Shown here in pieces: positions 1-64,000 of a DNA stretch of 64,000 nt. The notes below the pieces were generated by a model. It searched no databases and was not told where the DNA came from. It saw nothing but the letters and a program-made list of their open reading frames with translations. The stretch is from the NCBI GenBank assembly GCA_025558095.1, contig JAIVFI010000001.1, positions 992,001 through 1,056,000 on the forward strand, in the 5' to 3' direction. A program made the translations under genes and the position numbers. The DNA is from Hyaloraphidium curvatum SAG 235-1. Taxonomy: Eukaryota; Fungi; Monoblepharomycota. The stretch's first letter is position 1. The number at the start of each line of letters is the position of its first letter.

Positions 1-588
1 CGCAGAGATCCAGACCCAGATCAGCACCGGCCCCGGCATTGCAGACCCCCGCGCCCTCTTCCTCGAAAAGTACGAGGCCGCCTTCGCCGCGTACCTCGCC
101 CGCCCGGACCCGGACCGGTTCAAGGGGCGGCAGGCGTACGACGAGTTCCGGCGGCAGGTGTGGGAGGTCCGGCACGAGGGCGAGGTGCTGCCGGACGAGG
201 GGCAAGTGGACGAGGAGGCGGACTTGATCCAGGGCACGCAGAAGCTGCCGACAAAGTGCCCGCTCACCAAGGTGTGGCTGGAGGACCCGGTGGAGGTGCC
301 GCGGTGCAAGCACGTGTTTTCCCGGGCGGCCATCATGCAGATGGAGGTGCTGCAAGGGCTCGTGGAGGTGGGTGCTCATCTCATCGACCGGCAGATGGCC
401 AGCTGACCATGCCTGCCCCAAAGTGCCCTGTGCCGGCCTGCAAAACGCGCTTCAGGAAGACGGACCTGCTGCCCCGGAAGGACATCGTGAAGCACGTCGA
501 GCGGGAGCGGAGGAAGTTGCAGCAGCGGGCGGAGGACGGCGAGGAGGAGGACGAGGAGGACGACGAGGAGTTTGCGAAATTCCGATAG
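1..588 (+). CDS. NSE2: SUMO E3 ligase Nse2/Mms21 (SP-RING), 5'-partial; intron ~347-402
   Basis: Spliced frame reads CPLTKVWLEDPVEVPRCKHVFSRAAI...KCPVPAC, the zf-Nse SP-RING pattern, followed by an acidic tail. The frame is open from base 2. Confidence 0.8.
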   Translation, partial: RRDPDPDQHRPRHCRPPRPLPRKVRGRLRRVPRPPGPGPVQGAAGVRRVPAAGVGGPARGRGAAGRGASGRGGGLDPGHAEAADKVPAHQGVAGGPGGGAAVQARVFPGGHHADGGAARARGGGCSSHRPADGQLTMPAPKCPVPACKTRFRKTDLLPRKDIVKHVERERRKLQQRAEDGEEEDEEDDEEFAKFR

Positions 589-689
589 CGAGCCCGTTCT
601 ATACCATTGGATGTACAGACTTCCCTCATGAACTATTCCCGCTGCTTCATTCTTTTACCGTCTTTGACGTAACGTCTTGCCGATCTTGC

Positions 690-1064
690 CGTCCTGCCGC
701 GTCGAAACCCCGACCGTGCACGTGCGGGAGAGCGAGGATTCCAGTGCGAGCCGAAGCCCGCGCCGGTTTCAACGACACTCTCCCCGCCCGAAGGCTCCTC
801 GGGGCGCCAGGCCGGCGCCCTTACCCCGTGCCGATCGTGGCCCTTGGTCCTTGTCGCCCTGCCACACTGCCGCCTTGAACCCCGATCGTGCACGTGCGGG
901 AGGGCGAGTATTCCAGCGCGAGCCGAAGCCCGCGCCGGTCTCAACGACACTCTCCCGCCCGAAGGCTCCTCGGGACACCAGGCCCAACAACCCCTCCTCG
1001 CCCTAAGACTCCTCGGGGCGCCAGGCTGGCGACCCTTACCCCGTGCCGATCGTGGCCCTCGCTT
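690..1064. repeat. ~175-bp tandem duplication inside repeat copy 1
   Basis: The unit 'aaccccga(c/t)cgtgcacgtgcgggag...ccgaagcccgcgccggt...cttaccccgtgccgatcgtggccct' occurs twice. Confidence 0.9.
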
Positions 1065-1144
1065 CTTGTCGTCCTGCCGCCCTGGCGCCTAGTCGTCCTG
1101 CCGCCCTGGCGCCTTGCCGTCTTGACGCCTTGCCGACTTGCCGT
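1065..1144. repeat. Degenerate octamer array, CTTGCCGY-like, about 10 units
   Basis: cttgtcgt cctgccgc cctggcgc ctagtcgt cctgccgc cctggcgc cttgccgt cttgacgc cttgccga cttgccgt. The counterpart (GGCAAGGC)n is at ~48184-48230. Confidence 0.85.
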
Positions 1145-2565
1145 GCCTGGGACCTGCGAGGGAACGATGTACAGCGCCGCGCAGGCAGAGGGGACAGGCA
1201 GGCCCGGAGAGCAGTGGCGGACGGCGTCGTCAAACGACCCGCGCGCTTAGTGCTGCACCGAGGTGCTCGGGCTTTGGCCCGTCTCCCGCACCTGCCCGCC
1301 CCCCACCTGCCGGGCAGAAGCCGGCCCCGCAGCCAGCGCCGAAGCGCCGTCCGGAGACCGGCCTCGGAGAACCCGGGCGGATGCGGCCGCCTGGGCACGG
1401 GCTCCGGCAGCACCAAGGCCGCCCTCCGAAGAGTGAGCCCGGCCGGGTCCGCACCGGACCCGGGTCCCCGTTCCCGCTCTGCGCAGCGCCGCCGCCTTGA
1501 TGTCCACCAGCCTTGCTCGAGGAACGGGCCAGCGCGCACTCACCTCGCATGCATCTGCCACCTCTGCACCAGGGAGCTCGTGGGCCGTCGGAGGCTTGGC
1601 CGCGGCTCCGAAGAGACCACCGGCTGCCGCCCCACCACAAGGGTGCTCCCGGGGTTGTACCCCCTCTCTCGCAGCCCGGCGAGCCCCCTGGTCGCCCCGC
1701 GGTACGCCGGCGGCGGAGAGCAGCATGCACCGCCCGCCGGCGCCGGCATTCGGGGGTTGCCGGATGGGTGCGGCAGCTTTGGCGCCGGCTCCGGCCATCC
1801 GGCCTCTCGAGGAGCCGGCGCCGGGGCCGCACCCGCCCGGACCCCCGAACCTGCCTCCCCCGCCCGCGCCGCCGTCCAATCGGGTGTTTCCGATGCAGCG
1901 ACAGCGCGGGCACGCGTGCACCCGGCGCCCCGCGGTCCCGCCGGCCGCCCGATGCCGCCCGCGCGCGAGACGCCGTCCCAAACAATGGGCCGTGCGCGGG
2001 CGCGGGAGCAGCTGCGGCCCCGCCGCGCCGCACGGCTGTCTGCATTACTGCAGGCAGCCGGCGGGCGCGGCGGCGGGCCGGGCTGGCGGCGTGGCGCGGG
2101 CGGGGAGTGATTGTAGTGGGGTTCCGGATGCATAGTCTCAGATTGGGATGCCGCCGCCTTATATGTACCTTCAACCCTAGCTCTAACCTAGCGGGCCGCC
2201 GTCCGGCATCCGAATCCGGCGCATCGTGCCGCCCTGTGCGCTCTCCGCGGGTCGCGGGGCCTCAAGCAATTACATTCGGCCGCACAGCGGAGATACCGCC
2301 GTGGGCGCCTGCCCGCCGTAGCGGGAGACAGGCGACAGAATGCCATGTTTGCGATCACGCGGTACTTGCTCGTGGCGCCTTTTGGAGCTGTACGTGGCCG
2401 GAGGAGCCCGATGAGTAGTCGGTTCGCTGCTTGCCTCTTCAGAATTGACGGCAGAACGGGCCGACTCCCTCGCGTGCCGCGGCGGACGCCGTTTCGAGGG
2501 CCAGAAGGGTTGTCCAACTAGTCTGTTCAAGAATGCACTGCTCCGCGACAATCATTTCCCGTGAT

Positions 2566-3646
2566 TTAAGCCCGCGCCCGAGGCAAAGCCGGCCTCCCGT
2601 CCCCCTTCTGGCCCTCCCTCGCATCTTTCCCCTCCGCGCCCCGCTCGCCGTCCTCGTCGACGATGGGGACGTACACCGGCGGCCGCGAGAAATGGTCCAG
2701 CGCCTTTTCCAGCTCGTCCAGCGTGCCCTCGATCCTCCTGCGCCGCGCCTTCATGGCCAGCGTGTCCACGACGATGGGCATGCGCGAGAGCTCGTCGATG
2801 AGCCGGTCCTGCTCTGCGAACGCGGCACCGCGTCAACACATCCGTGCTGCATCACAACGAGAAACCCACTTCGGCGGAGGTACTCGAGCGTCTCGAGCCG
2901 TTCCTCCTCGGGCATCACCGCAAAACCGGGCGGGATGGCGCGGATCCGCCGGCGCTCGGCGAGCTCCTCCTCCCGCCTGCGCTCCTCCCGGGCCCACTCG
3001 TCCTTGCGCTTCGTCAGACTGGCGGGAGATGTGAGCTTTTTCGTCGGCGGAGGTAAGCGGAGCCTGGAGCAACCCACTAGGCCGGAATCTGCCCCGGAAA
3101 CGTCGGTATCGACGCCGTCCGGCCGTTCGACTGGCCCTTGCCCGACTGAATTGACACGAAGGCGTCAGCTGTCGCCGCCGTAGCTGGAAGGGCGGGGCGG
3201 CCCACCTTCAGCGGCGTCTCCTTTGCTCTCGCCGCGTTGAGCCCCACGTAGTCCACCGCCGGCCGCCCCTGCGCGCACGCGGCCCGGGCCCTGCACCCGG
3301 CCGCGCAGCACGGACACACCCCGTGGTCCTCCTCCCCTGCCGCTTTCTGTGGCGCCCCTGTGGCCGCCCCCAGTTCGCGGGCCCCCTTGGTCCCCCGCGT
3401 GTCGACGCGCGCCGGCACGCCCTCGAACTCGCGCAGCCTGAACGGCCGCGGCTTCGGCGCCGCGTCCTCCCTTTTCTTTGTTTGCACCGCGCGCTCGAGC
3501 TCGCGCAGCCGCGCGCGGTTGCGCCGGTCGAAGTCCTCGCCGCCCGCGCGCCGCCGCTCCGTCAGCGCGAGCCCGCCGATGTCCGACAGCAGCCGCGCGA
3601 CCGCCGCGCCCGAGAGCTCCTGCCGCAGCCGCTTCTTGGCGTCCAT
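2566..3646 (-). CDS. ENKD1: Enkurin domain-containing protein (ENKD1-like); 2 introns
   Basis: Spliced protein reads DFDRRNRARLRELE...PFRLREFEGVPARV...GQIPAYLTKRKDEW...IPPGFAVMPEEERLETLE...MPIVVDTLAMKARRRRIEGTLDELEKALDHFSRPPVYV, the enkurin C-terminal signature. Confidence 0.85.
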
Positions 3647-3906
3647 GATTTTGGGGGGAGGGGCAGGGGGCCAATTCGGAAGTCGGGTTGGCTCACCCGC
3701 GTCCGGCGGGCCATGGGTTCCCAGTTCCCATCAGGACAAGCGGCGATCAGTCCGGCCGTCTCGCGTCGCAGGCTGCCATTTACATTCATGGAATCAAGAG
3801 TGGGTATCGTTTCCGCGCTTCCTGCCCCCTTCCCGCCCTCTTCGCCCCGCAGACGAGCAAGGTCCCCGTCCTCCCCATCTGCCGTCCCTCCAGCACCCGT
3901 CCAGCC

Positions 3907-4549
3907 CTACCGCCCCTTCTTCCCCTTGCCACGCACCGGCCCTCCGCCCTTTTTCGGCTGCTGCGGCGTCGCCCGCTTCCCCGGCACCGACGGCGACGCG
4001 CCGGCCGCCTGCGCCCCCGACGGCGCGCCTCCCGTTGCTGAAAGGCGGAGCAGTGCCGCATCGAACACAAACGGACAACGTAGTTGGTTGGAAGGGGGGG
4101 AAACGGGCCCGAAGGTCAGCGAATCGTCTCCCTCCCGCAAGACAGAGAACCCACGGGCCCCCGCGACCGCCGCGGCCTGCTCCGCCCCCTCCTCCGGCGC
4201 CTTCCTGCACATCATCTTCTCCATCAGCGACCTGTTGAGCCGCTCCAGCTTCCGCAGGTCCGGCAGCCGGTCAGTGCGGTACGACAGCGTCTGCCGCCCG
4301 CGGAGCGCTGGTCAGCCCGCATTCCGGCCCGGGAGCATGCGGGGAGGGTCACCGTCGGGCCGTCGGTCACCCGCAGGATCAGCATCCCGTCCGCGTGGCG
4401 GTAGCGCGTCACGAAGCGCGTCTGGGGCGTCGCGTTCAGGGCGGGACCGGAGGGCGGGGGCGGGCGGGGCAACCCACCCGCGTCGGCGCGGCGGCGTAGA
4501 GCTCCTCGACCGCGCGCTGGAACTCGTCCCACAGCTCGATGTACACCAT
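3907..4549 (-). CDS. SRP9: Signal recognition particle Alu-domain subunit SRP9/Srp21; 2 introns
   Basis: MVYIELWDEFQRAVEELYAAAPTR / TRFVTRYRHADGMLILRVTDGPT / LSYRTDRLPDLRKLERLN, with a basic tail as in fungal Srp21. Confidence 0.85.
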
Positions 4550-4649
4550 CGCGGGATGTGTGGAGGGGAGAAACAAAGTGGTCTTGACTCCGCGTCGCCG
4601 AACTTCTGGGAGGCGATCACCACCTGCCAACCGATCCGTCCGGCGAGCG

Positions 4650-6094
4650 ATGGAGCTGCGGGACGCGTGGCGCAAAGCAAAGGACGCGCTCGTCCGCGAG
4701 CTCGGCGGCGGCGAGGTGCCCGGCGAGCCCGCGGAGCCCCCCGCGAAGCGCCGCCGCGCCGAAGCTGTCCCGGACAGGGGCCCCGCCTCCAACACTGGTG
4801 GGCTGCCCTGCTTCCCCCTGCCGAATCATTATATCGATCTCTCAATTGTCCCCAATCAGCATACTACGCGTCCTGGCAGCTGGACCTGTGGCGCCGCACG
4901 CTCGCCGCCCTCTCCGCGGACCCGCCCGACGCCGAAGCCGCCCGCTCGGGCGCCGCCGCGCTGCTCGAGGCCGAGTGGCTGGAGCTCCACTCGCGATACT
5001 ACAAGGACGTCTCGGCGGCCACCAGGCGCGCGTACGCGGACGCGGCGCTGTGCGGGGCGCTGTGCGCTTCTCTCCCCCTGGTGGGCGAAACTCCGGAAGG
5101 GGAGGAAGGGGTGGTGAGGGCCAAGGAGGCGATCGGGATGCTGGACGATGCGCTGGTCATGGTCGGCAGGCCGCGGGGCGACAGACTCGTGGACGACCTC
5201 GTGGAGGCGCTCGAGGGTCTGCTGGAGCGCGAACAGCCCCCGGTACGGACCCCGGCGTCCTCCTTCAGCATCGGCGACCCGCCTCCCATGGACCTCACCC
5301 GCCCCGTGCGGCGGCTGGACAAGCCCATGTCTCTGTCGGCCTTTGCCGCCCACGTCGCGGGGCCGTGCACCCCGTTCGTCGTCTCTGGCCTGCTGGACCA
5401 CTGGCCCGCGCTCTCGGACCGGCCGTGGTCCGACCTCGGCTACTTCGAGAAACTGGTCGGGCGGCATCGTCGCGTGCCCGTGGAGCTCGGCGGGCGCTAC
5501 ACCGACGACGACTGGGCCCAAAAGATCATTCCGTTCGGCGAGTTCCTGGACGACTACGTGGTCGGCGGCGGGCGGAGCAGCCCCGGCCCCGACCGCGACG
5601 GGATCGAGCTCCGGCAGGGCTACCTCGCTCAGCACGACCTGATGGGGCAGATCCCGCGGCTGCGGGCGGACGTGGCGGTGCCCGACTACGCGTTTGCGAT
5701 CGGCGCCTCGGACGCCTCGGACCGGCCCCCGCCGGACCCGATCGTCAACCTCTGGTTCGGCCCCGCGGGCACCGTCTCCCCCGCGCACACGGACCCGCAC
5801 CACAACCTGTACGCGCAGGTCGCCGGTCACAAGTACGCGCGCCTCTTCGCGCCCTCCCAGGCGGAAAGGCTGTACCCCGCGGGCGGGATCATCTCCAACA
5901 CGTCGCGTGTGGACGTCGAGGACCCCGACCTCGCGGAGCACCCGCTGTTTGCCGGGGCAGAGTACGAGGAGGCGGTGCTCGCGCCGGGGGACCTGCTGTT
6001 CATACCCAAAGGGTGGTGGCACTACCTGCGCAGCCTGACGGTGTCGTGCAGCGTGTCATTCTGGCTGCCCGATGCGGTTGGGGAGGGGGGTTAG
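4650..6094 (+). CDS. KDM8: JmjC cupin-like dioxygenase, JMJD5/KDM8-like; 1 intron
   Basis: Motifs RRVPVELGGRYTDDDWAQK, GYLAQHDL, NLWFGPAGTVSPAHTDPHHNLYAQVAGHKY, and LAPGDLLFIPKGWWHY (HxD...H iron triad). Confidence 0.9.
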
Positions 6095-6257
6095 CGGGCG
6101 GTGCTGCCTGCGGCGGATCGGGGGACGATTCGAGGATTTCGACCCCCGCGGGCAATCGGGCTGGTGCCGACGCGGCATCTGTGCGGCCTGCTGAGGCGGC
6201 AGGGGGTAATCATGGCCTGGGGCGCAATGAAGAGTACCTGTGTGTCGGATGGAAGGC

Positions 6258-6277
6258 GGGGGGGGGGGGGGGGGGGG
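6258..6277. repeat. G20 homopolymer
   Basis: Twenty consecutive G bases. Confidence 0.95.
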
Positions 6278-6667
6278 CGATCGCAGGCCTGACCTCCCAG
6301 AAGTGCGGGGGGCGTTTGTTTACGCGCTTTTGTTGTGCTTCGTGACGCGGCAGTCCGGACCATTTTCTCCGCCGGTGGCGACGCGGCAGCCGGCTTGGCA
6401 CGCGCCAACGTGCCGGACGCGACCATCCATCAGTCGCAGCGAGTCCAGCCGCCGATCGCCGCGTTGCCCCGCGATCTCCGGTGCTGCGGTGGTCCCGGGG
6501 CGGCAGACGTTCTGGACACGACCGGTTGTGTTTTCACCAGCCGGACGCCCAGCCCGTCTCCTCTAGCACGTCGGCCGGGGGTGCCTGCCGGCGCGAGCAC
6601 CAGCGCGGCGAGGAGCGCGGCGAGGAGCAGCGGGCGGACGGCCGGCCGGAGCCGCGCGCCGCCGCCA

Positions 6668-7532
6668 TGCCGAAGCGCAAGCCGGGCCCCGCCGGCATGA
6701 GGGCGCGCGCCGACGCGGCCGCCGTGCCGCCTCCCCGCGCGCCGACGCCGCCGCCCGCAGCGGTCGCCGCGCCGTACCCGCTGCCGACGCGGGACGCTGA
6801 CCCGGGCGGCGTGTCGCCCCGCAGGCGGTGGGTTGCCGCCCCTCCACGCCGGCCCCGTCTAACCCTGGCCGGGCCCCCCCCAAACCGCCCCTATCATCCT
6901 CCCTAACCTCTCTAACCGCCGCCGCCTAACTGCCGCCTTCCGCCGCCCGCCCGCCGGCTCCGGCCCCCCCCCCCCCCGTCCCCCACCCAACCATCACCCG
7001 CCGCCCCTCCAGCAAGGGCCTCCCGCGCCGCGCTGCCGCAAAGGACGACTCGCGCTCGGGCGTCGTGCTCAACATCCTGCCGCTGCCAGACGCCGCGTGC
7101 TGGTGCGGCATCCGCTCGGTCGTCGGCCAGGACGCCTCGGCGCTGCTGCACACGCACATGCGCCGCAGGGCGCCCCGCCGCGCGGACCTCGCCGCATCGC
7201 AGGCCTCGTCGGCCGGCAGCATCGACGGCTCCGTCTCCGACTCGGAGAGCGTCTCGAGCGGCGCCTCGTACGGCCGCAGCACTGCCAGCCGCGCCTCGGC
7301 GCTGCCCACGCCGCCGCTCAACGGCCACGCCGAGCCCCCCGGCACCCCGGCGCACAACCACCACGACGCGTCCTCGGACGCCGACAAGCGCTCGCCGCGG
7401 CACCTGCGCACCGACTCCAAGATGGACCTCGGCCAGCTCACGCCGCCAAACTCGTCCCCCACCTCGCCGTCGGTCGACCTGCCGCTGCTCCTGCGCCTGC
7501 CGGCCAGGAACGCGCGCGCCGCGAGGCGCTGA
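6668..7532 (+). CDS. Hypothetical low-complexity protein; probable intron ~6828-7011
   Basis: ATG at 6668 (MPKRKPGP...), a GTGGGT donor, CTAAC motifs and a CCTCCAG acceptor. The downstream exon has strong GC3 codon bias. No recognisable domain. Confidence 0.4.
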
Positions 7533-7613
7533 ACGTTCGCCGCTCGCCGGCGTGCCGCGTAACTTTATCCAACTTGGCGGCATCGAATACCTTTGGCGGT
7601 TGTTGGGCTGGGT

Positions 7614-7649
7614 GGACGGACGGAGGACGGACGGACGGATGGACGGACG
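7614..7649. repeat. (GGAC)n imperfect microsatellite
   Basis: ggacggacggaggacggacggacggatggacggacg. Confidence 0.85.
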
Positions 7650-7980
7650 GGGCTTGGAATGACATTTACGGAGCCGCCCGGGCGGGCGTCTGCATTCATG
7701 GGAGGAAGTGGCCGGCGCGGGTGCGCGAGCCATGCGGCGGGTGGAGGGCCGCACGCCGTGCGCGGGCTTTGTGCTGTGCGGGCGAAAAATACTGGTATCT
7801 CTTTGGCAGTCGCGAGCCGCTGCGTCCTTCAACGTCGCGTACGCCGTTTCGCATTGTGTCCGCGTCCGCCGCACATCATTCCGGACCGGTGCGACACGTG
7901 GTGGACCGAGGGCGGCGCTCCGGCGAGTCAGGGAGAGGCATCCATTCAGCTTTGTACAGTGGAGGGATTGGAATCGTCGC

Positions 7981-8936
7981 TCAGATGAAGCCAATCTGCG
8001 GAACGCGCCGGTTAGGATGGATACAGCCGAGCAGGGCCCGCCGCAACGCACCTTGTTTGCCACGTCCAGCGCGTCCACGTCCGCCGCCAGCCGCACGTAC
8101 GCCTTCTTGTTGCCATCCGGTCTGCCGTACCCGCGAGTGAGCCCCACGCAACGTGCCAGGTAGCGAGTGGACACCCACCGCACGAGGGTGTTGATCTTCG
8201 CCACCTCGACGTTGTACAACCGCTTCACGGCGTCCTTGATCTTCCGCTTGTTCGACTTGACGTCGCACACAAACACCAGCGTGTTGTCCTCCTCGATCTT
8301 CTTCATCGCCGTCTCGGTGTTGAGCGGGTACTTGAGCACCTTGGAGTCGTCCAGCTGCGGCTGCCGCGGCGTCGACCGCCGCGCGTACTTGGGTTTCCGG
8401 GGCAGGCGCAGCGTCTTGGGCCGGAAAAAGTGCACCGAGGGGCGGATCTTGCGGGACTGCTTGCCCTGCACGCCCTTGACGACGGCCTTCTTGGCCGCCT
8501 GGGCCTTGGCCTTGTCGGCCGCGGCGGGGGCTGCTGCAAAGGGGGTCAGCGGGATGTCCTGGTCCGCCACTCCGCAAGCACGCCGTCAATGTCCTCCGTG
8601 GGTGTCCTCCGTCCTCAGTGCCAGGCCTCCGGGTCCAGATGGGGTGCGGGGCAGGGCGGTCCGCGTCCAGCATTTGCGTGCTCCCGCGTCGCATGCCCGC
8701 CTGCCGGCCCCCAATCCCGCCCCGCCACCCCATCTGCCCTCTGTCCGCAGCCAGAAATGCCTCCAGTGACCCCAGCCGGCCCCACACCCCGCGTCGCCGT
8801 GCCCGCTGGTTCTCGGCCGCGCACCGAGCTCCCGCGTCCGCTCCCGCCCGCGTCCCGGCACGATGCCCCGAAGCTCGCTGTCCGACACAGTCCAGAAAGC
8901 TTGCAGCCGATTCTCACCTGCTTTCTTCGGTGCCAT
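7981..8936 (-). CDS. RPL25: 60S ribosomal protein uL23 (L25/L23a); 3 introns, the first 384 nt
   Basis: Exon 1 is MAPKKA (8936-8918). Later exons give [15 protein letters not shown]...[19 protein letters not shown]...[34 protein letters not shown]. Confidence 0.97.
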
Positions 8937-9047
8937 CGGGAAGAACGGGGAGGAGGACGTGGGAGGATGGGGCCAAACAGTGGAGTGAACCTAACCCCAA
9001 TAATTCACCTCTCAGCAAAATCGGGGACGACCTCGCCCGCACCTAAA

Positions 9048-11071
9048 ATGGCGCTCCGACGCGTCGTGCGGCGGCTGCTGGGCCGGCCGCCCGAGCTCGA
9101 GCTCGACGTCGATCTGGACACCGACGAGGACCGCCGGCGGCGCACGCTGATCGTCGTGTCGATCTGGCTGACCGTCGTGCTCGTCGGCGTGCCGGTCTGG
9201 TGGAAGACCACCGAGGTGTACCGCGCGCCGCTGCCGTTCGCCGAGATGGCCTCGTGGGCAGAGGACGGCGTAAGTGCTGCGGCTGTCCACGGGCACCTGC
9301 GGGGTCTGAATGCTTTGCAACTCCCCGAACAGGCAACGGACTACACGATACCGATCTCCGTGACGCTGCACCTGCCGCCCCGCGCCCTGCCGGCCGATTC
9401 CGCAGCCCGCTTGCCCGGCATCGTCGAGTCGGCAGTCAACGCCGTGTTCGACAGGCGCGGCGCGGAGCTCGAGGGGTTCGACCGGCGGACTGGCGGGGAG
9501 GGCGAGGGCCGGGCGGTCGACGTGCAGCCGCCCAGGCCGCGGTTCGCATTCTCGCTATCCGTGAGCACGGACGTGCAGGACTCGTGGGGTGGCATGCCCG
9601 AGTGGGGTGAGTTGGCCCGCAGTTGCATTCGCACCCAGTCAGGATGTGACGCGCAGGCCGCAGACCTCGACGACAAGCTGGGGTCGCTTTTCCCTTCGGC
9701 GACGCACGGCAGCTACCACGTGGTGCTCCTGCCGACGCTGCCTCCGCACTCGTGGAAGATCTACGCCGGCCGCTTCCGCACTCTCCTCGTCCACCTGCCC
9801 GAGGCGTACGCGGGCGACACCGAGCGGCTCGAGGCCTTTGGCGACGCCGCCGTGACGGCCATCACGGGCGTGTTTGGCAGCGAGCTGTACCACCTGCGCA
9901 AGTCCGTGTCCGAGGACACGGCGAGGCAGATTGACGTACTGCGGACGGTCAAGTACTCCCCAGAGTACCTGATCACGTTCACGCTGCTCAATGCGGACCC
10001 GAACGAGGTGCTCGTGACCTGGGATATTGACGAGGCGCTGCGGGGTGGGTTGTCGAATGGCCTGCCGAGCTGCCGCTAACCACCCAAGCAGCCTACTTTT
10101 CGCCCCTCGTGCGTTCGCTCTCCTCCATCTCCAACATCACCCTGTCATCGCAGATCCTCTACCACTCCAACCTCCCTATGCCGCCCAACCGGGCAACGGG
10201 CCTGTCGGACCACCCGTTCTACTTCTTCCGCCCTGAGCATCTGCCCCACTTTGTCAACACGGCCGAGTGGAACCTGGCATCGGTGTCGACCTCTGCCCTG
10301 CCGATCAACCTGCTCGTTTACGTGCCCAAGCGCTCCGAGTACCCCCTCCACGTGCTCGACGCCGGCAAGCAGATCCTGCCCACCAACGCCTGGCTCGTCC
10401 CAGGCTGGGGCGGCGCCGTCATCTCCAACGCACCCCTGGAAAAGACCGGCGTCGGCAATCTCACCCTCCCTCCCAGCGGCCCGGTGCCCTTCCGCTTCAC
10501 CCGCGCCGAGCTCAAGCCCGTCCTGGAGATCTTCGTCTCCCAGGCACGCGAGCTCCTGGGCGTGCAACCCATGCTCATCGAGCAGGACTTTCTCTCCCCG
10601 CCGGGCACGCTCCCGCGGTACCCTTTGGTCGCAGCCGCCGCGGACCCGGACCGCGGGGTGACGGACTGGGAGGTGGATCGGCTCAAGCGCAAGCGCACCG
10701 CGCGCAACGTGCTTGACGCGGCGCGGGGGCTCGTGAGCCTGGGGAAGCTGGTGTCGGGGATGCCCAACATGGTCGTGCCGGACCGGATCGCGGAAGGGGT
10801 GGGCGCCGCGCTGCGGTCGCTGCGCTCGTGCGGGGAGCTCGTCGCACAAGGGGAGTTGGACGCGGCGTTCGCGGCGTCGAGGGACGCGCTGGCCAGGTCC
10901 GAGGCGGCCTTTTTCGATCCGACGATGGTGTCTATGCTCTATTTCCCGGACGAGCACAGGTACGCCGTGTACATGCCTTTTTTCGTGCCCGTCGGGGTGC
11001 CTCTGGTGGTAGGGCTGTTGAGCGAGATCAGGCGGTGGAGGGAGCGGCGGAAAAAGGCAAAGACGGACTGA
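9048..11071 (+). CDS. GPI17: GPI transamidase subunit PIG-S/Gpi17
   Basis: N-terminal TM segment GVPVWWKTTEVYRAPLP, an NAWLVPGWGG motif, and C-terminal SEAAFFDPTMVSMLYFPDEHRYAVYMPFFVP. Confidence 0.93.
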
Positions 11072-11153
11072 GCCACGGACATGGAAGGCTGCGTGCTTGC
11101 TTTCTGGGCAATCTATACCCGCGATCGGTCCAAAAATTGGATTGCGCATGCAA

Positions 11154-12032
11154 TCAATTCCACTTGGAGGCAAGCCTAACGGTGTGGGGATCCCCGCTCA
11201 CGCTCAGCGTCTCGATGCTGTCCAGCTTCGCGAGCTGAAGCCAAGCGCTCGCGGATGACAGCCGCCTGCTGAAATGGAGCTTCAGCTCCGCCGGTCTGAA
11301 GCCCGGCACCGCCAGGAGCTGCCGCGCAAGCACGTCTTCATAGTCGCGGCCAAGCAAATGGCACTCGAACGACCGCAGCTTCTGAAACACGTCCGAAAAC
11401 TGCTCCAGTGAGGGGAAGTCCGGGTCGTCCAAGGCCATTTGAATGGCGAGGTGCCAGTGCTCGAGCCCCGGGGCCCCCCGCAGCGTCTTGAGCAGCCCGC
11501 CCGCCATTCGCGACACGGAGAATTTGATACATCGAACACCCGCAGCGGGGAACATGGCGTCCCTCGGGTCCTCGAAATGGATCGCGCCGCCTCGGAGCTC
11601 GAGCCGTTCCAGCGAACGCATGCTCCGCATGGCCTGCCGAACGGGCTCGCCCGGGTCCCTCACGAGCTCAAACACCAGCGACCGGCACGAATTGCGGCAT
11701 GCGGCGAGGGCCGCGAGCCACATGGCTTTGAGGCCCTCCGCGTCCCAGGGCTTCACGTTCGGAATTGAGAGAAGCAGGAGTCGGCGAATGTGGCCGGCTC
11801 TGGCGGCATCCCCGCAAAAGAAGGCCGTCCAGCTCCGCACGAGCTCGGCTGCCGACTGGCCCGGCCGGCGGGGCGCGACGCAGACGTCCCGCAGCATGAT
11901 GGACAGGGCCTCCTTGCGAACGACGCGGTTCGAGAGAGAGAACTCGAGGAGAGTCCGAAACGCGCGGGCGCGTCGTAGCTCCTCCATGACGGCGCCGAGA
12001 AGCTCCACTGGAAGGACTGGAACCGCCGCCAT
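11154..12032 (-). CDS. Hypothetical F-box-like/LRR-like lineage-specific protein, possibly truncated
   Basis: N-terminal PVLPVELLGAVMEEL (F-box-like start) followed by LxxLxL repeats (LERLEL, LEHWHL, LRSFEC, IETLSV). Confidence 0.5.
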   Translation of the reverse strand: MAAVPVLPVELLGAVMEELRRARAFRTLLEFSLSNRVVRKEALSIMLRDVCVAPRRPGQSAAELVRSWTAFFCGDAARAGHIRRLLLLSIPNVKPWDAEGLKAMWLAALAACRNSCRSLVFELVRDPGEPVRQAMRSMRSLERLELRGGAIHFEDPRDAMFPAAGVRCIKFSVSRMAGGLLKTLRGAPGLEHWHLAIQMALDDPDFPSLEQFSDVFQKLRSFECHLLGRDYEDVLARQLLAVPGFRPAELKLHFSRRLSSASAWLQLAKLDSIETLSVSGDPHTVRLASKWN

Positions 12033-12198
12033 CGTGGAAACGCGCGGGGTTCAAACGGTTGTTCGGGCGCGTCGCGCCGCGGTGAGTGACGCGTGACGTG
12101 TCGCACATTCCCTGTTCATTCCCGGCCCCTTTTACCCTCTTAGACGCTGTCAGGTCTTTGAGCGGCGTCGTCTCGTCCTCTTTGAAGGCTACAACGCG

Positions 12199-12702
12199 AT
12201 GGCAACGGCTGCTGGAGCTGCGGCTGCGCCGCCGGACGCGACGCCCGCGTCGGACACCGTCCTCCTCGCCTGGGAAAACTTGCGTGCCACGGTCGCCCCT
12301 CTGTTCAAGAAATCGCCGCTGGAGCTTCTTTCCGACATGTACCGCTTGATCCCGCCGGCCAGCAGGCGCATCTCTCGCGCCATTCTGGGGGTCAGGGACG
12401 GCGAGAACGCGGGCATCATGCTCACCATCGGTGCCGTCGTCCTTAGCTGGATCCTCACGGCGGGCATCACCGCGGTTCTGGCTCCGGTGTTTAGCGTCGC
12501 CAGGACGGCTGCCTTGGCGCTGACGGCTGCGTTTGCTGCCTGGTCGGCGCTGTGGGCGAGCGTCAAGGTTCGTCGGAGGCTCCCTTCGAGTGGTATGTCG
12601 CTGACGGGTGTTCGTTTGCAGGCAACGTGGTGGACCGCCAACACGCTCTACTCCTGGGGCTCTTGGATCCTCTCCTTCTTCGTAAAGGACAAGAAGGCGT
12701 GA
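12199..12702 (+). CDS. Small hydrophobic membrane protein of unknown function; probable in-frame intron
   Basis: ATG-initiated ORF with a long hydrophobic stretch and GT...CTGAC...GCAG intron signals at ~12568-12621. Confidence 0.55.
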   Translation: MATAAGAAAAPPDATPASDTVLLAWENLRATVAPLFKKSPLELLSDMYRLIPPASRRISRAILGVRDGENAGIMLTIGAVVLSWILTAGITAVLAPVFSVARTAALALTAAFAAWSALWASVKVRRRLPSSGMSLTGVRLQATWWTANTLYSWGSWILSFFVKDKKA

Positions 12703-12835
12703 TTGGGCGTTACCTGGACGCTCTCTTGCGCTGCAGGAAGTCGGTGGATCTTCTTTTGGCATGGTAGAACTTCAATTGCTCTTCTTCAGGGACTGTAGAC
12801 AGGATCTGGCCATAGATCACCATAGATCTCCGTGA

Positions 12836-13558
12836 TCACGAAGGAGTGTCGGGATGGTTCAAGACGCGTGCGGCCTTGGCCACGCGCTGCGCTTCGGCCT
12901 CCTTCAAGTCCTTTGGTAGGAAGCTAAAGGCGTCGTCGATCGTGATCTTGACCGGCTTGCCGTCCTCCCCCGGTTGCTCCAGAATCGCCGTCCGCGGCTG
13001 CAACCTCGCCAGCGGCACGCCGACCGAGCCCTTGGCGATCTCGTCGCCCCGGCCGGCACGCTCCAGGATCTCCTCGATGGTCCCGACCTTTTGCTGCGAG
13101 TCGAACCACCCCAGGTGGTCCGCCATCAGGTGCTTGTTCTTGCAGCCCGGGCACGCGATGATGACCACGCCTTTGTTGTATGCCTGGCGCGACATGGTGT
13201 GGTAGGAGCGCGTGTTGCACACGGTGCAGGTGAAGCCGATGAACAGCCGGCCGTCCGCGGGCGACGCGTCCTCTGCGGGCTCCGCCGCGGCCACCGGCGC
13301 GTGGTGGTGGTTGTGCCCCTCGTGCGAATGGTCATGCCCGCAACCGCATGCGTCTTCCGGAGGCGCCTTCGGGTCCCGCGGGTGGTGCAGCGCGGGAGGC
13401 GCGGTGCCGAAGGGGCGGACGCGTCCGGTCGCCGGGAGCCGCGGTGCGCGGCGCACGGCCGCGATGGCCGGCGACGGTCCCGCCGCCCATGATGCAGCGC
13501 GTCCGATGCGCGGCACGGCACGGGCAAGGAGCCCCGAGAAGGCGCGGACACTCGACAT
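12836..13558 (-). CDS. ZIM17: DNL zinc-finger mitochondrial Hsp70 escort protein Zim17/Tim15
   Basis: FTCTVCNTRSYHTMSRQAYNKGVVIIACPGCKNKHLMADHLGWF, preceded by an Arg/Ala-rich presequence from ATG 13558. Confidence 0.93.
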   Translation of the reverse strand: MSSVRAFSGLLARAVPRIGRAASWAAGPSPAIAAVRRAPRLPATGRVRPFGTAPPALHHPRDPKAPPEDACGCGHDHSHEGHNHHHAPVAAAEPAEDASPADGRLFIGFTCTVCNTRSYHTMSRQAYNKGVVIIACPGCKNKHLMADHLGWFDSQQKVGTIEEILERAGRGDEIAKGSVGVPLARLQPRTAILEQPGEDGKPVKITIDDAFSFLPKDLKEAEAQRVAKAARVLNHPDTPS

Positions 13559-13684
13559 CCTTTTCGGGTCTGATTGCGTCCCCCGCGCCTGCCTGCGCCA
13601 CAGCAACATCCCCTCCACCTCCCACATCCCACCTCCCAGCAGACCAGCAGAACCTTCGTATCGCATCGCAGCCCAGACTCCTTG

Positions 13685-14917
13685 ATGAGGAGCACGATGC
13701 GGCCGCGGGCGCTGCACATCGCCGGGCTCCTCCTTGCCGGAACCTTGGCGGTCCTGCCGGGCGCGGAAGCTCGGAACCCCTTCGCCTTTGCTGTCGTCTA
13801 TGGGGACAGCTTCACGGACACCCATCGCATGTATGCGTACAGGGGTCAGCCGGGACCTCCCTTCTATGCCCCCGGGCGACGCTGCAACGGACCGGTGTGG
13901 CCGGAGTACCTCTCGAACAGCACCCAGATCGAGCTTCTCAACATGGCCTGGGAGGGAGCCGTCACAGACCAGCTCGTTTATGAGAATTGCAAAGGGACCC
14001 CGTTCATGAACCATACGTGCCGGGCGCAGGTGGACGAGTACATTGCGAGCTACGCCCAGGGGCTGCCGGGGACCCAGCTGCGGCCCTCGAACGTGACGGG
14101 CAACCTCTCGACCCTCGTCGGCCCCGACCAAAGGATCGTTCACATGATGGCCTGCGGGATCGTGGACGTCCAAACAAGTTACAATTGGCAATGTTGGAAC
14201 AAGACCAACTCGACGGTGCTCCCGCGCCTGATCGCCGAGTCGCAGTTCTCGATGCTGCGCGATCTGTATGACAAGACCGACGCACGGGACTTTCTCGTCG
14301 TCAATCTCTTTCCCGTCAACGAAACAATGACGACAGCAGATCCGCCGGGTGCGCAGCGAACTATGCAGATATGGATCGACGAGGTCAATTCCCGGCTCGA
14401 AAGCCTGGCGGCCGACTTCAGGAGGCAGAGGCCCGATGCAAGGATCGAGATCGTCGATTGGTGGACGGCAATTACTCGCGTCTACAGGAACACCAGCGCG
14501 GCGGAGCTCCAGAGGTGGTTTGGGGATGAGGAAGTCGTCGTCTATGGCGTATGTCTCAAGGGCGATCCCAACGGCGCTGGAATCGTCCAGATTTGTGACA
14601 ACCCGCAGAAGTTCTTCTATTTTGATGGACACTTCTCGACGTCTGCGCAGCACTACTTGGCGGATTGGACGCTGCCTTACCTTGCAAAGCTGGACGCAGA
14701 TGCCGTGCCGACGACGGCTTCGAGATCGACTGCTACGGCAACCCGGTCGACGGCGGCATCTACCGCAGCTTCGACGTCGGCGTCTATCGCAGCCTCGACG
14801 GCGGCATCTACGGCGACCGGTGCCACGAGCACGGGCAGACCGTCGAGCTCGCAAAGAGGCGGCGTGCCGTCAACGGTCTGGATGATCCTGACCGGCCTGA
14901 TCGGGGCCCTGCTGTAA
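13685..14917 (+). CDS. Secreted GDSL/SGNH esterase (CE16-like) with Ser/Thr-rich tail and probable GPI signal
   Basis: Signal peptide, YGDSFTD, RRCNGPVWPEYL, NMAWEGA, FYFDGHF, an S/T/A-rich linker and a hydrophobic C-terminus. Confidence 0.85.
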   Translation: MRSTMRPRALHIAGLLLAGTLAVLPGAEARNPFAFAVVYGDSFTDTHRMYAYRGQPGPPFYAPGRRCNGPVWPEYLSNSTQIELLNMAWEGAVTDQLVYENCKGTPFMNHTCRAQVDEYIASYAQGLPGTQLRPSNVTGNLSTLVGPDQRIVHMMACGIVDVQTSYNWQCWNKTNSTVLPRLIAESQFSMLRDLYDKTDARDFLVVNLFPVNETMTTADPPGAQRTMQIWIDEVNSRLESLAADFRRQRPDARIEIVDWWTAITRVYRNTSAAELQRWFGDEEVVVYGVCLKGDPNGAGIVQICDNPQKFFYFDGHFSTSAQHYLADWTLPYLAKLDADAVPTTASRSTATATRSTAASTAASTSASIAASTAASTATGATSTGRPSSSQRGGVPSTVWMILTGLIGALL

Positions 14918-15087
14918 CTGTCGACACGCCCACGCACATGATCGAGGCGTAGCGACGACACCAACGCTGTAGGCTCGGTGTGAACTGTGTGATCTTTGCA
15001 GCGTGGCGGTGATCGACCGCGGGTAATGACTGGCCTGGTCAAATCAAACTCCCCGTCCCCCGGCTGACGCGGAGCAAATCGTCCGGA

Positions 15088-16099
15088 ATGCTGCGCCTTG
15101 CGAAGAATTACGCGGGTCCACTGCGACCATCTCTGTTTCGGCCTCCGCCCGGGCGTCTGGACTGTCTGCCGCGCCGAGGAACGCGCGGTGCCGTGGTCCC
15201 GAACCCCGTTTCATTCGCAAGGCCGCAGTGCCAGACACAATCCGAGTTCCTGGTATATACGCGACTTGCGAATGCTTCACCAAACCAGTGCTCTGTTCCT
15301 CCCTCGAGCGGCTCGCGGTCGCTATCTTCCGCGCCACCTCCCGCGCACCCGGACTCCATGCCCCGCTACCCCAATGCCTCCATTCGCGGCCTGCTTCGCG
15401 CATCTGACTATATCGGCACATCGGTGTTTGCATGCACGGGGGCGGTGACGGCGGGCAGCGTCGCGAACATGGATATCTTGGGCTGCGTGCTTGTCGGGAC
15501 CATCACGGCTGTTGGCGGGGGAACCGTCAGGGACCTGCTAATTGGCAATCGCCCGTTTTGGAACGAGGAGCCGGAGTACATCTACATCAGCGTCGTGACC
15601 GCTGGCGCGACTTTCATGCTGTGGAAACTTGCAGGCCTGGAGGACGACGACCCCCTCATCAATTGGGGAGACGCGCTCGGAGTCGGCGCGTTTGCTGTGA
15701 TTGGCACCTTGAACGGAATACGGAAGGGTCTTCCAGCGCTCCTATGCATGTTCTGTGGAATGAGCACGGCGACTTTCGGTGAGGTTGTCCGATCCCCGCT
15801 CGGGACGATAGACCTGATCTCTTTCCTGGATTGCAGGCGGTGTCATTCGGGACGTTCTTTCGCAGCGGCGACCGCGGATCCTCCACAGCTATGCCGAGCT
15901 GTACGCAACGACAGCACTAGCAGGATCCGGCGTCTACCTTGCAGCCCGCGCCCTCGCGGTCCCTGTACCTGTGAGGATCGTGATGGGCGTGGGCACCGCC
16001 ATGGGCGCAAGGTGGGCTGCGTGGACTTGGGATCTCCGGCTTCCTACCTGGAACGAGGTCAACGGTCCCGATCGGCGGGTTGCGGTCGCACCGAGCTAG
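15088..16099 (+). CDS. Prokaryotic-type trimeric intracellular cation channel (TRIC/UPF0126, YadS-like); intron ~15779-15836
   Basis: Two homologous halves: DYIGTSVFACTGA...GTITAVGGGTVRDLLIG and DALGVGAFAVIG...STATFGGVIRDVL...ELYAT. The start codon is uncertain. Confidence 0.85.
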
Positions 16100-16249
16100 T
16101 TACGGGGCGAGATCGGCAGTATGTACTGCTTAGAACAACCTTGAAACAGAGGAAGCGGCTTCATAGAAGTAGAACTCGCATATCGGCTGAAGCCTGAGGA
16201 GCTAGTGATCACGCCCGAGGCCAAACAACCACACCTTGCACAGGACACG

Positions 16250-18294
16250 ATGTCGGGCCTCAAGCGGCGCCGAGGCGGCCGCGGGAATGCCTCCGACACC
16301 GAAGAGTCCGATGCCGGTGCCGGTATCGACGACCTGGACCTGACCTCCAGGCGGGAGGAGGAGCAGGTGGACCGCGAGACGCCGGCGCAGAAGCGTCTCC
16401 GCCTGGCCAAGTCCTACCTGGCCCAGGTCAAGGCCGACGTCCGCGGACAGAAAAAGGCCGTGGAGGTTGCCGATGGAGTCTTTGAGTTTGATGCGGAGGA
16501 CGTGGACAGGGAGCTCATCGCGGAACGGCTGGTGCAGGACCAGCTCGAGTCGAGCGGGAAGGCGTTCCACCGCGTGGCCGATGCGCTTGTCCGCGCCAAA
16601 GGCAAAGACACTTTCCACTTGGACATCAAAAGCGGCGACGTGCGCCACTTTGGTGGCGGCAAGAGCGGACACCGCCTGGCCGTGACGGCTGTCGCGGTGT
16701 CTACGCCCAAGGCTGTCCCTGGAGCCAGGCCTCCTGTTTTCGTCTACTCGTCATCGAAGGACGCTTCCATTATCAAGTGGGACTTCTACTCCGGAAAACA
16801 GCTCGGTGTCATCGAGGGCGGCCGGAAGCGGACCAAGAAGTTCAAGCGGCAGATGCGCGGCCGCAAGAAGGACGAGGCCGCTGTGGGCGAGGTGCCGAAA
16901 CCGACTGGACACACGGACGACGTTTGGTGCCTTGCTGCGAGCTCCGACGGGAAGTTCTTGGTTGGTGTCTAGGCTCGATGTCGGGTGCGATTCGAAGAGG
17001 GAGTGAGCTTGCTCTGAACGCCGGGGATCGTGAACCGGCTGTTCCTCCACCGTCTTTGCGGACGGGACGCTCTTCAACAAAGAAGAGAGCCTATTGAGTC
17101 TGGGCCTGATGCCATGATGCGCTCAGAATTGTGCGCTCCGACAGTTCTCTTTTCGGCGTGGGGGTGAATTTGGTCGACTGACCTTTACGTCCACCAGGCA
17201 TCGGGGGGCAAGGATTCCAAGATCCGCATTTTTGCGGTCTCTCCCGAGCCAGCTCAGGCGGACAGGCTCGCCCACACCTTCTCGCAGCACCGCGACGCCA
17301 TCGCCGGCTTGGCGTTCCGTCGCGGGCAGAATCAGCTGTACTCGGCGAGCTTCGACCGTACCGTCAAGGTGTGGAATGCGGATGAGGGCGCGTACATCGA
17401 GACCCTGTAGGTGCGCCTGCCCGTCAATGCGGCAGGAGGCTAAGTTCGTCGACAGCTTCGGACATCAGGATTGCATACCTTCCGTGGCGGCTTTGCAGCG
17501 GGAAAGGTGCCTTACTACTGGTTCACGCGACCGCACGCTGAGGCTGTGGAAGATACCCGAGGAGTCCCAGCTGGTTTATCGAACCAGCGGTGGGGGAGAT
17601 TACGGAGAGCTCTTGGAAGGCGCGAACGCTTTGGATCTCGGGATCGGCAAACGAGCAAAGCGGGAAGAGGGGAAGCAGAAGCGCGGTGAATTCGGTGGCA
17701 GCCTGGATTGTGCCGAGATGATCGACGAGGACTGGTTTCTGAGCGGGAGTGACGGCGGGTGGGTTCAACGAGGCGAATGATCCCAGGCCACTTGCTGACT
17801 GCGAGTCGCCTGACAGCGCCATCTCCCTTTGGAATGCCCCGAAGAAGAAGCCGGTCTATACGCGCCTGCTTGCGCACCGACCGGCCGACGATTCTCCCGA
17901 CGCCCCTGTGTGGATCACGGCCCTTGCCTCGCTCCATCACACCGATCTCTTTGCCTCTGGGTCATCGGACGGGTTCGTAAGGCTTTGGAAGATCGACAGG
18001 GACATGCGTGGCTTCCGGAGGGCCGGAGAGTGGAAGGTGGATGGCGTCGTCAACGCCCTTACGTTCTTCGAGGGACCGGACTGGGACGCTCCCGAGACCG
18101 GATCAGACAATATGCCGGAGGTCGGGTTGTCGAGGCAGGCCCGGGCGAGGGATCTCGGCATCCTCCTGGCAAAGCCCAGGGACACCTTTGTGTATCTCCT
18201 GGCGGCAATCGGTGACGAGCACAGGCTCGGTCGATGGTACAAGACCAAGGGCAAGAATCGGGTGGTCGCGTTGAAGCTCGGTCGCAGGCCTTAG
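16250..18294 (+). CDS. RRP9: U3 snoRNP WD40 protein Rrp9/U3-55K
   Basis: RETPAQKRLRLAKSYL, SSSKDASIIKWD, LYSASFDRTVKVWN, RDRTLRLWKIPEESQLVY and EHRLGRW. Confidence 0.95.
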
Positions 18295-18567
18295 CTCGAA
18301 GATTCTATGCGGTGGAACTGATGACAGACGGACCCCACTCCCTGATCCGCTCTTCCTCTCGTTTCCCAGTCGCTACGAACGCTGGCGGTCGCAAACAGCT
18401 TTCGCCTAGCGATTCTTCTGGCCATCATTCTCCTGATTGCCCGGTTTCGAGGCGGATTCTCGCCGAGCTCGTCCCGTGCGGCCGCGTTCCCTCCCCCCGT
18501 CGAGACCCGCGGCGCCGGTGCTGCCACTGCTTCATCGCATCACGGCACGCCAGGCAGATATTCAAAG

Positions 18568-19796
18568 ATGGACGGTGCCTCGCAGAATGGGGCGCCTGCC
18601 GCGATGGCCAGGTTACCGGCACCTCCGTTCCTCGAGAAGTTCCGGAAGCTGTCGGCGGAAGAACAGCGCCGCTCTGTGACCAAGACTTTCAGGGAGATCA
18701 ACTTGGAGGAGAACGAAAGAAGGATGAAGGACGAAACTTTGCGGAGCGGGGAATCGTACGAGTTTTCGACATCCATCGCCCGTCAGGCCCGGGGGAAGAA
18801 CAGGCGGGCATACCGTCCCAGCGCAGGCAATCGGAAACGCTGACTCCTGCGATCGGAACAGGTACTCGGACATCTTGCCTTTCGATTCCAATCGGGTGAA
18901 GTTGCGCCGGAGCTCCGGGAAGGGTGCCGATCCCACGGAGGACTACATCAATGCAAGGCGAGCTCGGTGCCCACTCTTCCCTTTGACAGCGGTCTTACTT
19001 CTTGCCAATTCAGTCTTGTCAAGGTCATTTTCGGCCTCAGGACTTTTATTGCTTCGCAAGGCCCCTTGGCCGGCACTGCCGGCGACTTCTGGGAGATGGT
19101 CTGGGACCAAAAGACACGTGTAGTGGTCATGGTCACGAAGGCAAGTTTGGACTGGCGTTTCTTCGTCATGAGCGAGCTGATGGTTGCCGATCCATCTAGC
19201 TGGAGGAGAACGGTCGCGAGAAGGTTTTTAAATACTGGCCTTCGTCGGGCGTCATCACTTTCAAGACCCCCATCGGAGACCTTGCGGTCCGGCTCATCCG
19301 GGAAGAGGACAAGGGCGGCGCCATTAACGTACGGCGATTTGGGCTCCAGCTCGGCGCGGAGGGTGAGGAGCGCGAAGTGGTTCAGGTCCAATACTCGGGT
19401 TGGCCCGACCACGGCATCCCTGAAGAAACGGGCTCCATGTTGAGGGTGCTGGATGTTTCAAACGATTACCAGCGGGGCTTCATTGCCAAGGAAGGAAAGG
19501 ACCGTGTCGGACCAATGGTGGTCCACTGTTCCGCCGGATGCGGACGGACAGGCACTCTGATCGCTCTGGACACGTTCCTGAGGCTGCTGGAGCTGGACAC
19601 TGCAAAATCACGCGGACTGAAAACGGTGGATATCCTCACCGAGCAGACGGGGCAGCACATAGAACCGGTGGACTGGAGCCAGGACTGGATCAAGGAGATC
19701 GTGCGCCACTTGCGAACGCAACGCAACACCATGGTCCAGGCGCTGGATCAGCTGAGGTTCCTGTATATTGAGCCGTGGGCTCGACTCGGCGAGTAG
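18568..19796 (+). CDS. Classical protein tyrosine phosphatase; 3 introns
   Basis: After splicing: KNRYSDILPFD, DYINAS, IASQGP, DFWEMVW, WPDHG, VHCSAGCGRTG and MVQALDQ. Confidence 0.93.
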
Positions 19797-19844
19797 ATTG
19801 CGTTATTGAATCGATCAAGCCTTTCCCGTGAGGCACAAGACACT

Positions 19845-21207
19845 TCAAGATCCGAGATTGGAGCCCCTTGCCCGCTCCGCCTTGCCGCTCCGCAAATGGT
19901 ACAATCTCCGCTCCTCGCGAAACTCTTTCAAGAAATCCTCGGTCGACTTAACGCCGGCGATAAAGGCCTCGGCTATGGATTCCGACTCCATGTCCGACGT
20001 GTGAGCAAGCGAAGCCAGCTGGCCAACGAGTGCTTGCGGAGAATAGCGCTGTAGGAGCGAAAACAGTTCGTCGGGCCCACAAGAGAAGCGTCAGAAAAAG
20101 CTTACGGCCAGAAGCGTCTCCTTCTCCTTGGCAACCTTTTCCAGCTCCGCCTTGGCCCGCCTCATTTCCTCCAGCTTCTCCCGCACCGTGCTCTGCAGCT
20201 GCCGCAGATCTTCCTCCTTTGCCAGGGTTTTACGCGCGAGGAGCTCGTTTCCCTGCCGGAGCTCCTTCGACACAGCGTTCATGGATTTCACAGGATCCAG
20301 TGATAGGAAGAAGCTTTGGAAGGCATCTGGATCCGTCATGAGCTCGTTGACCTCCTCGTCGCTAGGAGGGGGCGGAAGTAAGCCGGCGGGGAGAACCAGA
20401 ACTCGGTAGAAGACCCACGTCATGCGATCAATCAGGGGCACGTCTAAATCGCCTACTCCGGCACCAGTCCTCCCGAGTGGGGAGCCGGAACGTGAGAAAC
20501 TGTGTGACCCGTAGGCTTGGAACGAAGACGACCGCTGCGGCGAGCCACCATCCATGCCTCGAAACCCCGTTCCATCCGCCCCTTCTTTCGGGCTGCCAGA
20601 CATCATACGTAAGGAGCCGGCCCCCGTGGCAACGCTCATTCCGCCTGCGGGCGACCAGTTCGAAAACGTCGAGCGCCCCGGTGTCCGCAAGCTGCCGTAG
20701 GAAGCCCCATCCGATGGTGACGGAGCGGCCCGTGGCGGGTTCAATTGAAACTCCCTGACGATGTCGGCAACGACGCGGCCCAACGGCCAGGCCGGATCGC
20801 GCCCCGTCCATTCCTTAGCGGGGTGGCCCACAACTCTCATCGTTGAGGGCTCCAGCCAGGGATGCGAAAGAGACATTCCAGGAGACTTCAGAGATATGTT
20901 CGGAGGCGATTCGGGGAACGAGGGGGGGAGAGATATGAGGAGCACCAGGTTCGGAGGGAGAGGAGATGTCGCCGACGAGTACGCGTCCAAAGACGCGAAC
21001 TGTGCCTCGTAGAGATCCGTTTGGACCTCCGTAGTGCGAAACAGCGGGTCGGCAAAGAGGCTCGCGACGTGCCTGCGCCGGCTGCGGAGGGACGGTCAGC
21101 ACTTGCGTAGCTCGGCGCGTCCGAACGTACGCTTCGGTGGCTGTCCCCGCCCCGGCTGGCGGCGTCGTCGCCGGTGCCGGAGCTCTCGGGCGCGATAAGC
21201 CGAACAT
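19845..21207 (-). CDS. VPS37: ESCRT-I subunit Vps37 (UEV-like N-terminus plus Mod(r) C-terminus)
   Basis: LLISLPPSFPESPP...HPWL at the N-terminus. C-terminus reads QGNELLARKTL...RYSPQALVGQL...SESIAEAF...EDFLKEFREERRLYHLR. Confidence 0.8.
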
Positions 21208-21306
21208 CGCGTAGCCTTGTGGCCTCGCGTCCCCTCGAGGTCACCCAGGAAGTGACGAGAAGTCGCAAGCCATTCATCAGACTCGCTCGCTCTTCCCGTC
21301 TATTAT

Positions 21307-22285
21307 TCAGATCACGAAGGGTATCACAGCCCTACGATCCTTCGGGTACGAGTCGCCAAAGGTCTCCTTGTACCAACGATGCGTGCTCAGGCCCCGCGGG
21401 AACAGGTTTCCGAACGTAAAGGCGGCGAAGCACCACGCGGCGGGCGAGCCGGTGGCGATCGCGAACCCGATCCATTCGACGATCTCGCCCAGGTACGCGG
21501 GGCAAGAAACGTAGTCGAAGAGGAAGCCGCGCGGTATCGAGTAACGCTGCTTCGGGTCAGAAGACGCCTCCGCCTTCGCGCTCCGGTTCCGGCGCAAAGC
21601 AAACAACATGTGGTCCGAACGGATGTTGGCGTACATCCCGGCGAAGAAGATTGCGAGGCCTGCCCAGAAGCTCGGCTTCGAGAAGTGGGCCGCAGTGTAG
21701 TCGCCGAAAACCGCAAAGTAGCGGCCGTTCATGTACCCTGCGAGCTGGGTGAGATAGGCTCCGCTTCGCCAGCCTCCGCTAATCTTACCATTGCACGTGT
21801 TGAACAAAATGGCCGCGACCACGGCCAAGATCGAGGCAGGGCTCATGGCCGGCGCCAAGTACGGGTAGATGACAGTTCGGTGCAGGTAGTGCAGGAACCA
21901 CAGTCCGACAAAGGTCCACGTCACGGCATTGTGCCGCAGCTCAACCGGCCGAGGCGGATTCGTGACCGTTTCAGGAAGGAGGAAGAAGTACCAAAGCGTC
22001 GCCGGGGATACCCTGCGGGGAAGTGAGACTTCAACCCAATGGCAGCGTGACCGAGGCTTACAGCTCGAAGATGAACCATGATAGCTTGCCGTTCAGAGGA
22101 GGTCCCCACGATTTGCTGTAGAACCGTCCGAACGGTGCCGGTATGAGCAGCAGGATGAGGAACACCGTCGCCCCAGACACGTAGACGCCCTGCAGGACGC
22201 GATCGAAGAGGACGCGTTCCGTTGCCAGCGAGCCCATCCACGAGGCCACTAGTCGCGCCGGACCGCGCGGCACCTGGAGCGACAT
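21307..22285 (-). CDS. 3-oxo-5-alpha-steroid 4-dehydrogenase (SRD5A/DET2 family)
   Basis: APFGRF, HYLHRT, GMYANIRSDHML, YSIPRGFLFDYVSCPAYLGEIVEWIG, and HRWYKETFGDSYPKDRRAVIPF. Confidence 0.92.
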
Positions 22286-22374
22286 TGTCGGTCGCCCGTT
22301 GTTGACGACGAGTGATCGACGCGCTGCGCCGGCGGCGGAAACCGTCTCTCGTCTCCGGAGCAAACTCTGCCGAA

Positions 22375-24027
22375 ATGGCGCAGAACGGTTTCGATGAGCA
22401 GGAGCTCGAGGAGGCGATTCGTCTCTCTTTGGCGGACGGTCCGCGGCCGGGCGGGAAGAGGAAGCGAAGCGTTGTTGTGATCTCGGACTCGGAAGAGGAA
22501 GAGGCCCCTCCACCCAAGAGGGAGACACTGTCGCAGAAGGCTGGCAGCTTCCTTGCGGATCGCGCGGCGATGGAGCGGGATCGGCTCGCCCGGTTGCAGA
22601 GCTCCACCGCTGCTCCGTCTGCAAACCCGGAACCCTCGAGAACAAGTGCCCGTTCGAGCTCCGAAACCTCGAAGCCGGCTCCTTCGGCCAAGGGCCGGTT
22701 TCGCGGTCCGGGAATCTACTATACCTACTGCAGACCTTTTCCGGTCACCGACTTGACTGTCACGTTGGACGAGCTCCTGGATGTTGCGAACCTGAAGAGA
22801 GCTTTCATTTCGTCGTTCGACTGGGAGGTGGAGTTCCTCTTTGAGATTCTCGGCGACAAGGCGGCCCGAACCATGCCTCTGTGGTTGGGCATGCCGCAAC
22901 CTCCGGCCGGAAAGCACGGCGCCGGGCTGTTTCCTTTACCCGGTCTCGCAAATGCACAAGTGATCGTCCCCCGGATGGAGGGCTGGGGTGCCATGCACAC
23001 CAAGCTGATGGTTCTGGACTTTGGAAGCTACGCTCGCGTGGTGGTTCCGTCTTCGAACTTTTGCCGGCGGGATTGGCAGGACGTTGAGAACGTCTGCTTT
23101 GTCCAACAGTTCCCGCTCTTAGGCGCGGCGGGAGCAGACCAAGGACTTCCAGCCGTCCCGGTCGAAGGCCCTGGGAATTCCACCGCACGAGCTGCTTGGC
23201 ATCCCACGTTTGGGGAGGCTTTGCTTGACTTTCTGGAGGGAATGGGGGCGCCGCCCAATATGCTCGATTGGGTCAGACGGTTCGACTACGCGACAGAGGC
23301 CGAGTTCATCGGCTCCCGACCGGTCACTTCGACGTCACCAGTGGAAGCTCAACGGCACAAGTATGGCCTGAATCGCCTCTGCGCAGTTGCAAAGAAGCTG
23401 GGCCTCGGCAGCGACGACGCCGTACAGATAGAGTATGCGACGTCCTCCCTGGGCAGTTTGAAGGTCGATTGGCTGCAGGACTTTGGCCGCGGTGCCATTG
23501 GCCTCCCTGCCCGGGCAGGACCTTTCTCTCACGGTACCGATCCTGATATTGACTTTGCCTTCCTCTTTCCCTCGCTTGAAACCGTCCGCTCGAGTCTCCA
23601 CGGTGTTCATGGGCCCGGTACGGTCACTTTGAGCTGGGATCGGAAATACTGGGACGCGGAACCACGGCTGCGCAATTTCATCCGGACCTACGAATCGACA
23701 CGACGCGGACTCATTTCGCACGGCAAGATCATGCGCGTCGAGATCCTCAAGGAGAGCCTTGAAATCGGAGATCTTGTTGGGTTTCTCTACGCGGGGAGCC
23801 ACAATTTTACGCTCTCCGCATGGGGCAGGAGGACCAAGGACGGATTACGACAATGCATGAACTGGGAAACCGGCGTGGTTGTTCCCGTCCGCGCCGCAGC
23901 TCGCCAAACCCTCGGAGGTGAGGTCGCTTTTCGGCCCGATCTGCCGACTCCGTACCAGAGGCCTGCGCCGAAGTACAAAACCAGCGACGTGCCCTTTTTC
24001 CGCATGGAGGAACTGCAGATCGGTTGA
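22375..24027 (+). CDS. TDP1: Tyrosyl-DNA phosphodiesterase 1 family, with an N-terminal UIM-like motif
   Basis: Two HxK motifs (MHTKLMV...SSNF and SHGKIM...GSHNFTLSAWG...NWETGV), SSLGSL, and ELEEAIRLSL. Intronless. Confidence 0.9.
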   Translation: MAQNGFDEQELEEAIRLSLADGPRPGGKRKRSVVVISDSEEEEAPPPKRETLSQKAGSFLADRAAMERDRLARLQSSTAAPSANPEPSRTSARSSSETSKPAPSAKGRFRGPGIYYTYCRPFPVTDLTVTLDELLDVANLKRAFISSFDWEVEFLFEILGDKAARTMPLWLGMPQPPAGKHGAGLFPLPGLANAQVIVPRMEGWGAMHTKLMVLDFGSYARVVVPSSNFCRRDWQDVENVCFVQQFPLLGAAGADQGLPAVPVEGPGNSTARAAWHPTFGEALLDFLEGMGAPPNMLDWVRRFDYATEAEFIGSRPVTSTSPVEAQRHKYGLNRLCAVAKKLGLGSDDAVQIEYATSSLGSLKVDWLQDFGRGAIGLPARAGPFSHGTDPDIDFAFLFPSLETVRSSLHGVHGPGTVTLSWDRKYWDAEPRLRNFIRTYESTRRGLISHGKIMRVEILKESLEIGDLVGFLYAGSHNFTLSAWGRRTKDGLRQCMNWETGVVVPVRAAARQTLGGEVAFRPDLPTPYQRPAPKYKTSDVPFFRMEELQIG

Positions 24028-24180
24028 GCATGTAGGATCTCCCACCGTCAGGCAGCAAAATGGGAATGGCGGGACGGCCACATGTAGTGGCTTTGATGGC
24101 GAATTGATCATCAGTTGCGATCAAGCTTGCGTCGCGGCCCCGCCGGTCCCTCACTCCTCCAGCGGAAGGCCGCAGTCTAG

Positions 24181-24881
24181 ATGTTCGCATCATGCTGTGG
24201 GAGCTGCTTTGGTCGTCGACCCGGTGGTCTCTCCTACTTCCCGGCTGGTCTTGATGAGGACGACGCGGCCGCGTTCTCGACTGTCGGTGGTGGTGGGCGC
24301 GCGCGCGACCCCTTCGTCGCGTCGTTCGGCGGCGCTGGCTTCAGCGCATGGATGTCACGGCTCACTTCCGGGGTTGCCGGGTTGTTCGCGAGGCCAAGCC
24401 CGAGTTCGGCAGGCTATGGCGGCCTGGGCGGGAGCGGACCCGCCAGCGGCGAGGACCTGCTGTTCGATGATGAGGATGTGGAGGAGCCCGAGATTCTGAC
24501 TCGGCAGAACATCAACGCGCGCTTGACCGAGGTCGTGCGGGGCAAGGGCCAATCGGCCGACGCTGGCTTCCTCGATGCTGCCGAACGCGCTCGTGCGTCC
24601 AACACGCACGACCGATCGCACGTCAGCCCCTTCGCGCGGTTGTCCGGACCAGCGCCGGCCGGATTCCGCGAAGGTGGCCGTGCAGATGACGACTTTGGGT
24701 AGGCATTCCTGGAGTCACGCCACGTTCTTTCCCTGACCATCCATACACCCATGCCAGAGAGTTCCAAACCGGAGAATCGGACCTGCGACCCGTTCCGTCG
24801 GTGTCTGCGCTGTCCAACTGGAGCGAATCACAGGGCGAGAGCCCTACTGAGTCGAGTTCCGCGGCGTGGAGACGCACTTGA
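24181..24881 (+). CDS. Hypothetical protein; 1 intron
   Basis: ATG ORF with a GTAGGC...CTGAC...CAG intron at ~24699-24757. No domain recognised. Confidence 0.5.
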
Positions 24882-25110
24882 CAGAGCACGCTTGGGACAC
24901 GGCGGCCTGGCGACGAGGTTGAAGTCAGTTCATTTCCCTTAGTGTAAAGCGGCTGGGAAAGAGAAGCGTTCAGAATGTTTGGCTCATCCAAGTATCTGCA
25001 CGAGGACTCTGGATCCCCTCGTCGGCTTTCGCAGACGAGCCCATCCAGAACCTTCTTGAGTGCAAGGATGATCTTCATCGTCACGCCCCGTAGTCCACTG
25101 ATGCTCACGC

Positions 25111-27112
25111 TCAGATCACGGTTTCGGCCGGCACAAACTGCTTCGCAATGTCCCAGTACTGGACCGCGCCAAACTTCTCGAGCATCTCCTTCGCAGCAAA
25201 CTCCGTTGGGCAAGGGGCCAGCTTGAACCGCCGGAAAGATTGTTCCTTGATCTCGCCCTCCCAGACGAGGTGGCACTCGTTCTTGCGCTTCGGGCCAGAA
25301 GCCGGGTCGTCCGGAACGGCCGCCGAGGATTCGGGTTTGGCCGCCCCATCGTCGTCCGAATCGTCCTCGTCGCTGTCCTCATCCTCGTCGTCCCCGGCCT
25401 CTCGCGCCGCCCGCTCGTCGTTCCAGTCAATCCGTCGAAGCATGAGCTTCTTGTAGAACTTGAGCGACTTCGGGGTCCCTTCCACAATGACGACGCTCAT
25501 TGTTGGGTTCACAATACCGATGCCCGTCATCTGGAGCTGCATCGCGTTCCTCTCAACCTTGAATTTCTTCTGCGGATGAGAAAGGTCCGTAATACTGGGG
25601 GCACCATCAGTGATCGTTGGCTGCGGCGGAACAAGCCGGGCCTCCCCACCGGAAAACGCCCACGACGACCGTCTCGCTGCTGCCGACGAGCTTCTTCATC
25701 AGCTTTTCCTGCCGCTCCTCCTTGGTGAGCTTCTTCTCCTCGTTGTGCTTCTGGTGCGCCCTTTGCCGAGCCATCATCTGCCTCCGCACCTCCGCCTCGA
25801 CTTTGGTGGGATCCTGCACCGCTTCCGTGCCCAAAACCCTCATCAGGTTCGCGATCCGGACCTTGGGAGGATCCGGAGGCAGCAGGCCCATCCTGATTTT
25901 GTCCTGCTTCTCCTTTTGGCGCTCCATCCGGAGCTGCCGCCGAAGCTTCTTCCGCTCCTTTTTGGTCATCATGAGCGGCTTCGGCGCCGGCGCAGCGTCC
26001 GAAACCGGCGGCGGAACGGGAACGGGATGCTGCACGTAGGACGTGATAATCGCGTCCGCGGCATCGGGGTCCATCCTGAAGTTCTCGAAAGAGAGGTCCT
26101 CGTATGTGGGGTTCCGCAGCAGCGGGGCGTCCCACCACTCGACGTCCGGTGGCGCCTCCCGGCGGATTGCCTGGTCGCTGACGAGCTCCATCTCGCTCTC
26201 CATGCCCGTTTGCTTGACCTTCTCGGCAATCTCCTTCCTCAGCTTCTCCAGCTGGGCCTGCGCCCGAACCTGGTTCGCCACCTGGATGTACTTCCCGGGC
26301 GCGTTGAACTTGAGCTTCCGCGACCGCCGGTCCCGAGGTCCGAATGCACCCGTGCTGGCGATCCTGGGGTCATAGAACGAGCTCTTTGTAGGATCCTGCT
26401 CCTCCTCCGCGGGCTTCACCGGCTGCTCCTTCTTCTTGCGGCGCTGCTCGGCTATCTCGGCGAGACGCAGATTTGCCTGCACCGTGTCCCCGTGAGTGCC
26501 GAGCAGAAAACGCGAGCGTGCCTTCCCACCTTCGTGGTGGCAAAAACGGGCTTCGGGACGATCGCCTTTGCTGCCTTTGCTCCCTTGGCCGCCTCTTCCC
26601 CTTTCTGTGCCAGCAACTCCAGCACAGGATGGGTCTCCACCGCCAGACCACGCTTTGTCCGGTCCTGCTCTGCCCCCGGGGGCGGGAGAGTCGGCACATT
26701 GGCCGCGCTCATCTGCGACTTAATCCGCTCCTTCGCCTCCGCAATGCGACGTGCCAAGTCCGTCTGATTCACAGCAACCGGTGGTCGAGGCGTGGGGCCC
26801 GCTCCGGCGACAGGAGGAGGAGGACGCGCCGCCGACGCCAAAGGGGCTGCCGCGCCGGGCGACGGGGCGGCCCCAGGCTTCATCGCCGCCAGCTTTGCCG
26901 CGATTTCGGCCTTTTTCTGCGCGATCATGGCGTCAATCTGCGCGGAGAGGGTCCCCTGTCAGCGGACTCGTCGGTCGGGACCGAGACGCGTTGCCGACCT
27001 GGGACCGGTTTCCGGCGGCCGGGCTAGCCGCAGGGCTCCCGTCGGCGGACCGCAGGCGCTTGGCATCGCGCTCATCGTCGATGCCGCTGGATCCGCGGCG
27101 CTTCTCCGCCAT
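25111..27112 (-). CDS. PRP3: U4/U6 snRNP protein Prp3
   Basis: PPDVEWWD, ITSYVQHP, KIRMGLLPPDPPKVRIANLMRVLGTEAVQDPTKVEAEV, KLMLRRIDW and CHLVWEG. Confidence 0.96.
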
Positions 27113-27467
27113 GGCGACGGAATGCGCTCTGCGCAGCGAACAAGCAGCGAGCCGAACCACTCATCAGCCCTCACTCCTTGATGCCTTTCTCGCAGCCACG
27201 CAAAAGGCAGGAGGTATCTTGTAGCAGGGCTTCGTCAATGGGCCGATGGATACGTCTGACGGATGATGGATGGAGCTATGGCGAGACAAGAACGAATGAA
27301 CGACAAGAAGTACCACGGTACAAAAAGACAGCTAATGGCTATGGGCATGGCTATCCGGAAAGGAAGGGGGGAGGGGGGAAGGAGGGGGGATGATACACCG
27401 ATACACTGCACTAGAAGCAACCCGGTTGCCTAAGCCGAGGAGCACGACATGAAGCACCGGTTTAAAT

Positions 27468-28515
27468 CTAGGCCCCGATGAGCTTCGGTGCGGGCACGTT
27501 TAGCTTGTACCTCCGGCCCGCGATGAAGTCGACCACGGAATATGGCATGAAGCTCAAGATGTAGACGAGCCATTGGTTCGTTGCGCCCCACACATCCCGT
27601 GGCATCCGTTTGGAGGGCGGCCAGACTGCGTCGAGGAAAGCTGCTTGTGAGTCCCTGGGGACGTTAGAGCAAGCCAATGACCTACCTTGCTTGGCAACAT
27701 GCTCCGCAAACGCTTCCACAGTCCACGCCGTCTCGGCAGAGACCGCCGACTGACCGTCAAAGATGGGCAACCAGGTTTTCCAAAACGTGTCGGGCTTGAA
27801 CGCGGAAAACAAGCCCCCGGAGTCGCGGTTCTGCCGAAACTTGGAGGCGACGGCGCCAAACTTGACGAGAGTGACCTCAACGTTAAACGGCCTTAGCTCC
27901 TGCCTAAGCCCGTCCGTGATGAATTTGACAGCGACTTTGGAGGCCGAGTACGCAAGCGTGAAGGGCAGCGGGAGCTCGCCAGCGAAGGACCCCATGTTGA
28001 TAATGCGTCCGGAACGCTGGCGGATCATGTGGGGTGCTACGGCTCGAGTTACCGCGAGAAGACCCCAGACGTTCATCTCGAACTGCGTCACGGCCGGTGG
28101 GGAAAAGGCGATCGCTTGGGATCAGTTGCTGCTCTTCGGGAATGCTCACAAGACACGAACCATATCCTTCATTTCTTGCATGTCGACTTCCAAGATCGGT
28201 CCCGGCATGCTCGCTCCTCCGGCCTATGCCCGGAAAACTGGTGAGCCCGCCTGTCTCACCCGATACGACACCCACATTGTTGACGAGGTAGTCAATCTTT
28301 CCCTCCCGTTTGATGATCTCGTCGATGCAAGCATCGATGCTTTTCTGGTCGGTCACGTCCAGCCGCAGCTTCTCAAAACCGTCGGGCAGAGAGGCCATGG
28401 ACTCCACTCGGCGCGCGGTCGCGTAGACCTTGGCGCCGCGCTTGTGGAACGAGGTGCACAGCGCGGAACCGATTCCGCCATCGCTGCAGCCCGTAATCAG
28501 GACGATAGTGGCCAT
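27468..28515 (-). CDS. Short-chain dehydrogenase/reductase, Ayr1-like
   Basis: LITGCSDGGIG, IDYLVNN, FEMNVWG and YSASK. Confidence 0.9.
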
Positions 28516-29469
28516 TTGGGCGGGACAGCTGTAGCTGTACAGCGGAGTGAAGGAGATGAACGCGGGAAAACAGGTCGCTCCGCGCTTCCCCCGGGACTGC
28601 GGACCCTGTTACACAGCCGGACGGGATCCAACCCCGGCAAATGCTTCTTTTGAACCTATAATTGAGCGAACACGGCTGCTAAGCTTGATACCGGAGCGGC
28701 TTTGGCTCATGAAGCCAATGTTTGCCTCCCACTGTTTGGTCGTCATGTCCGGGGAAGGCCCACCCGCCCTCATCAACACAACATACCAACGCGCACTTCC
28801 CCCGCAGGTGAGCACGGCCAGCATCGCTTCCTGCGCCCGCGCGCAGCGGCAGTGAATTGCTCCGCGACGCCGCTAGGCGCGCGCGCGCGTTCCGGTCGCC
28901 GGCGCGGCGCGGTTCGGGCGCCGGGCGAAGTGACACCTGTCAGACCCCGGACGCGGCGGCACCCCCTTCGCCGCAGCATCTAACCTCCTCCCGCCCTCAT
29001 CTCATCTAGGACATTCCTGTCGACCTCCTGCCCCGGGCAAATTGCATCCCCGCGAGTACCGGCGTCGAGCAAACACCGCGTGCCCCGGACAAACAAGTCA
29101 ACGTCCCGTCGGATCTCGCGCGCACTCGACTGTACGGTGAGTTGAGCGTGGCGAGCGCGCTTGCGGGGCTGCAAATGCACGGTTGCCCGGTGAATTTGAG
29201 GCGGGAAGCCTTCCTCGTCGTCGGGGGCCGAGCTGGCCACCGCGGGGGGCAACTCCGCTCGGATCAGAGCGGACCGCGATACCCGACGGCGACTTCTTCC
29301 GTCTCGAGTAACACCGAACTGACTTTTCCTTCTCTTTCCCCCCTGTTTCCACCACGCATCTTGTTCAGACATGGCACTCGAAGCCGCGCTCCAATCGCGA
29401 GTTCGGCCGCTCTCCGATAGCGCAGCAGCGGCCCTGGGCTCGTTCACAGCAAGCAGTGTCACTCCGCGC

Positions 29470-30344
29470 ATGCCGTTCCGCCCCCCGCACCGGCGCGTGG
29501 AGCATGGCGACGAGGAGAAGGACGAGCACGAGGCAGGTTCGGACGACGACCTTCCCAGCCTCTACGAGTCCTCGGACCGGGAATCTACCGCGGACGTCGA
29601 CGACTACGAGGACGAAGCGAGGCGGTACATCCGATACCAGCTCTCCGCCGCACCGGAGGCGCAGTTCCACCGGGCTCCTGCCATCTCGGCCTCGACGTTC
29701 TACGCCAACTCCAGGAGGCGCGCGGTGGATCCGGCCGTCCACCCGCAGTTCCGGAGCAAGACCGTGTGCGAGCTTTTCTGCGGGCACTGCGATGCGATGC
29801 TCTGCCGCCGCGGCATGAGCGCGATCCTCCTCGGAGACACCACCGTCAACCTCTACTCGACCGATGCCAGGCCGCAAGCCGTCGAGCTCGTCGGAGCACC
29901 CTGTGAGTCTTCGGTACCGCCTGGTGTTGGTTATTGGAGTCTGACGTGTTGCTGCCTTTCCAGACACGACCTCGTCCTGCAACTGCCTGATCCACGATGC
30001 TGCTTGCCACCTCTGCGGAAACGTCATCGCCTACAACGTGACGAAGCCGTGCGAGAAGTGCCTTCGCGCAACCCACAATGGTCACCTCTGGATCTTTGCG
30101 ACGGAGGGCATCAGGGCGAGGGAGCGGCTCGATTCCACCGGTATGTGTTTGACGCTTCCCGCTCCTGCCCGCGGTTCCTTATCTCCCTGACTCTACAGGC
30201 ATGCGTCTTCTGAGGTGGTCCCACCTTCCCCCGGTCGACCAGGACGGAGCGCAATCGGGCGACGGGTCCGGAACCCAGGCGCAGAACGGCAGCGTCCGTG
30301 CCAAGGGGAGGCGCAAGGCCGCCGATCTCTTCGTGAACCGATGA
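29470..30344 (+). CDS. FAM72: FAM72-like zinc-binding protein; 2 introns (alternative start 29371)
   Basis: CGHCDAMLCRRGMSAILLGDTTVNLYSTD...CNCLIHDAACHLCGNVIAYNVTKPCEKCL...NGHLWIF...LRWSHLP. Confidence 0.85.
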
Positions 30345-30593
30345 GCTGCCGCGGGTGATCCTGGAGGATGTCTTTGCTGCATGGGACAGTCGTGTTGAGC
30401 GTGGACCTTGAGCTAGATTTGATGGGCTTGGGAGGCGGAGACTCTTGTCTTCTCAGCTATACCCCCTTGATGAGTGATACCCTGTATGTAGATTTCTCTT
30501 TCAATGTCCATCTTGTTCCTCGTTTGGGTCAGTTCACTGGCAAGGTTGGAGGAATGGCCGTTTGATGTGACTCAACCAAGGACGTCGCCCACA

Positions 30594-31884
30594 ATGCCGA
30601 CTCCCGCCGTTTCGGGGTCTGCGACCGCGCCGGACCATTCGCAGACCCAAGAAGCAGATGATGTGGAGGAAGTCCCAGCCCGTAGTTCCGAGGACGGCAA
30701 CGGGAACGGGGAACAGGAGGACCTTCTCGCGGACGAGCCGGACGACGCGGAGGTCTGGCGGAGGTTCCTGGGCACCTCAACTCGATTTGACGTGCCTTTG
30801 CGAAGGAAATTGACCTGACGCACGCGAGGATACGGTCATTCGATGCTCTCGAGCTCGGACGCTTCACCCAGTTGAAGGTCGGAGGCAACCTCCACTCCGT
30901 GCCTTCGTGGGACCTTACTTTTCCCATTTCACGGCACGCACAACTCACCGACGACGCATTGCAGCGGCTCTGTCTTCGTCAGAACCGCATCGCAAAGATA
31001 GAGGGGTTGGGCCACCTCGTCCACTTGACGGAACTCGATCTTTACGACAACAAGATTTCGGAATGGGAAGGCCTCGACACGCTCGTCAAACTGGAGTGCG
31101 TGATCTACAACATCGCAGGAACGGGTCTGATGGCCGTCCAATTCTACCAGAACCCTCGACCTGTCTTTCAACACCCTGCGGAAGCTCCCGGAGGAACCGC
31201 TCCCCTTCCCCAACTTGGTCCACCTTTACCTCGTGCAGAACCTCATCTCGGCGATCCCGGAAAGGACCTTCGGCCGACTTTCGGAGCTGCAGACGTTGGA
31301 GCTCGGTGCGAACCGGTTGCGCAAGATTGAGAACATCTCCAACCTTTCCAAGCTGGAGACGCTCTGGGTCGGCAAGAACAAGATTGCCCGCATCGAGAAT
31401 CTGGAAGGGCTGAGCAGCCTGCGGATACTCAGCGCGCAGAGCAACCGTATACGGAAGATCGAGGGGTTGGAGTCGTGCCAGGGGCTGGAAGAGGTCTACC
31501 TTTCCCACAACGGAATTCAGGTTATTGAGAACCTGGAGAAGAATGTGGGCTTTCCCGCTTGCGTCGCCCGAGGACGTCCGTGACTGTGGTTGCCTCCCGT
31601 AGACGCGGATCAACACCCTCGATCTCTCGGCGAACCCGATACCGCACCTGCCTTCCCTTTCCTATCTGCCTAACCTCACCGAACTCTGGCTCTCGTCGTG
31701 CCTCCTTTCTTCCTGGCCCGAGATCGACACCCTATCGCAGCTGAAAAACCTGCGGACAGTCTACCTCGAGGGCAATCCGATCCAGAAGGGCGATGTCATG
31801 TACCGGAAAAAGGTCATGCTCATCGTGCCTTGGGTCACTCAGGTTGATGCAGGTCTCACCAGGAGGCCGGAGGAGCCGGTGTAG
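30594..31884 (+). CDS. SDS22: PP1 regulatory subunit Sds22/PPP1R7 (LRR)
   Basis: EIDLTHARI, RLCLRQNRIAKIEGL, LELGANRLRKIENI, and TVYLEGNPIQ...YRKKV. Confidence 0.92.
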
Positions 31885-32010
31885 GTAGATTGGCAATGAT
31901 AGGGCAGAAATTTGAATGAACCATCGCCGGTCGCCGGCGCAAGGTGGCGACGAAACAAACAATACTACAATAAACATCAGTGTTCGTTTCCGCCGTCTGC
32001 CGCGTCCACC

Positions 32011-34416
32011 ATGGGCAAGGCGGGCAAGGCAAAGCAGCGCCAGCGTGCAGGAAACCCCCTCGGACTGGACTCCGGGGTCGGCGGACCTTCGGCTGCTCCG
32101 GAGGCAGCCCCGCCCCCGCTCCTCGCGAACCTCACGTCCCTGGACAGCTCGTCGCGCGCCTGGGCCGCCGCTTCCATTTCTCATCTCGTCGGGGAGCCGG
32201 CGGTGCGCGCGACGCTCCTGCAAGGAAATGCCGTCGGCAAGCTCATCATGCTCCTGAGCGATGCCCCTGAGGTGGCCGTCGAAGCCGCCGGCGCGCTCCA
32301 CAACATCGTCCTGACGGACGTCGAGGACTTTGGAGGCGGCCAGAAGAGGGCAGAGCAGGAAAAGAAGGAGACCGCCGTCGAAGAAATGTTCCGTAAGGAC
32401 GCCATGACTCCCCTGCTTGCCTTGGTCCCGCGGGCCATTGCCTTTCTTCAGGCTTGCGGCCACCTCACCAAACCCGAGCATGCTGAAGGAGACGACGACG
32501 CGCAGATGGAAGGAAAAGCCGAGCTTGCTAATGGGGATTCGCCACTCGGACCGAAGCTCTCGAGGAAACAGAAGAAAGCGCTGAAAGGCGCGGCTGCGAA
32601 TGGGGCTCCAGCAACGGGCCAGTCGAATACCGCAAAGAAGGAGAAGGACGATGCAAAAGTGTTCCTTGATCTCCTGGAACAGATCCTGTCGCTCCTGTGG
32701 ATAATGAGGTGAGTTTATCTGGATTTTCGCGCCCTGTACCTTGGTTCAACCATCCATGATCCTTCCCACCAAGCGAGCGCCATTCACGGGCTCACGAACT
32801 CGCCTCCGCCTCTGAGCTCCCACAGCTGTTGGCATCGCTGCTTCCGCTCGCGCCCTCCCTGCCGGCCTCGCTCGTCGTGGTAGCTGGTCAGCTGCTCAAC
32901 GTGTTGGTGGAGGACAACGAGGACGTGCACCGCCGGTTTGCCGAGAACGGACAATGGGCGCGATCTCTCGTCGATCTTCTGCGGTCCACCCTTCGTGACA
33001 ACGATGCTGGCGCCAGATACCCGGGGTACAGCCTCGTTCAGCTGCGCACCCTGTCTTTGCTCCTCTCGGCCATACTGCATGGCCTTTCCGGCATACCGGG
33101 CGATTCAATTCCGATTGCGGAGGCTGCGGAGCTCGTTCTGTCTGCGGTAGCCGCGGCAATCCAGCACGATTTGGCGGCAGCTTTTCGCAAAGCTGGGGAA
33201 CAGGGTCGCTCGAAATCGGACGAGACCGGCGGCGACGGCGAGACGTTTCGTTCGGTCACCAAGTCGACGCATGGGGTAGCTGCCGAGTGGGATGCCGTGA
33301 AGCTTGCACTGGAGGTGCTCAGCAACGTCTGCTCCGATCCCAATGAAGCCGCTCCACCGGAAGGAGACGAGTCGGACGCAGAGCGCAAGGATGATGCTGG
33401 CTGGGAAGACGTGGAAATGGACCAGGACGAAGAAGGTCCCGCGCAAGGTGCTGCAGGCGACGGAGCGGATGACGAGGCGGATGACGACTTTCCCGACGAC
33501 GAGGACATGGATGAAGTGCTCGGCGATGCAGGGACTGCCGCCAAGGTGTCTTCCGAGGGTCTTGGGTCTCGACTCGAGGAGCTAGGCATCTTGCGTTCCG
33601 TGCAGCAACTTGCCTCGCCCCTCGATTTGTCATCCGTGGATGATTCGCAAGACGAAATTGTCGAAGCCGCCCTCGAAGTGCAGCAACGGGCTCTGGGAGC
33701 GCTCAACAACGCCCTTACCATCATGCCGAGATCGTGGTATGCGAAGCACTCTGCTAATCTCGGGCAGCTTTGGACGTGGACCTTTGAAGTCCTCGCCAGC
33801 GCTCACGCGGCTTCCCTACGGTTTCCGGCATTGTCCCAGACTGTGGCTGAGCTCGCCGGTGCAGTCGTCGGCGTTCAGTTGGCTCTGGCCCGTGGCTTCG
33901 CCCCCGGAAACGCCGCTCTTGTTGCCGAGTTTGACTTGCCTTTGCCGACGACTCCCGATCAAATTGCGCAGCTCACGTCGCTCAAGGATCTTCGTCTTAC
34001 GGGGACGCTTGTACCGCTGCTTTCGCTTCTGGCTCAGCGGCGCCCCGGCCACGTCGAAAGCAACAGGACCATCAGCCGCTTCCTGCTTGCCCTAGCGACC
34101 GAAACGGCAACGGACCTCGAGATCACCGCAGAAGCCCTTGACGCCATCTTCGACATCTTTGCCGACGGAGCGTGGGACTACGATGCCGTTTGGAAAGAGG
34201 AGGGTATGCTCGCGGCGCTGAGGAACAGCTACGCTTGGATCAAGGCGAAGGTGAGCCGCGCAGCAGGCATGTGGTCGCTACCGCTCACGACCGTCCAAGG
34301 TCAAGAGCGTGGACAAGAGAAAAGAGCGGGAAGTTCGAGAACGGGCGGATCTGGCTGTTCAAAATCTGCATGCGTTCCTCAAGTACAAGGAGGCGGAGGC
34401 CAAACGGAGCCGTTGA
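32011..34416 (+). CDS. SYO1: ARM/HEAT 5S-RNP import adaptor Syo1/HEATR3
   Basis: Basic N-terminus, AVEAAGALHNI, KDAMTPL, an acidic loop, EALDAIFDIFAD, and KSVDKRKEREVRERADLAVQNLHAFLKYK. Confidence 0.85.
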
Positions 34417-34458
34417 GCAAAAGATGTACATAGCACACAGTCTGATCACGCGCTGCCT

Positions 34459-36845
34459 TCACGCGCTGCCTTCCTTCTTCTTCTTTATCAGCTCAGCAAG
34501 TTCCTTTACCCTAGCCTTGATTTCCTTCTTCCCTTTGCCGGGCACCATCGGTGCGATCTTGTCCCATCTCTCGTTCGGGTTGTCCTTGTACATAGCCGCA
34601 GGGTGTTGCCGCAACGCAGCTTCGAGTGCTGCTTGCTGAACCGGGGTCCAGGTGTTGTCCGCAGGCGAAGCCGCCTGCTCTGCCGCGGCGCTCGCAGCTG
34701 CCGGCTCCTTTGGATCCACAATTGGTTTCTTCCCGCTTGCCGGCACCGAGTCCTTCGCAGACTTCTCGGGCGCCGCCTTCGGAGGCAATTTGGCCTGCGG
34801 TTGCGCAGCTTCGCTCTGCTGCGCAACGTTGCCGCGCACCACAGTCTCCTTGGCCCTAATCGCCTCCCGTTCGAGCTCCTCGTCGGCCTCGTAACGCATT
34901 GTCGGCGCCTCCTTGATGTCGACCTCGTGCTTCTTCATGCCCGAACCCACTGCCTGGAGGCGTTCCCGCTCTTGCTCCATGGCCACGGCCTGGCCTTCGT
35001 CCAGCTCCTTTGACATGCGGATGCACTCGTCAGGACGACGGAATCGCCGCTTCTTGGACTTCTCGTCCTCGTTCTCTTCCCCGCCGTGGGTATTGACGTA
35101 CGATGCAATCTTCTCCCATCTAGCACGAAGATCGCGTTAGCGACTCGAATCATGCACGGTGCTGCCCCCTACCTAGATGTGGTACCTCCGGGAAACAGTT
35201 TCACAGCCTTGATAAGAACGGCAATCTCCTTGGGCGACCAAGGCACCCCTTTGCTCTTCTCCTTGCTCTCGCGCTGCGCCTCCGCTTCGCTCCGCATCTG
35301 GTCCTGCTTCTTCTTCTCCTTTTCTCTCGAAGCTGCGTGTCGGGTTAGACTCTCGACCAGAACGAGCGGGCACCGCGACGTACCGCGCAGCCGTTCCAGC
35401 TCCTCCAAGTAGACCTCTCGCAAACGCTCTCTTCCTGCGGAATCGTCCGTCTGGCGAGTCCTGTAGCTTTCCAGCTGCTCGGCTTCGAGGGACTCGAGGA
35501 GATCGTCCAGACGAACTGCCTCTTCCAGGAGAGCGACCTGCTGTTGCTCATCCTCGGGAAGATAGAAGGCGTTCGCCTTGGCGTGGTCCCGAATCGCCTT
35601 TCTGTCCTTCCGCGCCCTGTTCTTCCGGGCCTCGCGTTCCTTCTTCTCCTGCTCGGCTTGCAGCTTCTCTTCGCGTTCCTTCTCCTCTTTGGCCCTGCGC
35701 GCTTCCTCCTCTGCCCTTTGCTTCTCCTCCGCGGCGCGCTTCGCAGCTTCTTCCTTTTCGAGCTTCTTGGCCGCCTTGGCCAGCCTTTCCTCGTCTTTGA
35801 AGCGCTGTAGCCGCGGGTCCGCGCGCATGGCGTTCTCGACCAGAGAGATCAGGCGCGCATTGTCTTCCTTCTTCAGCTTCAGACGAGCATTGCGGTTGCC
35901 ACGTTCAATCCAGCGCTTTTCCTCCCGGCTGCGGGCATGATTTAGGAACCGTTCTTGTAGTTCCATTGAGGAACTCACCTTTCAGCCTTTTCCGGATCCT
36001 CCTCGTCGTGTGCCTCGAAGGTCCGCCAGCTTTCGAAGCCCATCCAGAATTCATAGAAGGCGTCAACCTCCTCCTTGCTCGCGTCGGGACCGCCTAGCTC
36101 AGGTACGGGCTGAACCTTTGACCACCGGCCGTTGCGATCGAAAACGGGGCCGTATGTGGCAAAGAAATCGGCGCCCGGCTTCAGTTTCGCAGGCGGAATG
36201 GCATCATCGTAGGTGGGATCCACAGAATCCCACTGCTGGCGCTTGACGGGGTCCGACAGCACCTCCCAAGCTGGAGAGAAGAATGGCGAGTCAGGACCAA
36301 ATCACGGAGACGGACGAGGCGGAGCTCACCCTTCTGCACACACTTGAAAAAGGCGTCGTCGGACAGATCGTCCTTCTTGTCAGGGTGGTGCTTGAGAACC
36401 TTCCGCCGGTCTAGAAGCTCGAGGTAAGACCCCCGGATGCGACCTCAACCGGTGCCAGGCATGACCCACAGGCCTTCCGAATATCGTCATCCGTCGCACG
36501 CCAACGCAGCCGACTTAGGCCGAGAATGGCATAATGATCCTGCGACTTCCATTCCAGCGGATCGCTCGCGAGCAGCGCGGCCGTCTCCTCCTCGTCCTCG
36601 TCGAGCGAAACATCCTCGCCCGCGGTGACCGCGATCGCGGCGCGCATGCGCTCATCCTCCGAGAGCGTGCGATTGTGCCGGCGCCGCCTGGCATGGGCCA
36701 CGAACCCGGCGCCGAAGGGTTCGAGGGCTAGCGAGACGGGGTGCGCCGCGGGCGCATGGACCACCGTCTCGACGTTTGCCGGCCAGGACGGCGGAGGCGG
36801 ACCAAGGACGAGCAGCGGGAACTCGTAGGGAGCCAGGGCAGCCAT
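34459..36845 (-). CDS. ZUO1: Ribosome-associated J-protein zuotin/DNAJC2 (MPP11 type) with two SANT domains
   Basis: WKSQDHYAILGL, HHPDK, FESWRTF, WSPKEIAVLIKAVKLFPGGT, and WTPVQQAALEAAL...RWDKIAPMVPGK. Confidence 0.95.
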
Positions 36846-36905
36846 TCCGTCCAGCATATCGTCGCCAACGGCGGTTTGTTTACAGTACTTTCCGCCGCTG
36901 GTACA

Positions 36906-38171
36906 TCAACCTTCGAATCTGATCAAGTTGAGCACCTCCGCGGCCGACGCCCCATCGTCCAGCTCAAAGTTTTCCCTCTCCACGATGGCAAAGTAGGGCA
37001 AGCGTTCTCGGAAGTGATCCATCAGCTCGCCCGAGTTTGATCGCTTGAGGAGGGCGCGCCACAGGCGGCCAGGGAGGCCAATTCGCGATCGGATGAGCGC
37101 GCCCGTGTCCTTGATCACGATGCCCCGCGTCAGACCGATGCCTCCGAGGACGTAAGCCAGCTCGTGCGAGCCGGGTGCGTCGACTTCGACCTTTCCGACA
37201 AAGTGCTGAGGTTCGAGGTACGGCGATATGACCACATCGGGCAGCTCCTCGTCCGGGCCAATTGCCTGCAGAGGGGCCACAGACAAGTAGGAGTTGGCAA
37301 ACACGTATCGCCGCGCAAGGACAAAAGCGTCATCGCCTCCAACCGCGTGGTCCCGACCCGGCCAGAGCGATTCTGCGATCGCGTTCGGGAAGGCCGCCAG
37401 GATGGTCCTTTCCTTCTTCAGAAGCCTATCCAGCAGCGTCTCGGAACTCGAATCCGCGAGATCCGGTCGCAACGCCGGAGGGCCGCGCCGACGGACGAGG
37501 TCAAACAGCCCCGCGTAGGCAGGCGTAAAGATGCCCTCCTGATCCTCGTCCATGGGCTCCCCTGTCTCCGAGAAGCAATAGAATCTCCGGTACGGCGACG
37601 AAACTACGAATATCAGAGGATGCTCGGTGGGCACGCACGACATGACGCGGCGAAGACGGCCGGAGAACGGGTTCGCCGCGGCGAAGTCCTCTTCCTTCTC
37701 GATAATCTCGCGTATTCGCCAGACCAGAAACCGTTTGGACACGCGGTACTCGTCCGGATGAGATCGGCATGAAAGTACGTCGCGATGGATCCCGTGACAA
37801 AAGTCTGCGATCGGATCGTCCGGAACGCGTGCCAGCATCGAGGACGACAGGTCCGCGAGGTTCCGCCGCTCTTCCTGCAGCCGTTCTCGGAAGACATGCT
37901 TCGCCGACCTGCGTTGTCCCCCGTATTCCAGCTCAGCGGCAAGACGCGGTCCACCGAAGCGACGCTTCAGATGCGCTAGCCACGCCCTGCCCGCGGCGGT
38001 CTGCCACGTCCTGCACACCGATTCGGCGCGGCCGAGCGTGGAAGGTGCGTCGAGACGCTCCAATACACAAACAACGAGGTCCTCAATCTCGAACAGGGGA
38101 TGCGGCGGCTCGCCCATGGTGTTTTGTGCGGGCCTCGTCTGAAGCTCCGTTGCCGGGACCTGATCGTCCAT
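36906..38171 (-). CDS. F-box-like protein with uncharacterised C-terminus
   Basis: EDLVVCVLERLDAPSTLGRAESVCRTW is an F-box pattern. Intronless ORF. Confidence 0.65.
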   Translation of the reverse strand: MDDQVPATELQTRPAQNTMGEPPHPLFEIEDLVVCVLERLDAPSTLGRAESVCRTWQTAAGRAWLAHLKRRFGGPRLAAELEYGGQRRSAKHVFRERLQEERRNLADLSSSMLARVPDDPIADFCHGIHRDVLSCRSHPDEYRVSKRFLVWRIREIIEKEEDFAAANPFSGRLRRVMSCVPTEHPLIFVVSSPYRRFYCFSETGEPMDEDQEGIFTPAYAGLFDLVRRRGPPALRPDLADSSSETLLDRLLKKERTILAAFPNAIAESLWPGRDHAVGGDDAFVLARRYVFANSYLSVAPLQAIGPDEELPDVVISPYLEPQHFVGKVEVDAPGSHELAYVLGGIGLTRGIVIKDTGALIRSRIGLPGRLWRALLKRSNSGELMDHFRERLPYFAIVERENFELDDGASAAEVLNLIRFEG

Positions 38172-38431
38172 CACTCACCAGATGGAGGACGTGAAAAACC
38201 GCAGAATTTGCATGACGAAAAGATCGTATCTTCCTTGAAACGCTACATGGTGTTTTTTCCTTCGGTATCTCCCTGGCATCCAACGCAACCGTGATTAGTC
38301 TATACCCGTCCCTCTCCTTTTCGTGTGCAATCATCAGAGGTAAGCAAATCGTCACTGATTGGGGAACCGCGCGTGAGATCGATTGCTTGCCAAGCAGCAC
38401 GCATGCAGAAGGCCGACGCACCTTGGTCTCT

Positions 38432-41400
38432 TCACGACCTTTTGGCACCGCCCTCCATCTTGGCCTTGACGCTCCCCTGGGCCACCTGCCCCGCGTACTC
38501 GGCTTCCGCGGGGGCCTCGGCGTAGGCATCCGCGCCCCACTGCTTCTCGGGCACCCTGCGCTCGACGTGGTGCTTGTCGCCGCTCCTGCCGCGCCCGCGC
38601 CTGCCGCCGCGGTCCGCGTACTCGCCGCGCGCCTGGCCAGCCATCCACCCGTCCGCGTCGCCGGCCTCGTCGTGCGACGGAGGCGTCCCGGCGCGGTACC
38701 CGCCCCTGGACGGCCCCGTGGTGCGGCCCTTGGACCGCGCGCGGGCCGAGGGGTGGTGGGCGACCGGCTCCGCCGAGGCGAGGTGCGCGGCCTCGTCGAG
38801 CGAGTCCACCATGGTGACGCTGGTGCTGCTGCGCTCCATGGGGTACAGGCCGGGGGGCATGTCGGGGTGGGCGGCGGCGCGCAGGGGCCCGCGGAAGCCG
38901 TCCATCCCGTCCGCGGGGCGGCCGCCGGCGGGGTCGACGCCCGAGGACGCGCTGCTGTGCGGGCTGTTGGCGCGGAACGAGACGATGGCGGGGTCGATGA
39001 AGGCGCGGCCTTCGCGGGGCCCGCGGGCGGGGACGCCCTGCTGTCCGGGGTGCGCGCCGGGGTGCGCCTGCGGCGGGTATCCGTGCATGGGCACGCCGCC
39101 GGGGAAGCCGTGGCCGCCCGGGTGCCCGCCCGCAGGGAACCGCCCCGTCTTTTCCATCCACGCGCGCTCCATGGTCCAGCGGCGGATGTTCTTGAGCATG
39201 CCCAGCACGCTGCCGTCGTCGGGGTACTCCATGCCCGTGTCGTAGCAGAGCTGCCAGACCTCGGTCACGACCGCCTCGACTTCGGCCCACCGCCTGCGCT
39301 CCGCCTCGGCCTCGGCCGAGCGGCGCACCTGGTACCACCCCTCGAGGTGCTCCAGCCAGTTGCGCTCGATCTGGGTGTAGAGCATCTGGCGGTACTGCTG
39401 CTCGGTCATGAGGCGGTCCGAGATGAAGTGCTGCAGGAAGGTGCCGGTGGACGACATGGGGGTCGGCGGCTGCGTGGGCGAGGGCGGGGGGAGGCCGGCG
39501 GCGTAGCCCTGCGGCGGGGGTGCGGGGGGGTATGCGCCCGAGGGCACCGGAGGCGGGGGACCGGTCTTCTGCGCCATCATCGGGGGAGGGTGAGGGGGCA
39601 GGGCGCCGGTGGGGGAGAAGGGGCCGGGGAAGGGAGCGCCTGCGTAGTAGGGGGTGGGGGAGAAGGCGGTGGGAGGCGGGTGGCGAGCGCGGCCCATGTC
39701 GGCCTCGGTGCCGGCGGGAGCGACGGGCGCCTGCGCCGCGAACGCGCCGGGCGGGGGAGCCGAGAGCGTGGGCACGACGCCTGCGTCGGGGTATTGCGCG
39801 GCGGCCTCCGAAACCGGGTCCTCCTGCAGGATGATGTCGGCGTCGGTGACCTCCTCGAGCTCGTCGGGCACGGCCGCGGGCGACGCGCTGGTGACCTCGA
39901 ACTCCTTGGCCTCGAGGTTCCACGTGCGCGTGGGGCTGCGGCTCTCGGACCTCGTCGTCACGGCGTCCTCCTCAGCGTCGGTCGCTTCGGGCGACGCCTT
40001 GCGCGGCGACGGCACCGACTTGGAACGCTTGCGCGACGACTGCGGGGGAGGCGCGGCGGCGGCGGTTTCCGGCTCAGGCTCCGAGGCGGAGGCCGGCACG
40101 TCGGGCGTCTGCGTCGCAGCGGCGGCGGTCGGCACGGCTTCCGGCTGCGGGGCGGCCTCGGGCTGCGCGGCCTTGGCCTCGGCTTCGGCCGGCGGCTGCT
40201 CGGCGGCGGCGGCGGCGGGCGCATCGGCGGGCGGGGTGGGCGACGGCACGGCCGGCGGCGTGGCCGACTTGCGCGCCTTGGCGTCCGCCTTGGCCGCCTT
40301 GGTCGGCTTGGACTTGCGCGGGAGCTGCGGCGCGTCGCCGTTGGCTGGCGAGGGGGGCTGCTGCTCCGCCGATGCATCCTGCTGCCTGGCGTTGGCCGAC
40401 GACTTGCGCTCGCGCGGCTTCTTGGCCTCCTTGACGGCGGCGTGCTCCTCGGCAGCGGGCGCGGGCGCATCGGGGACCGGCGAGGGTGCCTGCTCGGCCG
40501 TGGGCTGCGCGGCGTCCGCGCGCTGCTGCTCGTCGGCGGGCGCGGGCGCAGGAGAAGGCGGCGCGGGTGCGGCCTCGGGCGCGTCGGCGGGCTGCGGGGT
40601 GGCGGCAGATTCGGTCCCGTTGTCCGGCTGCGGGGTCGGCGTCGGCGTGGGGGCCGATGCGACCGGCGACTGGGCGGGCCCGGCGGCGGCCGCGGCTGCG
40701 GCGGCGGCGGTGCGCCTCGCCCAGATGGTCATGATCGGGGTTTCGAAGTCGCCGAACATCTGCATGTAGCTGGGGTCCCAGTTGCCGTCGGCCACGAGCG
40801 TCTTTTTCTCCTCGTCCGTGAAGCCGGGGCAGCGGATGAAGACCTTGAACACGACCTCGCAGAACATGTCCGAGACCTTGCGCAGCGCGGCGCGCTGCGA
40901 CGTGTCCGAGGTCAGGTGCGAGTACAGGCACTCCATGGAGCGGCGCGCGAGCTCGTAGACCAGGTCGCGCTGCGCGACGAGCTGCGCGGGCGGCTCCTGG
41001 GCGGCGTAGGGCGGGAAGAGGTGCCACGGGAAGAGCTTGACGACGGCCATGGCCATGATGAACGGGCGGTCCATGTGGCGGTTGGTCTGCCCTTGCTGGT
41101 AAAGGAAGGGGAGGCGGGACTCGCGGTCAGCAGAGGCAACTAGGCGGGAAAGCCGGGGGGACGCACGATGGGGTCCTTGCAGATGCGCAGCAGGCCGTCC
41201 ACCGACTCGCGGGTCACGTATGTCTGCTGCGCCTCGGGCACGCCGCGCACGTAGGGCGGGAAGATGGCCGCCAGCAGGTCCTGGTACGAGGCGCGCTGCG
41301 GGTGCAGCGTGGTGCAGAACTCGCGGTCGAGGCGCTCGTCCTTTGTGCGCAGCACCTCGTCGGCGTGTGCGGCGTCGAGCAGCACGGCGTACACGACGGG

Positions 41401-41905
41401 CAGCAGCGCGCCGGGGACGCGGCGGTCTGCCAGCTGCGGCGGCGCGTATGCGACGGGCACGAACGCGGCGAGCGGGCGGAACGGCGCGAGGAAGCGCTCG
41501 ATGTCGCGCGTGGCTGTGTTGTAGTGCGGCGGGCCCATGGCGAGCACCGGCGGGCCGGCGTCGGGCGGCGCGGACGCGGCGCGGCCGGGGGGCTGCGCGG
41601 GGCTGTTAAAAGGGGGCCGGGGGGCGTTTTAAGGGGCGGCCGGGGTCGGGGGCGGGGTTCCGGGCCCGGCAGTACCGGGAAAAAGGGCGGAAAAGCACGG
41701 CAAGTTAGAGCGCTCCTCAGCGGCAGCACGGGGCGACGCACCGCGGGCGCGCGGCCGGGGGCGGGCGGGCGCGCGGGTTGGCGGGGGCCGCGTCGCCCGC
41801 GGGGCCGCCGGGGCCGCCCGCGCGCAGCCCGGCCTTCATGCGCGTGGCGTACGTCGCGCCGGCGGCGGCGGGCGGCCCGGGCTCGGCGGCGACGGCGGTG
41901 GACAT
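38432..41905 (-). CDS. Large protein with an N-terminal RRM-like fungal domain and long Pro/Ala low-complexity regions
   Basis: ATG at 41905, intron ~41741-41603 and a second intron near 41100. Motifs DIERFL, ASYQDLLAAIFP, YVTRESVDGLLRICK and RPF...KLFPW. Strong GC3 bias. Confidence 0.6.
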
Positions 41906-42432
41906 CGGTGCGGGGAGAAACGAGAACCGCGGGGGAGGGCGTCGACCGCAGATCATCAAAAATGCTCCGGCCCGGCGTGCACCCGCGGGGACCGGATCGG
42001 GCCGCGACCGCCCGGAACTCGCATCGTGGCACCGACGAAAAAAGGAATCCGGGGCTGGCGGCGTCGCATCGGCCGAAACGGTGGGGACGCCTCCCTCGGG
42101 GGCCGCTCCCGCCCCACGTGCTCACCCGCCCGCGCGTCATCCGCGCCCAAAACTCCCACAATGGAAGCTTCAATGTATGGCTACAGGACTGCATTGCTGT
42201 TGCCGTTTTCCTACGCGATGCCGGGGAGATCACGCGGGCAGAAGGGGAGGCTCTCTCAAAAAGGGGTCTCGTCCAAGCAGGTGAAGCGGCAAATCCTTCA
42301 GGCCGTTTCGCAACCTCTCCCACCGTTTCCCGGGGCCATCGCTGCTCCATCCCGCACCGGGTTCCTCGACCCGTCGCACCTCCCGTCCTCGCTGCTTTTC
42401 CCGGCCGGCGCACCCCCCCGCTCTTCCCCGCG

Positions 42433-43405
42433 ATGGCCCCCGCCTCGGAGATTTCCTACGACGGCCTGACGACCCTCGCCGTCAGCTTCGCCGCCGAGGG
42501 CGTGCTGCACGTCGTGCTCAACAGGCCGAACCAGCTCAACGCCATGTCGCCCGCGTGGGAGCAGCCTGCCTGACGCCCGGTCGGCCGGACCGCTGAAACC
42601 CCGCCCCCGACCACGCAGCTTCTGGCGCGAGTTCGAGGAAACCTTCCGCAAGATCGCGCGGGACCCCCGCGTCCTGTCCGTCGTCATCTCCGCCAACGGC
42701 CGCCTCTTCACCGCGGGGCTCGATTTGAAGGCCAGCGGCATCGTCTCCCCCGGCTCGGGCACCGGCGGCGGCGACGTTGCGCGCAAGGCGTTCCACCTGC
42801 GCGAGGAAATCCTGGCGACGCAGGAGCCGTTCAACTGGATCGAGCGTTGCGGGAAGCCCGTAGTCGTCGCGATCCACTCCAAGTGCGTCGGAGGCGGCGT
42901 GGACCTGGCGAGCGCCTGCGACATTCGCTATTGCTCAGAGGACTCAGAGTTCACCATTAAGGAGGTAGACGTGGGTGCCGTGCTGCTGGCTCCTTTGGTG
43001 CCCAGTTGACCCCCTTTTGTCCAGGTCGGGCTGGCGGCGGACGTCGGTACCCTCGCCCGCTTCCCCCGCATCGTCGGCAACGACTCCGTGGTCCGCGAGC
43101 TGGCCTACACCGCGCGGTGGTTCGGCGCCAAGGAGGCCAAGGAGATCGGGTTCATCGGCCGCGTGCTGCCCACCAAGGAGGCGGCGGTGCAGGCCGCGAT
43201 CGAGACGGCGACGGTGATCGCGTCCAAGAGCCCCGTGGCGGTGCAGGGGACCAAGCACAACCTCCTCTACAACCGCGACCACAGCGTGGAGGAGGGCAAC
43301 AGATTCGTGGCAAACTGGAACGCCTTTGCGCTGCAGAGCGAGGACGTCGGCAAGGCGGTGATGGCGAGCCTGGCCAAGAAGAAGGCGACGTTCGCCCGGC
43401 TGTAG
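42433..43405 (+). CDS. ECH1: Delta(3,5)-Delta(2,4)-dienoyl-CoA isomerase (crotonase family), peroxisomal
   Basis: LNRPNQLNAM, FTAGLDL, CVGGGVDLASACDIRYC, KEVDVGLAADVGTL, and C-terminal PTS1 -ARL. Confidence 0.92.
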
Positions 43406-43583
43406 GCTGCACGAGTGCCGGGAGGATAGATCGGCCCGTCATCCGCATTCGCTTTCCCGGCCGTTGAACCTCGATGGGGACGGTGGCGAACGCCGATCAG
43501 CTGACGTATCAGCCGCCGTGGCCTGTGATCGCGAGGGAAAAGTGGTTTCCCCAATCGTCCCCGCCCCTCTCCCCAGGGAAGGG

Positions 43584-44873
43584 ATGGAGGCGGTGGACGT
43601 GCGCCCGCACTCAGCGGCGCGGCGGCCCGTGCGGCTGCTGGGCGGGTTCCGCGAGTCCGCGTGCGGGCCGAGCGCCAGCCTGCCGGGCGACGGGCGCGTG
43701 AGGGTGCGGCCCGACCCGCTGTCCGTGCTCTCGCTGAGCGGGAGCGGCGCCACGTGGATCGACGAGGACGCGGAGAACGCGGCGGGCGCGTCGCTGGGCC
43801 GCACGCCGGAGGCCGGCCGACCCCTGGGGCTGCACTCTGGCGGAGGGCACTCTGGCGGAGGGCACTCGGGCGGAGGGCCCTCGGGCGGAGGGCACTCGGG
43901 CGGAGGGCCCTCGGGCGGTGGGCACTCCGTTGTCGGCCAGCGGTCGGGCATCGCCCTCGCGCGCAGCCGCAGCGCCGTGCTCGCGCCCGCCGCAACCCAG
44001 AGCGCGCAGAGCTGGGCGCCGGACACCCCACGCCGCGTGCACACGCCCCCCGCGAGCCCCGTCGTCGAGCGCCAGCGGAGGGAGCGCGAGGCAAACAGCT
44101 TCCTGTCGGCGGAGCGGGAGCGGCGGAGGGAGGGCCGCTTCGAGCCCGCACCCCGCCCCGCGAAGGAGCCGCCCGCCGCCCGCTCGCCAAACGCCGCCCG
44201 CTCGCCACACGCCGCCCGATCGCCCAGGACGCCGAAGATGGACGTGCGGCAGAAATCGTTCCGGCTGCCGCCCAAGGAGCCCGAGCCCGAGGCCCCCGCG
44301 CCAGGCACCTCGCCCGCCGACGGCTCGTCCAGCGGCTCGGCCGGCGGCTCCACCAGCGCATCGGGCTCGACCGCCGCCGACCGCCCCGCGCCGTCGCGCC
44401 GCAACTCGGACCACTCGGGCTCCACCGCCGGCCCAGCCGGCCCCGCCCCGCGCCCCGGCCCCGGCCGCGAGGCCAAAATCACAATCACCTACCACGAGGA
44501 AATGTCCGGCGCCCCCCCTCCCCCCGGCGTCGAGCCCCTCCGCCTGCACTGGCGCCAGGACGGCGACGTCGACGCGTGCGCGCGCTGCTCCCGCGCCTTC
44601 GGCTGGCTCGTGCGGCGGCACCACTGCCGCGTGTGCGGCGACGTCTTTTGCCACGCGTGCTCCTCCGCCACCATCCGGCTGGACATGTACTGCAGGCCGC
44701 ACCCCGCGGGCGTGCCCTCGCGCGCGTGCGCGGGGTGCTTCGCGCTCGCGGCGGGGAACCTCGGCGCCGGCGCGGGCGCGGTGGCGTCGCGGGGGGCGCC
44801 GCCGTCGGCGTCGATCGACAGCCTGATCGACTCGGTGCAGGTGATCCTGGGGGTGAAGGCGGAGGGGAGCTGA
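43584..44873 (+). CDS. FYVE zinc-finger protein with a disordered N-terminus (start uncertain)
   Basis: WRQDGDVDACARC...RRHHCRVCGDVFCHACS...RACAGC. Confidence 0.8.
   Translation: MEAVDVRPHSAARRPVRLLGGFRESACGPSASLPGDGRVRVRPDPLSVLSLSGSGATWIDEDAENAAGASLGRTPEAGRPLGLHSGGGHSGGGHSGGGPSGGGHSGGGPSGGGHSVVGQRSGIALARSRSAVLAPAATQSAQSWAPDTPRRVHTPPASPVVERQRREREANSFLSAERERRREGRFEPAPRPAKEPPAARSPNAARSPHAARSPRTPKMDVRQKSFRLPPKEPEPEAPAPGTSPADGSSSGSAGGSTSASGSTAADRPAPSRRNSDHSGSTAGPAGPAPRPGPGREAKITITYHEEMSGAPPPPGVEPLRLHWRQDGDVDACARCSRAFGWLVRRHHCRVCGDVFCHACSSATIRLDMYCRPHPAGVPSRACAGCFALAAGNLGAGAGAVASRGAPPSASIDSLIDSVQVILGVKAEGS
43832..43927. repeat. 15-bp coding minisatellite, about 6.4 units (HSGGG/PSGGG)
   Basis: gc(a/c)ctc(t/g)ggcggagg repeated in tandem. 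Confidence 0.95.
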
Positions 44874-45099
44874 GGTGAGGCGCCTCCGCACCGGGGCCGA
44901 CTCGGCCCCTCGCCGGGGTGCATGCCATTGGAAGACTTGGAAATGCTGACCTGTTTCGGACGGATTGGATTCTGGGGCTGTTTCTTGTAGAGATTTGGAA
45001 CTGAATCGTGTGACAGCTTCCCCTCCGCTCGTCAGGTGGCTGCTCGCGTCCTCCGTAGTCTGGGCAGCGGGGAGACAAGGACCGTTTCCTTCACGCGAA

Positions 45100-45624
45100 A
45101 TGCCGCTGTTCACGCCGGACGAATATCTCGCGCTGCTGCCGCACGGGCTGCAGGCCGCCGACCCGTTTGCCGAGGAAGGCGACGCGCCGGCGGCGGACCC
45201 GTCGGAGGGCGTGCGCGCGTCCGCCCTCGCGCCCGCCGCGCTGGTCCCCGCGATGGAGGCGCGCTTCCCGGCGCTGTGGGCGCTCTCCCGCACGACGCTG
45301 CCCGGCGGCTTCGCGGGCCTCGGGATCACCTCCGCCGGCGAAAAGTACGCCGCCGCCGCGCGGGAGCTCCGCGCGCTGCTCCTCGACGCCGAGCCGCCCT
45401 CGGGCCCCGGCGCACCGGAGCCCGCGCGCAGGCGGGTGCTGGCGCACGCGGAGATGCTAGCCGCGCTGGCGACCGGCGGCGACAGGGCGCTGTTCCTCGG
45501 GTTCTCCGTCGGGTTCGGCACGATCCGGACGCTCTACGTGACGATAGCTACCGTTGCATTTGCCGTCTGGGGCGTGCTGTGGGGGCTGGGCGTCGTCGTG
45601 ACGATGGACAATGTGTGCCGATAG
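45100..45624 (+). CDS. C-terminal part of a lineage-specific membrane protein (5'-truncated or short gene)
   Basis: GC3-biased ORF ending LFLGFSVGFGTIRTLYVTIATVAFAVWGVLWGLGVVVTMDNVCR. Confidence 0.45.
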   Translation: MPLFTPDEYLALLPHGLQAADPFAEEGDAPAADPSEGVRASALAPAALVPAMEARFPALWALSRTTLPGGFAGLGITSAGEKYAAAARELRALLLDAEPPSGPGAPEPARRRVLAHAEMLAALATGGDRALFLGFSVGFGTIRTLYVTIATVAFAVWGVLWGLGVVVTMDNVCR

Positions 45625-45678
45625 GCATTTGGCAAGGGGCAGAAAGCGGGCAGAAAGCAGCTCTGGGTGCCTAGCCTT

Positions 45679-48453
45679 GACGGCGAGCCGGGCGCGGAGG
45701 GGAAAGACGCGAGGGAGCGGGATAAGGGGGACGGGAGGCCGGCTTTGCCTCGGCGCGGGCTTGAATCACGGGAGATGATTGTCGCGGAGCAGGCGTTCTT
45801 GAAGAGACTAGTTGGACAACCCTTCCGGCCCTCGAAACGGCGTCCGCCACGGCACGCGAGGGAGTCGGCCCGTTCTGCCGTCAATTCTGAAGAGCCAAGC
45901 AGCGACCCGACTGCTCATCGGGCTCCTCCGGCCACGTACAGCTCCAAAAGGCGCCGCGAGCAAGTACCGCGTAATCGCAAACATGGCATTCTGTCGCCTG
46001 TCTCCCGCTCCGGAAGGCGGGTGCCCACGGCGGTATCTCCGCTGTGCGGCCGAATGCAATTGCCAGAGCCCCCGCGACCCGCGGAGGGCGCGTAGAGCGA
46101 CACGATGCGCAGGATTCGGATGCCGGGCGGCGGCCCGCTAGGTTAGAGCTAGGGTTGAAGGTACATAAGGCGGCGGCATCCCGATCTGAGACTGTGCATC
46201 CGGGTTCAGAGCGACCTTACGCGTCTCGAGGACCAGCGCCGCCTCGCGGCTCTGATTGCCTTGCAACCCACCACTTCCGCTGGTCTGGAGCGCCGCAAGC
46301 GGCTCGTCCAGGCGCAGGACGGCCTGTCGGCTTTCCTGACTGCCTCTCCCGCGCTGCTTGCCAACCACATTCGCAACAACTTTTTCCGCTTACTTGTACG
46401 CTTCCGGCTTTGCCTCCCGCTCCTGCACGAGGCCGACTACCCTGGTCTTTCCTTGCCCTGCCGGCGGGGCTGCAAGCGATCGGCCATGTCGCTGACGGGG
46501 GAGCACGCGTTCTCGGGCTGCTATGGCCGGGATCTCTTCAGTCCTGGTCACGACGACATTTGCGCGGCCATCCGCGCGGCGCTTCGCTCCATCCCGCTCC
46601 TCCGCGTGCACCCCATGCCGCCAAACCTCCTTGCGCATGGCTACGAGACTGTCACCCCGCCCACGCCTGCGGATGCTGGCCGCCTTGGCGACGTTCTCAT
46701 CACGCACCGCGAAACCCGGAAACGGTGGTTGCTCGAGATCAAGACCCTCACCTCTATGGCCCATTTGCACACGGGCCTGGTCTTCTCGGTCCCGGGCCAC
46801 GCAGTCGAACGGCGGGTCGAGGCCGCCAGGAAGGACTACTCCCGTTTCGTCTTCAACGCCAACTTCTACCCTCTGATCGTGCTTGCTTTTGATTCGTACA
46901 GCGCTGTCTCTGCCACTTTCTCGCGCTTCTCCTCGGAGATGGGGCGCGTCCAGTATCCCGGGATCGTCGGCCGCGATGGGCAGCCCGTGGACCTCGATGG
47001 CCTTTACTCTCGTTTTGTGCGGCGCTTCCGCGAACGGATCGCGGTGGCCTGGGCTCTTGGCGTCGCGGCCCAACTCCAACACTGGCTTCAGCTGTGCACC
47101 GAAGCCGCCGCTGTCAACGCTCCGGCCCCCGCGCCGGTCGCATTTGGTTTGAATGTAGATGAGGAGCTGATTCTTGGGGCGTAGGGGGATTTCTAAGTGT
47201 ACGGTGGGATTGCTAGCTCCTCATTACATACATACCGGCGAACCCCATCACTCCCCGCCCCGGTTGGGACGGCGTCTCGCGCGCGGGCGGCATCGGGCGG
47301 CCGGCGGGGCCGCGGGGCGCCGGGTGCACGCACGCCCGCGCTGTCGCTGCATCGGAAAAACCCGATCGGACGGCGGCGCGGGCGGGGGAGGCGGGTTCGG
47401 GGGTCCGGGCGGGTGCGGCCCGGGCGCCGGCTCCTCGAGAGGCCGGATGGCCCGAGCCGGCGCCTAAGCTGCCGCATCCGTCCGGCAAACCCCGAATGCA
47501 GGCGGCGGCGGCGGGCTGTGCATGCTGCACGCCGCCGTCGACGTCCCGCGGGGCGACCAGGGGGCTCGCCGGGCTGCGGGGGGTACAACCCCGGGAGCAC
47601 CCTTGTGGTGGGGCGGCAGCCGATGGTCTCTTCGGAGCCGCGGCCAAGCCTCCGACGCCCGGCGAGCTCCCTGGTGCAGAGATGGCAGATGCATGCGAGG
47701 TGGGTGCGCGCTGGCCCGTAGCTGACCTCCCTCCCCAACCCCACAGGTCCTCGAGCAAGGCCGATGGACATCAAGGCGGCGGCGCTGCGCAGAGCGGGAA
47801 CGGGGACCCGGGTCGGGTGCGGACCCGGCCGGGCTCACTCTTCGGAGGGCGGCCTTGGTGCTGCCGGAGCACGTGCCCAGGCGGCCGCATCCGCCCGGGT
47901 TCTCCGAGTTCGGTCGGCGGGCGGCGCTTCGGCGCTGGCCGCGGGTCAGGCTTCCGTCGGGCAGTTGGGGGCGGGCAGGTGCGGGAGACGTGCCAAGCCG
48001 AGCACCTCGGTGCAGCACTAAGCGCACGGGTCGTTGGACGACGCCGTCCGCCACTGCTTCCCGCGCCTGTCTGCTCCCTCTCCATGGAGCTGCGCTGCAC
48101 ACCGTTCTGTTTCCATGTAAGTCACGTTGCACCCCAGTGAAGCCCGGCAGCGCTAACTATCGTTCCCTCGCAGGTCCAAGCATGGCAAGGCGGCAAGGCG
48201 GCAAGGCGGCAGGACAGCAGGGCATCAGGGCGTTAAGGAGCAAGGGCCGCGATCCGCAGCCGGGCACGGGTGCCAGCCGGGCACGGGTGCCAGCCTGGCA
48301 CCCGGTGCGCCTTCGGGCCGGCAGGGTGATGTCGAGACTGGCGCTGGCTTCGGACCGCTCCGGAATCCACGCTCTCCGCACGCGCACGGTCGGGGTTTCG
48401 AGGCGGCAGGGCGGCAAGACACTGATTCGGAAAGACAGTGAAACGAACGAACC
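45679..48453 (+). mobile_element. Dispersed repeat, copy 2 (inverted relative to copy 1), interrupted by an RLE retrotransposon
   Basis: Segments 45679-46203 and 47241-48453 match the reverse complement of 2652-2124 and 2123-644, with indels. Confidence 0.85.
46204..47240 (+). mobile_element. 5'-truncated non-LTR retrotransposon, RLE type (CRE/R2-group-like): zinc knuckle plus PD-(D/E)xK nuclease remnant
   Basis: Absent from copy 1. The frame is open from the first inserted base to the stop at 47184. Protein reads RFRLCLP...CRRGC-x10-H-x4-C...GHDDIC...GRLGDVL...LLEIK. The short 3' UTR ends cattacatacatac. Confidence 0.85.
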
Positions 48454-48479
48454 TCTAAAGGAAAACATCGGCAAAGATA

Positions 48480-49054
48480 TCAATCGCTCTTCTCCGCCGC
48501 ATCTTCCGAGGGCGCCGATTGCGACGCTGCGCCGTCCTGTCCCTGCCCTGCCGGGCCCTCTGCCGGCTTTCCCTCCGCCTCTGCGGCCTCCTTCTTTGCG
48601 CTTTCCAGCCTGCGCGCCGCCTCCTCGCCCTCGCGCAGCATCTCGTCCAGCTTCGCGTTCAGCGTGTCCGTGCGCCGTTCCACCTCGTCAAGCGCGCCCG
48701 ATGCCTGGTCCATCACTTTGAGGATGCTGGCAATGTCCGATTGGAGGTCTGCGGGCGGCCGGCGGGGGAGGGAAGCGAAGGTGGTGTCGATGAAAGCGCC
48801 CCGGAAACAGACGATGGAGCCGACGTCGACCACCGCCAGCCGCATCGTAACGGAATTCGTCAGATCGATCCACTCAAGCCGCACCATGAGCACCCACTGA
48901 GCTTGTTCCAGTCAAAGTTCTCGTCCTCCGGGTCGATGTCCAGGTGGGCAAGCGACGCCTGGATCTCCTGCAGCGCGGCCAGCGACGCCGTCAGCTCGTC
49001 CATGGCGTCGAGCTCGGCCGACCGCGGGGCGGAGCGGCCGTTTGGTGCCGGCAT
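48480..49054 (-). CDS. Small coiled-coil protein, UPF0184/bublin-like
   Basis: Exon MDELTASLAALQEIQASL... followed by ILKVMDQASGALDEVERRTDTLNAKLDEML. Confidence 0.5.
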
Positions 49055-49571
49055 CGGGGTGGCGGCGATGGCGTACGAGGGGACTGGGACCTGAGAGATT
49101 TCAGAGCGAGTCGCCGCCGATAAAGCCAGGAACATCCAGCGATCGACCTTTGCAGCTCTCCGTTGCCATTAGACTGTGGATGTACTCCGGCAGAAAGTCG
49201 TTCGTGTGGTTCTGTCTTGTATCAGCTACCTGGCACCGCTTCGAGCTGTCCATCCCAAGCATCCCAGCTGGCGACATGATCCGCCAGCCAAATTCTTGCT
49301 TTTCTAGCATTTGAAGAGCTCCTGGAGCTTGCGGTAGAGCTGTTCTGGAGCAATGACGCTTGAGGAGCTCTTGACTCACCGAGATCGCTGTGCGGTACTT
49401 GATCCTTAATCCTGAGCGATCCCGGGCCCGAATCGCCAAGAATGCATTCTTCGGAGACTTGATTCGTCGTTTAGATCCCTGATTCCCGGCCGCAAGCGAG
49501 TGGACGGGGTCGGTTGGGCGTGAGGGCGGTCGGTCTCGAAGTCCCTCCGTTGACCCCTCGTGGCACCCACC

Positions 49572-52080
49572 ATGTCCGGGCCGCAGCAGCCGCCGACGCG
49601 GCCCGGCGGGCTGTTTGGCGGCGGGGGCGGATCGGCCGCCAAGCTGTGGAAGCCGCTTGGGCCGGGCGCGGCGCCGCGGTCGTTTGCGGTCCCCGCGCCG
49701 GCGCCGTCGCTCGCCGACGCGGCGCTGTCGCGGCTGCTGCCGCTCGCGCGCGGCGCGAATTCATTTGTGCGCGACATTCTCGCCGGCGAGGCGCCCGAGC
49801 GGCGGCGGCGGGGACGGCAGGGCCGCCGCGTGTCGCGCCTCGACGAGGCCGCGCAGCCGTCCGACTCGACGCTCGGCGACGACGGCGGGCTGTACGACGC
49901 CGTGCGATCGTCGTTCCCGCACCTCCTCGGCGACGCGCAGCCGCCGGCTCGCCGCAGCAGGAGCGTGCCGCGCGCAGCTACCGCCCCGGCCGGGAACCAC
50001 GCACGCTACGAGGCCGACGGCGCGGTGTCGCTGACCGACGAGACGAGGTCAAAGATCCGCAAGCACACGACGGCCCTGAGCAACGTGTGCCGCATCCTGA
50101 CCGACCTGCTGGAGCTGCGCGACCAGGTGGCCAACGAGAGCGAGGACCTCGAGTACCGCAAGGTGGGCACTACGAACGCCCCTTGGCGGGATTGTTCCTG
50201 ACTATTCCGATCATTCTGTCGCCGTTGACATGAAGGATGACTTGCTGGACGAGATGGACGCGCTCGAGGAGGGGAGCGGGCCGACGGACAAGAAGATCCA
50301 TCTGCAGTGGGAGCTGGAAAAGGTCCAGCGGGATCTCGACCACTGCGCGCGGCTTCGTGGGTTATTTCTACCGCGCAGCGCGCGATCTGCAGCTTACCCG
50401 GCCCACAACCACCAGTAAACGATATTGACGACCGCCTGGCCGAGATCGGCGAAGAGACGCAGCGCTTCGAGAAGCGCGTGCGCAGCATCAAGGCCGGCCC
50501 CATCTCGGGCCGCGAGGACGGCAGCAGCCTCGCGGAAGAGGAGGACGATTTCTCAGTGCGCGTCATCACCCTGGAGGGCCACACCGACAGCGTCGAGTGC
50601 CTGGATTTCGACGAGCCGTGGAAGACCCTGGTCACGGGCAGCGCTGACACGACCGTGCGGGTGTGGGATCTGAGCTCGCAGCACCAGTGGGCATTGCTGC
50701 GCGGCCACACCGGTAAGTGCAGTCGGCTGGATGCCGTCGCGGTCCGAACTGATCCCCCCTTCTTGCGTGCAAGGCGGCGTCAATTCGCTCCACCTGCTCG
50801 CGCAGCAGCTCCTGACGGCTTCGGCCGACAACACCGTCCGCCTGTGGGACCTCGCCAAGCTCCCCTCAATCCCCGTGCACTACCGCTCCTCCGAGCCCTT
50901 CTTCACCTCGGACGAGGGCGACCCGGACAACGAATCCATCTGCGCCACGGTGCTCGAGGGCCACTCGGCCTCGGTCAACTGCGTGCAGGGCGACGGCGAG
51001 GTGGTCGTCTCGGGCTCGTCCGACTGCACCATCCGGACCTGGGACCTCTACGACGGCCGGTGCACGGCGATCCTGCACCCGGGCCAGGATGACGAGGGCA
51101 GGGCGGCGCGGGACGGGGCGTCGTGGGGATGGGGAGCGAGCCCGGTCTCGGGCGAGAGGAGCAGGCGCAAGGGCAGGCGGAAAGGGCCGCGGCAGCGCGG
51201 GTTCGTCTCGCGCAAGGACAGCGACGTCGTGCCCGGGTTCGAGGCGGCGGAGGAACAGGGCCGGCCGCCGGGGCTGGGGACGCCGTCGTCGTCCAAGCTG
51301 CGGTTCGGCGGGGTGAGCTTCTTTGACGACGATTCGGAGGATGGCGAGTCGGAGGCGGACCTGTTCCAGGGTTTTGCGCGCAAGGAGGCGCCGCCACCAG
51401 AGGACGGGATGAGGTCGTCGAGCCAGGGTAACGAAGGGCGCCTGAAGGGGCTGGGCATCACGGACAACCCGTTCGCGGACGACAGGGCGCCTGCGCCGCT
51501 CGACGACGGCCTGGCGGACGGCGCGGCGCGGCTCACTATCTCGACCGATTCGGCATCCCTCCTGCACTCGTACCGCCAGCCGCCAAAGGCGCCGCCGCCC
51601 CCGACGGTGCCCGTGGACACGTACGGCCACGTCGCCGCGCTGCAGTTTTGGAAGCACGCCCTCGCCTCGGGCCACGGCGACGGCGTGGTGCGGCTCTGGG
51701 ACCTGCGGCAGAACGAGTGCACGCGCGAGCTGCGCGGGCACCTGGGCCCCGTCACGTCGCTGCAGTTTGACGAGCACTCGATCGTCACTGCCTCGTCGGA
51801 CAACACGATCCGGGTGTGGGACCTGCGCAAGGGCGACGCGACGGACGAGATCCGCGTGGAGGACCCGGTCAACGACCTGCGCTTCGACGAGGGCAAAATT
51901 TACCTGGCCGGCGGCGTGCCGCAGATCCGCGTCTACAACCGGCTCTCGGGCAAGATCAAGCTCATGTCGGGGCACTCGTCGCCGCAGGCGCACAAGGCGC
52001 CGACGCGATGCGTGCGCTACGGGGGACGGATGCTGGCGTCGGGGTCGATGGATGCCACGGCCAAGGTGTGGACCATCTGA
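49572..52080 (+). CDS. MDV1: Mitochondrial fission adaptor Mdv1/Caf4-like (coiled coil plus WD40)
   Basis: Coiled coil, GHTDSVECLDFDEPWKTLVTGSADTTVRVWDL, VAALQFWKHALASGHGDGVVRLWDLR, and GHLGPVTSLQFD. Confidence 0.8.
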
Positions 52081-52591
52081 GTGGGGACCGGGCCGAGGGG
52101 GGGATACGAGGGGGTGTACTGTGAACTGCGGAAATTGCGGCGCCCGGCTGGCAACGGATCTGTTGTGTACATACGCTGGATGAATGCTAGATGCAGAACT
52201 ACATTGTCAGAAGACAGGAGAAGGACGTTGCTGTGGCCCTGCATGGGATGAACTGATGATGTTCCGCCCTCTTTTTTTTCACACCCAGTGTGCTTCCCCA
52301 CCAACCTCACTTTCGAGCCGCGCCCCGCCTCATCGGCCCGTCCGCGCCGCTCCGCCGCCGGTTGGTTCGGCTGCCTGGCGATCGCCGCGTGCCGCGCGGC
52401 GTGGATTGCCCGGCGCTGACGCCGCGCAGCCGTTGCAGCCGCCGCCGCCCCGCGCCCGCACGCTCGGCCCCCCGGCCGGCGCCGCCGCCGCCGCCCGCCC
52501 GCCGCTCCCCGCACGCAGCAAAAAGGCGCCCCTGGCGCACCGCAGCACGCACCCCGCCGCCCAGCAAGCCCCCCAACAAGCCACACCCGCA

Positions 52592-53863
52592 ATGTCGGTC
52601 CTGCACAACAAGTCCGTCGGCCCCGCCGTCACCAAGGCCCGCGTCGCAAAGAACGCCCGCGCCTCGCTGGCGCACCTCAAGGAGCACGACCTGCGCAAGT
52701 TCCTGCTCGTCAAGGGCGTGCAGCGCAAGCTGAACCACGTCAAGGAGCTCGTCGTGCAGGAGGCGCTGCTGCGCGCAAAGGCACAGGCCCCCGTGGCACC
52801 CATGGGCAAGCTCGTCATCTCCGACATCGTGGCCGTCGAGCTGCGTGTCCCCGTGCCCGGCAAGATCCACCAGCAGGCGGCCGCCGCCGGATCGCCGCAG
52901 CGGTCCTTTGGAGGCCTGCCTGCGCCCGCACCGCCTCGGCCCCCCGCACCCTCACCCGCCACCGCGTTCGACGGACCGGAGCGGTTTAGGTTTGATCCGG
53001 GCGCATTTACCGACGCCGCCGAGCGCGGCATGATCGGCATCGCCGAGGAAAGGATTATCGCCGGCTCCGGCCGCGCTTCGGCCTCGTCGGCCTCGTCGTG
53101 CTCCTCGCCGCTGTCGCCCATCAATCTGAGCGGTAGTGGTGGCGGCGCCGGCAATAGCGGCTCCGAGGGCTTCTCCACCGGCGTCGTCGTCGTCTCGCCG
53201 CAGTGTTTTGTCGGGGCCCTCGGGGAGCAGATGATGGAAATGCGGGCCACCGCGGAACGGACTGCTGCCACCACGCGCACCAGCGTCACTACGTCGGCAG
53301 AGGAAGCAACGCAGTGCTTTGCCGCTGGCCAAGAGCCGGCCGCCGCCGCTGCCGCCGGTGCCGCCGCCAGATTAGCGGCGGCGGCGGCGGCGGATTGCTC
53401 CGCGGCGCTTGCGGATCTCGGACAACGGGATCTTCGTGGCCTCGTGGAGCCGATAGCGGACCTTGCCCGCGGCGCCGAGGCGCAGCCGCAATCCCAGTCA
53501 TCCGACTCGGAAGACGGACAGTTGCAGTGCGCCGCGCCGGCTGCGGAAGAGCAGTGGCATCACTGGCGTTCCGCGTCGGAAGAGCATGAGCTTTATTGCT
53601 TTAAGCCGGGCTCCGAAGAGGAGAAGGACAAGCTGAAAAAGGACGGCGAGGGCAAAGCGCCGGCATCCGCGCACTCCGAAACCGAAGTGCTGGCATGCGC
53701 CCTCGCCGTTGCGGACGCGCTGGACGCTTACCTGACCGCCATGCGGTTGGCGACGGAGCTGGCATTGCTTGCCGCGCCGTTGTTGCAGCGGGACGCCGAC
53801 CGGCGATGCGCGCCGAGAGAAGAGCCGAGTAGTGCGATTGTTACCGCCGCCCTCGTTTGCTAG
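52592..53863 (+). CDS. Hypothetical Ala-rich protein
   Basis: ATG ORF with a codon-biased N-terminus (HDLRKFLLVKGVQRKL). No domain recognised. Confidence 0.5.
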   Translation: MSVLHNKSVGPAVTKARVAKNARASLAHLKEHDLRKFLLVKGVQRKLNHVKELVVQEALLRAKAQAPVAPMGKLVISDIVAVELRVPVPGKIHQQAAAAGSPQRSFGGLPAPAPPRPPAPSPATAFDGPERFRFDPGAFTDAAERGMIGIAEERIIAGSGRASASSASSCSSPLSPINLSGSGGGAGNSGSEGFSTGVVVVSPQCFVGALGEQMMEMRATAERTAATTRTSVTTSAEEATQCFAAGQEPAAAAAAGAAARLAAAAAADCSAALADLGQRDLRGLVEPIADLARGAEAQPQSQSSDSEDGQLQCAAPAAEEQWHHWRSASEEHELYCFKPGSEEEKDKLKKDGEGKAPASAHSETEVLACALAVADALDAYLTAMRLATELALLAAPLLQRDADRRCAPREEPSSAIVTAALVC

Positions 53864-53952
53864 CGGCCATTTGTGTACTGGTCTTGAGGAATCGGAGTGT
53901 TGAAAGGGAGTTTACTGTTTCCGTGACACAGTATAGTATCTTCAAAGGATAT

Positions 53953-56060
53953 CTAGTCCGCCATCTCGACGTCCCCGTCGCCTGCGAGCTCCTGCGAGTC
54001 CGCGTACCCGGCCGAACCGTCCGGCGTGTCCATCCGTTCCGCAGCCCTCGGCGCCTGCGCCGCGGCTGGCGCCTCGGCCGGTTTCCGCTTGGCAGCAGCG
54101 GCAGCAGAAGCCGCCGCGGTGCTCTGCGCCGGTCTGGTGCCCAGCATCCCCCGCGCCATGAGCGGCGGCCGCGCTGCAGACGCGGCGGCCGCGGGGTCGC
54201 GGTACGTCTGGTACACCTTGTTCCCCTTCTTCGGCCCCTTGGCCGCGCCCTCGTCGTCCGAGTCCTCGTATTCGTTTGGCCGCGACACCCGCGCGTCCCG
54301 ATCCCGCTGCGGCACCCGCTCGTCCTTGAACTTGTCCTCGTCCTCCACGTCCTCGTCGGAAAAGTGGTCCACGGGAACCTGCTGCAGCTGCACCGATGGG
54401 GCGTGCTCGAGCTCCTTGAGGTGGGCCAGGACCGTCTCGCGGACCTTGCGCAGGTATTCGGGAGTGTTCATGTTGGGCATGTTGGTAGCTGCAAAATGTC
54501 GTCGCGTCAGAAAGGCACGCATAGCGTGCGGACGAGACCCACGAAGGACTTCTAGGCGGTAGTTGGGTCCAAAGTACTCGAAGTAGTTGTTGTAGGGAAG
54601 CAGGGGATCGAGCTCAATGTCGCACGCCAAGGCTGCAGAGAAAGAGGGCTTAGGCGCAGAGAGGCTGTCGCTAGACAGAGCTACTCACAGGTCTCGTAGC
54701 ACCATGTCCGCGACACGTTCTTGGGCGTGTAGCCTCCGCCGCCCGTCAGGAGGATGGGAACGTTGAACTTCTTCATGAACTCAAGGCACCGCCCGTGCCC
54801 CACGTGGCTCAGGTTGAAGCAGCCCAACCGATCGCCGGCAAGCGAGTCCGTGCCGGCCTGGAGGAAAACGGCGCCCGGTCTGTACCAGTCCTAAAGGATA
54901 GCGGTCAGCGGAACGTTTCAGGGCGGGATAGATGCCACCAACCATGATGTACTGCATGATCGGCTCGAAAATGGAGTGGTAAGTTTCGTCGTCGATGCCG
55001 TCTCGCAAAGGTACGTTTCTGCGAAGCAGGATAAGCCCCGCGCCGGAAGAACCGTGCGGGTTTTACCTACACAGAGTAGTAGCGTCCCCTGCCGACACCA
55101 ATGTCCGAGAGGTCTCCGGTGCCGGGGAAAAAGTCGCCGTACTTGTGGAAAGATACAGTCATGACGCGATCAGTCGAATAGAATGCCTCCTCGACCCCGT
55201 CGCCGTGGTGCGCGTCAATGTCTGCGGGCGCAGGCCGCCGTCAGCACATCCCAATGGGACGCCAACGCCCGACTGACCGATATAGAGCACGCGCTGGTGG
55301 AACTTCAGCAGCTCCAAAATGCCGAGCACAATGTCGTTGACGTAGCAAAACCCCGAGGCACCGTCCTTCTTCGCGTGGTGCAGCCCGCCCGCCCAATTGA
55401 TGGCAATATCCGCCGCCCCGTCGTTGAGCCGCTTCGCCGCGCACACGGAGCCGCCCGCGGAGATCGAACAGAACTCGTAGAGGCCGTCGAAGACCGGGTT
55501 GTCGTCCCAGATGTTGAACCTGTTCTTGAGGTGCTCGAACTTGTCCACCTCGTCCGGCGTGATCCGCTTCAAGTACTCGATGTAATCGTCTGCACCGTGC
55601 GGCGGCGTCAGGACACGGCGCCGGGAGGTTTGGCAGTTGAGGCCCACCAGAGTGGAACTTGGTCATTTCCTTGGGCGTCGCCCGGTCCGGCCTGAAGATC
55701 TGCATGTGCTTCTCGAGGCCATAATTGACGATGAGGTCGTGCGTCATTCGCATCCTGAAGGGCTTCATGGGGTGGCCTGGGAGGTCGCGTCGGGGAAGCG
55801 CGCTGTCAGCTCGGAGAGGTCCATCGCCACCGCGACCAACGGACGGTACCTGGGGCATAGTGGTAGAGCCCCACATCCTCGTCGTAGAAGTAGCAGACGC
55901 GCTGTAGCCGCGAAAGGAACGTGTGAGTCCTTGGTACTCCCGCACCAGGAGGAAACACCGCGGCGCCCAATGCGCAGGTCCCGGGCACTCTCTTCAAGTC
56001 CTGAGAGCGCCTTTGCGGTCCGCATTGCTTTCTCACCGGTTTTCTACCCGAAGACGCCAT
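53953..56060 (-). CDS. RPD3: Class I histone deacetylase (Rpd3/Hos2 family), many introns
   Basis: [71 protein letters not shown] and YFEYFGP. Subfamily assignment is tentative. Confidence 0.92.
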
Positions 56061-56232
56061 CCTGGGCTCCGCAAACAGACGCGGGTGACTGATTGGCGCG
56101 GTCGTGCCCCCCGGCGGCGCCGCCGGCGTCGCGCGCGAGATCAACCACAAATCCAGGTTCGCGCGTCAATTCCCGCTCGGCCATAGAGATACTGACGAGT
56201 GATTGATTTCCTTTACAGAGAGCAGAGCCTCC

Positions 56233-57727
56233 ATGACGAGCCCTCGGGATCTCCCGGCGTTCGTCGCGTGGGACGCGCCACCTCCAGTGCTGGATCGCCC
56301 AACGTGCACTTCAGACATCCTCAAAGGCCGGGCCGCTGCAGGCATCGCATTGCACATGCATCAGCCGATTATGCCTGCGCCCGACGCGTCCGAGTCTCTT
56401 GAGACTGCTCCGTTGATTTCCAATCTCAAGTACATGCTCGAGAATCAGCACATCCACGGCAACCACGACGCGCCAAAGATGATCGAGTGCTACGAACGAA
56501 TGGGGTGGATCATTCCGCGGCTGATTGACGAAGGCTTCCGCCCGCGTGTTGCTCTCGAGTACTCTGGCTGCCTTCTGCACGGCTTGGCGCAGCTGGGCGA
56601 GCTCGGCGAATCCGTCCTGCGCAACCTGAAGCTCCTGGCCACCGACAAGCGGTGTGTCGATGCTGTTGAGTTCTTGGGGGCTCCATGGGGACACGCAGTT
56701 GCTCCGTCGACGCCCCCGGCGGACTTTCGGCTGCATGTTTATGCGTGGAGGAGCCACTTTGCTGCGCTCTTCGGGAACGAGGCGCTTTCGCGCGTGCGAT
56801 GCTTCAGTCCAAGCGAGATGGCGCTTCCTAACGATCCCGACGTTGCGTACACATTCGTTTCCACGCTTCTGGAGGCAGGGTACGATTCGGTGCTTGTGGT
56901 GGGTGTCGCAAGGATCCTGGTGCCGTGGTCGGGGACTCATCCATTTGAGCGAGCAGCAAGAGCACACGATCGAGGACATGGACGGAGCGGGAGTTCGTAC
57001 ACCCCATGTGCCGCACCGCTTAGTCTGCCGGAACTCCGAAGGCCAGGAGTGCTCGATTGCTGCCGTGATCAAGACACAAGGGAGCGATACGAAGCTCGTT
57101 GGCCAGATGCAGCCCTTCTACGAAGCTGCTTCCATACATTCAGAGTGCGAGATACGAGGCGTCAAGATTCCGCATTTTGTTTTCCAGATCTCCGACGGCG
57201 AGAACGGCGGTGTCATCATGAACGAGTTTGTCGGCAAGTTCGAGGAGGTCACCAAGAGCCAGTCGCCGAGCTCGCCGCCGCTCGTGACAATCAGCGAGTA
57301 TCTCGACCACGTTCGCAGCCTCGGAATCACCCTCGCCGACCTGCCTGCATGCAGGCCTCGCTTCCAAGGAAGGATCTTTAACCTGGTGGACTCGGGGAAG
57401 TGCCCGACCGTTGCAGCGGCGATCGAGCACCTCAAGGGCTCTGATCATGCCTTCTCCCTCGAGGGAGGGTCTTGGACCAACGATATCTCCTGGGTCAAGG
57501 GCTATGGGGACGAGCTCAACAGGATGCTGGAGCTGAGCGCGGCTCTGTGGGCGGTGCGAAACTCGGAGAGGCAGCCCGCCGGACCGGATGCATGGCGCAA
57601 TGCGCTGTACCACCTGCTTTGCTCGCAGACGTCTTGCTTTCGCTACTGGGGCAAGGGTGCGTGGACTGAAAGGGGGAACGAGATCTGTCGGCGTGGGCTC
57701 GAGATCCTGAAGCACGATTTCAAGTGA
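56233..57727 (+). CDS. Glycoside hydrolase family 57, bacterial type; intron 56899-56956
   Basis: ALHMHQP, EYSGCLL, FSPSEMALP (candidate nucleophile), VLV|QEHT, KTQGSDTKLVGQMQP, ISDGENGG (candidate acid/base), GGSWTNDISWVKGY and QTSCFRYWG. Confidence 0.88.
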
Positions 57728-57872
57728 ATGGAGCTGCTCTTTTTTCGTTTGCAATGACGAATATGAGGAAGGCCTCCGTGGGCCGTAGCCGGCGGATCGG
57801 CTTCGTCGGCCCTCGCGCGCCTTTTCCGCGGGAAGCGGAGGTACTTCCGTCCCACATCCCCCTCGCGTCGCC

Positions 57873-60800
57873 ATGGACAGCGACGAGTCGCTGTCGAAGT
57901 CCGCCCAGGCGGACGCGGAGCCATACGTACTCTCCTCGGATACGGAGTCGAGCGAAGAGCTGTCGGACGACCTCTTCTCGACCGCAAAGAAGCGCAAACG
58001 CCGGGTCCGCCGCGCCAAGAAACCTCCGCCCAAGCGCGGCAAAGCAGCGGCACCCGACGATGAGGACGACGAAAGCATGTCGGAGGGCGTCTTGGGCGTC
58101 GGCAAGGGGTCATCGGGCAGGAGGTCGGCCGGCAGCCGGTCCGCAGGTTCTGCCGGGCCAGTGGTGCCCATGTCCGCAACCCCGACTGCACCGACGACAT
58201 CGGTCAAGGGCAAGGAGCGGGCGTCCTTGGCTCCCTCCACCAAGTCCACCCCCGTGGTGGTCATTGACGACTCGGGGGGCGAGTCGGATGTGTCTGACAG
58301 CGTCATGACCCGGACGGCGCCCAAGTACGAACAAATCGATATGGGCCTGTACTTTTCGTCTCTTGCTGCTGCCGAGCGTGGAGAAGCGCGGGAGCAGGAA
58401 GCGGAGCAGGACTCCGCCATGAGCGCCGAGGATGTGGAAGAGGTCATGCAGCAACGCGAATCCGAAATCGGAATCGTACGAACCAAGGTCGTCGGCATTC
58501 AGTACTGTAAGTGGGCTCGTGTGTCGTTCCGTTTCGTGCGATGACGGTTGTCGCATTAGACCAGGGGCTCGCTCTGCCCCAGGAACTGGTCCAGCTCATA
58601 CGCGAACCGCAAAACCCCTACGACGCTTTCGCTCTCCGGGTCAACAACCAGAACGGACAGCAAGTGGGCCATATACCCAAAGCTGTGGTCAAGGTGCTTT
58701 CGCCGTTGATTGACCGGGGGAAGCTCAGGCTTGAAGGTGAAAGGAGTTGACCGTTGTGTCTCACGTCGGTCATTGAAGCGTTTGCTCGCACGGCAGGGAT
58801 CGTCTCGGGACACAAGACGCAGTTCGATCTGCCCATCAACCTCCACGCTTTCTGCCTCCCGGAAAATGTTGCGGAAGTGTCCAACTCTCTTCGTGTCGGC
58901 AGGATCGCGCTTCAGGCATTCAGGGCGCTACAGAACCCGAACGCTGCGTCGTCGGCAGCCGCTCAACGCACTCTCGCGGAAGAAGCCTGGGCTAAGCTGC
59001 TCAGGAGCGGGCAAAAGATCGAGCCCGAGAGCGCGCAGGAGCTCCTTGCGGATCTCGGGCTTCCCGCCAAGGATCTTGCCAAGATCAAGATGGCTCCACA
59101 ACCGGAGCACCTGCAGACCCAGCTGCTGCCCTACCAAAGGCAGGGGTTGTACTGGATGCTCGAGGCCGAGCACCCGCGAGGTTGGACCTGGCATCGTTCA
59201 CTTAAGGTGAAACCAACACGGTCCCGCGCAGTTCCCCGTGCCGAGAACCAGACGACTCAATTCTGGACCTTCAAGAGGGACAACACGACGGGCAGGCAGT
59301 TTTTCCACAACTTTGCGACCGGCTTCGGCAGCCACGAAGTCCCGCAGTTCATGCGTGGAGGTATCCTCGGTCAGTTGAGCGCACGTGCAGATTGCATTCC
59401 TGGAAGTTGATCTTGCATCGTTGCAGCTGACGACATGGGCCTCGGCAAGGTGGTGGTACCGACCGCGAATGACCCGCATTGCTCACCGCCGTACATCACA
59501 GACCATCCAAATCATTTCCCTCCTCCTGACGGATCCGCAGCCCGTCACCATCGTCCCCTGTGATCTCCAAGCTTCGGACGATTTCTGCAAGGCTACCCTG
59601 ATTGTCTGCCCTCTGTCCCTGCTGGACAACTGGGTGAGCCAGATGGCGAAGCACGTGGTGCCCGAGCGGGATCTCCGGGTGTTTGTGTACCATGGGGACA
59701 ACCGCAAGGGAAAGACCAAGGGAGAGCTCAAGAAGTTCGATGTCGTCCTCACGACGTACACGACGCTCGCGCAGCCCAGATGCGATCTGATGGCAATCAA
59801 GTGGCGGTGCGTATGGCAAAGCCCCGCCGAACTCTTGTTGACATTGGGTCACTAGCCGCGTCGTTCTGGACGAGGGTCACAACGTGCGCACCCACGGCAC
59901 ACAGCAGTCGCAGGCCTGCGCGGCCGTGCAAGCGGAGAGACGCTGGATCGTCAGCGGAACTCCGATCCAGAACGGCGTCGACGATGTCTATGGTCTCATC
60001 CGTTTCCTAGGCTTGCAGCCGTTTAACACCATCGAGTTTTGGAGGCGGACCTTCTCCAGGCCCGTGAAGAAGGGGGAGGAGGCGGGGCTGCTACGGCTCA
60101 AGATGCTCATGCAGTTCCTTTGTCTCCGCCGCACAAAGCGCATGAGGTTCGACGGAAAGCCTCTCGTGGCACTTCCGCCTTGCCAGATGTACTTGGTGGG
60201 TGCCTCGCTGTACGGCAGATGCTCGCCCGCTCTGCTGACCGGGACCCACATTTCCAGCACAAAGTGGCGTTCTATCCGGAGGAGGAAAAGGCAAGCTATG
60301 CGCTCCGACAAGTGCGGCCGTTCTCACGAACACGTGCCCTAGATTTACCGTGCCATGGAACGGGAATCTCTCGAAATGTTCCGAAAAATGGAGGAGCAGG
60401 GGGACGACGAAGTGTTCCGCAACTACGCAAACATTCTCGAGATCCTCATGAGGCTGCGCCAGATTTGCGACCACAAGGATCTCATTGGGGATCGGGAGCT
60501 CAAGTTTCTCAACCAGGTTGTCAAGGGCGATGCGAGCATGATCAACTGGAGCGATCCCTCGGCCCAGAAGCTGTTGCAAATTCTTCGCGACAACGAGGGC
60601 GAAGATTGCTCGATCTGCCTCGACACTCTGAAGGAGCCGGCGTTGACTCCCTGCGGTGCGCTCCATCGTTTAAGTCGAGATTGTCGGGTGCTGACTCCCC
60701 CCTTATCCTGCGTGGCAGCTCACTTCTTCTGTTCTGGTGAGCAATGACTTGCGCTCCCTGATGGAATGAGCTGACCGTGCATGGTGCGACAGCTTGCATC

Positions 60801-61836
60801 AAGGACGTTATTAACCGCAGCGTTTCGACAAACAAGTGCGTAGTTGCGCACAATGAGGCCCGGACTTTTGGAGCTAACTGCCGAAACAGAGCGCCCTGTC
60901 CTCTATGTCGGCGAGAAATCAAAGGACACGAGCTTGCCATTCCTCCGCCGGATGTTCTCGCCGGGAAGACCGCGGACGATGCAGACGAATCGGAGGAGGA
61001 AGCAGGAGACGCCAAGGATTTTCCCAGCTCGAGCAAGATCGATGCGCTGCTCTCCTTCCTCACGTCGTCGCACCGGAAAGACCCCACTACGAAGTCGGTG
61101 GTCTTTTCGCAGTGGGCAACGATGCTGAACAAGATCGAGCCGGCGCTGCGCAAAAGCGGCATCGATTACGTCAGATTCGATGGGTCGATGTCGGTGAAGC
61201 GCCGGGACGCGGCCGTTCGCCGCTTCCAAAGCGACCCCGGCTGCCGCGTTTTCCTCGCCACTCTCAAAAGCGGAGGCCTCGGGCTCAATCTGGTGGAAGC
61301 CAACTTTGTGTACCTCATGGACCCGTGGTGTAAGTACGGTCCATCGTGACTTGCATATCGTCATCTTACTGGTTGTACAGGGAACCCTGCGATTGAGGAC
61401 CAGGCTGTGGATCGCGTCCACCGTCTCGGTATGCAACTTCTTGTGCTTATCCGGGCGGTTTTGCTGACTTTATCGAAGGGCAAACCCGCGAATGCACCTG
61501 CGTGCGCTTCGTCATTGAACGGACCGTCGAGGACCGCGTGATGGAGTTGCAGAAACGGAAACGGAAACTCGTCAAGGTATGTCACATGCTTGTCGACTCG
61601 GGAGCTTCTTGGAAACGAGAGTCCTTAACGCAGGAGGCCCTGGGGGACGGTCGGGCTGCAAGCACCCGCGACCGAGACAGGATCCGCGAACGTAAGCCGG
61701 GCTGCGTGTGATGGAGTTTTAACGACCTCTAACATCGAATGCTAATGACGACACAGAACGCCTCGCCGAGCTACGAACACTATTCAACACGGGAGAGCAG
61801 ACTCAGCCCGATGCGGCTCCGAACTCTGATTCGTAA
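57873..61836 (+). CDS. Rad5/HLTF-like SNF2 helicase with HIRAN and RING domains, more than 10 introns
   Basis: HIRAN REPQNPYDAFALRV...VGHIP, GGILADDMGLGKT, LDEGH, SGTPIQN, RING CSICLD, KSVVFSQW, GLGLNL and [20 protein letters not shown]. Confidence 0.93.
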
Positions 61837-61876
61837 TGATCATCCATGGTCCAGCATTGTTGTTTTCTGTAGCGAA

Positions 61877-63545
61877 TCAATCTTCCGCTTTTTCGAGTGC
61901 AAGTTTGCGGAGCTTCTTTTCCTTCCTCCTCTGCTTCCGCTCCTCCGGCGTCTCTTCGTCGCGCTTCTTCTTGGAGCTCTTCTTCTTCTTGATGGCCCCA
62001 GCTTCGTCCGCGGAATCCTGCGGGAGGTCCTCGCCGACTCCGTGCAGGAACTGCTCATTGTCCGATCCATGCAGCGGCATGCCCTCGGTTTGTCCGAAAT
62101 CGAGCTCCACTTCCTCGATGAGGTCGCCGTGGGCATCCTGGTACTCGTGTGCCCCGTCCTCCCCTTCGTAGTAGCCCTCCTCTTCGGTGTGCGCCTGCTG
62201 CACCTGTTCCACCTGCTGGTCCCAATCGTCCTCCTCGTCGTTCACGAGCGAAGTCGACAGGTGGTTCTTCTTGCGCGGCCGGGCAGGTGTTCGCTTTGCG
62301 CGCTTCTCGGTCCGGATCTGGATGTACTCTCGGATGCCTTCGACAATCTCTGCAAGGATGGTCAGGGTCGATTCAACCCCATTTCAAGCGCCAAGGACAT
62401 ACCCGGGAACGTCTTGCTCGTGGAGTCTTCGACTTTGGACCGAAGCCGGTTGAACGCGTCGTGTATCTTGCCTTGAGCCCTGGACGCACGCACTCGACAT
62501 TAGGAACAAACCGGTAGACGGATGCTGCGGCTTACCAAGGAAGGGCGTCGTCGCGAAGGGTCCGCCATTCAATCTCGCTTTCGTGCTGGACACCTTGCGC
62601 AACCAGTTCGTCCAATCTGGCGAGCAACCGTCAGCACCGCGGCGGAACCGGCAGAATCAGCGGGCGCGCTCACTTGACAAGCAGAATGTCGTCAGAAGCG
62701 TAGTTCCAACGTGCCACCTTCTCCAAAACCGGAGCTTCCGCCGGCTGCATGTCGGCAGGGATGACACCCGTTTGCCGGTTCCTGGAAGGATGGTCAGCGC
62801 CAGAAAGCCGGCCACGAAGACCGATGCGAACCACTTCTGCCGGCACTGCACGTAGGTCCGAGTTCCGACATGAACGGCGATCTCCTCCCAAAACTCCTTG
62901 TCCTTGACGTCGGGCACGCGGCCTTGCGCGACCAAGCTTTCGAACGCGTTCTTGTACAGCAACTCTTCGTCGGGGGTCCATTTCCCGCTGTTCTTTTCCT
63001 GGTCGAGGCGCTCGAGAACCTTCCAGCGGTCCGCGCAGCCCGAGGCGGTGCGGCCGATCTGCGCCGCGATCTCCACCCAGTTCTTGGACATCGTGACGAC
63101 GAGCGTCCTCAACACCGTGTCCTCGTCCTCGGTCCACTTGCCCTTCTTGTTCTGCACGTCAAACTCGCGCTGCACCGCCCTGTACTGCGACTCGACCGTG
63201 CGGTCCGGCAAGGTGGAGGCCTGCAGCGTGCTCAGCAACGGACGGCCTGCCAGCCGGGAAGGGGCTCACAATCTCCTTCCAGAAGCCCTTGTGCTCCGCC
63301 ATGCGGTCCTTCTGCTCCTTGGTCGTTGCATTGCGGCGCTTGTATATCAGGAGCTGGATGTCCTCGTCCGACAGGCCGTGGGCGTCGCGGTAGTAGAGCA
63401 CGGCGTCCCGCAGCTTCTGCTTCTCCTCGGCCGAGAACTTTCCCTCCTTGTAGACGAGCCCGGACTCCTTGAGCTTTTTGGTCTTGAGCCACGTCTGCGA
63501 CGGGCCGTCGATGTCCAGCGCGCGCTTCCGGCTCCCGTCGTCCAT
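61877..63545 (-). CDS. Myb/SANT-repeat protein of the Reb1/Nsi1/TTF1/DMTF1 type
   Basis: GKFSAEE, FWKEI...LPDRTVES, KGKWTEDED...WVEIAAQIGR...CADRW, GKWTPDEE and RTYVQCRQKW. Confidence 0.85.
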
Positions 63546-63910
63546 CGCGGTGCCTCGGGAGGGGGAGGAGCGGGGCCGCACGGTCTGATGCGGGCGCCCG
63601 CGCGCCGCCGCCGGGGGTCTCGCGCTCGCTCGGAAGAAGCGGCGCACGCGGGCACGGAGAGATTTGACCGGACGGGAACGCTTTCCGCACGGTCTCGTGA
63701 GTTGGTGTGGGGCGGCCGCCGTGCGGGTAGTGTCTCATCGAAGACCCCTCCCTTCTCGCGTCGCGGGGACGCGCGGCCGCAAAGCTGTCGTCCCGAATCG
63801 AGTTCCCGCCCGGACCGTCGGTTCTCTTTCCTCCGTGGCGCGAGAACGCCCCCAGACCGCCCTCCCCCGCCTTTGACGGACCGGTCTCGCGCGAGGAGTC
63901 GGCACGGACG

Positions 63911-64000
63911 ATGCGCAAGACCAAAATCTTCACGGGATCGAGCCATCCCGAGCTCGCTGCGCTCATCGTGGACAGACTGGGCATCCAGACCGCGCCGGCG
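63911..64000 (+). CDS. PRS1: Ribose-phosphate pyrophosphokinase (Prs1-like), 3'-partial
   Basis: MRKTKIFTGSSHPELAALIVDRLGIQTAPA matches the fungal Prs1 N-terminus. Confidence 0.85.
   Translation, partial: MRKTKIFTGSSHPELAALIVDRLGIQTAPA

Follow-up and report, generated by a model that had tools for sequence, protein, structure and literature searches.

The 1037-bp insert at positions 46204-47240 of the window (the whole 64,000-nucleotide stretch of Hyaloraphidium curvatum SAG 235-1 DNA analysed here) is, judging from its sequence, a dead daughter copy, truncated at its 5' end, of a 6.9-kb non-LTR retrotransposon that was recently active in this fungus. The parent element carries two ORFs, encodes an R2-like protein with an RLE, and inserts downstream of a short word, (T)CTGAGA, and the host repeat in which the window copy lies appears to have been hit only because it contains that word. 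We put the probability of this explanation, taken as a whole, at about 0.85.

The insert is defined by a pair of filled and empty sites. The first-pass annotation had described such a pair, and rereading both junctions bears it out, with the 1037 bp present in one copy alone. The empty paralogue, which is 92% identical, lies on the minus strand (copy 1) and runs without interruption through ...tgcatccgg/aacccca at 2124/2123, whereas copy 2 reads ...tgcatccgg, then the 1037 extra bases, then aacccca. An open frame of 326 codons extends from the first inserted base, 46204, to a stop at 47184-47186; the nearest in-frame stop on its 5' side occupies 46156-46158, with no ATG between the two, again as first described. 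Homology to full-length copies begins at 46207, and the window copy corresponds to element positions 5916-6941 (99.4% identity to a full-length copy), comprising the last 326 codons of ORF2, the 3' UTR and a CA/CATA tail.

Read along the plus strand, the filled site begins with the word TCTGAGA at 46185-46191 (C1:1038185-1038191 in the genome pattern match), followed by an 8-nt spacer, ctgtgcat (46192-46199), which leads to the inferred bottom-strand nick, and by the left copy of the target-site duplication (TSD), ccgg (46200-46203), which is single in the empty paralogue. Three bases at the 5' junction, gtt (46204-46206), are not derived from the element, since full-length copies have ctg here; other copies likewise carry 1-40 extra 5' bases. 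The 3' end of ORF2 (46207-47186; element positions 5916 to ~6893) encodes a thumb/linker, a CCHC knuckle and the RLE up to the stop codon, an assignment that rests on the translation, the match to the full-length copy and the protein alignment described below. A 48-nt 3' UTR that closes with ATTACA and a (CA/TA)n tail follows (47187-47234), with the tail sequence attacatacata, then ccggcg, so that the right TSD copy, ccgg, occupies 47235-47238 and is followed by cg at 47239-47240. In place of the imperfect duplication cataccgg/catccgg considered possible earlier, the TSD is the 4-bp ccgg; the additional cg either is untemplated or reflects an indel that separates the two paralogues.

A six-frame search (tblastn) of the source genome assembly (31.9 Mb, 55 contigs) returned at least 74 matches to the ORF, most of them 97-100% identical. 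Thirteen matches retain an intact ORF2 within a 1318-codon open frame and 20 copies keep the 5' end, so that full-length copies bearing a reverse transcriptase (RT), which the first-pass annotation had wanted collected, are among them. Full-length copies, when fetched and compared, gave an element of ~6,943 bp with two ORFs: ORF1 extends from nt 3 to 2138 (ATG at nt 3, 712 aa), a spacer of 800 nt separates it from ORF2, and ORF2 encodes 1303 aa from an ATG near nt 2982. The element ends in a short 3' UTR and the tail ATTACA(CA)n; the UTR is common to 30 of 30 copies, while the length of the tail differs between them. The copies compared are mutually 98.9-100% identical, and on the strength of the sequences we regard the family as young and recently active. 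Full-length copies have 8-40 extra bases between their TSD and the first base of the element. Comparison of the extra 5' bases of copies with the element interior found no internal source except in one copy (L061), which has a 13-nt repeat of element nt 5-17. Rfam scans of the window and of one full-length copy found no ribozyme at the element 5' end. Fragments of ORF2 have been deposited as hypothetical proteins of H. curvatum, as an exact-sequence look-up showed.

The ORF2 protein is laid out as N-terminal zinc-finger-like motifs, RT, CCHC and a PD-(D/E)xK RLE. Pfam RVT_1 matches residues 501-718 (E 8e-10), and the N-terminus contains three Cys/His finger-like patterns, seen by eye and scoring below threshold in Pfam. 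Neither ORF gave a match to an APE endonuclease (Exo_endo_phos) at E <= 1, and Pfam matched nothing at all in ORF1 or in the window ORF taken alone. The motifs that had been noted in the window ORF were located at residue level: the CCHC (C-x3-C-x10-H-x4-C) at residues 86-106 (46459-46521), GHDD at 115-118 (GHD at 46546-46554), GD at 162-163, with the predicted catalytic D163 at 46690-46692, and LEIK at 176-179 (E177-I-K179 at 46732-46740), with K208 at 46825-46827. The CCHC and nuclease motifs together span 46459-46830. When the window ORF is aligned with the C-termini of distant relatives (A1), H101, C106, H116 and D163 are invariant and C90, K208 and Y212 nearly so. Searched against PDB, the profile of this alignment had a single match, the R2 protein 9nl2_A (E 4.7e-5), which extends across the CCHC, RHN and PD...D of that protein; a profile of RT plus RLE (A2) matched R2 first (E 1.6e-31) and L1 ORF2p next (1e-20). 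A profile was needed to detect this kinship, because phmmer with ORF2 against PDB gave weak HIV RT matches only. An AlphaFold (AF2) model of the window ORF, with a mean pLDDT of 76 and values >90 over the nuclease core, had R2Tg, R2Bm and R2Pm as its six best matches in Foldseek. The motif spacing fits the REL consensus, in which RHD/N and (R/K)PD stand where our element has GHD and LGD (PMC12857005). These substitutions are tolerated, because all copies share them and the family is clearly mobile; the predicted catalytic residues are intact.

All four features that define an RLE-type non-LTR retrotransposon of the R2 group are therefore present in the element: the RT, the CCHC and nuclease C-terminal to it, the lack of an APE endonuclease, and the footprints of target-primed reverse transcription (TPRT), namely a shared 3' end, 5' ends truncated at many different positions, and TSDs. 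The first-pass annotation had read the insert as a 5'-truncated RLE element made by TPRT and had proposed a profile search of its C-terminus; the profile match to the RLE region of R2, the R2-like fold and the many truncation points all agree with that reading. Among 5.8 billion proteins the best relative is 44% identical and unnamed, and the rest are ~30% identical or less. The nearest database proteins are unnamed environmental sequences, cluster look-ups for 18 relatives gave no informative protein names, and the protein atlas gave generic RT clusters only. Proteins with a Ulp1 or UCH protease domain are among the more distant profile matches. Ulp1 is a hallmark of NeSL elements; in contrast to the NeSL type, no protease domain was found in the ORFs of our element by Pfam. 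The literature searched contained no report of the element, of a CTGAGA target, or of retrotransposons in H. curvatum. By sequence, then, the family has no close described relative, and the earlier suggestion of a new fungal RLE family stands as regards the kind of family, its fungal host and the lack of a close described relative, but not as regards the dispersed repeat as its target.

That repeat is present twice in the window, as a filled copy on the plus strand (copy 2, 45679-48419), which the insert interrupts, and as an empty copy on the minus strand (copy 1, 684-2652), in which TCTGAGA lies at 2142-2136 (C1:994136-994142 in the pattern match) and the unduplicated ccgg at 2127-2124. The two are in inverted orientation and are 92-93% identical over ~2.4 kb (blastn of the window against itself). 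Pfam searches of the ORFs of the repeat gave no match. We also considered whether the 43 kb between the repeat copies could be a giant mobile element and rejected this, as ordinary genes (JmjC, L23, PIG-S, Tdp1, SYO1) lie inside.

The occurrence of one filled and one empty copy within a single window, together with the specificity of many RLE clades for multicopy targets (PMC4640811), could suggest that the family is site-specific for this dispersed repeat, as the first-pass annotation had supposed. The 3' flanks of 30 copies, including the window copy, speak against it: none of the 29 others resembles the window flank, and they are mostly unrelated to each other as well, which is the outcome that had been named in advance as refuting the idea. 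A genome search with the empty-site sequence as query gave no match at >=90% identity other than the two copies in the window, and ~7 further relatives at 71-75%, all of the latter spanning the site uninterrupted. The count of filled against empty copies that had been suggested thus comes to one in about nine, the window copy alone being filled, while insertions of the family are spread over many unrelated sequences. We accordingly reject the repeat as natural target and assign that reading virtually no probability.

What the insertions do share lies upstream. In a sample of truncated and full-length copies whose 5' junctions were read (47 flanks), CTGAGA occurs shortly upstream of the junction in 32, against a background of 5.5e-5 per nt in the window, and the base at -1 of the word is T in 18 of 27 distinct sites. 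The distance from the word to the start of the TSD is 8 nt in 11 copies, 7 nt in four and 9 nt in one, that is, within this narrow range in 16 of the 17 measurable cases; in the remaining case the A/C tail obscures the offset. As the tail ends in A/C, the edges of several TSDs can be placed only to within 1-3 nt. No position is conserved in the spacer, in the first bases of the TSD or downstream, and the TSD itself varies from 4 to 15 bp. Relative to the asymmetric word, insertion occurs in one orientation only. About 15 of the 47 flanks have no exact CTGAGA, and most of these have, at the expected distance, a variant that differs from it by one or two bases (TTGAGA, CTTAGA, CTGAGG, CTGATC or CTGAAT), leaving four to five flanks with no clear word (L036, L057, n, t, a). 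The window site follows the same rule, with TCTGAGA, 8 nt, ccgg and then the insert. The word belongs to the target and not to the element, because both the empty window paralogue and unfilled copies of the LTR discussed below retain it. The sampled flanks are otherwise ordinary unique or LTR DNA, and Rfam scans covering four insertion loci revealed no targeted small-RNA gene.

Diverse flanks, variable TSD lengths and copies without the word are also what would be expected of an RLE element without target specificity, similar to HERO, in which case the word would be due to chance or a by-product of the places where insertions are tolerated. The numbers make this very improbable. TCTGAGA occurs at 892 sites genome-wide, and therefore the number expected to fall 8 nt after one by chance is only ~0.001 for 47 insertions, as against ~20 or more observed. 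Orientation and spacing are moreover fixed, and one nucleotide of an LTR has been hit repeatedly. This LTR family has at least 40 copies, most of them empty, that carry ctCTGAGAgcccttgg/gacgccc, and the single nucleotide was hit at least five separate times, since the truncation point, the tail or the extra bases differ each time. The insertions are a head-to-tail pair (C1:231.8-245.8 kb), one element of full length (C1:515-522 kb), two truncated copies, and probably one more at C32:570.7 kb. Of the truncated copies, one is cut short at position 6806 (C22:168 kb) and the other at position 5771; the latter lies in a diverged LTR on C11 and was later amplified as an 11,078-bp tandem. A second apparent hot spot at an LTR end (L029, copy b) was discarded, as the coordinates show LTR elements inserted into LINE copies (C2:163.8-171.0 kb, C43:367.3-377.9 kb). 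The element thus has conserved bases at a fixed place relative to its insertions and in this broad sense is sequence-specific. Its true specificity, as these flanks show, is for a 6-7-bp word, (T)CTGAGA, lying 8 nt upstream of the probable nick, wherever the word occurs.

How the word would be used can be proposed by analogy with R2. In the solved TPRT complexes of R2, the DNA-binding part of the protein holds the upstream DNA and the RLE nicks the bottom strand, whose nick then primes cDNA synthesis. In our element the junction of tail and target, 8 nt (7-9) past the word, would mark the corresponding bottom-strand nick. The N-terminal fingers of ORF2, as the putative reader, may hold the word in the way that R2 reads its upstream DNA, although another part of ORF2, or ORF1, are further candidates. 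The RLE would thereby be placed about one helical turn downstream of the word and would nick the bottom strand there, and the ATTACA(CA)n end of the RNA could be copied into cDNA from the 3'-OH at the nick. The second strand would be cut at a variable distance, yielding the variable TSDs, and an early stop of reverse transcription would give truncated copies such as the window insert.

A different account would keep the word but have it read by a host factor, by local DNA structure or by pairing with the element RNA, rather than by DNA-binding domains of the element. It could draw on the fact that our searches yielded no domain with proven DNA specificity, and on a near match to the word, ttctaag, in the 3' UTR. 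This near match varies, however, between active-looking copies (tttctaag versus ttgctaag), and no conserved bases able to pair with the tail lie beside the nick. The fixed 8-nt offset and the strand rule point instead to separate binding and cutting modules of a protein, as in R2, to which the fold matches. We consider a reader outside the element's own protein unlikely. The fullest form of the reading that we prefer is a self-contained rule resembling that of type IIS enzymes, by which the element would read an asymmetric 7-bp TCTGAGA, cut one strand 8 nt further downstream and start reverse transcription from that nick; this we advance tentatively, as somewhat less than an even prospect.

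Comparison with known systems places the element close to R2 in its protein and apart from it in its target. Like R2 (R2Bm, R2Tg and R2Pm; structures 8gh6, 9dou and 9nl2), it combines N-terminal zinc fingers, RT, CCHC and PD-(D/E)xK in one protein, inserts by TPRT and leaves 5'-truncated copies, and R2 is its best match in PDB by both profile and fold. On the other hand, R2 has a single ORF and inserts at one long 28S rDNA site, whereas our element has two ORFs, needs only a 6-7-bp word and has copies genome-wide; the two proteins are only ~10-14% identical and differ in the replacement of RHD/N by GHD and of (R/K)PD by LGD. The two-ORF arrangement is also found in SLACS and CZAR. Together with CRE1/2 these form the CRE clade, which, like the fungal telomere elements MoTeR, FoTeR and Cnl1, is RLE-type, as is our element; some of these elements occur in fungi, and the CRE clade has the same layout of REL motifs (PMC12857005). 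Compared by target and motif layout, these elements insert into spliced-leader genes or telomere repeats, whereas ours uses neither: no such target was found in the sampled flanks, and there was no Rfam match near the sampled insertions. NeSL/Utopia and HERO are RLE elements with one to three N-terminal fingers, as in our element; the targets of NeSL/Utopia are spliced-leader, U2, tRNA or microsatellite sequences, while HERO is mostly non-specific and some families are not confined to one multicopy target (PMC4640811). Our element differs from all three in its strict, short, non-repetitive word and fixed offset, and the sampled insertions do not show the HERO-like absence of sequence preference. 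Nor does it show the specificity for a multicopy gene or telomere that marks R2, CRE/SLACS, NeSL/Utopia and MoTeR/FoTeR. The analogy with type IIS restriction and nicking enzymes is one of mechanism, in that these also recognize a short asymmetric word and cleave at a fixed distance on one side; we claim no homology beyond the PD-(D/E)xK fold, and the nick of the element, unlike theirs, primes reverse transcription.

RLE LINEs such as R2 are under development for gene insertion, and both their choice of insertion sites and the evolutionary change of that specificity are open questions. It is a young multi-copy family of an early-diverging fungus in which dozens of natural insertions document a short word and an offset, it is intermediate between strictly site-specific and non-specific RLE elements, and it makes the link between N-terminal fingers and target choice accessible to study. 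For annotation, it accounts for ~70 unannotated repeats and for fragmentary 'hypothetical proteins' in H. curvatum. If the type IIS-like rule holds, it would be simpler than any target rule so far seen in an RLE LINE, and the few N-terminal fingers would form a compact unit open to mapping and exchange. On the same condition, the shortage of TCTGAGA in the genome, which is roughly two-fold (892 sites, versus 1283 for the reversed word and ~2000 predicted by base composition), might reflect long-term pressure exerted by the element.

The full-length LINE copy at C22:21.4-28.4 kb of the whole-genome assembly G000 (locus L032/L003) terminates in ...gctagctcctc, without the ATTACA(CA)n tail, and has a clean 11-bp TSD with the target word at 8 nt. 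Judging from the sequence of this copy and its flanks, the tail seems not to be strictly needed for LINE priming. At the other end of the element, the ATG of ORF1 lies at nucleotide 3 of the shared LINE sequence. Upstream of this ATG, at the 5' junctions of full-length copies (L046:5120-5181, L047, L048 and L049-L063), we read one of three short recurring leaders per copy, attt(t)acccgg, gtccctgaggca or ccccgccccgaga, themselves preceded by unique bases. The leaders could represent the 5' ends of subfamilies, result from 5' transduction or have been added without a template; an Rfam search found no ribozyme at the LINE 5' end.

Nesting in both directions was observed between the LINE and a family of LTR retrotransposons that has at least 40 LTR copies (C1:231.8-255.5 kb, C2:163.8-171.0 kb and C43:367.3-377.9 kb; loci L029, L054, L064 and L068). 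On the one hand, a single TCTGAGA site inside the LTR is a repeated point of LINE insertion. On the other hand, two full-length LINE copies are interrupted by LTR elements (~7-10 kb), at element positions ~5946 and ~6098. As well, a truncated LINE copy together with its LTR context occurs three times on C11 (510.5-537 kb, L004-L006). The repeat period is exactly 11,078 bp, and the array looks like a recent tandem duplication.

The target word itself is scarce. The whole genome contains 892 TCTGAGA sites; base composition predicts ~2000, and the reversed word has 1283. In the window, CTGAGA occurs seven times against ~23 expected. This scarcity could stem from a general avoidance of TGA-containing words or from pressure exerted by the LINE.

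Within the window, the host repeat is present as an inverted pair of copies (684-2652, minus strand, and 45679-48419, plus strand), and the 43 kb between them hold ordinary genes (JmjC, ribosomal L23, PIG-S, zf-DNL, Tdp1 and SYO1); a Pfam search of the repeat itself gave no match. The filled copy carries small indels beside the LINE insertion, and lacks ~113 bp of the empty copy (2100-1990) that adjoin the insertion. Between the two copies, the stretch at 38291-41143 is very GC-rich (up to 75%), and both of its strands carry long ORFs (880-950 codons) that overlap. These ORFs had no match in a Pfam search and probably represent either artefacts of composition or a gene of low complexity.

Finally, tblastn with the RLE region of the LINE gave weak matches (25-51% identity) at five places in the assembly: C7:64978-65467, C17:689841-690092, C35:475175-475570, C18:555155-555463 and C16:156845-157150. 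These matches suggest that further, older families of RLE retrotransposons reside in the same genome.
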